Positions 1 to 64,000 of a stretch of DNA of 64,000 bases are shown piece after piece. The notes beneath the pieces are model-generated. The model searched no databases and was not told the origin of the DNA. It saw nothing but the letters and a program-made list of their open reading frames with translations. A program made the translations under genes and the position numbers. The DNA comes from an uncultured Gammaproteobacteria bacterium (GTDB taxonomy: Bacteria > Pseudomonadota > Gammaproteobacteria > Natronospirales > REEB76): the NCBI GenBank assembly GCA_964584665.1, contig CAZPAO010000005.1, positions 23,022 through 87,021 on the forward strand, written 5' to 3'. Position 1 is the stretch's first letter. Every line of letters starts with the position of its first letter.

Positions 1-282
1 AGCGAGTCGCCGTTCTTCTACCCGGAGACCATCGTCGAGATGCACCGGGCCCTGCGCAACGCCGGCTTCGCCGACAGCCGCACCCTGAACTTCCCCCAGC
101 CCACCTACCCGTCAGGCTGGTGGTCGGCGACGCTCGCGAAGAAGGATGGGCGTCTGAACAGCTTCCGCCGCCGCGATGCGGAGGACAAGTCGTTCGAGAC
201 CCGCTATTACTCGGCCGCGGTGCATGAGACGGCGTTCGTGTTGCCGCCGTTCCTCAAGGAAGCCTTGGCTTCTCTGCGTTAG
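1..282 (+). CDS. speE: Polyamine aminopropyltransferase (spermidine synthase), C-terminal part; 5' end lies outside the window
   Basis: Frame 1 is open from the window edge. The sequence ...ETIVEMHRALRNAGFADSRTLNFPQPTYPSGWWSATLAKKDG... matches the conserved SpeE C-terminal region. Stop at 280-282. Confidence 0.8.
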   Translation, partial: SESPFFYPETIVEMHRALRNAGFADSRTLNFPQPTYPSGWWSATLAKKDGRLNSFRRRDAEDKSFETRYYSAAVHETAFVLPPFLKEALASLR

Positions 283-294
283 TATCCGAAGACT

Positions 295-420
295 CATAAG
301 CGTCGCGAGCGAAGACGGGGCTAGGCGCGCGAGGCGAACAGGAGGGAGCGTACTCTTGGTGTACGTGACCGACTGCGAGTCCGAAGCGCAACGACGCCCC
401 GACGAGCGCAGCAGCTTATG
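295..420. repeat. Copy A of a roughly 126-bp structured intergenic repeat with terminal inverted repeats CATAAGC...GCTTATG
   Basis: About 85% identical by hand alignment to the reverse complement of 59969-60095. A shortened copy lies at 38770-38845. It fills the gap between the convergent speE and DUF4124 genes. Confidence 0.7.
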
Positions 421-868
421 AGCCGCAGTCGGACTTTATCTCCGACTCTATCTCCTGCTCCTGCTGCGCGCGCGCGGCGTCATCCAGGTAGTTCATGTTG
501 CCCTGGGCGTCCACGGTGGCGGCGCGGCCGCTGTTCTGCAGCGTGATGAGCCGCGAGCGCAGGTCGTCGCAGCGCTCCTTCTTCTCCGCCTCCGCCTTGG
601 GATCCGGCTTGTTCTTGTCGGCGGCAGCCTGGTCCTTCTTGGCCTTGTCGTCCTGCTGTTTCTGCAGGTCCTGATAGTTGCGCAGGCTGGTCGGGTCCGG
701 CGGCGGCGGGTTCACGTCCACCGTCTGAGCCTGCACGTTCGTGCTGGGCGGAGGGGTCTGGGAGAAGTGCACGTGGCCGTCCTTATCCACCCACTTGTAG
801 ACTTGGTCGGCGGCGGCGAGCGCGGAGAAGAGCGCAAGACCGCAAGCGAGCGCGATGCGTGCGTTCAT
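416..868 (-). CDS. DUF4124 domain-containing secreted protein
   Basis: Signal peptide MNARIALACGLALFSALAAA followed by the DQVYKWVDKDGHVHFSQTPP motif typical of DUF4124. The GGAGGTGG RBS and an ATGA overlap with the upstream gene favour a start at 868 rather than 883. Confidence 0.75.
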   Translation of the reverse strand: MNARIALACGLALFSALAAADQVYKWVDKDGHVHFSQTPPPSTNVQAQTVDVNPPPPDPTSLRNYQDLQKQQDDKAKKDQAAADKNKPDPKAEAEKKERCDDLRSRLITLQNSGRAATVDAQGNMNYLDDAARAQQEQEIESEIKSDCGS

Positions 869-1314
869 GCGCCACCTCCGCAAGCCTGGGTGACGTAGCT
901 GCGGGCCTCATCGAGTGCCTGTTTCTTCGCATCCGCGCTCAGCGGCTGCTTGTTGCCCTTGTCGTCCAGCTGATAGAGGCTGTCGGCGTGCAGGTATTTG
1001 AACAGCCGGTCGCGGCCCGCCTTGCAGGCGGGCGAATCGCCCGGCTGCGGCTGCAGCAACGTGGCGTCGTCCGCGGCAGCCCCCGCGGGCGCCTGGCCGG
1101 CCGCGGCCGGGGGCAGAGGCTTGGTGCTGGCGTTGGGCAGCGTGCCGTTGTTCTGGATGTTCAGCTGCTGCGCCTTGTCGCTGTGGGGTTCGGTGCTGTA
1201 GTGCACCTTGCCCTGCTCGTCCACCCACTTATATATAGGCGTGTCGGCACGGACGGCACCGAGGCCGAGCAGCGATAGAGCGAGGGATGCGGCTACGAGG
1301 GTCTTCAGCTTCAT
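865..1314 (-). CDS. DUF4124 domain-containing secreted protein (paralogue)
   Basis: MKLKTLVAASLALSLLGLGAVRA signal followed by DTPIYKWVDEQGKVHYSTEPH. A GGAGGA RBS precedes the ATG at 1314. The ORF track extends further upstream to 1392. Confidence 0.75.
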   Translation of the reverse strand: MKLKTLVAASLALSLLGLGAVRADTPIYKWVDEQGKVHYSTEPHSDKAQQLNIQNNGTLPNASTKPLPPAAAGQAPAGAAADDATLLQPQPGDSPACKAGRDRLFKYLHADSLYQLDDKGNKQPLSADAKKQALDEARSYVTQACGGGA

Positions 1315-1333
1315 GGCGGATCCTCCGGCGGGC

Positions 1334-1732
<399 letters not shown>

Positions 1733-1809
1733 CTAACACCCCGTCCGGTGCGGTCCCCGATACCTATATACTGATAACATAAAGTCGCTTACGCACACGA
1801 GGGCGGCCG

Positions 1810-2085
1810 ATGGCACTGGACCCCAAGATCCTGGATGACTTGGCCCGCAAGCTGGCGGACTCGGTCCCGCCCGGCCTCAAGGACCTCAAGTCCGACCTGG
1901 AACACAATTTCCGCGCCATGCTGCAGACCGCGCTCGGCAAGCTCGACCTCGTGACCCGCGAGGAGTTCGACGTGCAGGCGGGCGTGCTGTCGCGCACCCG
2001 CACCAAACTGGAGGAGCTGTCGCAGCGCTTGGCGGAACTCGAGACCGCCCTCGCCGCGCAGGAACAGGAAAAGAGCGGCAGATAG
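1810..2085 (+). CDS. ubiK: Accessory factor UbiK family (YqiC/BMFP-like coiled-coil protein)
   Basis: 91 aa. The sequence MALDPKILDDLARKLADSVPPGLKDLKSDLEHNFRAMLQTALGKLDLVTREEFDVQ is typical of this family. Confidence 0.8.
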   Translation: MALDPKILDDLARKLADSVPPGLKDLKSDLEHNFRAMLQTALGKLDLVTREEFDVQAGVLSRTRTKLEELSQRLAELETALAAQEQEKSGR

Positions 2086-2097
2086 CAGGGAGCTGCG

Positions 2098-3609
2098 GTG
2101 CTAGCCAAGATATACAGCCGCGCGCAAGCCGGCGTAGACGCACCTCTCGTCACGGTAGAAGTCCATCAATCCAATGGGCTGCCCGCGCTCAACATCGTGG
2201 GCCTGCCGGAAGCCGCGGTGAGGGAAAGCAAGGATCGGGTCAGAAGCGCGCTCATCAACTCCCGCTTCGACTTCCCCGCCCGCAAGCTCACCGTCAACCT
2301 CGCCCCCGCTGATCTGCCCAAGGAAGGCGGACGTTTCGACCTGCCGATCGCTCTCGGCATCCTCGCCGCTTCCGGCCAGCTGGACGCCGCCGCCCTGAAA
2401 GACATCGAGTTCCTGGGCGAGCTTTCCTTGAGCGGCGAGCTGCGCCCCGTGCGCGGAGCCCTTCCGGCGGCACTCAAGGCCCGCAAGGCGGGGCGTGCCC
2501 TACTGGTGCCCTTGGAGAACGCGGACGAGGCAGCCCTGGTCTCGGGTGTCACCATACTCGGTGCGCGACATCTCTTGGATGTATGCGCCCATCTCACGGG
2601 CCGGCAGCGCATCGAAGCTCACGTCTCTGCCTTGAGTTCCTTCCATCCCCGCTATGAAGACCTGGTGGACGTGCGCGGCCAGCATCAGGCCAAGCGTGCG
2701 CTGGAGATAGCTGCCGCCGGCGGGCATTCGCTGCTGTTCGTCGGACCGCCCGGCACGGGCAAGAGCATGCTGGCGAGCCGCTTGCCCGGGATACTCCCGC
2801 CCATGACCGAAGACGAAGCCCTGGAGACCGCGGCCGTCGCCTCCATCAGCGACACGGGTTTCCACGCGGAACACTGGCGCAAGCGGCCTTACCGGAACCC
2901 GCATCACACGGCGTCCGCCGTGGCCTTGGTGGGTGGCGGATCTTTCCCTCGTCCTGGCGAGATCTCGCTCGCCCATCACGGCGTGCTGTTCCTGGACGAA
3001 CTGCCGGAGTTCGACCGCAAGGTATTGGAAGTGCTGCGGGAACCCCTGGAGAGCGGCAGCATCGTGGTGTCCCGCGCCGCGCGCCAGGCGGAGTTCCCGG
3101 CGGCGTTCCAGCTCATCGCCGCCATGAACCCCTGCCCCTGCGGTTATCTCGGCGATCCCTCCGGCCGCTGCCGCTGCACGCCGGACCAGGTGCAACGATA
3201 TCGGTCGAAGGTATCAGGCCCGCTCCTGGACCGTATCGATCTGCACGTGGAAGCGCCGCGGGTCGCGCGCGAGGCGCTCAGGCCCGATACGCCGCCGGAC
3301 GGCGAGACCAGCGCTGAAGTGATGCTGCGCGTCACCAGCGCCCGGGAACGGCAACTCACGCGCGCCGGGAAACCCAACGCGCGCCTCGCCACACGGGAGG
3401 TCAACAAGCACTGCAAGCCCGACCAGGCAGGGCAGCAATTGCTCGAGCGGGCCATGGAACAGCTCGGTCTCTCGGCTCGTGCCTACCACCGCATCCTGAA
3501 GGTGGCCCGTACCATCGCCGACATCGCCGGTGCAGAAGACGTCAGCAGCACACACGTGGCTGAAGCTGTCGGGTATAGGGTACTGGACCGGCACAAGACG
3601 CTCGGCTGA
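2098..3609 (+). CDS. comM: YifB/ComM family Mg-chelatase-like AAA+ ATPase
   Basis: 503 aa with a GTG start. It has an N-terminal Lon-protease-like domain, Walker A GPPGTGKS, HHGVLFLDELPEF, and a C-terminal ChlI-like tail SARAYHRILKVARTIADI. Confidence 0.9.
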   Translation: MLAKIYSRAQAGVDAPLVTVEVHQSNGLPALNIVGLPEAAVRESKDRVRSALINSRFDFPARKLTVNLAPADLPKEGGRFDLPIALGILAASGQLDAAALKDIEFLGELSLSGELRPVRGALPAALKARKAGRALLVPLENADEAALVSGVTILGARHLLDVCAHLTGRQRIEAHVSALSSFHPRYEDLVDVRGQHQAKRALEIAAAGGHSLLFVGPPGTGKSMLASRLPGILPPMTEDEALETAAVASISDTGFHAEHWRKRPYRNPHHTASAVALVGGGSFPRPGEISLAHHGVLFLDELPEFDRKVLEVLREPLESGSIVVSRAARQAEFPAAFQLIAAMNPCPCGYLGDPSGRCRCTPDQVQRYRSKVSGPLLDRIDLHVEAPRVAREALRPDTPPDGETSAEVMLRVTSARERQLTRAGKPNARLATREVNKHCKPDQAGQQLLERAMEQLGLSARAYHRILKVARTIADIAGAEDVSSTHVAEAVGYRVLDRHKTLG

Positions 3610-3712
3610 TACAGGGAATTTATGCCCGTCGGCGCGGTCCAAGCCGGCGGGGAGTAGTCTTTCCGGACCCAATTCCAAGAACGATCCATAGAACCACCTC
3701 AGGAGTGTTCCC

Positions 3713-5257
3713 ATGAAATCTGCACAGATCCTCGGCACGCTGGTGCTGGGCCTGATGGCGAGCCTGCCGGCCCTGGCGGACGATGCCAAGCCTGCCGCGC
3801 CTGCCGCGGCCACCACGGACCAGCAATCCGCCACACAGGGCTCGGTCACGGTGGGCGGCAAGAGCATCGCCTACACCGCCAATGCCGGCACCCTGGTACT
3901 GAAGAACGACAAGGGCGAGCCCACCGCGAGCATGTCCTACGTGGCCTACCTCGCCAACGGCGCTTCCGCCACCAGCCGCCCCGTCATGTTCATCTACAAC
4001 GGCGGCCCCGGCTCCTCCACCATCTGGCTGCACATGGCCTCCTTCGGCCCGAAGCGCGCGCTGCTCGGCGATGCCAAGCACACCGCACCCGCGGCCTATC
4101 AGCTGGTTAACAACGAATACAGCCTGCTGGACGCCACTGACCTCGTGTTCGTGGACGCGGTGGGCACCGGCTTCGGCCGCGTGCTGGACAAGGACGCGGG
4201 CGGCAAGGGCGAGGCCAAGGACTTCTACGGCGTGGACCAGGACGGCCGTGCCTTCACCCAGTTCATCGAGCGCTTCCTGACCAAGTACAGCCGCTGGAAC
4301 AGCCCGAAGTATCTCTTCGGCGAGAGCTACGGCACGCCGCGCTCGGCAGTGGTGGCGAACGACCTCGTCAACGATTCTGTGGACCTGAACGGCGTGATCC
4401 TGCTGTCGGCCATCCTCAACTTCGACCTCAACGCCGACTTCCCGCAGATCAACCCGGGCGTGGACCTGCCCTACGCCGTGAACCTGCCGACCCTGGCGGC
4501 GAGCGCCTGGTACCACAAGAAAGCCGGCACCAGCTTCAGCGATCTCCCCACCTACCTGCATGAGGTGGAGCAGTTCGCGATGGGTGATTACCTGTCGGCC
4601 CTGAACCAGGGTTCCGAACTTTCCGCCGACAAGAAGCGCGAGATCGCCCAGAAGATGTCCGGCTACATCGGCCTGCCGGTGGATTACCTGATGAAGGCCA
4701 ACCTGCGCGTCGCCGGGCCGCATTTCGAGCAGCAGCTGCTGCAGGACAGCGACGAGACCACCGGACGTTTCGACACCCGCTATGCCGGTCCGGCCCTGGA
4801 TCCGCTGGGTGAGTTCGCCTCCTACGATCCGCAGTCCGCGGCCATCGGCTCGCCCATCGTCTCGCTCTTCAACGACTACGAGCGCAACCAGCTCAAGTTC
4901 GGCCAGGATCTGGTCTACGTGCCGGTGAGCGGCGACGTGGGCAACAACTGGGACTTCAAGCACGCCCAGCCCGGCGCGCCGCCGCTGCCCTTCGGCGTGA
5001 ACGTGATGCCGGACCTGGCCGCCGCCATGACCCAGAACCCGGACATGAAGGTGATGCTGAACGCGGGTTACTACGACCTGGCGACGCCCTACTACTCGGC
5101 GGTGTACGTGATGCACCACCTGCCGATGGCGCAGGCGTTGCAGAAGAACATCTCCTACGGCTTCTATCCGGCCGGTCACATGGTGTACGTGAACCTGGAC
5201 AGCCTGAAGATGCTGCACGACAACGTGGCCAAGTTCATCGGTTCCAGCCACAAGTGA
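3713..5257 (+). CDS. Secreted S10 family serine carboxypeptidase-like protein
   Basis: Signal peptide, then FIYNGGPGSSTIWLHMASFGP and the nucleophile motif GESYG(TPRS), which are S10 signatures. Confidence 0.8.
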   Translation: MKSAQILGTLVLGLMASLPALADDAKPAAPAAATTDQQSATQGSVTVGGKSIAYTANAGTLVLKNDKGEPTASMSYVAYLANGASATSRPVMFIYNGGPGSSTIWLHMASFGPKRALLGDAKHTAPAAYQLVNNEYSLLDATDLVFVDAVGTGFGRVLDKDAGGKGEAKDFYGVDQDGRAFTQFIERFLTKYSRWNSPKYLFGESYGTPRSAVVANDLVNDSVDLNGVILLSAILNFDLNADFPQINPGVDLPYAVNLPTLAASAWYHKKAGTSFSDLPTYLHEVEQFAMGDYLSALNQGSELSADKKREIAQKMSGYIGLPVDYLMKANLRVAGPHFEQQLLQDSDETTGRFDTRYAGPALDPLGEFASYDPQSAAIGSPIVSLFNDYERNQLKFGQDLVYVPVSGDVGNNWDFKHAQPGAPPLPFGVNVMPDLAAAMTQNPDMKVMLNAGYYDLATPYYSAVYVMHHLPMAQALQKNISYGFYPAGHMVYVNLDSLKMLHDNVAKFIGSSHK

Positions 5258-5274
5258 CCATGTCTTGATGTGAT

Positions 5275-5315
5275 CTGGCCGCGTATCCCTTGCGGGATGC
5301 GCGGCCAGTCTTTTT
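5275..5315 (+). terminator. Rho-independent terminator after the S10 peptidase gene
   Basis: CTGGCCGCG(T)ATCCC-TTGC-GGGATGCGCGGCCAG stem followed by TCTTTTT. Confidence 0.6.
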
Positions 5316-5359
5316 CACTTCCGCCAAATCTAGTCAGCGATGGGGCGGCGAAGCGCCCT

Positions 5360-7456
5360 TCACCACAGGCGCACCCTGTCTTCCGGCGCGATATACATCT
5401 TGTCGCCCGGCTTGACGTCGAAGATCGTGTACCAATCATCTATGTTGCGCAGCGAAGCGTTGATGCGCATGAAGGGCGGTGCGTTGGCGCCGGTGGCGAC
5501 CAGGTTACGGATGAACGCTTCAGGGAACCGCACGCGCCACATCTGCGCACGCCCCAGGTAGACCCGCTGGTCCCCGGTGAAACCGTCCAGCACCGGGGGC
5601 GTCTTGCCATGGAGCGAGAGACGGTAGGCGTCCAGTACCAGCTGCATGGCGCCCAGGTCCATGACCGCCTCGTTCAGCACCAGTTGTCCCTGCACATGCA
5701 GGCCCGGCAATGCTTCGACAGCTGAATACTGCGCGCTGAGCTTGGCGCACTCCTTGTCGAAGTAGGCGTTCTCCGCCGGTGTCCACCAGTCGTGGAGTTT
5801 GCCATCGGCATCGAAGTGCCGCCCCGTCATGCTGAAGGCACCGTACATCGATTCCGCCAGCAATGCACCGACGGCTCCATAGTTGACCGCATCATCGGCC
5901 CTAAGGTCGAAGAAGGGCGGTTGTAGCAATGCCGCGGGGATCTCCACCGTGTCGGTGGTGTCGAGGAAGTTGTAGTTCGGGTACTCGGGTACCGAGAACC
6001 ATAGATCCCGGTCGAAGGGCTTGTGCAGGCGGGTCACCAGCGTCCGCCAGTTGTAGGCCTTGGCCCGGACCACGTCGCCGTAGAGATCGCTGTCGCTGAG
6101 ATCCAGTCCCCGGTAGTCGTCGAAGTGATCCGGATAACCCACCTTGATGCGCATCCGGGCCAGTTTCGCCCGGGCCTTGGCCCGCGTCGCCGTGCTCATC
6201 CAGGCCAGATGCTGCAGGCGCGTGTCCAGAGCGGTACGCATGTACTCGGCCATCTGTTCGACGTGTGCTTTCGCTTCAGGCGATGAGTAGTGATCCACAT
6301 AGAACTTGCCGAGGATGTCGGGGATGAACAGCTCCAGGGCCGACTCGGCCTGCACATCGCGCGGCAGGCGCGGGAAAGAGGCGCCCAGGAAGACGCGGGT
6401 ACGGAACTCGAAGTTCGCATCGGCGAAGGGGGTGCTCAGGTAGGGAGCATTCTCGTCCACGGCGGCGAAGGCCTGGCGGGCCCGCAGCACCGCGATCGGG
6501 GTGGACGCGTAGACCGCCGCGATCTTGGGGATGGCGTCCTTGGCATCCACCACCACCTCATCGACGCCGGTGAGGCCGGCCGCCTTGAAGAAGGCGGTCC
6601 AGTCGAAGCCCGGCGCGGACTTGCGCAGCTCAGTCACCCGCATCGGATTGTAGGTCTTCACGGCATCGAGTTGCTGCTCATGGGACCAGCTCACTCCCGC
6701 CACACGCGTCTCGAAAGCGACCACGTCGGCGGCGCGTGCCTTCGCGTCCGGCCACGCTGCGAGCGTCAGCATCTTCTCGACGTAATCCTGATAGGTCTTC
6801 TTGAAGTCGGCGAGCTTGGGATCGAGGTAGTACTCCGGTCCGGGCATGAGAAGCCCGCCTTGGCCCAGGTAGACCGTGTAGCGGTCGGTATGCACACGGT
6901 CCTGCGCTATATCCAGGTTGAACAGGGCGCGCTGGGTCAGTACCTGCTTGAAGAGCGAACGTTGGATGCCAGGGCCCGCGTCGTAGCCCATCACAGCGGC
7001 CATGGCCGAGAGGTCGCTGGCCGCCCGGATGGTCTCCAGTTCAGGCTTGAGCGCCCCGACGCCCGCAACGTCGATGCGGCCGGTGTCCAAGAAAGCGCGG
7101 TAGAAGGCACTGGCTTTCTCTTCCGCACTGCCTGGTTCCAGGTCCGTGCGCGCTGATATCTCGGTGAGCACCGCCGCCACGCGCCGGGGTGCCAGGCGAC
7201 GCAAGTCGCGCCAGTAGGCACGCAATTGATTGTCGTCGAGCTGGCGCTTGATCCAGCCGCCGTTCTGCGAGAGGTAGAAGTCATCACCGGCCTTGATCGT
7301 CGGGTCGCGATCGCTGAGTTCCACGCCCCAGGTGCCGAGGGGATGGGTCTCGAGGTCGGCGGCAGCAGCAGGAGCGTCCGCTGCTACCGCGACCACCATC
7401 ATGGCCATGGCGGCGGCACAAAGGGCCGATATGAGAAACGCCTTCACCCCACGCAT
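5360..7456 (-). CDS. M13 (neprilysin/PepO) family homologue with a degenerate active site; predicted non-catalytic
   Basis: The whole length has M13 architecture, with a signal peptide, LNEAVMDLG in place of GENIADxGG, and a C-terminal RVRLW. At the HExxH position it reads AESMY (nt 5843-5857). Start chosen at MRGVKAF. Confidence 0.85.
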   Translation of the reverse strand: MRGVKAFLISALCAAAMAMMVVAVAADAPAAAADLETHPLGTWGVELSDRDPTIKAGDDFYLSQNGGWIKRQLDDNQLRAYWRDLRRLAPRRVAAVLTEISARTDLEPGSAEEKASAFYRAFLDTGRIDVAGVGALKPELETIRAASDLSAMAAVMGYDAGPGIQRSLFKQVLTQRALFNLDIAQDRVHTDRYTVYLGQGGLLMPGPEYYLDPKLADFKKTYQDYVEKMLTLAAWPDAKARAADVVAFETRVAGVSWSHEQQLDAVKTYNPMRVTELRKSAPGFDWTAFFKAAGLTGVDEVVVDAKDAIPKIAAVYASTPIAVLRARQAFAAVDENAPYLSTPFADANFEFRTRVFLGASFPRLPRDVQAESALELFIPDILGKFYVDHYSSPEAKAHVEQMAEYMRTALDTRLQHLAWMSTATRAKARAKLARMRIKVGYPDHFDDYRGLDLSDSDLYGDVVRAKAYNWRTLVTRLHKPFDRDLWFSVPEYPNYNFLDTTDTVEIPAALLQPPFFDLRADDAVNYGAVGALLAESMYGAFSMTGRHFDADGKLHDWWTPAENAYFDKECAKLSAQYSAVEALPGLHVQGQLVLNEAVMDLGAMQLVLDAYRLSLHGKTPPVLDGFTGDQRVYLGRAQMWRVRFPEAFIRNLVATGANAPPFMRINASLRNIDDWYTIFDVKPGDKMYIAPEDRVRLW

Positions 7457-7719
7457 TGGAAACTCCTTATGAGACGGCTGATGCATGCCTCATCGATAGC
7501 AGGCACGCAGGAGGCGTCCCTATGCGCGGAGTGTGTGCCGGTGCCTGGACTCGTGAAAGAGCCAACATATGCTGCTTGGACCAGACCAAAGCCGATCCAG
7601 ACCAGGCGCTGCGAGAGGCTTGGTCGGGCCGATGCGCCGCATCTTGGACCTTACCCTGCGGCGTACGTGCCGGTAGCCTGCGCGCGTCGGCCCTGGTCTT
7701 GGGGCCGCAGGAGCAGACC

Positions 7720-8175
7720 ATGACCACCATCACCACGTTGCGTGCTACGGCCGCAGACAGCGCGCGGCTTGCGCCGCTCTTCGACAGCTACCGGGGTTTC
7801 TATGGATGGCGCCCGGACCCGGAAGGCGCGGAGCGCTTCCTGCGACAGCGCCTGGAGGATCAGGATTCGCTGGTGCTATACGCGATCGCCGACGGAGCGG
7901 GACCCGTGCTGGGCTTCGTGCAGCTCTATCCCAGTTTTTCATCCCTGAGCATGCGGCCGACGTTCATCCTGAATGACCTCTACGTCTGTCCCGAGGCGCG
8001 CCGCCGAGGCATCGCCCGCACCCTGTTACAGGACGTGCATACCACCGCGCGTGAGTTGGGCGCAGTGTCTCTCCAGTTGGAGACAGCGAGGTCTAATGCG
8101 GGTGCGCGTTACCTATATGAGAGCGAAGGCTACCGGCTCGAGCAGGACTTCGTGCAATACATCCGGAAAGTCTGA
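7720..8175 (+). CDS. GNAT family N-acetyltransferase
   Basis: 151 aa starting at MTTITTLR. The acetyl-CoA motif is VCPEARRRGIARTLL. The upstream part of ORF 7456-8175 overlaps the M13 gene start and promoter and is discounted. Confidence 0.8.
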   Translation: MTTITTLRATAADSARLAPLFDSYRGFYGWRPDPEGAERFLRQRLEDQDSLVLYAIADGAGPVLGFVQLYPSFSSLSMRPTFILNDLYVCPEARRRGIARTLLQDVHTTARELGAVSLQLETARSNAGARYLYESEGYRLEQDFVQYIRKV

Positions 8176-8186
8176 GCCTCTCGTCT

Positions 8187-9680
8187 TCAGCGTAGCGGAC
8201 GCAGCACTTCACGTAGGCCACGCACCCCAGCCTGCAGCTCACGGGGCCGGAGTGCCGCGAACCCCAGCAGGATGGCGGGCGGCAGCTTGGCCTGCAGGCA
8301 GTAGCGCGAGAGAGGTGGTGCCTCGATGCCCTGGCGCCGCGCGGCTCGGGACACGTCGGCATCATCAGAACCGCGCTGCAACAACCAGCCCAGCGCATGC
8401 ATGCCCGTATCCGCTGCGTCCACACGCAACAACCCCTGGAGTTCCCGTGCGGCTGCTTCCAATAGGATCTCCTGGCGCTCCCGATAGAGTTCGCGCATGC
8501 GCCGCACGTGTCGCGTGAAATGGCCGCCTTCGATGAACTCGGTGAGCGTCGCCTGTTCCAGCGTGGGCGCGAGATGATCGATCGCGCGCCGCGCATCCAG
8601 GAAACGCCCTACCAGTTCCGGCGGCGGGATCAGGTAGCCCAGCCGCAGCGCGGGATACAGCGTCTTGCTGAAGGTGCCGATGTAGATGACGCGTCCCGCG
8701 GTATCCAGCCCCTGCAGGGAAGCGATGGGGAACCCCGTGTAGCGGAACTCGCTGTCGAAATCGTCCTCCACCACCCAGGCACCCGCACGCTGCGCCCAGT
8801 CGAGCAAGGCCAGGCGCCGCGTCAAAGACAAGGTGCGTCCGAGCGGGAAATGATGCGAAGGCGCCATGCAGGCCATGCGGGCATCCGGCGCCGCGCGGAT
8901 CCCCGCCTCCACCACCAGGCCATCCGCATCTACCGGCACGGGCACCGGCGTCGCGCCAGCCAGTTCCACCAGGTTGCGGTTGGCGAGGTAACCCGGATCC
9001 TCCACCCAAGCCTTATCGCCCGGGTGCAGCAGCACGCGTGCGGCGAGGTCCATGGCCTGCTGTGCCCCGCGCACCAGGATCACTTGTTCGGTGTCGGCGG
9101 AGACACCGCGTGAGACGCCCACGTATCCGGCGATGGCGCGGCGTAGCGGCAGGTACCCGGCGGGGTCGCCGTAGCCCAGCAGGGTCCGCGCGGAACTGCG
9201 CGCTGCCTGCGTGTGCAGCCGCGTCCAGAGCCGCAGCGGAAACTCATCCAATGCGGGCTCGCCGATGCGGAACGGCACCGGGGCGGGCTGGAGCGGTGCG
9301 TGCTCCATCTCATCCTGTGTCAGCGGGGCGGGCTTGCGTGGACTCTTCGTTGGTTTCGCCGGCAGGCGTCTTGCGGGCAGTGGAAGCACGGCGACGAAGG
9401 TGCCGGCGGAACCCCGGCCTGCCACGTATCCTTCCGCCTCCAGGTGTTCATAGGCGAGCACCACCGTGGTGCGCGCCACCCGGAGTTCGTCGGCCAGGGC
9501 ACGCGAGGGCGGCAAACGGCTGCCAGGCACGAGCTGTCCCGTGAGGATGGACTGGCGCAGGGCCTGGTAGATCTGGCGGAACACCGGCGTCCCGGACGCG
9601 CGCTGTACGACGATGAGTGGCAGCGGGGCGCTGCGCCCGGCGGTGATTTTGGTCTTCGAAATCGCGGTCATCAGGGTCAT
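8187..9680 (-). CDS. MocR/PdxR-type regulator: GntR-family wHTH fused to a PLP-dependent aminotransferase-like domain
   Basis: N-terminal FRQIYQALRQSILTGQLVPGSRLPPSRALADELRVARTTVVLAYEHLEAEGY, followed by a fold-type I aminotransferase-like domain with ...YIGTFSKTLYPALRLGY (PLP lysine motif). Confidence 0.85.
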   Translation of the reverse strand: MTLMTAISKTKITAGRSAPLPLIVVQRASGTPVFRQIYQALRQSILTGQLVPGSRLPPSRALADELRVARTTVVLAYEHLEAEGYVAGRGSAGTFVAVLPLPARRLPAKPTKSPRKPAPLTQDEMEHAPLQPAPVPFRIGEPALDEFPLRLWTRLHTQAARSSARTLLGYGDPAGYLPLRRAIAGYVGVSRGVSADTEQVILVRGAQQAMDLAARVLLHPGDKAWVEDPGYLANRNLVELAGATPVPVPVDADGLVVEAGIRAAPDARMACMAPSHHFPLGRTLSLTRRLALLDWAQRAGAWVVEDDFDSEFRYTGFPIASLQGLDTAGRVIYIGTFSKTLYPALRLGYLIPPPELVGRFLDARRAIDHLAPTLEQATLTEFIEGGHFTRHVRRMRELYRERQEILLEAAARELQGLLRVDAADTGMHALGWLLQRGSDDADVSRAARRQGIEAPPLSRYCLQAKLPPAILLGFAALRPRELQAGVRGLREVLRPLR

Positions 9681-9786
9681 CCCCCTATACCAACATCGGC
9701 TGATTATGCGCCTCCGGTGGCGCGCTTGTTGGTGGCAGCCTGAAGCCGGATACTCGCGCCATCCTGGGTGAAGTGGTCGCTGCACG

Positions 9787-26232: not shown

Positions 26233-29200
26233 ATGAAGCTGCGCCTCGCCTGCCTCTCCTTCCTCCTGCTCAGCCTCGGCGCCCAGGCGGCGACGGTGAA
26301 CCCGGCCCTTTACGGCGGCCTGCACTGGCGGCTCATCGGCCCCTTCCGCGGCGGCCGGGTGCTTGCGGTGTCGGGCGTGCGCGGTGACCCCAAGCATTTC
26401 TACTTCGGTTCCGTGGACGGCGGGGTATGGGAGAGCCTGGACACGGGCCGTACCTGGCAGCCCATCTTCGATGCCATGCATGTGGGCTCCATCGGTGCGC
26501 TGGCGCTCGCGCCTTCGGACCAGAAGGTCATCTACGTGGGCAGCGGCGAGGCGGACATGCGTTCCGACATCGCCTACGGCAACGGCATGTACAAGTCCGT
26601 GGATGCCGGCAGGACCTGGAACCACATCGGTCTCGAGGACTCGCATCAGATCGGCAAGGTGTTGGTGGACCCGGCGAACCCGGACGTGGTGTTCGTGGCG
26701 GTCTTAGGCCACGCTTACGGCCCCAACGAGATGCGCGGCGTGTTCCGCAGCCAGGACGGCGGCAAGACCTGGAAGAAAGTGCTCTATAAGGACGCCGCTA
26801 CCGGCGCCATCGACCTCGCCTTCGGCGCCGACGGCAAGACGATCTATGCGTCCCTCTGGCAGACGCGCCGGCCGCCCTGGAACGTGTATCCGCCCTCGAA
26901 CGGCACCGGTTCGGGCCTCTACAAGTCCACCGACGGCGGCGACAGCTGGACCGAGATCACTTCCCATGGCATCCAGGCGGAAGGCCTGGGCCATGTCGGC
27001 CTCGCCTCGGCTCCGTCCAACCCGAACATCGTCTATGCACTGGCGGACGCGAAGCACGGCGGCCTCTACCGCAGCGACGACGCGGGTGCGCACTTCGCGC
27101 TGGTCACGCCGGACAAGCGGCTGTGGGGCCGCGGCTGGTATTTCGGCGGCGTGAGCGTGGACCCGAAAGACCCGCAGGTGGTCTACGTCTCCAACACCGC
27201 CATGTACAAGTCCACGGACGGCGGCAAGACCTTCCTGCCCTTCCTCGGGGATCCGACCGGCGACGACTTCCACACCCTCTGGATAGACCCGGATGACGGC
27301 AAGCACATGATCTCGGGCGTGGACCAGGGCACCATCATCAGCCAGAACGGCGGCGACACCTGGACCACCTGGTACAACCAGCCCACCGGCCAGTTCTACC
27401 ACGTCACCACCGACAAGCGCTTCCCATACTGGGTGTACGGCGCACAGCAGGATTCCGGTGCCGCCGCAGTGCCGAGCCGCACCAGCGACCCCACCGACGG
27501 CATCAACATGCGGCAGTTCCACGAGGTCACGGCGGGCGGCGAGAGCGGCAACATCGCGCCGGACCCGGACGATCCGGACATCGTCTATGGCGGCAACGTC
27601 GACAGGCTCGATCAGAAGAGCGAGCAGACCGCGAACGTGGACCCGACCCTCGCGTATCCTGAGATCTACCGCGGCGAGTGGACCCTGCCGCTCACCTTCT
27701 CGCCCAAGGATTCGAAGGCGCTCTACTACGGCAACCAGTACCTCTTCCGCACCCGCGACGGCGGCAAGCACTGGGCGCGCCTGAGCCCCGACCTCACGCG
27801 CCGTACCCTCACCATCCCGCCGAGCCTGGACGCGGTCTCCGCCGCCAACACAGCGACGGTGGGGCCGCGCCGCGGTGTCATCTACGCCATCGCGCCCTCG
27901 CACTTCTCGGCTTCCGACATCTGGGTGGGCACGGATGACGGCCTCATCTGGCGCAGCAGGAACGACGGCAAGCACTGGGAGGACGTGACGCCCCAAGTAC
28001 TCACGCCCTGGTCCAAGGTGGGCATCATCGAGGCCGGGCATTTCTCGGCGGACACCGCCTACGCCGCCATCGACCGGCATCGCATCGACGACTACAAGCC
28101 CTACATCTACCGCACACATGACGGCGGCAAGAGCTGGGAGTTGATAGCGGACGGCATCCCGGACGGCAGCTTCGTCAATGCCGTGCGCGAGGACCCGTTG
28201 AAGAAAGGCCTGCTCTACGCCGGCACCGAACTCGGCATGTACGTGTCCTTCGACGGCGGCGACCACTGGCAGCCCTTGCAGCTCAACCTGCCCGTCACCT
28301 CCATCCGCGACATGGACCTGCATCACGACCAGTGGAGCGACGATCTCGTCATCGCCACCCATGGCCGCGCTTTCTGGATACTGGACAGCGTGGCCTCGCT
28401 GCGGCAGCTGGATGCCATCGCCGCGGACGCGTCGGCGGCGCTGTTCAGACCGGACGACGCGGTGCGCATGCACCTCGCGCCCTTCACCGGCACGCCCATG
28501 CACAAGGATGAACCCAAGGCGCTTAACCCGCCGATGGGCGCGGCACTGGACTATTGGTTGAAGGCCGACGCCCAGAGCGTCAGCTTCGATCTCATGGACG
28601 GCAAGGGTCAGGTGGTGCGGCACTTCTCGAGCGCCGATCCCCACCCGGAGCCGGATCTCTCCAAGATCGATGGCAACGCCGAGTGGTACGTCACGCCGGC
28701 ACCGCCCGCGGCCGTCGCAGGCATGCACCGCTTCATCTGGGACCTGCGCTACGCGGCACCGGATGCACTGGGTGGAGGTGGCGGCGTGTGGGTGCTGCCA
28801 GGCAGCTACACCGTGAAGCTCACGGTGGACGGCAAGTCCTACACCCAGCCTCTCAAGGTGGTGAACGATCCGCGCGTGAAAGCCACGGCCGCGGATCTCG
28901 CCAAGCAGCAGGCACTGGCCTTCCAGGTCCAGGCGGAACGGAACCGGCTCTACTCCGCGACGGATGAAGTGAGCACCACGCTGCAGAAGCTGGAGGAACT
29001 CTCCGCCAAGGCGCCGGCCGAACTCGCCTCCAAGCTCAAGGCCTTCGAGGACGAACTCTCGGCCCAGACGGAGCTGCGGGCGGTGCCCGCGGGCTTCGGC
29101 CAGCCCGGCGGTTCACCCGCCAAGGTGGGCAGTCTCGCCTATGTGAGCGGAGCCATGGATGCCCTGCAGCCGGCGGTGGAGGCGGCCGATGGCGCGCCCT

Positions 29201-29346
29201 CGCAGGATGCGCTCAAGGGTTTCGGACTGCAGCAGGCCAAGGCGGAGAAAGCCATAGGTGCCTGGCAGAAGCTGAAGGCCGAGCGCGAGCCGGGCCTGGA
29301 TGCGGAACTGAAGGCGGCGGGCCTGGAGACGCTCGGCGGCAAATGA
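26233..29346 (+). CDS. Secreted BNR/sortilin (VPS10)-like repeat protein; glycosyl-hydrolase-like double beta-propeller
   Basis: Signal peptide. Repeated S.D.G.TW motifs (SLDTGRTWQP, SVDAGRTWNH, SQDGGKTWKK, STDGGDSWTE, STDGGKTFLP, THDGGKSWEL, SFDGGDHWQP). Confidence 0.8.
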   Translation: MKLRLACLSFLLLSLGAQAATVNPALYGGLHWRLIGPFRGGRVLAVSGVRGDPKHFYFGSVDGGVWESLDTGRTWQPIFDAMHVGSIGALALAPSDQKVIYVGSGEADMRSDIAYGNGMYKSVDAGRTWNHIGLEDSHQIGKVLVDPANPDVVFVAVLGHAYGPNEMRGVFRSQDGGKTWKKVLYKDAATGAIDLAFGADGKTIYASLWQTRRPPWNVYPPSNGTGSGLYKSTDGGDSWTEITSHGIQAEGLGHVGLASAPSNPNIVYALADAKHGGLYRSDDAGAHFALVTPDKRLWGRGWYFGGVSVDPKDPQVVYVSNTAMYKSTDGGKTFLPFLGDPTGDDFHTLWIDPDDGKHMISGVDQGTIISQNGGDTWTTWYNQPTGQFYHVTTDKRFPYWVYGAQQDSGAAAVPSRTSDPTDGINMRQFHEVTAGGESGNIAPDPDDPDIVYGGNVDRLDQKSEQTANVDPTLAYPEIYRGEWTLPLTFSPKDSKALYYGNQYLFRTRDGGKHWARLSPDLTRRTLTIPPSLDAVSAANTATVGPRRGVIYAIAPSHFSASDIWVGTDDGLIWRSRNDGKHWEDVTPQVLTPWSKVGIIEAGHFSADTAYAAIDRHRIDDYKPYIYRTHDGGKSWELIADGIPDGSFVNAVREDPLKKGLLYAGTELGMYVSFDGGDHWQPLQLNLPVTSIRDMDLHHDQWSDDLVIATHGRAFWILDSVASLRQLDAIAADASAALFRPDDAVRMHLAPFTGTPMHKDEPKALNPPMGAALDYWLKADAQSVSFDLMDGKGQVVRHFSSADPHPEPDLSKIDGNAEWYVTPAPPAAVAGMHRFIWDLRYAAPDALGGGGGVWVLPGSYTVKLTVDGKSYTQPLKVVNDPRVKATAADLAKQQALAFQVQAERNRLYSATDEVSTTLQKLEELSAKAPAELASKLKAFEDELSAQTELRAVPAGFGQPGGSPAKVGSLAYVSGAMDALQPAVEAADGAPSQDALKGFGLQQAKAEKAIGAWQKLKAEREPGLDAELKAAGLETLGGK

Positions 29347-29356
29347 AGCGAGTGGC

Positions 29357-30241
29357 TTGCGCTATCATCGGCGCGTGGACGAGAGCGCAACGCCCCTGAC
29401 GCCCGAGACCGGACGCCGCATCGCCCTCTGGCAGATGGCGTTCTATGGCGTGCTGATGGTGGGGTCGGCGGTGACCAATGCCTATACGGTGGTCGACGAC
29501 CATGCCCGCGCCGGCGATGCGTTGGAACTATGGCGTCCCATGGTATGGGAGAGCACCAGCCATATCCTGACGTGGTGCCTCATCCCTCTCATGGCCTGGT
29601 GGTTGCGGCTCTTCCCGATAGCCCGGCTCACGTGGTGGCGCAGCCTGCCTGCGCATCTCCTGGCCACGCTGCCCTTCTCCCTGCTGCACGTCGAAGGCAT
29701 GGTGTTGTTGCGGGAACTGGCCTATCGCGCAGCGGGCGAGCGTTATGACTTCGGTCCCTTCTGGGCGAACTGGCCCTATGAATTGCGCAAGGACGTGGTG
29801 ACTTACGGCCTGATCCTGGCCGGTCTTCAGGCGTTCCACTTGTATGGCTTGTGGCTTGATGGCCGCGCTGCCACAGCACCCTCCAGTGCGCCTGCGGAAG
29901 TGCCGCCCGCCGGACCGTTGGAAAGGCTGGTGGTGCGCAAGCTCAACCGCGAGTTCATCCTCAACACCGTGGACATCGATCGCATCGAGGCGGACGGCAA
30001 CTACGTGAACGTGCACGCGCAGGGTAGCGCCTATCCCTTGCGCGAATCGCTCGCGGCCCTGGAACGGCGCCTGGACCGGAAGCGCTTCGCCCGGGTGCAC
30101 CGTGGCCACATCGTCAACATCGACCGCATCCGCGAGATCCAGCCCTGGGACCACGGCGACTACCGCATCGTACTCAAGGACGGCAGCTTCGTGAACTTCT
30201 CGCGCCGCTATCGCAGCCGGCTCAACCACTTGTTTCAGTGA
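29357..30241 (+). CDS. Membrane-anchored LytTR-domain DNA-binding protein (about 4 TM plus LytTR, no receiver domain)
   Basis: Hydrophobic N-terminal half. C-terminal region LERLVVRKLNREFILNTVDIDRIEADGNYVNVHAQGSAYPLRESLAALERRLDRKRFARVHRGHIVNIDRI matches LytTR. Confidence 0.8.
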   Translation: MRYHRRVDESATPLTPETGRRIALWQMAFYGVLMVGSAVTNAYTVVDDHARAGDALELWRPMVWESTSHILTWCLIPLMAWWLRLFPIARLTWWRSLPAHLLATLPFSLLHVEGMVLLRELAYRAAGERYDFGPFWANWPYELRKDVVTYGLILAGLQAFHLYGLWLDGRAATAPSSAPAEVPPAGPLERLVVRKLNREFILNTVDIDRIEADGNYVNVHAQGSAYPLRESLAALERRLDRKRFARVHRGHIVNIDRIREIQPWDHGDYRIVLKDGSFVNFSRRYRSRLNHLFQ

Positions 30242-31494
30242 GGCAGTGCCACCTTCAGGATCAGCGGCGCTTGCAGCTGGTCATCGGGCGGCAGCTTCCC
30301 CTTCTCGTCGAAACGGCTCCACTGGGCGTTCGCCACTAAGTAGGCTGCGTCATCCGCCAGCGTGAACAAGGTCGGTTCGGGCGCCTGCGGGTCCGCGGCC
30401 GAGAGCACCTGCACGCCCCACACCTTCAGTCCCGAATCGTCCAGCCGGAAGCACACCAGCCGTTGCGGCTCGGCCGCGTTCTGGGTGGCGATGAGGTCGC
30501 GGCCATGGAAAGCGAGACCATCCACGTAGTAGGTGTAGATGCCGTGCGCGGCGGTCAGAGGCGTAAGACTGCGGTCCTTGAAGCTGTAAGCATAGAGACC
30601 GCCGGTGTAGTCAGAGAGGTACAGCCGCTTCCCGTCCGGCGACACCGCCATGCCTTGGGCCGAAGTGAGCGCACCCCGCGGCGTGAGCAGGCGCAGTGCC
30701 TTGGCGCCCGGGTCCAGCACGTACACTCCGCCGGAGCCGTCCGCGACGTAGACACTGCCGTCCGGTCCCAAGGCCACGTCGTTGAATTCGTGGTCGCCCT
30801 CATCCGGCGGCGCATAGCTCGCCAGCAACTTGCCGGTCTTGAGGTCGAAGCGGAGCAGCGCGGTCTTGCCCTTCATGCCCTCATCGAAATCCCGCGTCTC
30901 CGGCAGCGCGCTGCTGGAAGCCCAGAGCGAACCGCTCTTGGCATCCACCTCTATGCCGAGCACGCTCCAGAGGCCCGCTTCCGGCCCGGCGAACTGCATG
31001 GCTTTGCCGGCATGGACGCGCACGATCTTGCGCAAGTGCACGCTTCCCACGAAGAAGTCGCCGCTCTTCGGGTCGTGGGCGATGCCCTCGGGGATGAAGT
31101 CGGGCTCGTCCAGCCGGAATGCAGGCGCTGCATGGCCCACGGCTTGGGTGAGGGCGGCGAAGCGCGTGGCGAGCGCATCCCAACCGGGTGCGGACTTCAG
31201 GGCCGCGAAGGCCGGTTCCTGGTCTGTGTCGATCCGGACCCCCATCTCTGCCAGCGCATCGAGCGCCGCGATGCTCCCCTGTGCATCGCCGCGGTGGGCG
31301 CGGGCTACTGCCAGCTCGTAGGTGTAGCGCGGGTAACCGGGCTTGAGCGCCAGTAGCTTGCCGGAGACCACCTCGGCGGCGGCATAGTCCTTGGCCTTGA
31401 GCGCCGTATCCAGCTGGCTCCGCAAGGCGCCCAGGTCGTCCGCCGCCGCCCCGGCGGCCATGAGCAAGGTGAAGACCAGCAAGAGCGTGCGCAT
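30235..31494 (-). CDS. Secreted TPR plus SMP-30/gluconolactonase/LRE-like (NHL-type) beta-propeller protein
   Basis: Signal peptide MRTLLLVFTLLMAAGAAA and N-terminal TPR-like helices. Propeller-type repeats follow (GIAHDPKSGDFFV, DVALGPDGSVYVAD, GMAVSPDGKRLYLSD). Confidence 0.65.
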   Translation of the reverse strand: MRTLLLVFTLLMAAGAAADDLGALRSQLDTALKAKDYAAAEVVSGKLLALKPGYPRYTYELAVARAHRGDAQGSIAALDALAEMGVRIDTDQEPAFAALKSAPGWDALATRFAALTQAVGHAAPAFRLDEPDFIPEGIAHDPKSGDFFVGSVHLRKIVRVHAGKAMQFAGPEAGLWSVLGIEVDAKSGSLWASSSALPETRDFDEGMKGKTALLRFDLKTGKLLASYAPPDEGDHEFNDVALGPDGSVYVADGSGGVYVLDPGAKALRLLTPRGALTSAQGMAVSPDGKRLYLSDYTGGLYAYSFKDRSLTPLTAAHGIYTYYVDGLAFHGRDLIATQNAAEPQRLVCFRLDDSGLKVWGVQVLSAADPQAPEPTLFTLADDAAYLVANAQWSRFDEKGKLPPDDQLQAPLILKVALPH

Positions 31495-31668
31495 CCCGAT
31501 CCTCCCAGGTGATGTTAAGTGGACACCTGGGCCAGCCGGGGGTTCCCCGCGATGGGGCTGTCATCATCGGGCTGCCGCTCGTCACGGGCCAGCGCCGCTC
31601 AGCCCATCCGGCATGGCAAATGGAGCATTCGGCGCTAGAGTGAGGGCGTCTCTCACCGGAGCCCGCAC

Positions 31669-33600
31669 ATGCGCAGGATGTTGACGAGCCTACTCGCCGC
31701 CATGACCATGTCTGCCGCCTTCGCGGCACCGGACGCAGGCTGGCCTGCCTACGGTGCCGATGCGGGCGGCACCCGCTATTCGCCGCTCACCGAGATCAAC
31801 CCCGCCAACGTGGGAGAACTCCGGGTCGCCTGGCAGTTCCGCACCGGCGAACTCGGCCAGGGGGTGAAGGACTGGGGACGCTCGGCATTCGAGGCCACAC
31901 CCATCCTCTACGACGGCGTGCTCTACCTCACCACCTCCAGCACCGACGTGATGGCGGTGGACGCGGCCACGGGCACCCTGCGCTGGAAGCATGACAGCCA
32001 GAGCCGCAAGGACCTGCACTATTCCGACGGCGTCTCACGCGGCGTGTCCCTGTGGGTGGACGATGCGAGCGCGGGCGGCGCCGTATGCCACGCACGCATC
32101 TACGCGCCGACCCTGGACGGCCGCCTCCTGGCGCTGGATGCCGCCGACGGCAAGCCCTGCCAGGGTTTCGGTGAACACGGTGCGGTGAACCTGCTTCAGG
32201 ACGTGCGCTCCCAGTTCGAGGAAGGCGATGAATGGCGCGACTACCTCGTGACATCGCCGCCGGCCGTCATCGACGGCAAGGTGGTGGTGGGTTCCTCCAT
32301 CGGCGACAACCGTGCGGTGGTGGAGGAACTAGGCATCGTGCGCGCCTTCGATGCCAGGAGCGGCAAACTCATATGGAGCTGGGATCCCATCCCGCGCGAT
32401 GCCTCGAATCCGGTATACAAGGAATGGGATCCGACCAAGCTGAAGGACGCCAGTGCCGCCAACGCCTGGGCGCCGCTCGCGGCGGACCCGGCGCGGCATC
32501 TCGTGTTCGTACCCACCGGTTCCGCGAGCCCGGACTTCTTCGGCGGCGAGCGCCCCGGCGACAACCGCTGGGCCAACTCGGTGGTGGCCCTCGATGCCGC
32601 CACCGGCAAGCTGGTCTGGGGCCAGCAGCTGGTGCACCACGACCTCTGGGATTACGACGTGGCTTCGCAACCCACGCTGGTGGATCTCGTCCACGAGGGC
32701 AAGCATGTGGACGCGGTGATACAGGCCACCAAGACCGGTTTCCTCTACACCTTCGACCGGGCCACCGGCGCGCCGCTCTTCCCCATCACCGAGAGACCGG
32801 TGCCCCAGGCTGCGGTGCCAGGCGAGAAGCCCTCGCCCACCCAGCCCTTCCCTTCGGCGCCGCCGCCCCTCGTGCGGCAGGATCCGGTGAAGCCGGACGA
32901 GGCCTGGGGCGTGGCGTTCTTCGATACACGTGCCTGCAAGAAACGCATCGAGAGCTACCGTTCCGAAGGCATCTTCCAGCCGCCGTCCACGCAGGATTCC
33001 CTGATGCGGCCCGGCAATGCGGGCGGCTCCAACTGGGGCGGCATCGCCTTCGATCCCCAGCGGCAGATCGCCGTAGCCGACACCATGAACCTGGCCTTCG
33101 TGGTGGCCTTGGTGCCCCGCGACCAGATGCAGGGCGAGATCGACGGCGGGCAGTACGAACACTGGGAGTTCGCGCGCCAGCGCGGCACGCCCTACGGCAT
33201 GCGCCGCACCGCTTTCAAGTCCGGTCTCGGCATCCCCTGCGTCAAGCCGCCCTGGGGCACCCTCACCGGCGTGGACATGCAGCACGGCACCATCAAGTGG
33301 CAGATCCCCCTGGGCGACACGCCGGGCATACACATGAACGTGGGGATGCCGGTCATCGGCGGCCCCATCGTCACCGCTTCGGGCCTGGTGTTCATCGCAG
33401 CGAGCCTGGACGATCGCTTCCGCGCCTTCGATACCGAGACGGGCAAGATGTTGTGGGAAGTGAAACTGCCGGCGGGCGGCCAGGCCACGCCCATGACCTA
33501 CTCCGCGGGCGGACGGCAGTATCTCGTGATCGCCGCCGGCGGCTATAAGGGCGATTCGACCCGTGGCGATTATCTCGTGGCCTATGCGTTGCCAAGGTAG
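31669..33600 (+). CDS. Periplasmic PQQ-dependent dehydrogenase (glucose/quinate/shikimate-dehydrogenase-type propeller without the N-terminal membrane anchor)
   Basis: Signal peptide, GWPAYGADAGGTRYSPL, HHDLWDYDVASQPTL and repeated W-docking motifs. Confidence 0.85.
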   Translation: MRRMLTSLLAAMTMSAAFAAPDAGWPAYGADAGGTRYSPLTEINPANVGELRVAWQFRTGELGQGVKDWGRSAFEATPILYDGVLYLTTSSTDVMAVDAATGTLRWKHDSQSRKDLHYSDGVSRGVSLWVDDASAGGAVCHARIYAPTLDGRLLALDAADGKPCQGFGEHGAVNLLQDVRSQFEEGDEWRDYLVTSPPAVIDGKVVVGSSIGDNRAVVEELGIVRAFDARSGKLIWSWDPIPRDASNPVYKEWDPTKLKDASAANAWAPLAADPARHLVFVPTGSASPDFFGGERPGDNRWANSVVALDAATGKLVWGQQLVHHDLWDYDVASQPTLVDLVHEGKHVDAVIQATKTGFLYTFDRATGAPLFPITERPVPQAAVPGEKPSPTQPFPSAPPPLVRQDPVKPDEAWGVAFFDTRACKKRIESYRSEGIFQPPSTQDSLMRPGNAGGSNWGGIAFDPQRQIAVADTMNLAFVVALVPRDQMQGEIDGGQYEHWEFARQRGTPYGMRRTAFKSGLGIPCVKPPWGTLTGVDMQHGTIKWQIPLGDTPGIHMNVGMPVIGGPIVTASGLVFIAASLDDRFRAFDTETGKMLWEVKLPAGGQATPMTYSAGGRQYLVIAAGGYKGDSTRGDYLVAYALPR

Positions 33601-33603
33601 AAG

Positions 33604-35655
33604 ATGAAGCGATTCGCATTCCTGTTGGCGGTGGTGCTGCCCTTGGCAGTCCACGCGGACGACGGCACCGAGCTAGGGACGGTGACGGTCACGGACAGCC
33701 GCGCGCCGGTGCCGCTCGGCATGCTGGCGGACAACACCACACGCGTGGACGCGCAGAGCCTGACGCTGCTGTCCGAGACGCATCCGGCCCAGATATTCAG
33801 CCTCATCCCGGGAGCCTGGGTGACGGCGGGCGGCGGCCAGGAGAGCCTGATGGGCCTGCGCTCTCCGCTCTTCACCGGGCAAGGCGCCTGCGGCGCATTC
33901 CTGCTGCTGGAAGACGGCATACCCATCCAGCCGGCGGGGTTCTGCAACGTCAACGCGCTGTTCGAACTCAACACCGAGCAGGCGGCGGCGGTGGAGGTGA
34001 TCCGCGGTCCGGGCTCCGTGCTCTACGGCGGCGACGCGCTGCACGGCATCGTCAACGTGCTGACCCGCGCGCCGGACAGCCTGCCTGCCGACAGCGTAAG
34101 CGTGGAACTCGGCAGCCACCGCTATACCCGCGTCGAGACCAGCGTCGGCGACTGGGACGGTACCGCAGGCTGGCGCATGAGCGCCAACGCCGCCCACGAC
34201 GGCGGGTTCCGTGCGGACTCCGGCTTCGACCAGCAGAAACTGGACCTGCGCTACGACAAGAGCGAAGGCCCGGCGACCGCCGAGACCTTGCTGGCGTTCA
34301 CCAATCTGAACCAGGACACCGCCGGATACATATTCGGCCAGAATGCCTACCAGGATGAGTCCTTGAGCGATGGGAACCTCACTCCCGGCGCCTACCGGGA
34401 CGCCCGCAGCTGGCTGCTGGCGCAGCGCTGGGAGTTCCTGTTCGGCGATAACCGCGAGATGGACTTCACGCCCTATGTGCGCCGCAACACCCAGGCCTTC
34501 GTGCAGCATTTCCTGCCCGGCGAACCGGTGGAGGACGATGCGCAGGACAGCGTGGGATGGCAATTCGCCTGGCGTGACCGGCCCGGCATCGATACCCAGG
34601 CGATCTACGGCCTCGACGGCGAGTACGTGCACGGCACCTTGCTCGAATTCCAGCCGGATCCCCTCGCCAGCAACCCGAGCCGCCAACAGGGCCTGCACTA
34701 CGACTATGCGGCGGACAGCCGCACCCTCGCCGCCTACGCAGACTTCAACCATGCCTTCACGCCGCGTTGGATCCTGGACGGTGGTCTACGCGTGGAAGGC
34801 GTGCGCTACAGTTACGTCAACTTCCTGCCGGCGGGCGACACCCAGGCGGATGGCACGCCCTGCGCCGGCGGTCCCTGCCTCTTCAACCGGCCCGCGGACC
34901 GCAGCGACCAGTTCATCAACCTCATGCCCAAGGCAGGCTTGAGCTGGCTCATCACCACGGCACAGACCGCTTACGTGAAGGTCGGGCGCGGAGCCCGGGC
35001 GCCGGAGGCGCCGGAACTCTATTCCCTGCAGTCGCAGCAGACCACGACGGACCTCCACTCCGAGACCCTGGACGACTATGAGTTGGGTTGGCGCGGCAGG
35101 TCAGGCGCCTTGGCCTGGGACACGGACGTCTACAGCATGCTCAAGGATCACTTCATCTTCCGCGACGCCAACGGTTTCAACGTCAGCGATGGCCGCACCC
35201 GCCACCGGGGCATCGAGTTCTCCGCCTCCTTCGCGTTCAGCCCCCAGTGGACGCTGCTGCTGGACGGCAGCTACGCCATCCACAGCTATGCATTCTCAGC
35301 CGTGCTGGCACAAGGCAACAGCATCACCTACGGGGACGACATGAAGTACGCGCCGCGCACGCTCGGCGCCGCGCGGCTGCGCTGGGAACCCGCGGCGGAG
35401 ACCACGTTGGAAGCTGAATACCAGCACGTGGGCGGCTACTGGCTGGACGAGTCCAACACTCACCGCTACGGCGGCCATGACCTCGTGAACGTATATGCGC
35501 GCCGGGGCATCGGCGGCGGCTGGGCGCTGTCCTTCCGCATCATAAACGCAGCGGATACGGCCTATGCGGAACGGGCCGACTACAGCTTCGGGAACTACCG
35601 GTATTTCCCCGGCGACAGGCGTACGTATTTTGCTGGGATAGAGAAGGCCTGGTAG
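33604..35655 (+). CDS. TonB-dependent outer-membrane receptor
   Basis: Signal peptide and a TonB-box-like LGTVTVTD. The plug is IRGPGSVLYGGDALHGIVNVLT. A beta-barrel follows, ending in a C-terminal aromatic residue (...GIEKAW). Confidence 0.85.
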   Translation: MKRFAFLLAVVLPLAVHADDGTELGTVTVTDSRAPVPLGMLADNTTRVDAQSLTLLSETHPAQIFSLIPGAWVTAGGGQESLMGLRSPLFTGQGACGAFLLLEDGIPIQPAGFCNVNALFELNTEQAAAVEVIRGPGSVLYGGDALHGIVNVLTRAPDSLPADSVSVELGSHRYTRVETSVGDWDGTAGWRMSANAAHDGGFRADSGFDQQKLDLRYDKSEGPATAETLLAFTNLNQDTAGYIFGQNAYQDESLSDGNLTPGAYRDARSWLLAQRWEFLFGDNREMDFTPYVRRNTQAFVQHFLPGEPVEDDAQDSVGWQFAWRDRPGIDTQAIYGLDGEYVHGTLLEFQPDPLASNPSRQQGLHYDYAADSRTLAAYADFNHAFTPRWILDGGLRVEGVRYSYVNFLPAGDTQADGTPCAGGPCLFNRPADRSDQFINLMPKAGLSWLITTAQTAYVKVGRGARAPEAPELYSLQSQQTTTDLHSETLDDYELGWRGRSGALAWDTDVYSMLKDHFIFRDANGFNVSDGRTRHRGIEFSASFAFSPQWTLLLDGSYAIHSYAFSAVLAQGNSITYGDDMKYAPRTLGAARLRWEPAAETTLEAEYQHVGGYWLDESNTHRYGGHDLVNVYARRGIGGGWALSFRIINAADTAYAERADYSFGNYRYFPGDRRTYFAGIEKAW

Positions 35656-35660
35656 AAATG

Positions 35661-35684
35661 AGAAGGGGCCTTGCGGCCCCTTCT
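35661..35684. terminator. Hairpin terminator between the convergent TonB-receptor and dsbA genes
   Basis: AGAAGGGGCC-TTGC-GGCCCCTTCT. Confidence 0.6.
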
Positions 35685-35705
35685 TGCATCACATGATCTG
35701 AAGAC

Positions 35706-36365
35706 TTACTTGTGCTTGCCGCCGCTGGCCGGGGCCTGTTCCCGGGCCACCAGGAACTGCACGCACTTCATGATGTCGGCCGGGGCCATCTGGTAGCCGG
35801 CGCCGGTCTTCCACTTGCCGTTGATGATGATGGTGGGCACGCCCTGTACCTGGTAGCGCTCGCCCAGCTGCTGGGCCTGGGCCAGGCGCGACTGCACGCC
35901 GAATGAGTTCCAGGTGGAATCGAAGTCGGCCGGTTTCACGCCGAACTTCCCGAAGAAGCTGCGGATCGCGTCCTTGTCGCTGCGCAGCTCACCCTGGTTG
36001 TCCAGGTGGATGGCGTTGAAGAAAGGCTCGCGGATCTTCTCGCCGACGCCGAGGATGTCGGCGGTGATGGTGGCCTGGGCGTCCACGTAGAACTCGGAAT
36101 CCTTCATGGCGGCGGGGACGCGCTTGAACACCACGCTGGCGGGCTTGTTCTTCTCCCACACCTCGACGTAGGGCTCGAGGGCGAAGCAGTGCGGGCAGCC
36201 GTACCAGTAGAACTCGATGACCTCCACCTGGCCGGGCTTCACATCCGTGGCCTGGGCCGGGTTCACGGCTTCGTAGTTCACGCCTTCCGTGAAGCTGGTC
36301 ATGTCGGCCGAGGCCGCAGCGGAGAGCAGCATCAGGACGGGTATCAGCAGCCAGCGCATCTTCAT
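35706..36365 (-). CDS. dsbA: Thiol:disulfide interchange protein DsbA
   Basis: Signal peptide and the active site FYWYGCPHCF, with a thioredoxin fold. Confidence 0.9.
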   Translation of the reverse strand: MKMRWLLIPVLMLLSAAASADMTSFTEGVNYEAVNPAQATDVKPGQVEVIEFYWYGCPHCFALEPYVEVWEKNKPASVVFKRVPAAMKDSEFYVDAQATITADILGVGEKIREPFFNAIHLDNQGELRSDKDAIRSFFGKFGVKPADFDSTWNSFGVQSRLAQAQQLGERYQVQGVPTIIINGKWKTGAGYQMAPADIMKCVQFLVAREQAPASGGKHK

Positions 36366-36387
36366 TGGGATACCTCTGTGTATACGT

Positions 36388-37044
36388 TTACTTGGCGGCG
36401 GCCGGCATGGCTGCCTGCTCTTGGACGACGAGCTGGTTCACCACCAGCATGATCTGGGAATAGGGCACGCCGAAGTCGCCGCCGGTGATCCATTTGCCGT
36501 TCACCACCAGGGTCGGCACGCCGAACAGCATCAGGCCGTAGCGCTCCGCCAGCACGTTGGCCTGGGCGATCTTGGCATCCACGGTGGGAGAGCTCCAGAT
36601 GCTCTCGAACTTCCTTGGGTCCACGCCGAACTGCTTCACATAGAAGCGCTCGAAATCCGCCTCGCTCTGCATCACGTCGTGGTTCTGGTGGATCTCGTCG
36701 AAGGTCGCCTTGTGGGACTTCTCGAGTATGCCGAGCGCCTCGGCGGTGTAGTAGGCGCGGGCCGCCGGTTCCCACTCCGGCTGCAGGATCGCCGGCACGC
36801 GTTTCAGCACCACGTTGGCGGGCTTGCTGCGCTCCCAGGCCTCGAGGTAGGGCTCGAGGGCGTTGCAGTGCGGGCAGCCGTACCAGAAGAAGTCCAACAC
36901 CTCGACCTGGCCGGGGTTGGTGGAGACGGGCTGGGTGGGCAGCACCGCCTGATAGTTCACGCCGAGCTTATAGGCCGCGTCCGCGGACGCGGTGGCGCTC
37001 GAAGCCAGCAGCAGCAGGGATGCCAGGAAGCTGAAGAGTCTCAT
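36388..37044 (-). CDS. dsbA: Thiol:disulfide interchange protein DsbA (tandem paralogue)
   Basis: MRLFSFLASLLLLASSATASA signal and the active site FFWYGCPHCN. Confidence 0.85.
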   Translation of the reverse strand: MRLFSFLASLLLLASSATASADAAYKLGVNYQAVLPTQPVSTNPGQVEVLDFFWYGCPHCNALEPYLEAWERSKPANVVLKRVPAILQPEWEPAARAYYTAEALGILEKSHKATFDEIHQNHDVMQSEADFERFYVKQFGVDPRKFESIWSSPTVDAKIAQANVLAERYGLMLFGVPTLVVNGKWITGGDFGVPYSQIMLVVNQLVVQEQAAMPAAAK

Positions 37045-37100
37045 GCCGACCTCGTGGGACTGGGGGGTAGTAACGCGCGAGGCCGTGGCCCGGTGCACCG

Positions 37101-37727
37101 TCAGGGCTGGGGCTTGGCGGCGTGCAGGCCCTCGATGTAGCTCCCCACCGCCTGCATCTCGGCCGGGCTCAGGCGCGAGGCGATGGTCTCCATCATCTTA
37201 TTCGGGTCGGTGGTGCGGGTGCCGGCGGCGTAGTTCTGCAGCTGCGTCACCACGTAGGCGGAATGCTGGCCGCTCAGGGACGGCACCTTCATGGAGAAGT
37301 TGCCGGAACCATCGGGGCTGTGGCAGGCCGCGCAGGCCGGCACGTTCTCGGCCTTGTTGCCGTTGCGGTAGAGCTGCTCACCCTGCTTCACCTGGCCGGC
37401 CTCCGCCTCGCCCACCTGGAGGGTCTGGCTGGAGAAGTAGGCGGCGAGGTCCTGGATGTCCTGATCGGAGAGGCCCTTGGCCTGACCCGACATGATGGCG
37501 TTCTCGCGCTTGCCGGACTTGAAGTTGTTGAGCTGCGCCTGGATGTAGCTCGCGTTCTGGCCGGCGAGCTTGGGGAACTGGGCGCCGGTGCTGTTGCCGT
37601 CCGCGCCGTGGCAGGCGCCGCAGACCGCGGCCTTGCCCTTGCCGGCGGCGGCATCGCCATCGGCCTGGACTTGCAGGGCGGCGCCGGCGGCAGCCAGGAC
37701 CAGGGCGATCGTCAGGAACTTCTTCAT
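37101..37727 (-). CDS. Dihaem cytochrome c4
   Basis: Signal peptide MKKFLTIALVLAAAGAALQVQA and two CxxCH sites (CGACH, CAACH). Confidence 0.9.
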   Translation of the reverse strand: MKKFLTIALVLAAAGAALQVQADGDAAAGKGKAAVCGACHGADGNSTGAQFPKLAGQNASYIQAQLNNFKSGKRENAIMSGQAKGLSDQDIQDLAAYFSSQTLQVGEAEAGQVKQGEQLYRNGNKAENVPACAACHSPDGSGNFSMKVPSLSGQHSAYVVTQLQNYAAGTRTTDPNKMMETIASRLSPAEMQAVGSYIEGLHAAKPQP

Positions 37728-37861
37728 GGGCACAGCTCCTTGGGGCTGTCGGGGCATGGGGTCCTGCGGGTCGAGGCCCGGAAAATACCGGCTGCAAGCG
37801 TCCCGCGGGTGAGCCCTGGATTTTACACTAGGGGCCGACACCCCCTCCACCCAAGGCCCCC

Positions 37862-38467
37862 ATGCGCCTCGATTTCCGCAACATGCGCTTCCTCACCAGC
37901 GGCGCCGCTTTGAGCGGCCTGCCCGCGGACACGGGGCGGGAGGTGGCCTTCGCCGGGCGTTCCAACGCCGGCAAATCCAGCGCCCTGAACGCCATCACCG
38001 GGGTCTCGGGCCTGGCGCGGGTCAGCAAGACCCCCGGCCGGACCCGGCTCCTGAACCTCTTCGGCATGGACGGCGACCTGCGTTTCATGGACCTGCCGGG
38101 CTATGGCTACGCCAAGGTGCCGGAGGCGGAACGTCTGAAGTGGGGCCAGTTGGTGGAGAGTTATCTCAGCGCCCGGCAGAGCCTTGCCGGCCTCATCCTG
38201 GTGATGGACATCCGCCATCCCCTCATGGACTTCGATCGCCAGCTACTGGGGTTCGCCGGTCCGCTGGAACTGCCGGTGCACGTCTTGCTCTCGAAGGCCG
38301 ACAAGCTCGGTCGCGGCGCCGCCATGAAGACCTTGGCCGAGACCCAGAAAGGCCTCAGGGGTTGGGGCACGGCCCAGCTCTTCTCCGCCCATTCTGGCCA
38401 GGGCGTGGAAGAGGCGCAGAAGCTCCTGGCCGAATGGCTGACGGGACCGGACGAAAGAGAAAAATAA
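37862..38467 (+). CDS. engB: Ribosome biogenesis GTPase YihA/YsxC
   Basis: GRSNAGKSSALN (G1), DLPGYGYA (G3) and LSKADK (G4). Confidence 0.9.
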   Translation: MRLDFRNMRFLTSGAALSGLPADTGREVAFAGRSNAGKSSALNAITGVSGLARVSKTPGRTRLLNLFGMDGDLRFMDLPGYGYAKVPEAERLKWGQLVESYLSARQSLAGLILVMDIRHPLMDFDRQLLGFAGPLELPVHVLLSKADKLGRGAAMKTLAETQKGLRGWGTAQLFSAHSGQGVEEAQKLLAEWLTGPDEREK

Positions 38468-38502
38468 CCCCGGCGCCAAAAGGGGGAAAACGCCGGGGTT
38501 AT
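38453..38502 (-). terminator. Strong rho-independent terminator oriented for minus-strand transcription (polA and/or an intergenic sRNA)
   Basis: 12-bp stem ATAACCCCGGCG / CGCCGGGGTTAT (38464-38502). On the minus strand it is followed by TTTTTCTCTTT (38463-38453). On the plus strand there is no U-tract. The stem overlaps the engB stop codon. Confidence 0.6.
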
Positions 38503-38670
38503 AAGAGCTACACCCGGCTTGGGGAGACCGGCTGTAGGGTTCCGCCCATGGGAGACGGGCGGGGTGAACACCATTGCGGTGTTCATAGAGTAAGACCCGC
38601 GAGACGGCTTTTTCGTTCCATCTAAACAACAAAAATTTTGTATCCCCTTGTAACAGCTGAGGGGTACCAT
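38453..38670 (-). ncRNA. Candidate sRNA in the engB-polA spacer; strand and ends uncertain
   Basis: Consecutive hairpins lie at 38508-38537, 38542-38562, 38566-38584 and 38640-38667, plus the terminator hairpin. On the minus strand, three loops read UCUCCCCAAG, GUCUCCCAU and UUUUCCCCCUUUUGG. A weak sigma70-like promoter is present on the minus strand (TTAATC, 16 nt, CATAAT at 38701-38674). Confidence 0.3.
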
Positions 38671-38769
38671 CTGATTATGAGTTAATTATCCGGTTGATTA
38701 ATTAATGCACACAGGATATCCACAAGCCAGAATGGCCGGAATTTGAGCATTTTCGTTGAGGCTAGGTGT

Positions 38770-38845
38770 CACAGAAGCGTGACGAGCGAAGGTAGAGAGC
38801 GAGCCGGACTGCAACGAAGCTATGCCGAGCGCAGTAGCTTCTGTG
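38770..38845. repeat. Copy B (internally deleted, 76 bp) of the structured intergenic repeat; termini CACAGAAGC...GCTTCTGTG
   Basis: It shares the 5' block AGAAGCGTGACGAGCGAAG and the 3' block CGAGCGCAGTAGCTTCT with copies A and C. It ends 5 nt before the polA stop codon. Confidence 0.55.
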
Positions 38846-38849
38846 ATGC

Positions 38850-41612
38850 CTAGTGAGCTTCCTGCCAGTTGGAGCCTGTCCCCACATCCACTACGAGCGG
38901 CACTTTGAGCTTGGCCGCCGCTTCCATGATGCGCGGCACTTCCTTCTGGATGAGCGGCAGTGCGCCCTGCTCCACCTCGAACACCAGCTCGTCGTGCACC
39001 TGCATGACCATGCGGGCCTTGGCGCCGCTCTCCTTGAGCCAGCGCTGCACCTCGATCATGGCGCGCTTGATGATGTCGGCGGCGGTGCCCTGCATGGGCG
39101 CGTTCACCGCGGCGCGCTCGGCGTACTGGCGCACCTGCTGGTTCTTGGACTTGATGTCCGGGAGATAGAGGCGCCGGCCGAACACCGTCTCCACGTAGCC
39201 CTGCTCACGCGCCTGCAGCCGCGTCTCATCCATGAACTGCTTCACGCCCGGATAACGCTTGAAGTAGAGGTCCACGTAGTCCTGCGCCTCGCCGCGGCCG
39301 ATGCCGAGCTGCTTGGCGAGGCCGAAGGCCGACATGCCGTAGATGAGCCCGAAGTTGATGGCCTTGGCGGCGCGGCGGCGTTCGTCACTCACGGCATCAG
39401 GTTTCAGGTCGAACACTTCCGCCGCGGTGGCTCGGTGGATGTCCATGCCCTCGGCGAAGGCCTTGAGCAGGCCGGCGTCGCCCGAGAGGTGCGCCATGAT
39501 GCGCAGCTCGATCTGGGAGTAGTCGGCGGCCAGCAATATCTGGCCCTTGGGCGCGATGAAGGCCTGGCGGATGCGCCGGCCCTCCTCGGTGCGCACCGGG
39601 ATGTTCTGCAGGTTGGGATCCGTGGAAGAAAGCCGGCCCGTGGCTGCCACCGCCTGATGATAGGAGGTGTGCACGCGTCCGGTCTTGGGGTTCACCTGTT
39701 CCGGCAGCCGGTCGGTGTAGGTGGATTTCAGCTTGTTGAGGCCGCGGTACTCCAGGATCACCCGCGGCAGCTCGTACTCATCCGCCAACTCCTCCAGCAC
39801 GTCTTCCGCGGTGGAAGGCTGGCCGCTGGCGGTCTTGCGCACCACCGGGATCTCCATCTTCTCGAACAGGATGGCCTGCAGCTGCTTGGGCGAATCCAGG
39901 TTGAAGGGTCCGCCCGCCAGGGTCTGCGCCTTCTCCTGCAGCGTGGCGAGCTTCTTCGTGATCTCGTCGCTCTGCACTTTCAACATGGCTATGTCTATCA
40001 ATACGCCCGAGTGCTCCATCTCCAGCAGCACCGGCACCAGCGGCATCTCGATCTCGTCGAACACCTTCTTGAGCGCGGGGACCGCGCGCAGCCGCGGCCA
40101 GATGGCCTGGTGCAGGCGCAGGGTCACGTCCGCGTCCTCCGCCGCGTACTTGGCCGCGTCCTCGATGCGTACCTCATCGAAGCCGATCTGCTTCGCGCCC
40201 TTGCCCGCCACGTCCTCGTAATGGATGGTCTTGTAGTCGAGGTACTTCTCAGCCAGCGAATCCATGTCGTGGCGGCTCGCCACGCTGTCCAGCACGTAGG
40301 ACTCCAGCATGGAGTCGTAGCGCATGCCGGCGAGGGCGATGCCGTGGTTGGCGAGCACATGGGCGTCGTACTTGATGTGGTGCCCGAGTTTCTGCTTCTT
40401 CGGGTCTTCCAGGATGGGTTTGAGGCGCTTCAGCACCGCGTCCCGGTCGAGCTGCGGGGGCGCATCGGGGTAGCGGTGCGCCAGGGGCACGTAGGCCGCT
40501 TCGCCGGACTTCACCGCGAAGGACACGCCCACGATCTCGGCCTTCATGTAGTCGAGGCTGGTGGTCTCGGTGTCGAAGGCGATGAGTTCGGCGGCTTCCA
40601 GCTTCGCCACCCAGGCGTCCAGATCTTTCTGCTCCAGCACCGCCGTGTATTCACCGGCTCGCTGCGGCGCGGGAGCGGGCTTCACCGCCGGCACCGCCAC
40701 GTCGGCCTTGCGGTGTGGCTCCTCGCCGCCCTCGTCCAGGGCCTTCAGCCAGCTCTTGAAGCCGAAGCGGGTGTACAGCTCCCGCAGCCGCTCCTGGTCC
40801 GGCGCGCGCATGGCGAGATCCGTGGGGCCAAGCGGCAACTCCACGTCGCAGTGGATGGTGGCGAGCTTGCGCGAGAGGAAGGCCGCATCCTTGTGCTGCG
40901 CCAGTTTCGGCGCGAGCTGCTTGGCACCGCGCATCGGCACCGCGGCCACCTCATCGAGGCGCGCATACAGCGCTTCGAGGGTGCCGAAGTGGGCGAGCAG
41001 CGGAGCGGCGGTCTTGGGGCCGACGCCCGGCACGCCGGGGATGTTGTCGGAGCTGTCGCCCACCAGCGCCAGGTAGTCGATGATCTGCTCGGGCCAGACA
41101 TCGAACTTCTCCTTCACGCCGTCCCGGTCGAGCGTGGTGTCGGTCATGGTGTTGATGAGCGTGATGTCGTCGCCGTCGCCCACGAGCTGCGCCATGTCCT
41201 TGTCGCCGGTCGAGATGAGCACCTTCAGGCCCTGCTCGACGCCGCGCTTGGCCAGCGTGCCGATCACATCGTCCGCTTCGACGCCTTTGACCTTCAGCAT
41301 GGGGAAGCCGAGCGCTTCCACCAGTTCGTTGAGCGGTTCCACCTGCGCACGCAGGTCGTCCGGCATGGGCGGGCGGTTGGCCTTGTATTCCTCGAACAGG
41401 TCGTCGCGGAAGGTCTTGCCGCTGGCGTCGAACACCACCGCCACGTGCTCGGGTGCGTGGTCCACCAGCATGCGTTTAAGCATGTTGGCCACGCCGTATA
41501 TGGCGCCCGTCGGTTCGCCGGAAGGGGAGGTGAAGGGCGGCAGCGCGTAGAAGGCGCGGTAGAGGTAAGACGAGCCGTCCACCAGCACCAATGGGAACTT
41601 GCCCTTGCTCAC
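38850..41612 (-). CDS. polA: DNA polymerase I
   Basis: 920 aa with a GTG start. It has a 5'-3' exonuclease domain (LVLVDGSSYLYRAFYA), a 3'-5' exonuclease domain (FDTETTSLD) and a polymerase domain (DYSQIELRIMAHLS, QVHDELVFE). Confidence 0.97.
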   Translation of the reverse strand: MSKGKFPLVLVDGSSYLYRAFYALPPFTSPSGEPTGAIYGVANMLKRMLVDHAPEHVAVVFDASGKTFRDDLFEEYKANRPPMPDDLRAQVEPLNELVEALGFPMLKVKGVEADDVIGTLAKRGVEQGLKVLISTGDKDMAQLVGDGDDITLINTMTDTTLDRDGVKEKFDVWPEQIIDYLALVGDSSDNIPGVPGVGPKTAAPLLAHFGTLEALYARLDEVAAVPMRGAKQLAPKLAQHKDAAFLSRKLATIHCDVELPLGPTDLAMRAPDQERLRELYTRFGFKSWLKALDEGGEEPHRKADVAVPAVKPAPAPQRAGEYTAVLEQKDLDAWVAKLEAAELIAFDTETTSLDYMKAEIVGVSFAVKSGEAAYVPLAHRYPDAPPQLDRDAVLKRLKPILEDPKKQKLGHHIKYDAHVLANHGIALAGMRYDSMLESYVLDSVASRHDMDSLAEKYLDYKTIHYEDVAGKGAKQIGFDEVRIEDAAKYAAEDADVTLRLHQAIWPRLRAVPALKKVFDEIEMPLVPVLLEMEHSGVLIDIAMLKVQSDEITKKLATLQEKAQTLAGGPFNLDSPKQLQAILFEKMEIPVVRKTASGQPSTAEDVLEELADEYELPRVILEYRGLNKLKSTYTDRLPEQVNPKTGRVHTSYHQAVAATGRLSSTDPNLQNIPVRTEEGRRIRQAFIAPKGQILLAADYSQIELRIMAHLSGDAGLLKAFAEGMDIHRATAAEVFDLKPDAVSDERRRAAKAINFGLIYGMSAFGLAKQLGIGRGEAQDYVDLYFKRYPGVKQFMDETRLQAREQGYVETVFGRRLYLPDIKSKNQQVRQYAERAAVNAPMQGTAADIIKRAMIEVQRWLKESGAKARMVMQVHDELVFEVEQGALPLIQKEVPRIMEAAAKLKVPLVVDVGTGSNWQEAH

Positions 41613-42022
41613 GGCTCGCCACCTGTGGCGTCGGAAGGCGCAGGTGTGAGCCCGGATTTTGGCAGTTCGCTGCTGCGCAGTGCCTTGGGGTTCAGCAGGG
41701 CGCAGGGCACCGGCGCCTCGTTCTGGAAACCGCCCGCATCTATCACTGCCTGGGTGACTGGCAGGCCGGTCACGGCCTCGGGGGCGACCTGGGTCGAAGC
41801 GCCCGGCGGGCGGCTCAGGAGTTCGGCCAGTTCCGCGTCGTGGAGGCAGCGGGGCAGACGTGGGTCCAGGGAACGCATGACCGGCGCCGGTTGCTGCACG
41901 GGGAAGGTGACCGGGGGCATGCGCAGGAACAGCTTGCCGACCTGGCCGCAGCTCGCCAGGGACGCGAGCACCAGGCTCAGCATGAGCAGGCGACGGAGGC
42001 GGGGAGAGGGGAGCCGCAGCAT
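41609..42022 (-). CDS. Hypothetical lipoprotein, translationally coupled to polA (GTGA overlap)
   Basis: MLRLPSPRLRRLLMLSLVLASLASC has a lipobox (LAS|C). Its stop overlaps the polA GTG start. The longer 313-aa track ORF is discounted. Confidence 0.5.
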   Translation of the reverse strand: MLRLPSPRLRRLLMLSLVLASLASCGQVGKLFLRMPPVTFPVQQPAPVMRSLDPRLPRCLHDAELAELLSRPPGASTQVAPEAVTGLPVTQAVIDAGGFQNEAPVPCALLNPKALRSSELPKSGLTPAPSDATGGEP

Positions 42023-42100
42023 CCGGCCAGTATAAACGCTGGGCCCAGCGGGGCCCATGCCGGATGCTAGAGTGATGTCAGACGATACGGAGGTGAGGGC

Positions 42101-42763
42101 ATGCATCTCGCATTGTGGGGTTTCTGCCTGGTGGTGGTGCTCGTGGGCCTGCTCGGGCTGGTGCTGTTCTTCGGCGGCTTCAAGCGGCTCATCCACGGCC
42201 GTGTCGCCAGCGGCGGCGGACGCATCCTGCTCGGCCTCGTGTTCCTGTTCGCCTTTGCCTTCATCGCGGCGGTGGCCTTGGACTTGCGCACCTATCTGCG
42301 CCTCACCTACGAACAGCCGGTGGCGACCTTGAGCTTCGTCGCCCTCGGCCCCCAGTCCTTCCGCGCCACCCTCACGGACAGCGCGGGCGACATCCGCACC
42401 GTGGAACTGCGCGGGGATGACTGGCAACTGGATGCGCGGGTGCTGAAGTGGAAGGGTTTCGCCACGGTCATAGGCCTGGACCCGGGCTATCGGCTGGAGC
42501 GGCTGGAAGGCCGCTACCGCAATGCCGGCCAGGAGAGCCACGACTACCACAGCGTGGTGGAGCTATCGACCGACAGCGGGCTCGACTTCTGGGGCCTCGC
42601 CCAGCGCAACGCCGGCTGGCTGCCCTGGGTGGATGCGGGCTATGGCAGCGCCACTTACCTGCCCATGGCCGACGGAGCCCAATACACCGTCTCCCTCAGC
42701 CAGACGGGACTCCTGGCCCGGCCCAGCAATCCGGCGGCCCAGGAGGCCCTGAGCCATTGGTGA
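42101..42763 (+). CDS. Hypothetical membrane protein (2 N-terminal TM plus a soluble domain)
   Basis: MHLALWGFCLVVVLVGLLGLVLFFGG and ILLGLVFLFAFAFIAAVAL are TM helices. No family recognised. Confidence 0.55.
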   Translation: MHLALWGFCLVVVLVGLLGLVLFFGGFKRLIHGRVASGGGRILLGLVFLFAFAFIAAVALDLRTYLRLTYEQPVATLSFVALGPQSFRATLTDSAGDIRTVELRGDDWQLDARVLKWKGFATVIGLDPGYRLERLEGRYRNAGQESHDYHSVVELSTDSGLDFWGLAQRNAGWLPWVDAGYGSATYLPMADGAQYTVSLSQTGLLARPSNPAAQEALSHW

Positions 42764-42778
42764 AGGTTTCTCGGATCT

Positions 42779-43213
42779 TTAGCGCATCGAGGCCTTATCC
42801 AATACGGCCATGGTTATGCGCGAGACGCAGACCAGGCGTTCCTTCTCGTCCACGATCCTGATCTCCCACACCTGCGTGCTGCCGCCGATGTGCAGCGGCC
42901 GCGCAGTGCCTTTCACCGTGCCTCCGCGCATGGCGCGGATATGGTTGGCGTTGATCTCGAGGCCCACGCAGAGCTGCTTGTCCCGGTCCACCACCAGGTT
43001 CGCGCCGGTGCTGCCGAGGGTCTCCGCCAGTGCTACCGAAGCGCCGCCGTGCAGGATGCCGGCGGGCTGCTTGGTGCGCTCATCCACCGGCATGGTGGCG
43101 GAGAGGGAGTCCTCACCCACTTCCACATAGCGGATCCCCAGGTGGCTCACCAGGGTCTCCTGCTGGTAGGCATTGAGGTCCTCGATGCTGAAAGGCTTGA
43201 ACCAGATGGCCAT
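42779..43213 (-). CDS. Hotdog-fold thioesterase (PaaI/YdiI/EntH-like)
   Basis: 144 aa. The core motif is GILHGGASVALAETLGS. Confidence 0.85.
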   Translation of the reverse strand: MAIWFKPFSIEDLNAYQQETLVSHLGIRYVEVGEDSLSATMPVDERTKQPAGILHGGASVALAETLGSTGANLVVDRDKQLCVGLEINANHIRAMRGGTVKGTARPLHIGGSTQVWEIRIVDEKERLVCVSRITMAVLDKASMR

Positions 43214-43416
43214 GGCGGCTCCAAGGAAAAAGAGCTGTTCCTACAGCCTACCCCATGGGTCTCCCGGGTCTGGGAAGCTACGACATACCCCTTGACCTTA
43301 GCCGTATTGCTGTTGTATATATGTATAACACCTAGGCGAGGGGTCGCCTCAAGTGACCAGGACGGCCGCAGGCGACCCCGCCAACCCGACCAACGTCATC
43401 ACAGAGGAACGATCCC

Positions 43417-45192
43417 ATGAAATCCCTATCCATCACGCTGGGCGTGGCCTTGGCCCTATCCGGCACAGCCTTCGCCGCCACCGCCCCGGCCGTCCCAGCA
43501 GCCGCGCCGAAGGCTCCGCCGGCCTGGGTGGCCGAGAGCAACCAGAACGCCCAGATCCTGCTGAAGACCATGGCCGACTTCGCCCCCGAGCAGGCGGGCC
43601 AGTTCGGCGTGGACGGCCTCGACGGCGAGGCCACCAACCTCACCCTCGACAGCGTGCAGCGGCTCGATGCCGCCGTGGACGTGGACATCACGCAGCTCAA
43701 CGCCAAGCTCGCCACCGCCACCGACCCCCACGTGAAGCAGGACATCCAGATCCTCATCGACGCGGCCGCCGGCGTGAAGCGCGACAACGACCTCTCCAGC
43801 AAATACCTGCTTACCTTCGTGGATGCGCCGCAGCTCGTGTTCGGCGGCACCCGCGCGCTCATCGACCCGCAGGTCCCGCTGGAGCGCCAGCAGAAGGTGG
43901 TGCAGCGCCTGGAGGCTTATGCCGGCATGAAGCCGGGCCGCCCCTCCATCTTCGACCAGGCCAAGGCGCTGTTCGAAGCCGACCTGAAACGGGATCCCAA
44001 GCTGCTCGGCCCCTACCAGGCCGAGATCGCCCAGGACCTGGAAGACCAGCCCCAGTACATCGCAGGCATGAAGGAATTGCTCAGTTCCAGCAAGGTCACC
44101 GGCTGGGAAGCGGCCTGGGCCAAGCTCGAGCCGGAGATGAACGACTACATCGCCTGGGAGAAGAGCGTGGTGGTGCCGCATGCACGCGCCACCAGCAGGC
44201 TGCCCGAGGCCATCTACGCCAACAACCTGAAGGACCTCGGCGTGTACGAGGACCCGCGCGCCCTGATCCAGGAGGCGCTGTTCTCCTTCTCGGAGATCCA
44301 GCACCAGCTGGACGGCATGGCGATCCTGGTGGCGAAGCAGAAGGGCTACAAGAGCTCGGACTACCGCGACGTGATCCGCGAACTCAAGAAGCAGCAGCTC
44401 TCGCCCACCAACATCCTGCCGTTCTACAAGAAGCGTTTGGGCGAGATCGAGGCCATCATCCGCAAGGAGCACATCGTCACGCTGCCCGCGCGCTCCATGG
44501 TGATCCGCCTGGGTTCCGCCGCCGAGACCGCCCAGCAGCCGGCGCCGCACATGAACACGCCGCGACTGATTGGTAATACCGGTGAATATGGGGAATTCGT
44601 GCTGCCCAACAACGCCGGCCAGAAGGGCGGCATGGACGACGACACCTTCGATGCCGCGGCCTGGACCCTGACCGCCCACGAGGGACGTCCCGGCCACGAG
44701 CTGCAGTTCGCCAGCATGATCGAGAACGGCAGCTCCATCGCCCGCGGCGTGTTCGCGTTCAACAGCGCCAACGTCGAGGGCTGGGCCCTGTACGCCGAGG
44801 CCGAGATGCAGCCCTACGAGCCGATGGAAGGGCAGATGATCGCCCTGCGTGACCGCCTGCTGCGTTCCGCCCGCGCCTTCCTGGACCCGATGGTGAACCT
44901 GGGGATGATCAGCCCGGACGACGCCAAGGCCTTCCTGGAGCGGGAAGTGGTGCTGTCACCGGCCTTCGCCAAGGAGGAAGCGGACCGCTTCGCCTTCCGC
45001 GCTCCGGGTCAGGCCACCAGCTACTACTACGGCTACCACAACTTCCTCACCATGCGGGCCCAGGCCCAGGTGGCCCTGGGAGCGAAGTTCGACCGCCAGA
45101 AGTTCAACGACTTCATCCTGAGCCAGGGCCTCTTGCCGCCTGATCTCATGACGAAGGCGGTCACGGAAGAGTTCATCCCGAGCCAGAAGTAA
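43417..45192 (+). CDS. Secreted DUF885 family protein
   Basis: Signal peptide and the conserved DUF885 block ...TAHEGRPGHELQFA.... Confidence 0.8.
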   Translation: MKSLSITLGVALALSGTAFAATAPAVPAAAPKAPPAWVAESNQNAQILLKTMADFAPEQAGQFGVDGLDGEATNLTLDSVQRLDAAVDVDITQLNAKLATATDPHVKQDIQILIDAAAGVKRDNDLSSKYLLTFVDAPQLVFGGTRALIDPQVPLERQQKVVQRLEAYAGMKPGRPSIFDQAKALFEADLKRDPKLLGPYQAEIAQDLEDQPQYIAGMKELLSSSKVTGWEAAWAKLEPEMNDYIAWEKSVVVPHARATSRLPEAIYANNLKDLGVYEDPRALIQEALFSFSEIQHQLDGMAILVAKQKGYKSSDYRDVIRELKKQQLSPTNILPFYKKRLGEIEAIIRKEHIVTLPARSMVIRLGSAAETAQQPAPHMNTPRLIGNTGEYGEFVLPNNAGQKGGMDDDTFDAAAWTLTAHEGRPGHELQFASMIENGSSIARGVFAFNSANVEGWALYAEAEMQPYEPMEGQMIALRDRLLRSARAFLDPMVNLGMISPDDAKAFLEREVVLSPAFAKEEADRFAFRAPGQATSYYYGYHNFLTMRAQAQVALGAKFDRQKFNDFILSQGLLPPDLMTKAVTEEFIPSQK

Positions 45193-45216
45193 CAGAGTTG
45201 ATTTGAGCTGAGACGA

Positions 45217-45247
45217 GGCCCCGTCACGAGAGTGGCGGGGCCTTTTT
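45217..45247 (+). terminator. Rho-independent terminator after the DUF885 gene
   Basis: GGCCCCGTCAC-GAGA-GTGGCGGGGCC followed by TTTTT. A second AAAACCGAG...CTCGGTTTT hairpin follows at about 45260-45308. Confidence 0.75.
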
Positions 45248-45307
45248 ATTGACTGGGCAAAACCGAGATATTTGCGCCGACACCAGCGGACAAATAGCTC
45301 GGTTTTA

Positions 45308-46060
45308 TTAGCTGCGCAGATACGAAGCGCCATTTACGTCGAGGATGCATCCGCTGGCGAACATCATGCCGTCAGCGGCCAATCTCAAAATCGCTTCCGC
45401 CACTTCCTCCGGCGTCGCCACGCGGTTGAAGGGGCTCTGTTTGCGGATGCCGTCGCCCACCGGGCCCTCAAGCAGTTCCGCCGCCATGTCCGTGCTCACG
45501 AAGCCCGGCGCCACCACGCCCACGAAGATGTTGTCAGCTGCGAGCGCCTGCGCCAGGGATTGCGAGAGCTGGTTCAGGCCCGCCTTGCTGGCACCGTAGG
45601 CCGGCGCGTCCGGCTCGCCCCGGAAGGCGCCGCGGGAGGAGACGTTGATGATGCGTCCGCCGCCCTGCTTCTGCATGACCTTGGCCGCGAGGAAACAGAG
45701 GTTCGCCGCCGCCGTGAGGTTGGTGGAGAGGGTGCGCTGCCAGGTGGCCTGCCACTCGGCATAGGAGAGCCCTTGCAGCGGCCGCAATTCATAGATGCCG
45801 GCATTGTTCACCAGCACATCGATGCGACCGTAATGAGCCAAAACGCCGGTGACCAGGTGTTCGCAGGCGGCAGGATCGCTCAATTCCGCGACGAACGTCT
45901 TGTGGCCGGAGCCCGGCAGGGCAGTGGTGAGTTCCGTGATGCCTGCTTTGCGCTGGTGCAGCGCCACGCGCGCGCCGGCTTTGGCGAAAGCCTCCGCCGT
46001 GGCACGGCCGATGCCGCGGGCGGCGCCGGTGACGAGGACGATGCGATCCTGGAAATCCAT
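45308..46060 (-). CDS. SDR family oxidoreductase
   Basis: TGAARGIG cofactor motif, NNAG, and the catalytic YGASKAG. Confidence 0.85.
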   Translation of the reverse strand: MDFQDRIVLVTGAARGIGRATAEAFAKAGARVALHQRKAGITELTTALPGSGHKTFVAELSDPAACEHLVTGVLAHYGRIDVLVNNAGIYELRPLQGLSYAEWQATWQRTLSTNLTAAANLCFLAAKVMQKQGGGRIINVSSRGAFRGEPDAPAYGASKAGLNQLSQSLAQALAADNIFVGVVAPGFVSTDMAAELLEGPVGDGIRKQSPFNRVATPEEVAEAILRLAADGMMFASGCILDVNGASYLRS

Positions 46061-46122
46061 GGATGACCCCGGGAGCGATGAGCGGAAACACGATAGTAAT
46101 GCAGCTTTGGTAGAATCGCCCC

Positions 46123-46782
46123 ATGCTTCCCACCGTCGAGATACAGACCGGCCCGGTGCCGACGGCCAGCGTCATCTGGCTGCATGGCCTGGGTGCGGAC
46201 GGCCATGACTTCGAGCCCATCGTGCCCGAACTCCGGCTGCCGCCCGCCCTGGCCGTGCGTTTCATCTTCCCCCACGCGCCGGTGCGCCCCGTCACGCTGA
46301 ACAACGGCTATCCCATGCGGGCCTGGTTCGACATCGTGAAGATCGGGCTGAACCAGCCACGGGACGTGGCCGGCATGCAGGCCTCACGCGCGGCGGTGGA
46401 GGAACTCATCGTGCGGGAGAACGGCCGCGGCGTTCCCACCTCGCGCATCGTGCTGGCGGGCTTCTCCCAGGGCGGCGCGGTGGCGCTCTACGCCGGCTTG
46501 CAGCATGCGGACAAGCTGGCCGGCATCATGGCGCTCTCCACCTGGCTGCCGGTGGATGAGGGCATCGACCTCAAGCCCAGCGCCGCCAACCTCGCCACGT
46601 CCATCTTCTGGGGCCACGGCACCCAGGATCCCATCGTGCCCCTGCAGCTCGGCGAGCAGACCCGCAACGGGCTCACCAGGCTCGGTTGCGTCATCACCTG
46701 GCACAGCTATCCCATGCCGCACTCCGTGATCCCGCAGGAGATAGTCCACATCTCCGCCTGGCTTCAGTCCATCCTGACCTGA
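46123..46782 (+). CDS. Alpha/beta hydrolase (carboxylesterase/phospholipase, Abhydrolase_2 type)
   Basis: 219 aa. WLHGLGADGHDF, nucleophile GFSQGG, and a C-terminal His region. Confidence 0.85.
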   Translation: MLPTVEIQTGPVPTASVIWLHGLGADGHDFEPIVPELRLPPALAVRFIFPHAPVRPVTLNNGYPMRAWFDIVKIGLNQPRDVAGMQASRAAVEELIVRENGRGVPTSRIVLAGFSQGGAVALYAGLQHADKLAGIMALSTWLPVDEGIDLKPSAANLATSIFWGHGTQDPIVPLQLGEQTRNGLTRLGCVITWHSYPMPHSVIPQEIVHISAWLQSILT

Positions 46783-46783
46783 T

Positions 46784-49700
46784 CTAGTGTTCCAGCGTGT
46801 AGATGATGTCAGCGCTGTTGGCGGCGCCCGTCTGTGCCTGCAGGATCCACTTGGCGCTCAGGTTGTAGATGACGCGCAGGAAATAGAACGGATCGTCGAT
46901 GCCGTGGGTGTAGCTCACGTAGAGGCGGGGCGAGAGGTACTTGCCGAGGATCACCGAGCGGCTGTAGTTGGTGCCGTTCTGCACGTTCTGGATGCTCAGG
47001 TCCGCGGCGGCGGCACCACCGCCGATGGGTACGGTGAAGTTGAGCGACTGGTCCTGGTTCGCGCTGGCGTTGGTGTTGCTGGTGAGGCTGCTGGCGGTGA
47101 CCACGCCCGGAGTGGAGAGGGTCGAACCGCTGCCCTCGAAACCGGGTGTGCCGAACAACAGGTAGTTGGTCATCTGCGCCTGGGGCAGCGGCGGATCCGA
47201 GAACAGGGTCACCAGGGGCTGGCGCAGGGTGCCGCGCACGACCACGCCCACTTTCTGCTCCACACTGCCGAGCTGCACCAGGTCCGGGTGCGCGTTGGCA
47301 CGCAGCGCGCGGATGTCCAGCGCGGGATCGGAGATGGGGCCGCCCGTGAACATGAGGCGCCCGTATTCGATGTTGAGCCGTTGCGCGTAGGCGGCGTACT
47401 GGCCGCCCTGGATGTTGAGTTCGCCGTTGCCGGTGGTGGCATGGCCCGGTTCGTCGGTGGCGGTCACGTCGCCGCCGATCCGGCCCGAGAGACCGAAGCC
47501 GTCGAAGCTCACCTTGTCGCCCATGACTATGTGCAGCTTCGAGTGCAGGTGCCATTTCTCCTCCGGCAGTCCGCCTTCCTCACCCACGATCACCTGGTCC
47601 GGCGAGACCTGGACGCTGCCGGCGAGGTTGCGGGGCCGGAGCACGGCGTAAGGCACCGTCACCGTCCCGTCTATGCGCATCTTGCGGTCGTCCAGCGTGA
47701 AGCCGATGTCCGGCGAGAGGTCCACCTGCGCTTCCGGCAGGTCCACGCTGCGGAAGTCCTTGCCCTGGATGCGGCCCTGCACGTGCCAGATGCTCTCCTG
47801 CCGGTCCGCATCGGCGCTGAGGCTGAGGTCACCGCCGCCCGAGTGGGCGGTGCCGTCCAGCTTCAGGTGGGTGCCGTCTCCGTCGAGCTTCAGGCGCAAG
47901 CCGGTCATGTGCAGGCCGACGCGGGGCACGGTCACCTCGCCGTCCACGAAGGCCGCTTCGCCGGAGAAGCGCGGGTCAGCTGCGGTGCCGGCCAGCGCCA
48001 CATCCAGGCTCAGTCGGCCTTTCGCCTGGCTGACCTGCGGCACCAGCGCCGGCACCAGCTCGAAGTCGTGCATGTCGCCGTGGATGCGGCCGCTCAGGGT
48101 CTGCTGCGTCGCCCCGGTCAGGCGCACGTCCGCGGTCAGGTTGCCGCCGTCCGTGAGTTTCCAGCCCACGTGGCCGGTGGTGAGTTTCGGGTTCACGTGC
48201 AGATGCGCTTCGCCGCCGCTGTAGTCCAATAGCACCAGCGACTTGCCGCCGGCGTTGCTGGTGACGCGCCCGGGCGAGAGGCTGGCATCCAGGTCCAGCC
48301 GGTGGCTGTCCGCGTCGCCCGCGGCCATGAGGGTGGCATCCAGCGTGCCGGCATAGTCGAGACCCTGGGGCAGCACCGTCTGCAAGGCAGCGAGGGGCAT
48401 GGCCTTGATGGAGCCGTGGGCCTGCCAGCCCTTGGGTTCCGCGGCCAGGCTCGCGCAGACCTCCGCCTGATCCTGCCTCAGGCAGGCGAGGGGCAGCCTG
48501 AGCAGGTGCGGAGCGACCGTGAGCGACCAGGGTGAAGCGGCATGCCAGGTGCCCTCGCCCTTGGGCGTGAGGTCCACATGGGCGAGCGTCGCCTGCCAAT
48601 GCGCGTCGGAGTAGTCGCCGGTGCCGGCGAGATGCAGTGCGCCGCGGTCCGAATCCACATCCACCTGCAGCTCGTGATGCGCGACGCGTCCGCTCGCCTT
48701 GGCGTCCAGCGTGGAGGCATGCACGCCGGGCAAGCTCAGGCCCGCGCCATGCAGCGTCGCTTCGCCGCCATTGTCGCCGCTCGCGTGGGCGTTCAGCTGC
48801 AGGCTGTCCGCCTGCCAGCGATGCCAGGCGAAGTGGCTGAGGTCGAGGCTCATGGCGAGCAGGGTGTAGTGCGTGCCGCCATCGAGCGTGCCCTGGCTGT
48901 GGAGTTCGCCGGAAGCGTCGGGCCAGGCTTGGGCCAGGCTCGACGCATCCAGCTTCCAGTGCAGCTTCTGCCCGGCGCCGTCGCCGTCGAGATGCAGCGT
49001 GTCGTCGCCGAGCTTCGCGTCCAGCGCGAGGCTCTGCCAGTCCTTGCCTGCGAAGGCGGCGCTGCCGTTAGCCTGCAGCGGACTGCCCCGGAGCGTGCCC
49101 TTGAGCGAGGTGAGTTGGACCTCGCTGCGGCCTTTTTCGCCGAGTTCGCCATGGCCGTCCATCACCGCATCCAGTGTGCCGGGCCATTCGCTGGAGAGCT
49201 GGCCCGTGTCCGCGCCGTGCAGCACCGCGGTCGCCTGCCAGCGCCGGTCGGCGCGGGTGTAGTGGCCAGAGAGCGCGAGCGCGCCGCCCAGCCAGTGTCC
49301 CGTGAGCTGGTCCACCTGCGCCCTATCCATGTCGCCGTGTGCCGCGAGTTGCCAGCGGCCTTGGGGCAACAAGGGCTTCATCCACGCTTCCGGCGGCACG
49401 ATGCCGGTGTGCAGTCCGCGTGCTTCCGCATCCAGGCTCCAGCCATGCTTGCCGTCCCGCGCGAGCTTGAGGTCCGCATGCAGGTCCGCCTTGCCGGCGA
49501 GCGCGCCGTCCAGTGTCGCGTGCCAGGCCAGACGGTCCGCATCCAGCTTGAACTGGCCCTGTGGTGAGAGGAACTCGGCGCGGCCGGGAGGCCAGCTGAG
49601 GTCCTGCCAGCTGCCGGTGAGGGTGGTGCGCGCATCGGGCGCGAAGCCGAGCGTGCCCTTCGCTTCGAGCTTGCCGCCGCCGGCGAGGGCGACGGACAGG

Positions 49701-50665
49701 GCGCGTACGTCCAGCGCCTTGCGTCCGAGGGAGACATCCATGCGCGCGTTGGCGCTGCCGAAGGGTGTGCCGCGGACGGTCACGTCGCCCTTGAACGCGG
49801 TGGCGTCCAGGTCGCCGTGGAACGCCAGCCGCGCATCACCGCCGTAGGCGGGGGAGCCGGGGTGCACGGCGGCGAGCGCGAAGCGCGTCACGCTGAGATC
49901 GCCCAGCCACTTCGGCGCGGTGAAGGCATCCTTGAGCGTGCCCTTGATGTCCGCGCCGTAGGGCGCCGCGAGCGTCTGGTGCACCACCAGGGAGAGCGCG
50001 TCGCCCTTAAGTTCAGTGTGGCCCTTGAGGGGAGCCCAGCCGGGCAACGTGTAGTTCCAATCCAGCGCCGCGTCGGCGGCATAGGCCTGGTTGGGCGCGA
50101 GCCTCGCGTCGCCCTGCACGCCGAGCACCGGGCCTTGTGCGTCCAGTCCGTGCACCTGGATGCCGTCATTGTCTATGCGCGCGCTGAACTCCACCTGGTC
50201 CAGCCTGATGGGCGGCAGGGTGGGGGAGAGGGATACGCTGGCATCGTGCACCTGCACGTCGCCGAGGGCGATGGCCACCGGGAAGTGCGGGAGCTTGGGC
50301 ATCTGCAGCGGGAACGTGACCGGCTTAGACTCGCCATCGGAACGCACTTCCACCCGCACGCCGTCCGCCTGGACTGAACTCAAGCTGACGCGCCGGATGA
50401 ACAGCGCCACCGGACGCCACTGCAGCCTCAGGGTATCGACGTGCACGTGCAGGGAACCCGAGTCCCATTCCACGTCCTTGAGCAGCATCACCCGGTCCAG
50501 CGCGCCCTCGCTGGAGCCGATCTTCAGGGCGCCGCCGGTATGCTGCAGTGCTTGGGACAGCGCCCACCTCAGCGCACCCTCGCTGCGCAACCACAGCGTG
50601 ACACTGGTGATCGCCAGCAGCAGCGTCACCGCCAGGATCAGCAGGATGCGCAGGGCATGCCTCAC
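46784..50665 (-). CDS. tamB: Translocation and assembly module protein TamB
   Basis: 1293 aa with an N-terminal signal anchor and a long beta-helical region. The C-terminal DUF490-type tail is ...LGKYLSPRLYVSYTHGIDDPFYFLRVIYNLSAKWILQAQTG. It overlaps tamA by 4 nt. Confidence 0.85.
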   Translation of the reverse strand: MRHALRILLILAVTLLLAITSVTLWLRSEGALRWALSQALQHTGGALKIGSSEGALDRVMLLKDVEWDSGSLHVHVDTLRLQWRPVALFIRRVSLSSVQADGVRVEVRSDGESKPVTFPLQMPKLPHFPVAIALGDVQVHDASVSLSPTLPPIRLDQVEFSARIDNDGIQVHGLDAQGPVLGVQGDARLAPNQAYAADAALDWNYTLPGWAPLKGHTELKGDALSLVVHQTLAAPYGADIKGTLKDAFTAPKWLGDLSVTRFALAAVHPGSPAYGGDARLAFHGDLDATAFKGDVTVRGTPFGSANARMDVSLGRKALDVRALSVALAGGGKLEAKGTLGFAPDARTTLTGSWQDLSWPPGRAEFLSPQGQFKLDADRLAWHATLDGALAGKADLHADLKLARDGKHGWSLDAEARGLHTGIVPPEAWMKPLLPQGRWQLAAHGDMDRAQVDQLTGHWLGGALALSGHYTRADRRWQATAVLHGADTGQLSSEWPGTLDAVMDGHGELGEKGRSEVQLTSLKGTLRGSPLQANGSAAFAGKDWQSLALDAKLGDDTLHLDGDGAGQKLHWKLDASSLAQAWPDASGELHSQGTLDGGTHYTLLAMSLDLSHFAWHRWQADSLQLNAHASGDNGGEATLHGAGLSLPGVHASTLDAKASGRVAHHELQVDVDSDRGALHLAGTGDYSDAHWQATLAHVDLTPKGEGTWHAASPWSLTVAPHLLRLPLACLRQDQAEVCASLAAEPKGWQAHGSIKAMPLAALQTVLPQGLDYAGTLDATLMAAGDADSHRLDLDASLSPGRVTSNAGGKSLVLLDYSGGEAHLHVNPKLTTGHVGWKLTDGGNLTADVRLTGATQQTLSGRIHGDMHDFELVPALVPQVSQAKGRLSLDVALAGTAADPRFSGEAAFVDGEVTVPRVGLHMTGLRLKLDGDGTHLKLDGTAHSGGGDLSLSADADRQESIWHVQGRIQGKDFRSVDLPEAQVDLSPDIGFTLDDRKMRIDGTVTVPYAVLRPRNLAGSVQVSPDQVIVGEEGGLPEEKWHLHSKLHIVMGDKVSFDGFGLSGRIGGDVTATDEPGHATTGNGELNIQGGQYAAYAQRLNIEYGRLMFTGGPISDPALDIRALRANAHPDLVQLGSVEQKVGVVVRGTLRQPLVTLFSDPPLPQAQMTNYLLFGTPGFEGSGSTLSTPGVVTASSLTSNTNASANQDQSLNFTVPIGGGAAAADLSIQNVQNGTNYSRSVILGKYLSPRLYVSYTHGIDDPFYFLRVIYNLSAKWILQAQTGAANSADIIYTLEH

Positions 50666-52398
50666 AGGTCCGGCCCGATGCTGATGTGCACGCGTACCCG
50701 GTCCAGGTCCGGGCGCTTCACCGGGTGGGCCAGGTCCAGGCGCACCATGCCGATGGGCGTGCGCCAGCGCAGGCCAGCGCCGACGCCCTTCTCCAGCGAG
50801 GTGCTGAAGCTGTCGGTCGCATCGCCTGCGTCGATGAAACCCGCCATGCCGAAGATGGGCCCGAACATCTGGTCGATCTCGATGCTGCCCACCAGCAGGT
50901 CCTTGCCGCCCACGTTGTTGCCGTCCGCATCGCGCGGACCCAGGGAGTTGTAGGAGAAGCCGCGCACGCTCTGGTCGCCGCCCGCGAAGAAGCGTTGCGA
51001 CACCGGCAGCTCGCTCGGGCTCTTCACCGCGGTGCCGGCGGCCTCGCCGCGCAGCAGGAGATGGGTGGTGTCACCGAGCGGCACCAGCAGCTTCGCGATC
51101 AGGTGCATCTGGGCGAAGCTCGTGTCCGAGAACAGCGCGTTGTTGGCGCCGCGCAGGTCGGCCGAGATGCGGTAGCCGCGGGTCGGCAGGATCAGGTCAT
51201 CGGAGTCCACCCGCGATACCGTCACGCCGGGCAGCAGCAGCGTGCTGTTCAGGGGCGGCGAACCCTGCACGTCGCTGCGGTCGTGCTCCAGCTGCAGGTA
51301 CTGGTTCAGGGACCAGACCCCCGCGGTGCTGAAGCGCGCCACGCCGAGGATGTTCACGTAGTCGATGACGCTGCCCAGCACCTGGCGGCTGTTGCCGTAG
51401 CTGTACACCAGCTTCTCGGTGGCGGGGTCGCTGAGCGGGACGGTGTAGTTGATCAGGAAGCTCTCTACGATGTGGGAGAACTGCGCCTGTACCCCGAGCG
51501 TGTGGCCCTCGCTGTTCAGGCGCCGGTTGGTCCAGCCGAGCGTCACCCGCGGACCGGTGTCGGTGCCGTAGCCAGCGCCCAGCGTGTACTTGTTGCGCAG
51601 GCTCGGCGTCAGGGTCACGCGGATGGGTATGCACTTGTCGTCCTTCGCTTCCTGGCGCAGCGCTTCCACGTTCACCGAGTTGAAGTAGCCGGCATCATTG
51701 AGGGCGTACTGCATCTTGAGCAGCGCGTCGTTGTCGTAGGGGTCGCCGGGCTTGAACTTCACGTAGCGCGCCAGGAACTCCGGGTCGAGGAAATCCTGCA
51801 CGAAGCTGACGTCGCCGAAGTAGTATCGTTTGCCGGTGTTGAAGCGCAGCGTGATGTCCGCCCAGTGCTCCTGCGGGTTCACCGCCAGCTCGGTCTTGGT
51901 GAAGCGCGCGTCGATGTAGCCGCGTTGCGCCGCCAGTTCCTGCAGGCCGCGCTTGCTGTCCTCGTAGGCCTTCTGGTTGAGCTGATCCCCGGAATGGTAG
52001 GAGAGGGTCTGGAAGAAGCCGTCGTAGACCGCGTCGTTGCGGCCTTCGCCCGTGAGCACCACGTCCACGTGGCGGATGCGCACCGGCGGCGGCAGCGTGA
52101 TGCTGTAGCGCGCGACCCAGCCGTCGCCCTCCGGCGTGAGCTTGGAGAGCACCTGCGCGTCGTAGTAACCGAAGGGCTGCAAGGCCTGGCGGATCTGGTC
52201 CGGCGCCCGCGCATCCAGCTGCCCCACCAGGCTGTCGCTTAGATCCGGCGCATCCTGGTAGGTCGCGATGCTGAGGTAGGCCATCACGTTCTTCAGCATC
52301 ACGCCGCCGATACCGTCCACCAACACCGTCACATGGGGCGCCGCCGCCGCGGCCTGCGCGAAGCACAGGCAGAGAGACAGCAGCAGCGCGCGGCGCAT
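50662..52398 (-). CDS. tamA: Outer-membrane Omp85-family protein TamA
   Basis: 578 aa with a signal peptide, POTRA-like N-terminus and Omp85 barrel (RFFAGGDQSVRGF...VGAGLRWRTPIGMVRLDLA). Confidence 0.85.
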   Translation of the reverse strand: MRRALLLSLCLCFAQAAAAAPHVTVLVDGIGGVMLKNVMAYLSIATYQDAPDLSDSLVGQLDARAPDQIRQALQPFGYYDAQVLSKLTPEGDGWVARYSITLPPPVRIRHVDVVLTGEGRNDAVYDGFFQTLSYHSGDQLNQKAYEDSKRGLQELAAQRGYIDARFTKTELAVNPQEHWADITLRFNTGKRYYFGDVSFVQDFLDPEFLARYVKFKPGDPYDNDALLKMQYALNDAGYFNSVNVEALRQEAKDDKCIPIRVTLTPSLRNKYTLGAGYGTDTGPRVTLGWTNRRLNSEGHTLGVQAQFSHIVESFLINYTVPLSDPATEKLVYSYGNSRQVLGSVIDYVNILGVARFSTAGVWSLNQYLQLEHDRSDVQGSPPLNSTLLLPGVTVSRVDSDDLILPTRGYRISADLRGANNALFSDTSFAQMHLIAKLLVPLGDTTHLLLRGEAAGTAVKSPSELPVSQRFFAGGDQSVRGFSYNSLGPRDADGNNVGGKDLLVGSIEIDQMFGPIFGMAGFIDAGDATDSFSTSLEKGVGAGLRWRTPIGMVRLDLAHPVKRPDLDRVRVHISIGPDL

Positions 52399-54296
52399 CA
52401 GCCGCCTGGCCCCAGGTCCAGGGCGGGCAGGGGATCGGCGGGCGAGAGCGCGAACACCCGCGCATAGAAGGCGAGTTCCGCCGCCAGCACCTGCGAGAGT
52501 GTCCCGGCGCGGCGGAAACCGTGGCCTTCCTCGGGGAAGCTGAGGCAGGCCACGGGGACGCGGTTGCCCTTGAGCGCCAGCACCATGCGCGCGGTCTGGT
52601 CCGGCGGCACCACCGTGTCCTTGAGCCCCTGGAAGAAGATCACCGGCACCCGGATGCGTTCCGCCGAATGCAGCGGCGAGCGCTCGCGGTAGACCGCGCG
52701 CGCCGCCGGCCAGGGGCCGAGCAGCGTGTCGCCGTAGCGCGCCTCGAACTTGTGGGTGTCGGTCATGGCGGTCTCGAGTTCACTGATGCCGTACTGCACG
52801 GCGCAGGCCTGGAACGCGTCGTGGAAGGTGACCGTGGCCAGCGCGGTGAAGCCGCCGGCGCTGGAACCGCTCACGGCGGCGCGCCGCCCGTCGGCGAGGC
52901 CGCTCCCGGTGAGATGCCTGAGCGCGTGCACGCAGTCCTCCACGTCCTTAACGCCCCACTGTCCCGCGAGGCTCCTGCGGTAAGCCCGGCCGTAACCGGT
53001 GCTGCCGCGGTAGTTGAGGTCCAGCACCGCGAAGCCGCGGCTGGTCCAGAATTGCACTCGCGGCTCCAGCACCGCGCCGTTCATGGAGGTAGGCCCGCCG
53101 TGGCAGCGCAGTATCAGGGGCGGCGCTTCCTCCGCGGACATCCGGCACTCCGCATTCGCGGGCGGGTAGTACCAGGCATGCGCCACCTCGCCGCCGGAGG
53201 TGGGGAACCGCAGCGCCTGGGCGCGGCTGATGTAGGCCGCATCCAGGCTGAAACCGGTGTCGCGCAGCGGGCGGAGGTCCTCCGGGGTGCCCGCCAGCAC
53301 CGCCATGGCCGCATCGGGCGAGCCGGCGATGCAGGCGACACGCCCGTCCGCCGCGTCCAGGTGCTCGATGTGGGTATAACGCAGCTGCACGGTCCTGCGC
53401 CGACCGTCCTGGATGCGCACCAGGTTCGAGCGCCCGCGTTCCACCCGCACCGCCGCGAGTTCTCCGGCCGAGAGGAAGCCGTAGGCGGACATGCCGAAGT
53501 TCCACTGGGCATAGCCGTAGTCTGCCTCGTCGGGGCAGACCGCTTCGGTGCGCTCTTCCGCATATCTATATATGTTCCACCAGCCGCTCCGGTCCGAGAC
53601 CCAGTGCAGCTTTCCGTCCGGTGACCAGCGGGGCTGGAACACGGATTCCTCAGGGCCGCCGGCCACGCAGTGCGGCTTATGTAAGGCGCCTTCAGGAGTG
53701 AACTCCGCCAGCCATAACTCGCAGCCGTCCCAGGGCATCTGCGGATCGTCCCAGGCGAGCCAGGCGAGGCGAGCGCCGTCGGGGGACAAGACGGGTGAAC
53801 TGAAGAAGTCGCGGCCCTGCATCAGCGGCGTCAGCGTGCCGTCGGCGAGAGACACCGCCACCAGCGAATCCTGCGGCCGTTTATCGCTCACGTCCTCGCA
53901 GACGCAGATGAGCCGCGCGCGAGAGGCATCCCAGGCCATGTCCGCATAGCGGCGCGGGCCCGGCGCGGTGACGCGCCTCGGCGTAGCGCCGTCCGCTTCG
54001 TATATGCACTGGTCCGCGTCGTTGCAGAAGAAGAGACCGCCGTCCGTGGGCGCATGGGCGCCGCCGCCGTATTCATGGGCGCGACTCCGCACGCTGAAGG
54101 GCCGCGGCGTCAGTTCTTCCTTGCGGCCTTCCCTCTCGCGCATCCACACCACGCGACCGCCCTCTTCGGGCCGGCCTTCCAGCCAGTGCACCGCGCCCGC
54201 GTGGAGACGCGGCTGCATCAGCCTGCGTTGCGCGCCGGCTGCCTGTTCCACCGAGAGAGGCGAAGGCCAGCTCCCGCAGGGCGCCGTGCGCCTCAT
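52398..54296 (-). CDS. S9 family serine peptidase (prolyl oligopeptidase/dipeptidyl aminopeptidase-like)
   Basis: N-terminal propeller and a C-terminal alpha/beta hydrolase with the nucleophile GSSAGG. ATGA overlap with the tamA start. Confidence 0.8.
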   Translation of the reverse strand: MRRTAPCGSWPSPLSVEQAAGAQRRLMQPRLHAGAVHWLEGRPEEGGRVVWMREREGRKEELTPRPFSVRSRAHEYGGGAHAPTDGGLFFCNDADQCIYEADGATPRRVTAPGPRRYADMAWDASRARLICVCEDVSDKRPQDSLVAVSLADGTLTPLMQGRDFFSSPVLSPDGARLAWLAWDDPQMPWDGCELWLAEFTPEGALHKPHCVAGGPEESVFQPRWSPDGKLHWVSDRSGWWNIYRYAEERTEAVCPDEADYGYAQWNFGMSAYGFLSAGELAAVRVERGRSNLVRIQDGRRRTVQLRYTHIEHLDAADGRVACIAGSPDAAMAVLAGTPEDLRPLRDTGFSLDAAYISRAQALRFPTSGGEVAHAWYYPPANAECRMSAEEAPPLILRCHGGPTSMNGAVLEPRVQFWTSRGFAVLDLNYRGSTGYGRAYRRSLAGQWGVKDVEDCVHALRHLTGSGLADGRRAAVSGSSAGGFTALATVTFHDAFQACAVQYGISELETAMTDTHKFEARYGDTLLGPWPAARAVYRERSPLHSAERIRVPVIFFQGLKDTVVPPDQTARMVLALKGNRVPVACLSFPEEGHGFRRAGTLSQVLAAELAFYARVFALSPADPLPALDLGPGG

Positions 54297-55057
54297 GCAC
54301 CCGCCGTCATGAAATGGCGGGTCTCCAGCGCCTCGCCGGCGGCGTCGAAGCGCCGCTCCGCGAAGCGGATGCTGCCGTCCCGGTGCAGGAGCAGCAGCGT
54401 CGAGCAGCGGGTGCCGTAGTAGGGATCCACCACGAAGGCGGCGGAGGCGCGCCGCTCCAGTTCCAGGGCTATACCGGTGTCGGGCAGCGTGCTGTCCGGG
54501 GCGGTCGCCCGGTCCGCCAGCAACCGGAACAGGGACTCGCTGGTGACAGCGCCGGTCTCGGTTAGCAGCTTCAGGCGTGACTTCGAAGTCACCACCTTGG
54601 GCCAGGCAGTGTCGAGCAGATGGTTGCTCAGGCCGTGCACTCCCGCCGACACGGGTGCTGGCGCGGTACTGCGATTGGAGTGGTACCAGAGCGAATCCCG
54701 GTCGCCGCAGAGCAGGCCGAAGGGTCCATAGTCCGCGCCGCGGCCGGCGACCTCCTCCATATAGATGGATGCCGGCATGTCGCCGCGCAGGAATGCCGCC
54801 GTCAGTTCGCCGCGGGAGCGGGGTGCCTTGCGCGTGGCGAGGCCATCCCGGTAGTTGGTCACCGCCGCATAGCGCCCGGCGGTGGTAAGCCCAAGCCAGG
54901 TGCCGCCTGCCTCCAGATCGCGCCCGGCGAGCACCTCAGGCGCATCGGACCAGAAGGTCGCCCCCGCGGCGGCGCGCGCGTGCCGCTCATCGCGGTTGCC
55001 GGCGAGGATCAGGTGATAGTCGGGATGCGTGTGCCAGGCGAAGGTGAGAAGACACAT
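54293..55057 (-). CDS. NRDE family protein (TANGO2-like)
   Basis: N-terminal MCLLTFAW and the family-defining motif LILAGNRDERH. Confidence 0.8.
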   Translation of the reverse strand: MCLLTFAWHTHPDYHLILAGNRDERHARAAAGATFWSDAPEVLAGRDLEAGGTWLGLTTAGRYAAVTNYRDGLATRKAPRSRGELTAAFLRGDMPASIYMEEVAGRGADYGPFGLLCGDRDSLWYHSNRSTAPAPVSAGVHGLSNHLLDTAWPKVVTSKSRLKLLTETGAVTSESLFRLLADRATAPDSTLPDTGIALELERRASAAFVVDPYYGTRCSTLLLLHRDGSIRFAERRFDAAGEALETRHFMTAGA

Positions 55058-55082
55058 GCCTGCATTATATAGACGGTTGCGG

Positions 55083-55979
55083 CTAGGCTCTTTTCCTTGC
55101 GCCCAGAGAGAGCAGCCCCAGGGCCGCGAACACCAGCAGCATGCCCAGGCTCTCCGCCGGGGCCGGCACCTCTCCCAACTGCAGCCAGCCCGCCAGCACG
55201 CCGACGATGGGCGCCGCCAGGGAGGCGAGCCCGCTCACGGTGGCGGGCAGCCGCCCCACCGCGAACAGCCACAGCGCCCAGGCCAGGGCATTGGCCGGCA
55301 CCACGTTGTAGAAGAGCGCCCAGGCGTAGGCGGCGGTCCAATGGGTCTCGGGCGCGGGCACCCAGCAGGCGATGGCGATGAGCGGCAGCGCGCCCAGCAG
55401 CATCTGCCAGCCGGTGAGTGACAGGAGTTCCCAGGTGCCGGACACCGGCGTCTTCTTGGCGACGATCACCGAGAGCCCCCAGGCCATGCCCGCGCCCAGC
55501 GCCAGGATGCTGCTCATGAGGTCCGGCGCGTGGCGCCAGGGGGAGAAGATGAGGAGCAGGCCGCCGAGCGCGAGCGCCACCGACAGCCACTGCAGGCCCT
55601 TCAGGCGCTCGCCGAGCGTGAAGGGTGCGAGCAGGATCACCCAGAAAGGCATGGTGTAGGCCAGCACCGCGCTCTTGCCCGCGTTGCCCGAGACCAGGGC
55701 CCAGCACACGAGCCCGATGAAGAGCGTGGTCTGGAACAGGCCCAGCAACAGCGCGCGGCCGGGACGTCTCGGCGCGAGCGGCTTGCGCGCGATGAGCAGC
55801 ACCAGCAGCAGGCACAGGCCGCCGAGGGTGGTGCGCATGGCGGCGAACACGAAGGGGCCAGCATAGTGCAGCGCCACCTTCATCACCACCCAGTTGTAAC
55901 CCCAGATGAAGGTCAGCACCGCCAGCGCCGCGAACGCGGCGCGGTCGACGCCGCCCGCCGGCTTCGCCGCGGCGTTCAC
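55083..55979 (-). CDS. DMT superfamily (EamA-like) transporter
   Basis: 298 aa with about 10 TM helices and two EamA-type halves. Confidence 0.85.
   Translation of the reverse strand: MNAAAKPAGGVDRAAFAALAVLTFIWGYNWVVMKVALHYAGPFVFAAMRTTLGGLCLLLVLLIARKPLAPRRPGRALLLGLFQTTLFIGLVCWALVSGNAGKSAVLAYTMPFWVILLAPFTLGERLKGLQWLSVALALGGLLLIFSPWRHAPDLMSSILALGAGMAWGLSVIVAKKTPVSGTWELLSLTGWQMLLGALPLIAIACWVPAPETHWTAAYAWALFYNVVPANALAWALWLFAVGRLPATVSGLASLAAPIVGVLAGWLQLGEVPAPAESLGMLLVFAALGLLSLGARKRA

Positions 55980-64000: not shown

Follow-up and report, generated by a model that had tools for sequence, protein, structure and literature searches.

Comparative analysis of the 64-kb window (the whole stretch of 64,000 nucleotides analysed here) indicates that the minus strand of the spacer between engB and polA probably encodes an independently transcribed, trans-acting sRNA of ~125 nt that belongs to the anti-hemB/ncS04 family (Rfam RF02837) as a divergent member. 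Judged from sequence comparison, the element is a conserved module of a promoter, four hairpins and a terminator that has accumulated many compensatory changes. The comparative evidence thus agrees with the original prediction that the polA strand carries a separate sRNA gene with C-rich loops and its own terminator, in the genomic position occupied by Spot 42 and ErsA.

Structure and conservation of the predicted sRNA

The genes engB (yihA/ysxC; 37862-38467, plus strand; TIGR03598, 208 bits against a cut-off of 124) and polA (38850-41612, minus strand; Pfam DNA_pol_A, 556 bits, together with both exonuclease domains) are convergent and enclose a spacer of 382 bp (38468-38849). The DNA comes from an uncultured gammaproteobacterium of soil, known from metagenome-assembled genomes alone. 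The GC content changes from ~0.60 at 38450-38600 to 0.39-0.42 at 38600-38750, in line with the GC-rich and AT-rich halves originally described for the spacer, and the parallel drawn with the Spot 42 locus was also correct, the E. coli K-12 annotation giving the order polA -> spf -> <- yihA(engB). The predicted sRNA gene lies on the minus strand at 38458-38585, with its 5' end at 38585 +/- 3 and its 3' end inside a U-tract. It starts ~265 nt past the stop codon of polA, which lies upstream on the same strand, and it is convergent with engB, the 3' end of which overlaps the sRNA terminator. Model R1, built from the window's clade, matched positions 38459-38584 with 118.9 bits, its sole match in the 64-kb window, and the minus strand from 38580 to 38455 folds with a free energy of -56.1 kcal/mol (z = -5.68), a value reached by none of 200 shuffled sequences.

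The succession of stem-loops proposed for this strand is present, but they number four, the 5'-proximal hairpin SL0 (38565-38585; GAACACC-GCAA-UGGUGUUC) having been overlooked. The 8-nt arms of SL0 are 100% complementary, sRNA conservation begins exactly at this hairpin, and its third pair shows compensatory G-C/A-U exchange (7 versus 6 sequences in A2 and 16 versus 9 in A4). SL1 (38542-38562) has double changes at 7 of 7 helix pairs among 30 homologues; its loop, (G)UCUCCCAU in the window, reads ACCUCCCUG in most relatives and there includes CCUCC, the core of the 16S anti-Shine-Dalgarno sequence. The loop of SL2 (38508-38537), CUCCCCAAG, is the best conserved of the family, with UCCCCAAG found in 18 of the 30 homologues. 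SL3 (38464-38502; loop UUUUCCCCCUUUUGG) is the intrinsic terminator hairpin, and its 12-bp stem and U-tract were found as originally reported: the 12-nt arms (38464-38475 and 38491-38502) are 100% complementary, 10 of the 12 pairs show double changes, and UUUUCUCUUU follows on the minus strand. The engB stop codon (38465-38467) falls inside the SL3 stem, and the U-tract (UUUUUCUCUUU, 38453-38463) has the last engB codons (..E R E K stop) as its template. Linkers between the hairpins are at most 12 nt long and not U-rich. The three C-rich loops recognized earlier on this strand are thus real features of the sequence, reading (G)UCUCCCAU, UCUCCCCAAG and UUUUCCCCCUUUUGG, with C-runs of 3C, 4C and 5C in addition to the extra 5' hairpin. 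A conserved small ORF within the sRNA was rejected because the AUG in the SL0 loop varies (GCAAUGG, GCAACGG, GCAAUAG, CUCGUGG).

Conservation across relatives, one of the checks proposed with the original prediction, was found for both the sRNA and its fold. Thirteen close homologues share an identical four-hairpin consensus with 5 compensatory pairs, and across 30 homologues 95.4% of cells are paired, compared with 36-51% when the partners are slid; double changes occur at 31 of 34 pairs in an alignment that was fitted to the model. The apical loops (CCUCCCUG, or UCUCCCAU in the window's clade; UCCCCAAG; UCCCCCUU) are better conserved than the stems. The closest EngB relative (L001, 91%) is without the sRNA at this site.

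These alignments also bear on the strand. It had been noted that the loops display CsrA/RsmA-type GGA motifs on the plus strand, and on a rival reading this strand is the functional one, either as an engB 3' UTR or as a separate RNA with GGA/GGGAG loops that titrate CsrA/RsmA. This strand does fold (z = -2.28) and does contain GGA loops, and Weinberg et al. 2007 remarked on the strand ambiguity of the hemB/anti-hemB motif. Nevertheless, we consider a functional plus strand extremely improbable, because 114 G-U cells become A-C mismatches when the 30 homologues are read in that direction (85.2% paired versus 95.4%), the T-run past the last hairpin is present in every homologue on the minus strand only, the conserved promoter points the other way, the fold z-score is the weaker of the two strands, and mapping in Burkholderia cenocepacia showed a transcript that runs in the anti-hemB sense.

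A predicted ECF-type promoter and an upstream palindrome

The true promoter is most likely an ECF site of the sigma-E (RpoE)/AlgU type, GGAACGA-N17-TCTTA, on the minus strand at 38619-38591 (-35 element GGAACGA at 38619-38613, -10 element TCTTA at 38595-38591), with the predicted start ~6 nt downstream. A promoter at this position gives an sRNA of ~125 nt (38585 to ~38458) and leaves the AT-rich half of the spacer outside it. GAACNN-N16/17-TCNNN ends ~6 nt before the first hairpin at 33 of 38 genome loci, and 4 more of the 38 carry a GGAATT variant. Among 108 metagenome loci found independently, by their loop/terminator pattern, the strict motif was present at 89 (82%) compared with 42 of 21068 background windows (0.2%). 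The motif agrees with the published AlgU consensus, GAACTT-N16/17-TCtgA (PMC10651043). A search for other sigma-E-type motifs in the 64-kb window gave a handful of loose matches, none of them informative.

Recognition of the GAAC...TC motif by another ECF sigma factor, or its not being a promoter at all, would place the sRNA outside the envelope-stress response, and we regard this as unlikely. An AAC -35 element is common to many ECF groups, the -35 element of the window departs from consensus (GAACGA in place of GAACTT, with the longer 17-nt spacer), ncS04 is unresponsive to SDS, and one subgroup of the family carries a sigma-70-like promoter. On the other hand, the forms GAACTT-N16/17-TCTTA/TCTCA/TCTGA, which represent the full RpoE/AlgU consensus, are kept across classes, and ErsA, which occupies the same slot, is sigma-22-dependent.

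The weak promoter originally proposed, TTAATC-N16-CATAAT at 38701-38674, fared less well: the hexamers are present, but the -35 fits the consensus at just 3 of 6 positions, and a consensus scan of 38000-39200 returned no sigma-70-like site. We rejected it as a sigma-70 promoter of the sRNA, since it lies inside a conserved palindrome ~90 nt upstream of the start of sRNA conservation. This palindrome (TAATTAATCA-N6-TAATTAA, minus strand, 38682-38704) is situated ~100 nt upstream of the predicted start and includes the previously proposed -35 element. It is invariant in the window and in six further loci (L002-L007) while the flanking sequence varies, it occurs as a single copy in the 64-kb window, and it is absent from the other 195 loci. 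It is probably a protein operator, which may or may not regulate the sRNA.

A fold check of the region between the polA stop codon and the sRNA found no convincing intrinsic terminator; the hairpin at 38664-38642 was rejected as a polA terminator because it is weak (-8.9 kcal/mol, z = 0.06), and a long hairpin at the polA stop is without a U-run. With no strong terminator in between, part of the sRNA could come from read-through of polA. The polA-proximal inverted repeat was also considered as a REP or MITE-like element and rejected, being single copy in the 64-kb window. Given that the first strong terminator downstream of polA is SL3, which serves engB as well, the RNA might have no promoter of its own and be either a processed polA 3' end (a 3'UTR-derived sRNA) or a non-regulatory bidirectional polA/engB terminator. 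We find this very unlikely, since the same sRNA and promoter motif occur at the same distance at loci with a divergent hemB upstream, an arrangement that makes read-through impossible there. In addition, the promoter motif far exceeds its background frequency, the conservation of the loops is greater than a terminator needs, and the primary 5' end of ncS04 was mapped by dRNA-seq.

Relationship to anti-hemB/ncS04 and other C-rich sRNAs

The original prediction was made without awareness of an equivalent described for this lineage; one is on record, as the sRNA is a sub-threshold relative of anti-hemB/ncS04 and, in its architecture, a twin of sX13. A scan against Rfam, which had been proposed as a check, matched RF02837 to the window copy with 28.5 bits (E = 1.2e-4 for 601 nt x 4227 families) but did not reach the gathering threshold of 49.5, and for this reason annotation misses the sRNA. 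Members of the window's close clade score 40-47 bits against RF02837, whereas two loci matched by R1 (L026 with 84 bits and L046 with 39 bits) both exceed the RF02837 cut-off, as do 18 of 20 pattern-found metagenome loci. The intermediates thus form a continuous series up to sequences above the cut-off.

The anti-hemB motif was described by Weinberg et al. 2007 and corresponds to ncS04 of B. cenocepacia J2315, an expressed, Hfq-bound RNA of 105 nt detected by Northern blot and characterized by start mapping and 3' RACE, the primary 5' end of which was located by dRNA-seq on a transcript running in the anti-hemB direction (PMC5688073). Near-identity with the anti-hemB consensus is seen in SL1 and the terminator (CCCGCuUCuCCUCCCUGaGCGGG ... 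CCCCGgcg...cgcCGGGG-U-run, compared with CCTGCTCACCTCCCTGAGCGGG ... CCCCGGYG...CRCCGGGG in L004-L012). Anti-hemB is characterized by a hairpin with a CCUCCC-type loop and, after it, a GC-rich CCCCGG..CCGGGG terminator and a U-run; the window copy carries UCUCCC in its SL1, and the stem of its terminator is identical. Both RNAs are convergent to engB and have the same ECF-type promoter, and their sizes agree once SL0 is counted (105 nt versus ~125 nt). The window copy differs in its SL1 loop (UCUCCCAU in place of CCUCCCUG), its longer SL2, its upstream neighbour (polA rather than hemB) and the clade-specific palindrome upstream, and its host is not one of the Burkholderiales but an uncultured gammaproteobacterium.

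In Gammaproteobacteria, Betaproteobacteria and Acidithiobacillia the family module is found at the engB 3' end, with polA or hemB (encoding HemB, ALAD) as the gene upstream on the other side. Burkholderia, Acidithiobacillus and Nitrosomonas are among its cultured carriers. A convergent engB lies within 400 nt at 73 of the 96 pattern-found loci with enough flanking sequence. Members above the RF02837 cut-off also occur in the polA context (L083, L090, L103 and L123), indicating that the hemB-upstream location is not universal. A 2026 preprint reads anti-hemB as a hemB antisense element, and a cis-antisense rather than trans-acting role, directed at engB through the 3'-end overlap and convergent transcription or at hemB, would fit the anchoring of the family at the engB 3' end, the overlap of the terminator and U-tract with the engB stop and last codons, and the antisense position of the sRNA within the hemB upstream region in Betaproteobacteria. 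Such a role is nonetheless hardly probable. The neighbour in the window is polA, with no adjacent hemB; engB lies anywhere between 0 and 147 nt away; the module is inverted at three loci (L016, L018 and L105); one subgroup retains the sRNA without engB; and the best-conserved part of the RNA, its apical loops, is complementary to neither neighbour.

Among other sRNAs, sX13 of the Xanthomonadaceae (RF02232) bears the closest comparison in Rfam after RF02837, being the second-best family for the whole sRNA family over its full length (25-31 bits), with the window sRNA at 25.3 bits against a gathering threshold of 50. It likewise lies downstream of polA on the same strand, at a distance of 175 bp, and acts without Hfq, its 4C loops repressing mRNAs that carry 4G motifs at the ribosome-binding site (PMC3771888). 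Its ~115-125 nt form a short 5' element and then three stable hairpins whose apical loops are C-rich and follow the same order, with ..CCC(C).. first, a UCCCCAAG-like loop second and CCCCC third, in the loop of the terminator. The apical motifs are 4C/4C/5C in sX13 and 3C/4C/5C in the window sRNA, which has the extra 5' hairpin, and on its downstream side sX13 is followed by a hypothetical gene instead of engB. Likeness in primary sequence (nhmmer, family profiles against the Rfam consensus alone) was 1.7 bits, within the range of shuffles. A sequence-level tie to sX13, alpha-r14, alpha-r7 or 6C was rejected by nhmmer against the Rfam consensuses with 500 shuffles each; alpha-r14 gave 6.2 bits, from the terminator only.

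ErsA of Pseudomonas (RF01719, Pseudomon-1) also occupies the polA-engB intergenic slot (PMC8575079), in the same orientation, and has three stem-loops in ~130 nt. It is strictly sigma-22-dependent and represses the porin OprD (PMC7565897); sigma-22/AlgU is the RpoE homologue, and thus of the promoter class predicted for the window sRNA. The seed of ErsA, however, is a 34-nt U-rich single-stranded domain, whereas the window sRNA is without one and displays C-rich loops. RF01719 gave 13.4 bits (threshold 50) over model positions 34-108, essentially the terminator only, and nothing above the cut-off in 40 related loci scanned at the gathering threshold. Spot 42 (spf, RF00021) of the Enterobacterales and Vibrionales shares the order polA -> sRNA -> <- engB but differs in its sigma-70 promoter repressed by CRP, its single-stranded seeds and its lack of C-rich loops. 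Its model did not match the window sRNA even at E <= 10, R1 gave spf a score of 14.3 bits, which is too low for interpretation, and identity with Spot 42 was rejected.

Finally, repeated hairpins with CCUCC/CCCC loops that could mask Shine-Dalgarno sequences are found in alpha-r14 and alpha-r7 (Alphaproteobacteria), 6C (Actinobacteria), LhrC (Listeria) and the 'toxic'/double-hairpin sRNAs of Betaproteobacteria (the ncS27 group), and alpha-r7 has been reported beside polA (PMC3771888). The models of these RNAs gave sub-threshold Rfam matches only, far below their cut-offs, and the hosts differ; the likeness is most likely convergent.

Proposed function and implications for the family

Transcription of the sRNA would start ~6 nt past the RpoE/AlgU-type promoter, and use of such a promoter would make its synthesis a response to envelope or extracytoplasmic stress. 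Its loops, being rich in C, may then imitate the anti-Shine-Dalgarno sequence and pair with the G-rich ribosome-binding regions of several mRNAs, which would reduce translation and stability of the targets, as shown for sX13. Hfq probably assists, because ncS04 binds Hfq. MicA, RybB and MicL are sigma-E-dependent sRNAs and, by analogy with these and with ErsA, the targets are likely to include abundant envelope proteins. When the three loops were compared by RNAduplex with the -30..+15 regions of 35 ORFs of the window, picked by third-codon-position GC and with many start candidates per gene, the best energy was -23.4 kcal/mol, while the 1% quantile of the background stood at -22.3 kcal/mol; loop complementarity at gene starts in the window was thus not above background and no target was identified. 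A 20-min exposure of B. cenocepacia to SDS, H2O2, NaCl, low pH or low iron gave no significant induction of ncS04, and neither did biofilm growth or stationary phase (PMC5688073); this absence of induction is a misfit with a simple stress-induction model. Within the literature searched, no description was found of a link that joins engB to an sRNA and RpoE, or ErsA to sX13.

For the window itself the result is a gain in annotation and not a new kind of system. For the family it is of broader consequence, since the anti-hemB motif, described in 2007, has stayed an orphan and ncS04 is without a known regulator or target. Three features are new: the family extends far beyond the Burkholderiales, to lineages that current Rfam thresholds miss; its constant partner is the engB 3' end, with polA and not hemB opposite in many lineages; and it is almost always accompanied by an RpoE/AlgU-type promoter. 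It is conceivable, although we put this forward tentatively and with more doubt than confidence, that a single ancient sigma-E-driven sRNA gene anchored at the engB 3' end was ancestral to anti-hemB/ncS04 in Betaproteobacteria, the window sRNA and its relatives in uncultured Gammaproteobacteria and Acidithiobacillia, sX13 in Xanthomonadaceae, ErsA in Pseudomonas and possibly Spot 42 in Enterobacterales. If so, the locus would have been kept through the whole history of the Beta- and Gammaproteobacteria while the seed and, in some lineages, the promoter were replaced, the sRNA would represent a core arm of the envelope-stress regulon that RpoE controls in non-enteric lineages, and both the name anti-hemB and the idea of a hemB antisense would be misleading. 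Taken at its present strength, the analysis suggests that a sigma-E-dependent sRNA with anti-Shine-Dalgarno loops is conserved among proteobacteria other than the enterics.

The RNA module in the engB-polA spacer

The convergent genes engB (37862-38467, plus strand; TIGR03598, 208 bits) and polA (38850-41612, minus strand; DNA_pol_A, 556 bits, with both exonuclease domains) are separated by 382 bp, and GC content is ~0.60 in 38450-38600 versus ~0.40 in 38600-38750. The minus strand of 38580-38455 folds at -56.1 kcal/mol (z = -5.68, equaled by 0 of 200 shuffles), compared with z = -2.28 for the plus strand of the same region. The three C-rich loops and 12-bp terminator with a U-run described in the original prediction are present (terminator hairpin SL3, arms 38464-38475 and 38491-38502, minus strand), but a fourth, 5'-proximal hairpin (SL0, 38565-38585, minus strand) had been overlooked. 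Since the sRNA U-tract is templated by the A-rich final codons of engB (GAA AGA GAA AAA TAA, 38453-38467) and the engB stop codon falls within the terminator stem, engB and the sRNA share 3' ends. The region upstream of engB (33604-37850) holds many envelope and periplasm genes, including those for a TonB-dependent receptor (33604-35655, plus strand), two DsbA-like proteins (35706-36365 and 36388-37098, minus strand) and a divergent di-haem cytochrome c (37101-37850, minus strand).

Among 80 genome loci collected with EngB as bait, the nearest of which are MAGs of uncultured soil Gammaproteobacteria, 38460-38584 is kept in 12 (EngB identity 80% to 60%) while its flanks diverge, and RNAalifold recovers a four-hairpin fold (SL0-SL3) that includes 5 compensatory pairs. 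R1, a covariance model of the window's clade, gives a single match in the whole window (118.9 bits) and matches 35 of the 80 loci at E < 0.01, nearly always right behind the engB stop and convergent to engB; these include Acidithiobacillus/Igneacidithiobacillus, Nitrosomonas, Thiodiazotropha, Sulfuriflexus and one betaproteobacterial MAG. In the 30 best R1 matches 95.4% of cells are paired, versus 36-51% after shifting the partners by 1-3 columns, and 31 of 34 pairs have changes on both sides, in an alignment that favors structure because it was fitted to the model. The loops are better conserved than the stems in 30 homologues, with consensus CCUCCCUG for L1 (UCUCCCAUG in the window, L002 and L003), UCCCCAAG for L2 and UCCCCCUU for L3. 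On the opposite strand, the 114 G-U cells of the 30 matches become A-C mismatches and pairing drops from 95.4% to 85.2%, indicating that the minus strand is the predicted RNA strand and disfavoring the plus-strand CsrA/RsmA reading that had been offered as an alternative. The feature is real, and the core of the original prediction, an sRNA gene on the polA strand with C-rich loops and a terminator of its own, was right.

In the closest EngB relative (L001, 91%; 3070-3700) the sRNA copy is absent from the site and a different minus-strand ORF abuts engB, which could come from a rearrangement or from contigs joined during MAG assembly. In Moraxellaceae (L029, L032, L033, L035, L036 and L041), the convergent engB and polA are only -3 to 12 nt apart and the sRNA is missing, which means that this lineage has emptied the slot.

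Predicted promoter and extent, and the AT-rich half

Conservation begins exactly at SL0, and TCTTA of a predicted ECF-type promoter (GGAACGA, 17 nt, TCTTA; 38619-38591, minus strand) lies ~6 nt upstream of SL0. Together these point to a predicted RNA of ~125 nt (38585 +/- 3 to ~38458) that excludes the AT-rich half. Of 38 genome loci, 33 have GAACNN-N16/17-TCNNN at the equivalent position and 4 more have a GGAATT variant. An independent sample of 120 loci was obtained by a metagenome scan using only the loop 1 and terminator pattern (CCTCCCTGAGCGGG..CCCCGG..CCGGGG). The motif is present in 93 of the 108 with sufficient upstream sequence (GAACTT in 54; TCTTA/TCTCA/TCTGA in 48), and its strict form, GAACNN-N16/17-TCNNA, in 89 of 108 versus 42 of 21068 background windows. 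Judged by its sequence, the conserved motif is the published AlgU/RpoE consensus, GAACTT-N16/17-TCtgA (algD, for example, has GAACTA-N16-TCttA; PMC10651043). A subgroup (L084, L118, L127, L148, L165 and L180) keeps the SL1/terminator pattern without engB downstream and carries a sigma-70-like TTGAAT-N17-TAAATT in place of the ECF motif, which could mean that the promoter was replaced or that a paralogue is involved. Of the six, Rfam was run on L084 alone; it scores above the anti-hemB cut-off and adjoins hemB.

TTAATC-16-CATAAT (38701-38674), originally proposed as the promoter, was rejected as probably wrong: its -35 element matches at 3 of 6 positions, a consensus scan did not report it, and it is part of a palindrome whose conservation has other causes. 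This palindrome, TAATTAATCA-N6-TRATTAA (38682-38704, minus strand; TAATTAATCA-N6-TAATTAA in the window), ~100 nt upstream of where the sRNA is predicted to begin, occurs once in the window, is invariant there and in L002-L007 amid variable flanks, and was not found in any of the remaining 195 loci; it probably serves a DNA-binding protein as an operator. Just upstream of it is a DnaA-box-like TGTGGATAT (38714-38722, minus strand; 8/9 to TGTGGATAA), common to L002 and L003, with TGTGGGCAA in L006. A 17-nt inverted repeat, 88% complementary (38762-38778/38837-38853), flanks the polA stop codon on both sides; its RNA fold (-33 kcal/mol, z = -2.8) lacks a U-run, and its inner sequence, CAGAAGCTACTGCGCTCGGCAT, is single-copy in the window and common to L002. 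Between polA and the predicted sRNA promoter there is a single hairpin, which folds weakly (-8.9 kcal/mol, z = 0.06), so read-through from polA into the sRNA is possible.

Family assignment and genomic context

At gathering thresholds Rfam had no match in the spacer, and the only one in the window was a tRNA gene (23775-23848, plus strand). In E-value mode all spacer matches were on the minus strand and to C-rich-loop sRNAs: alpha-r14 (35.5 bits, cut-off 58.8), anti-hemB (28.5 bits, cut-off 49.5, E = 1.2e-4), 6C (27.5 bits), sX13 (25.3 bits, cut-off 50), alpha-r7 (22.3 and 21.0 bits, two runs), LhrC (20.5 bits) and, partially, Pseudomon-1/ErsA (13.4 bits). Of these sub-threshold families, anti-hemB (ncS04 of Burkholderia cenocepacia) is the one whose link holds. 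In SL1 and the terminator, its Rfam consensus is almost identical to that of the window's clade, clade members score 40-47 bits, the R1 matches L026 and L046 exceed the gathering score, and 18 of 20 pattern-derived loci are above the cut-off at 50-80 bits, including L083, L090, L103 and L123 with polA upstream. The window sRNA is a divergent, currently unannotatable member of anti-hemB/ncS04, a known family that is functionally uncharacterized. sX13 consistently ranks second (25-31 bits, full length), but since its consensus has no sequence-level match to the family profiles, we treat it as an analogue in architecture and position, of uncertain homology. Spot 42 gave no Rfam match in the spacer even at E <= 10. 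In the E. coli polA-yihA locus (L201) the best R1 match is Spot 42 (3413-3508, 14.3 bits), a score too weak to support an argument for homology. Its gene order there is polA -> spf -> <- yihA, and ErsA is likewise located in the polA-engB spacer (PMC8575079).

Convergent engB lies within 400 nt (median 34 nt) in 73 of 96 pattern-derived loci having at least 700 nt downstream, and the upstream neighbor is either co-directional polA (24 loci) or a divergent ~340-aa protein identified as HemB (ALAD, 460 bits), indicating from gene order that the constant partner of the family is the engB 3' end. As a name, anti-hemB fits the arrangement in Betaproteobacteria only. In L016 (2924-3037, plus strand; ECF-type promoter within the engB 3' coding region), L018 (3286-3407, plus strand) and L105 (oriented 2694-2758; stored 4349-4413, minus strand) the module is inverted and points the same way as engB, which fits a self-contained gene.

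Proposed regulation

Comparison across loci shows that the predicted promoter, RNA and terminator form a conserved module with conserved C-rich loops. Synthesis of the sRNA would be RpoE-dependent, and its C-rich loops may pair with Shine-Dalgarno sequences and repress several mRNAs, plausibly those of envelope proteins; a target scan within the window was uninformative. In sX13, 4C loops target ribosome-binding sites that carry 4G motifs (PMC3771888); ErsA, which represses OprD, depends strictly on sigma-22 (PMC7565897); and ncS04 is a primary transcript of 105 nt that binds Hfq, for which an inducing condition was not found (PMC5688073). In our literature search, the engB anchoring, the near-universal sigma-E-type promoter, the extension of the family to Gammaproteobacteria and Acidithiobacillia and its bridge to polA-locus sRNAs were apparently not described; together, these features make the regulation of the family directly testable.
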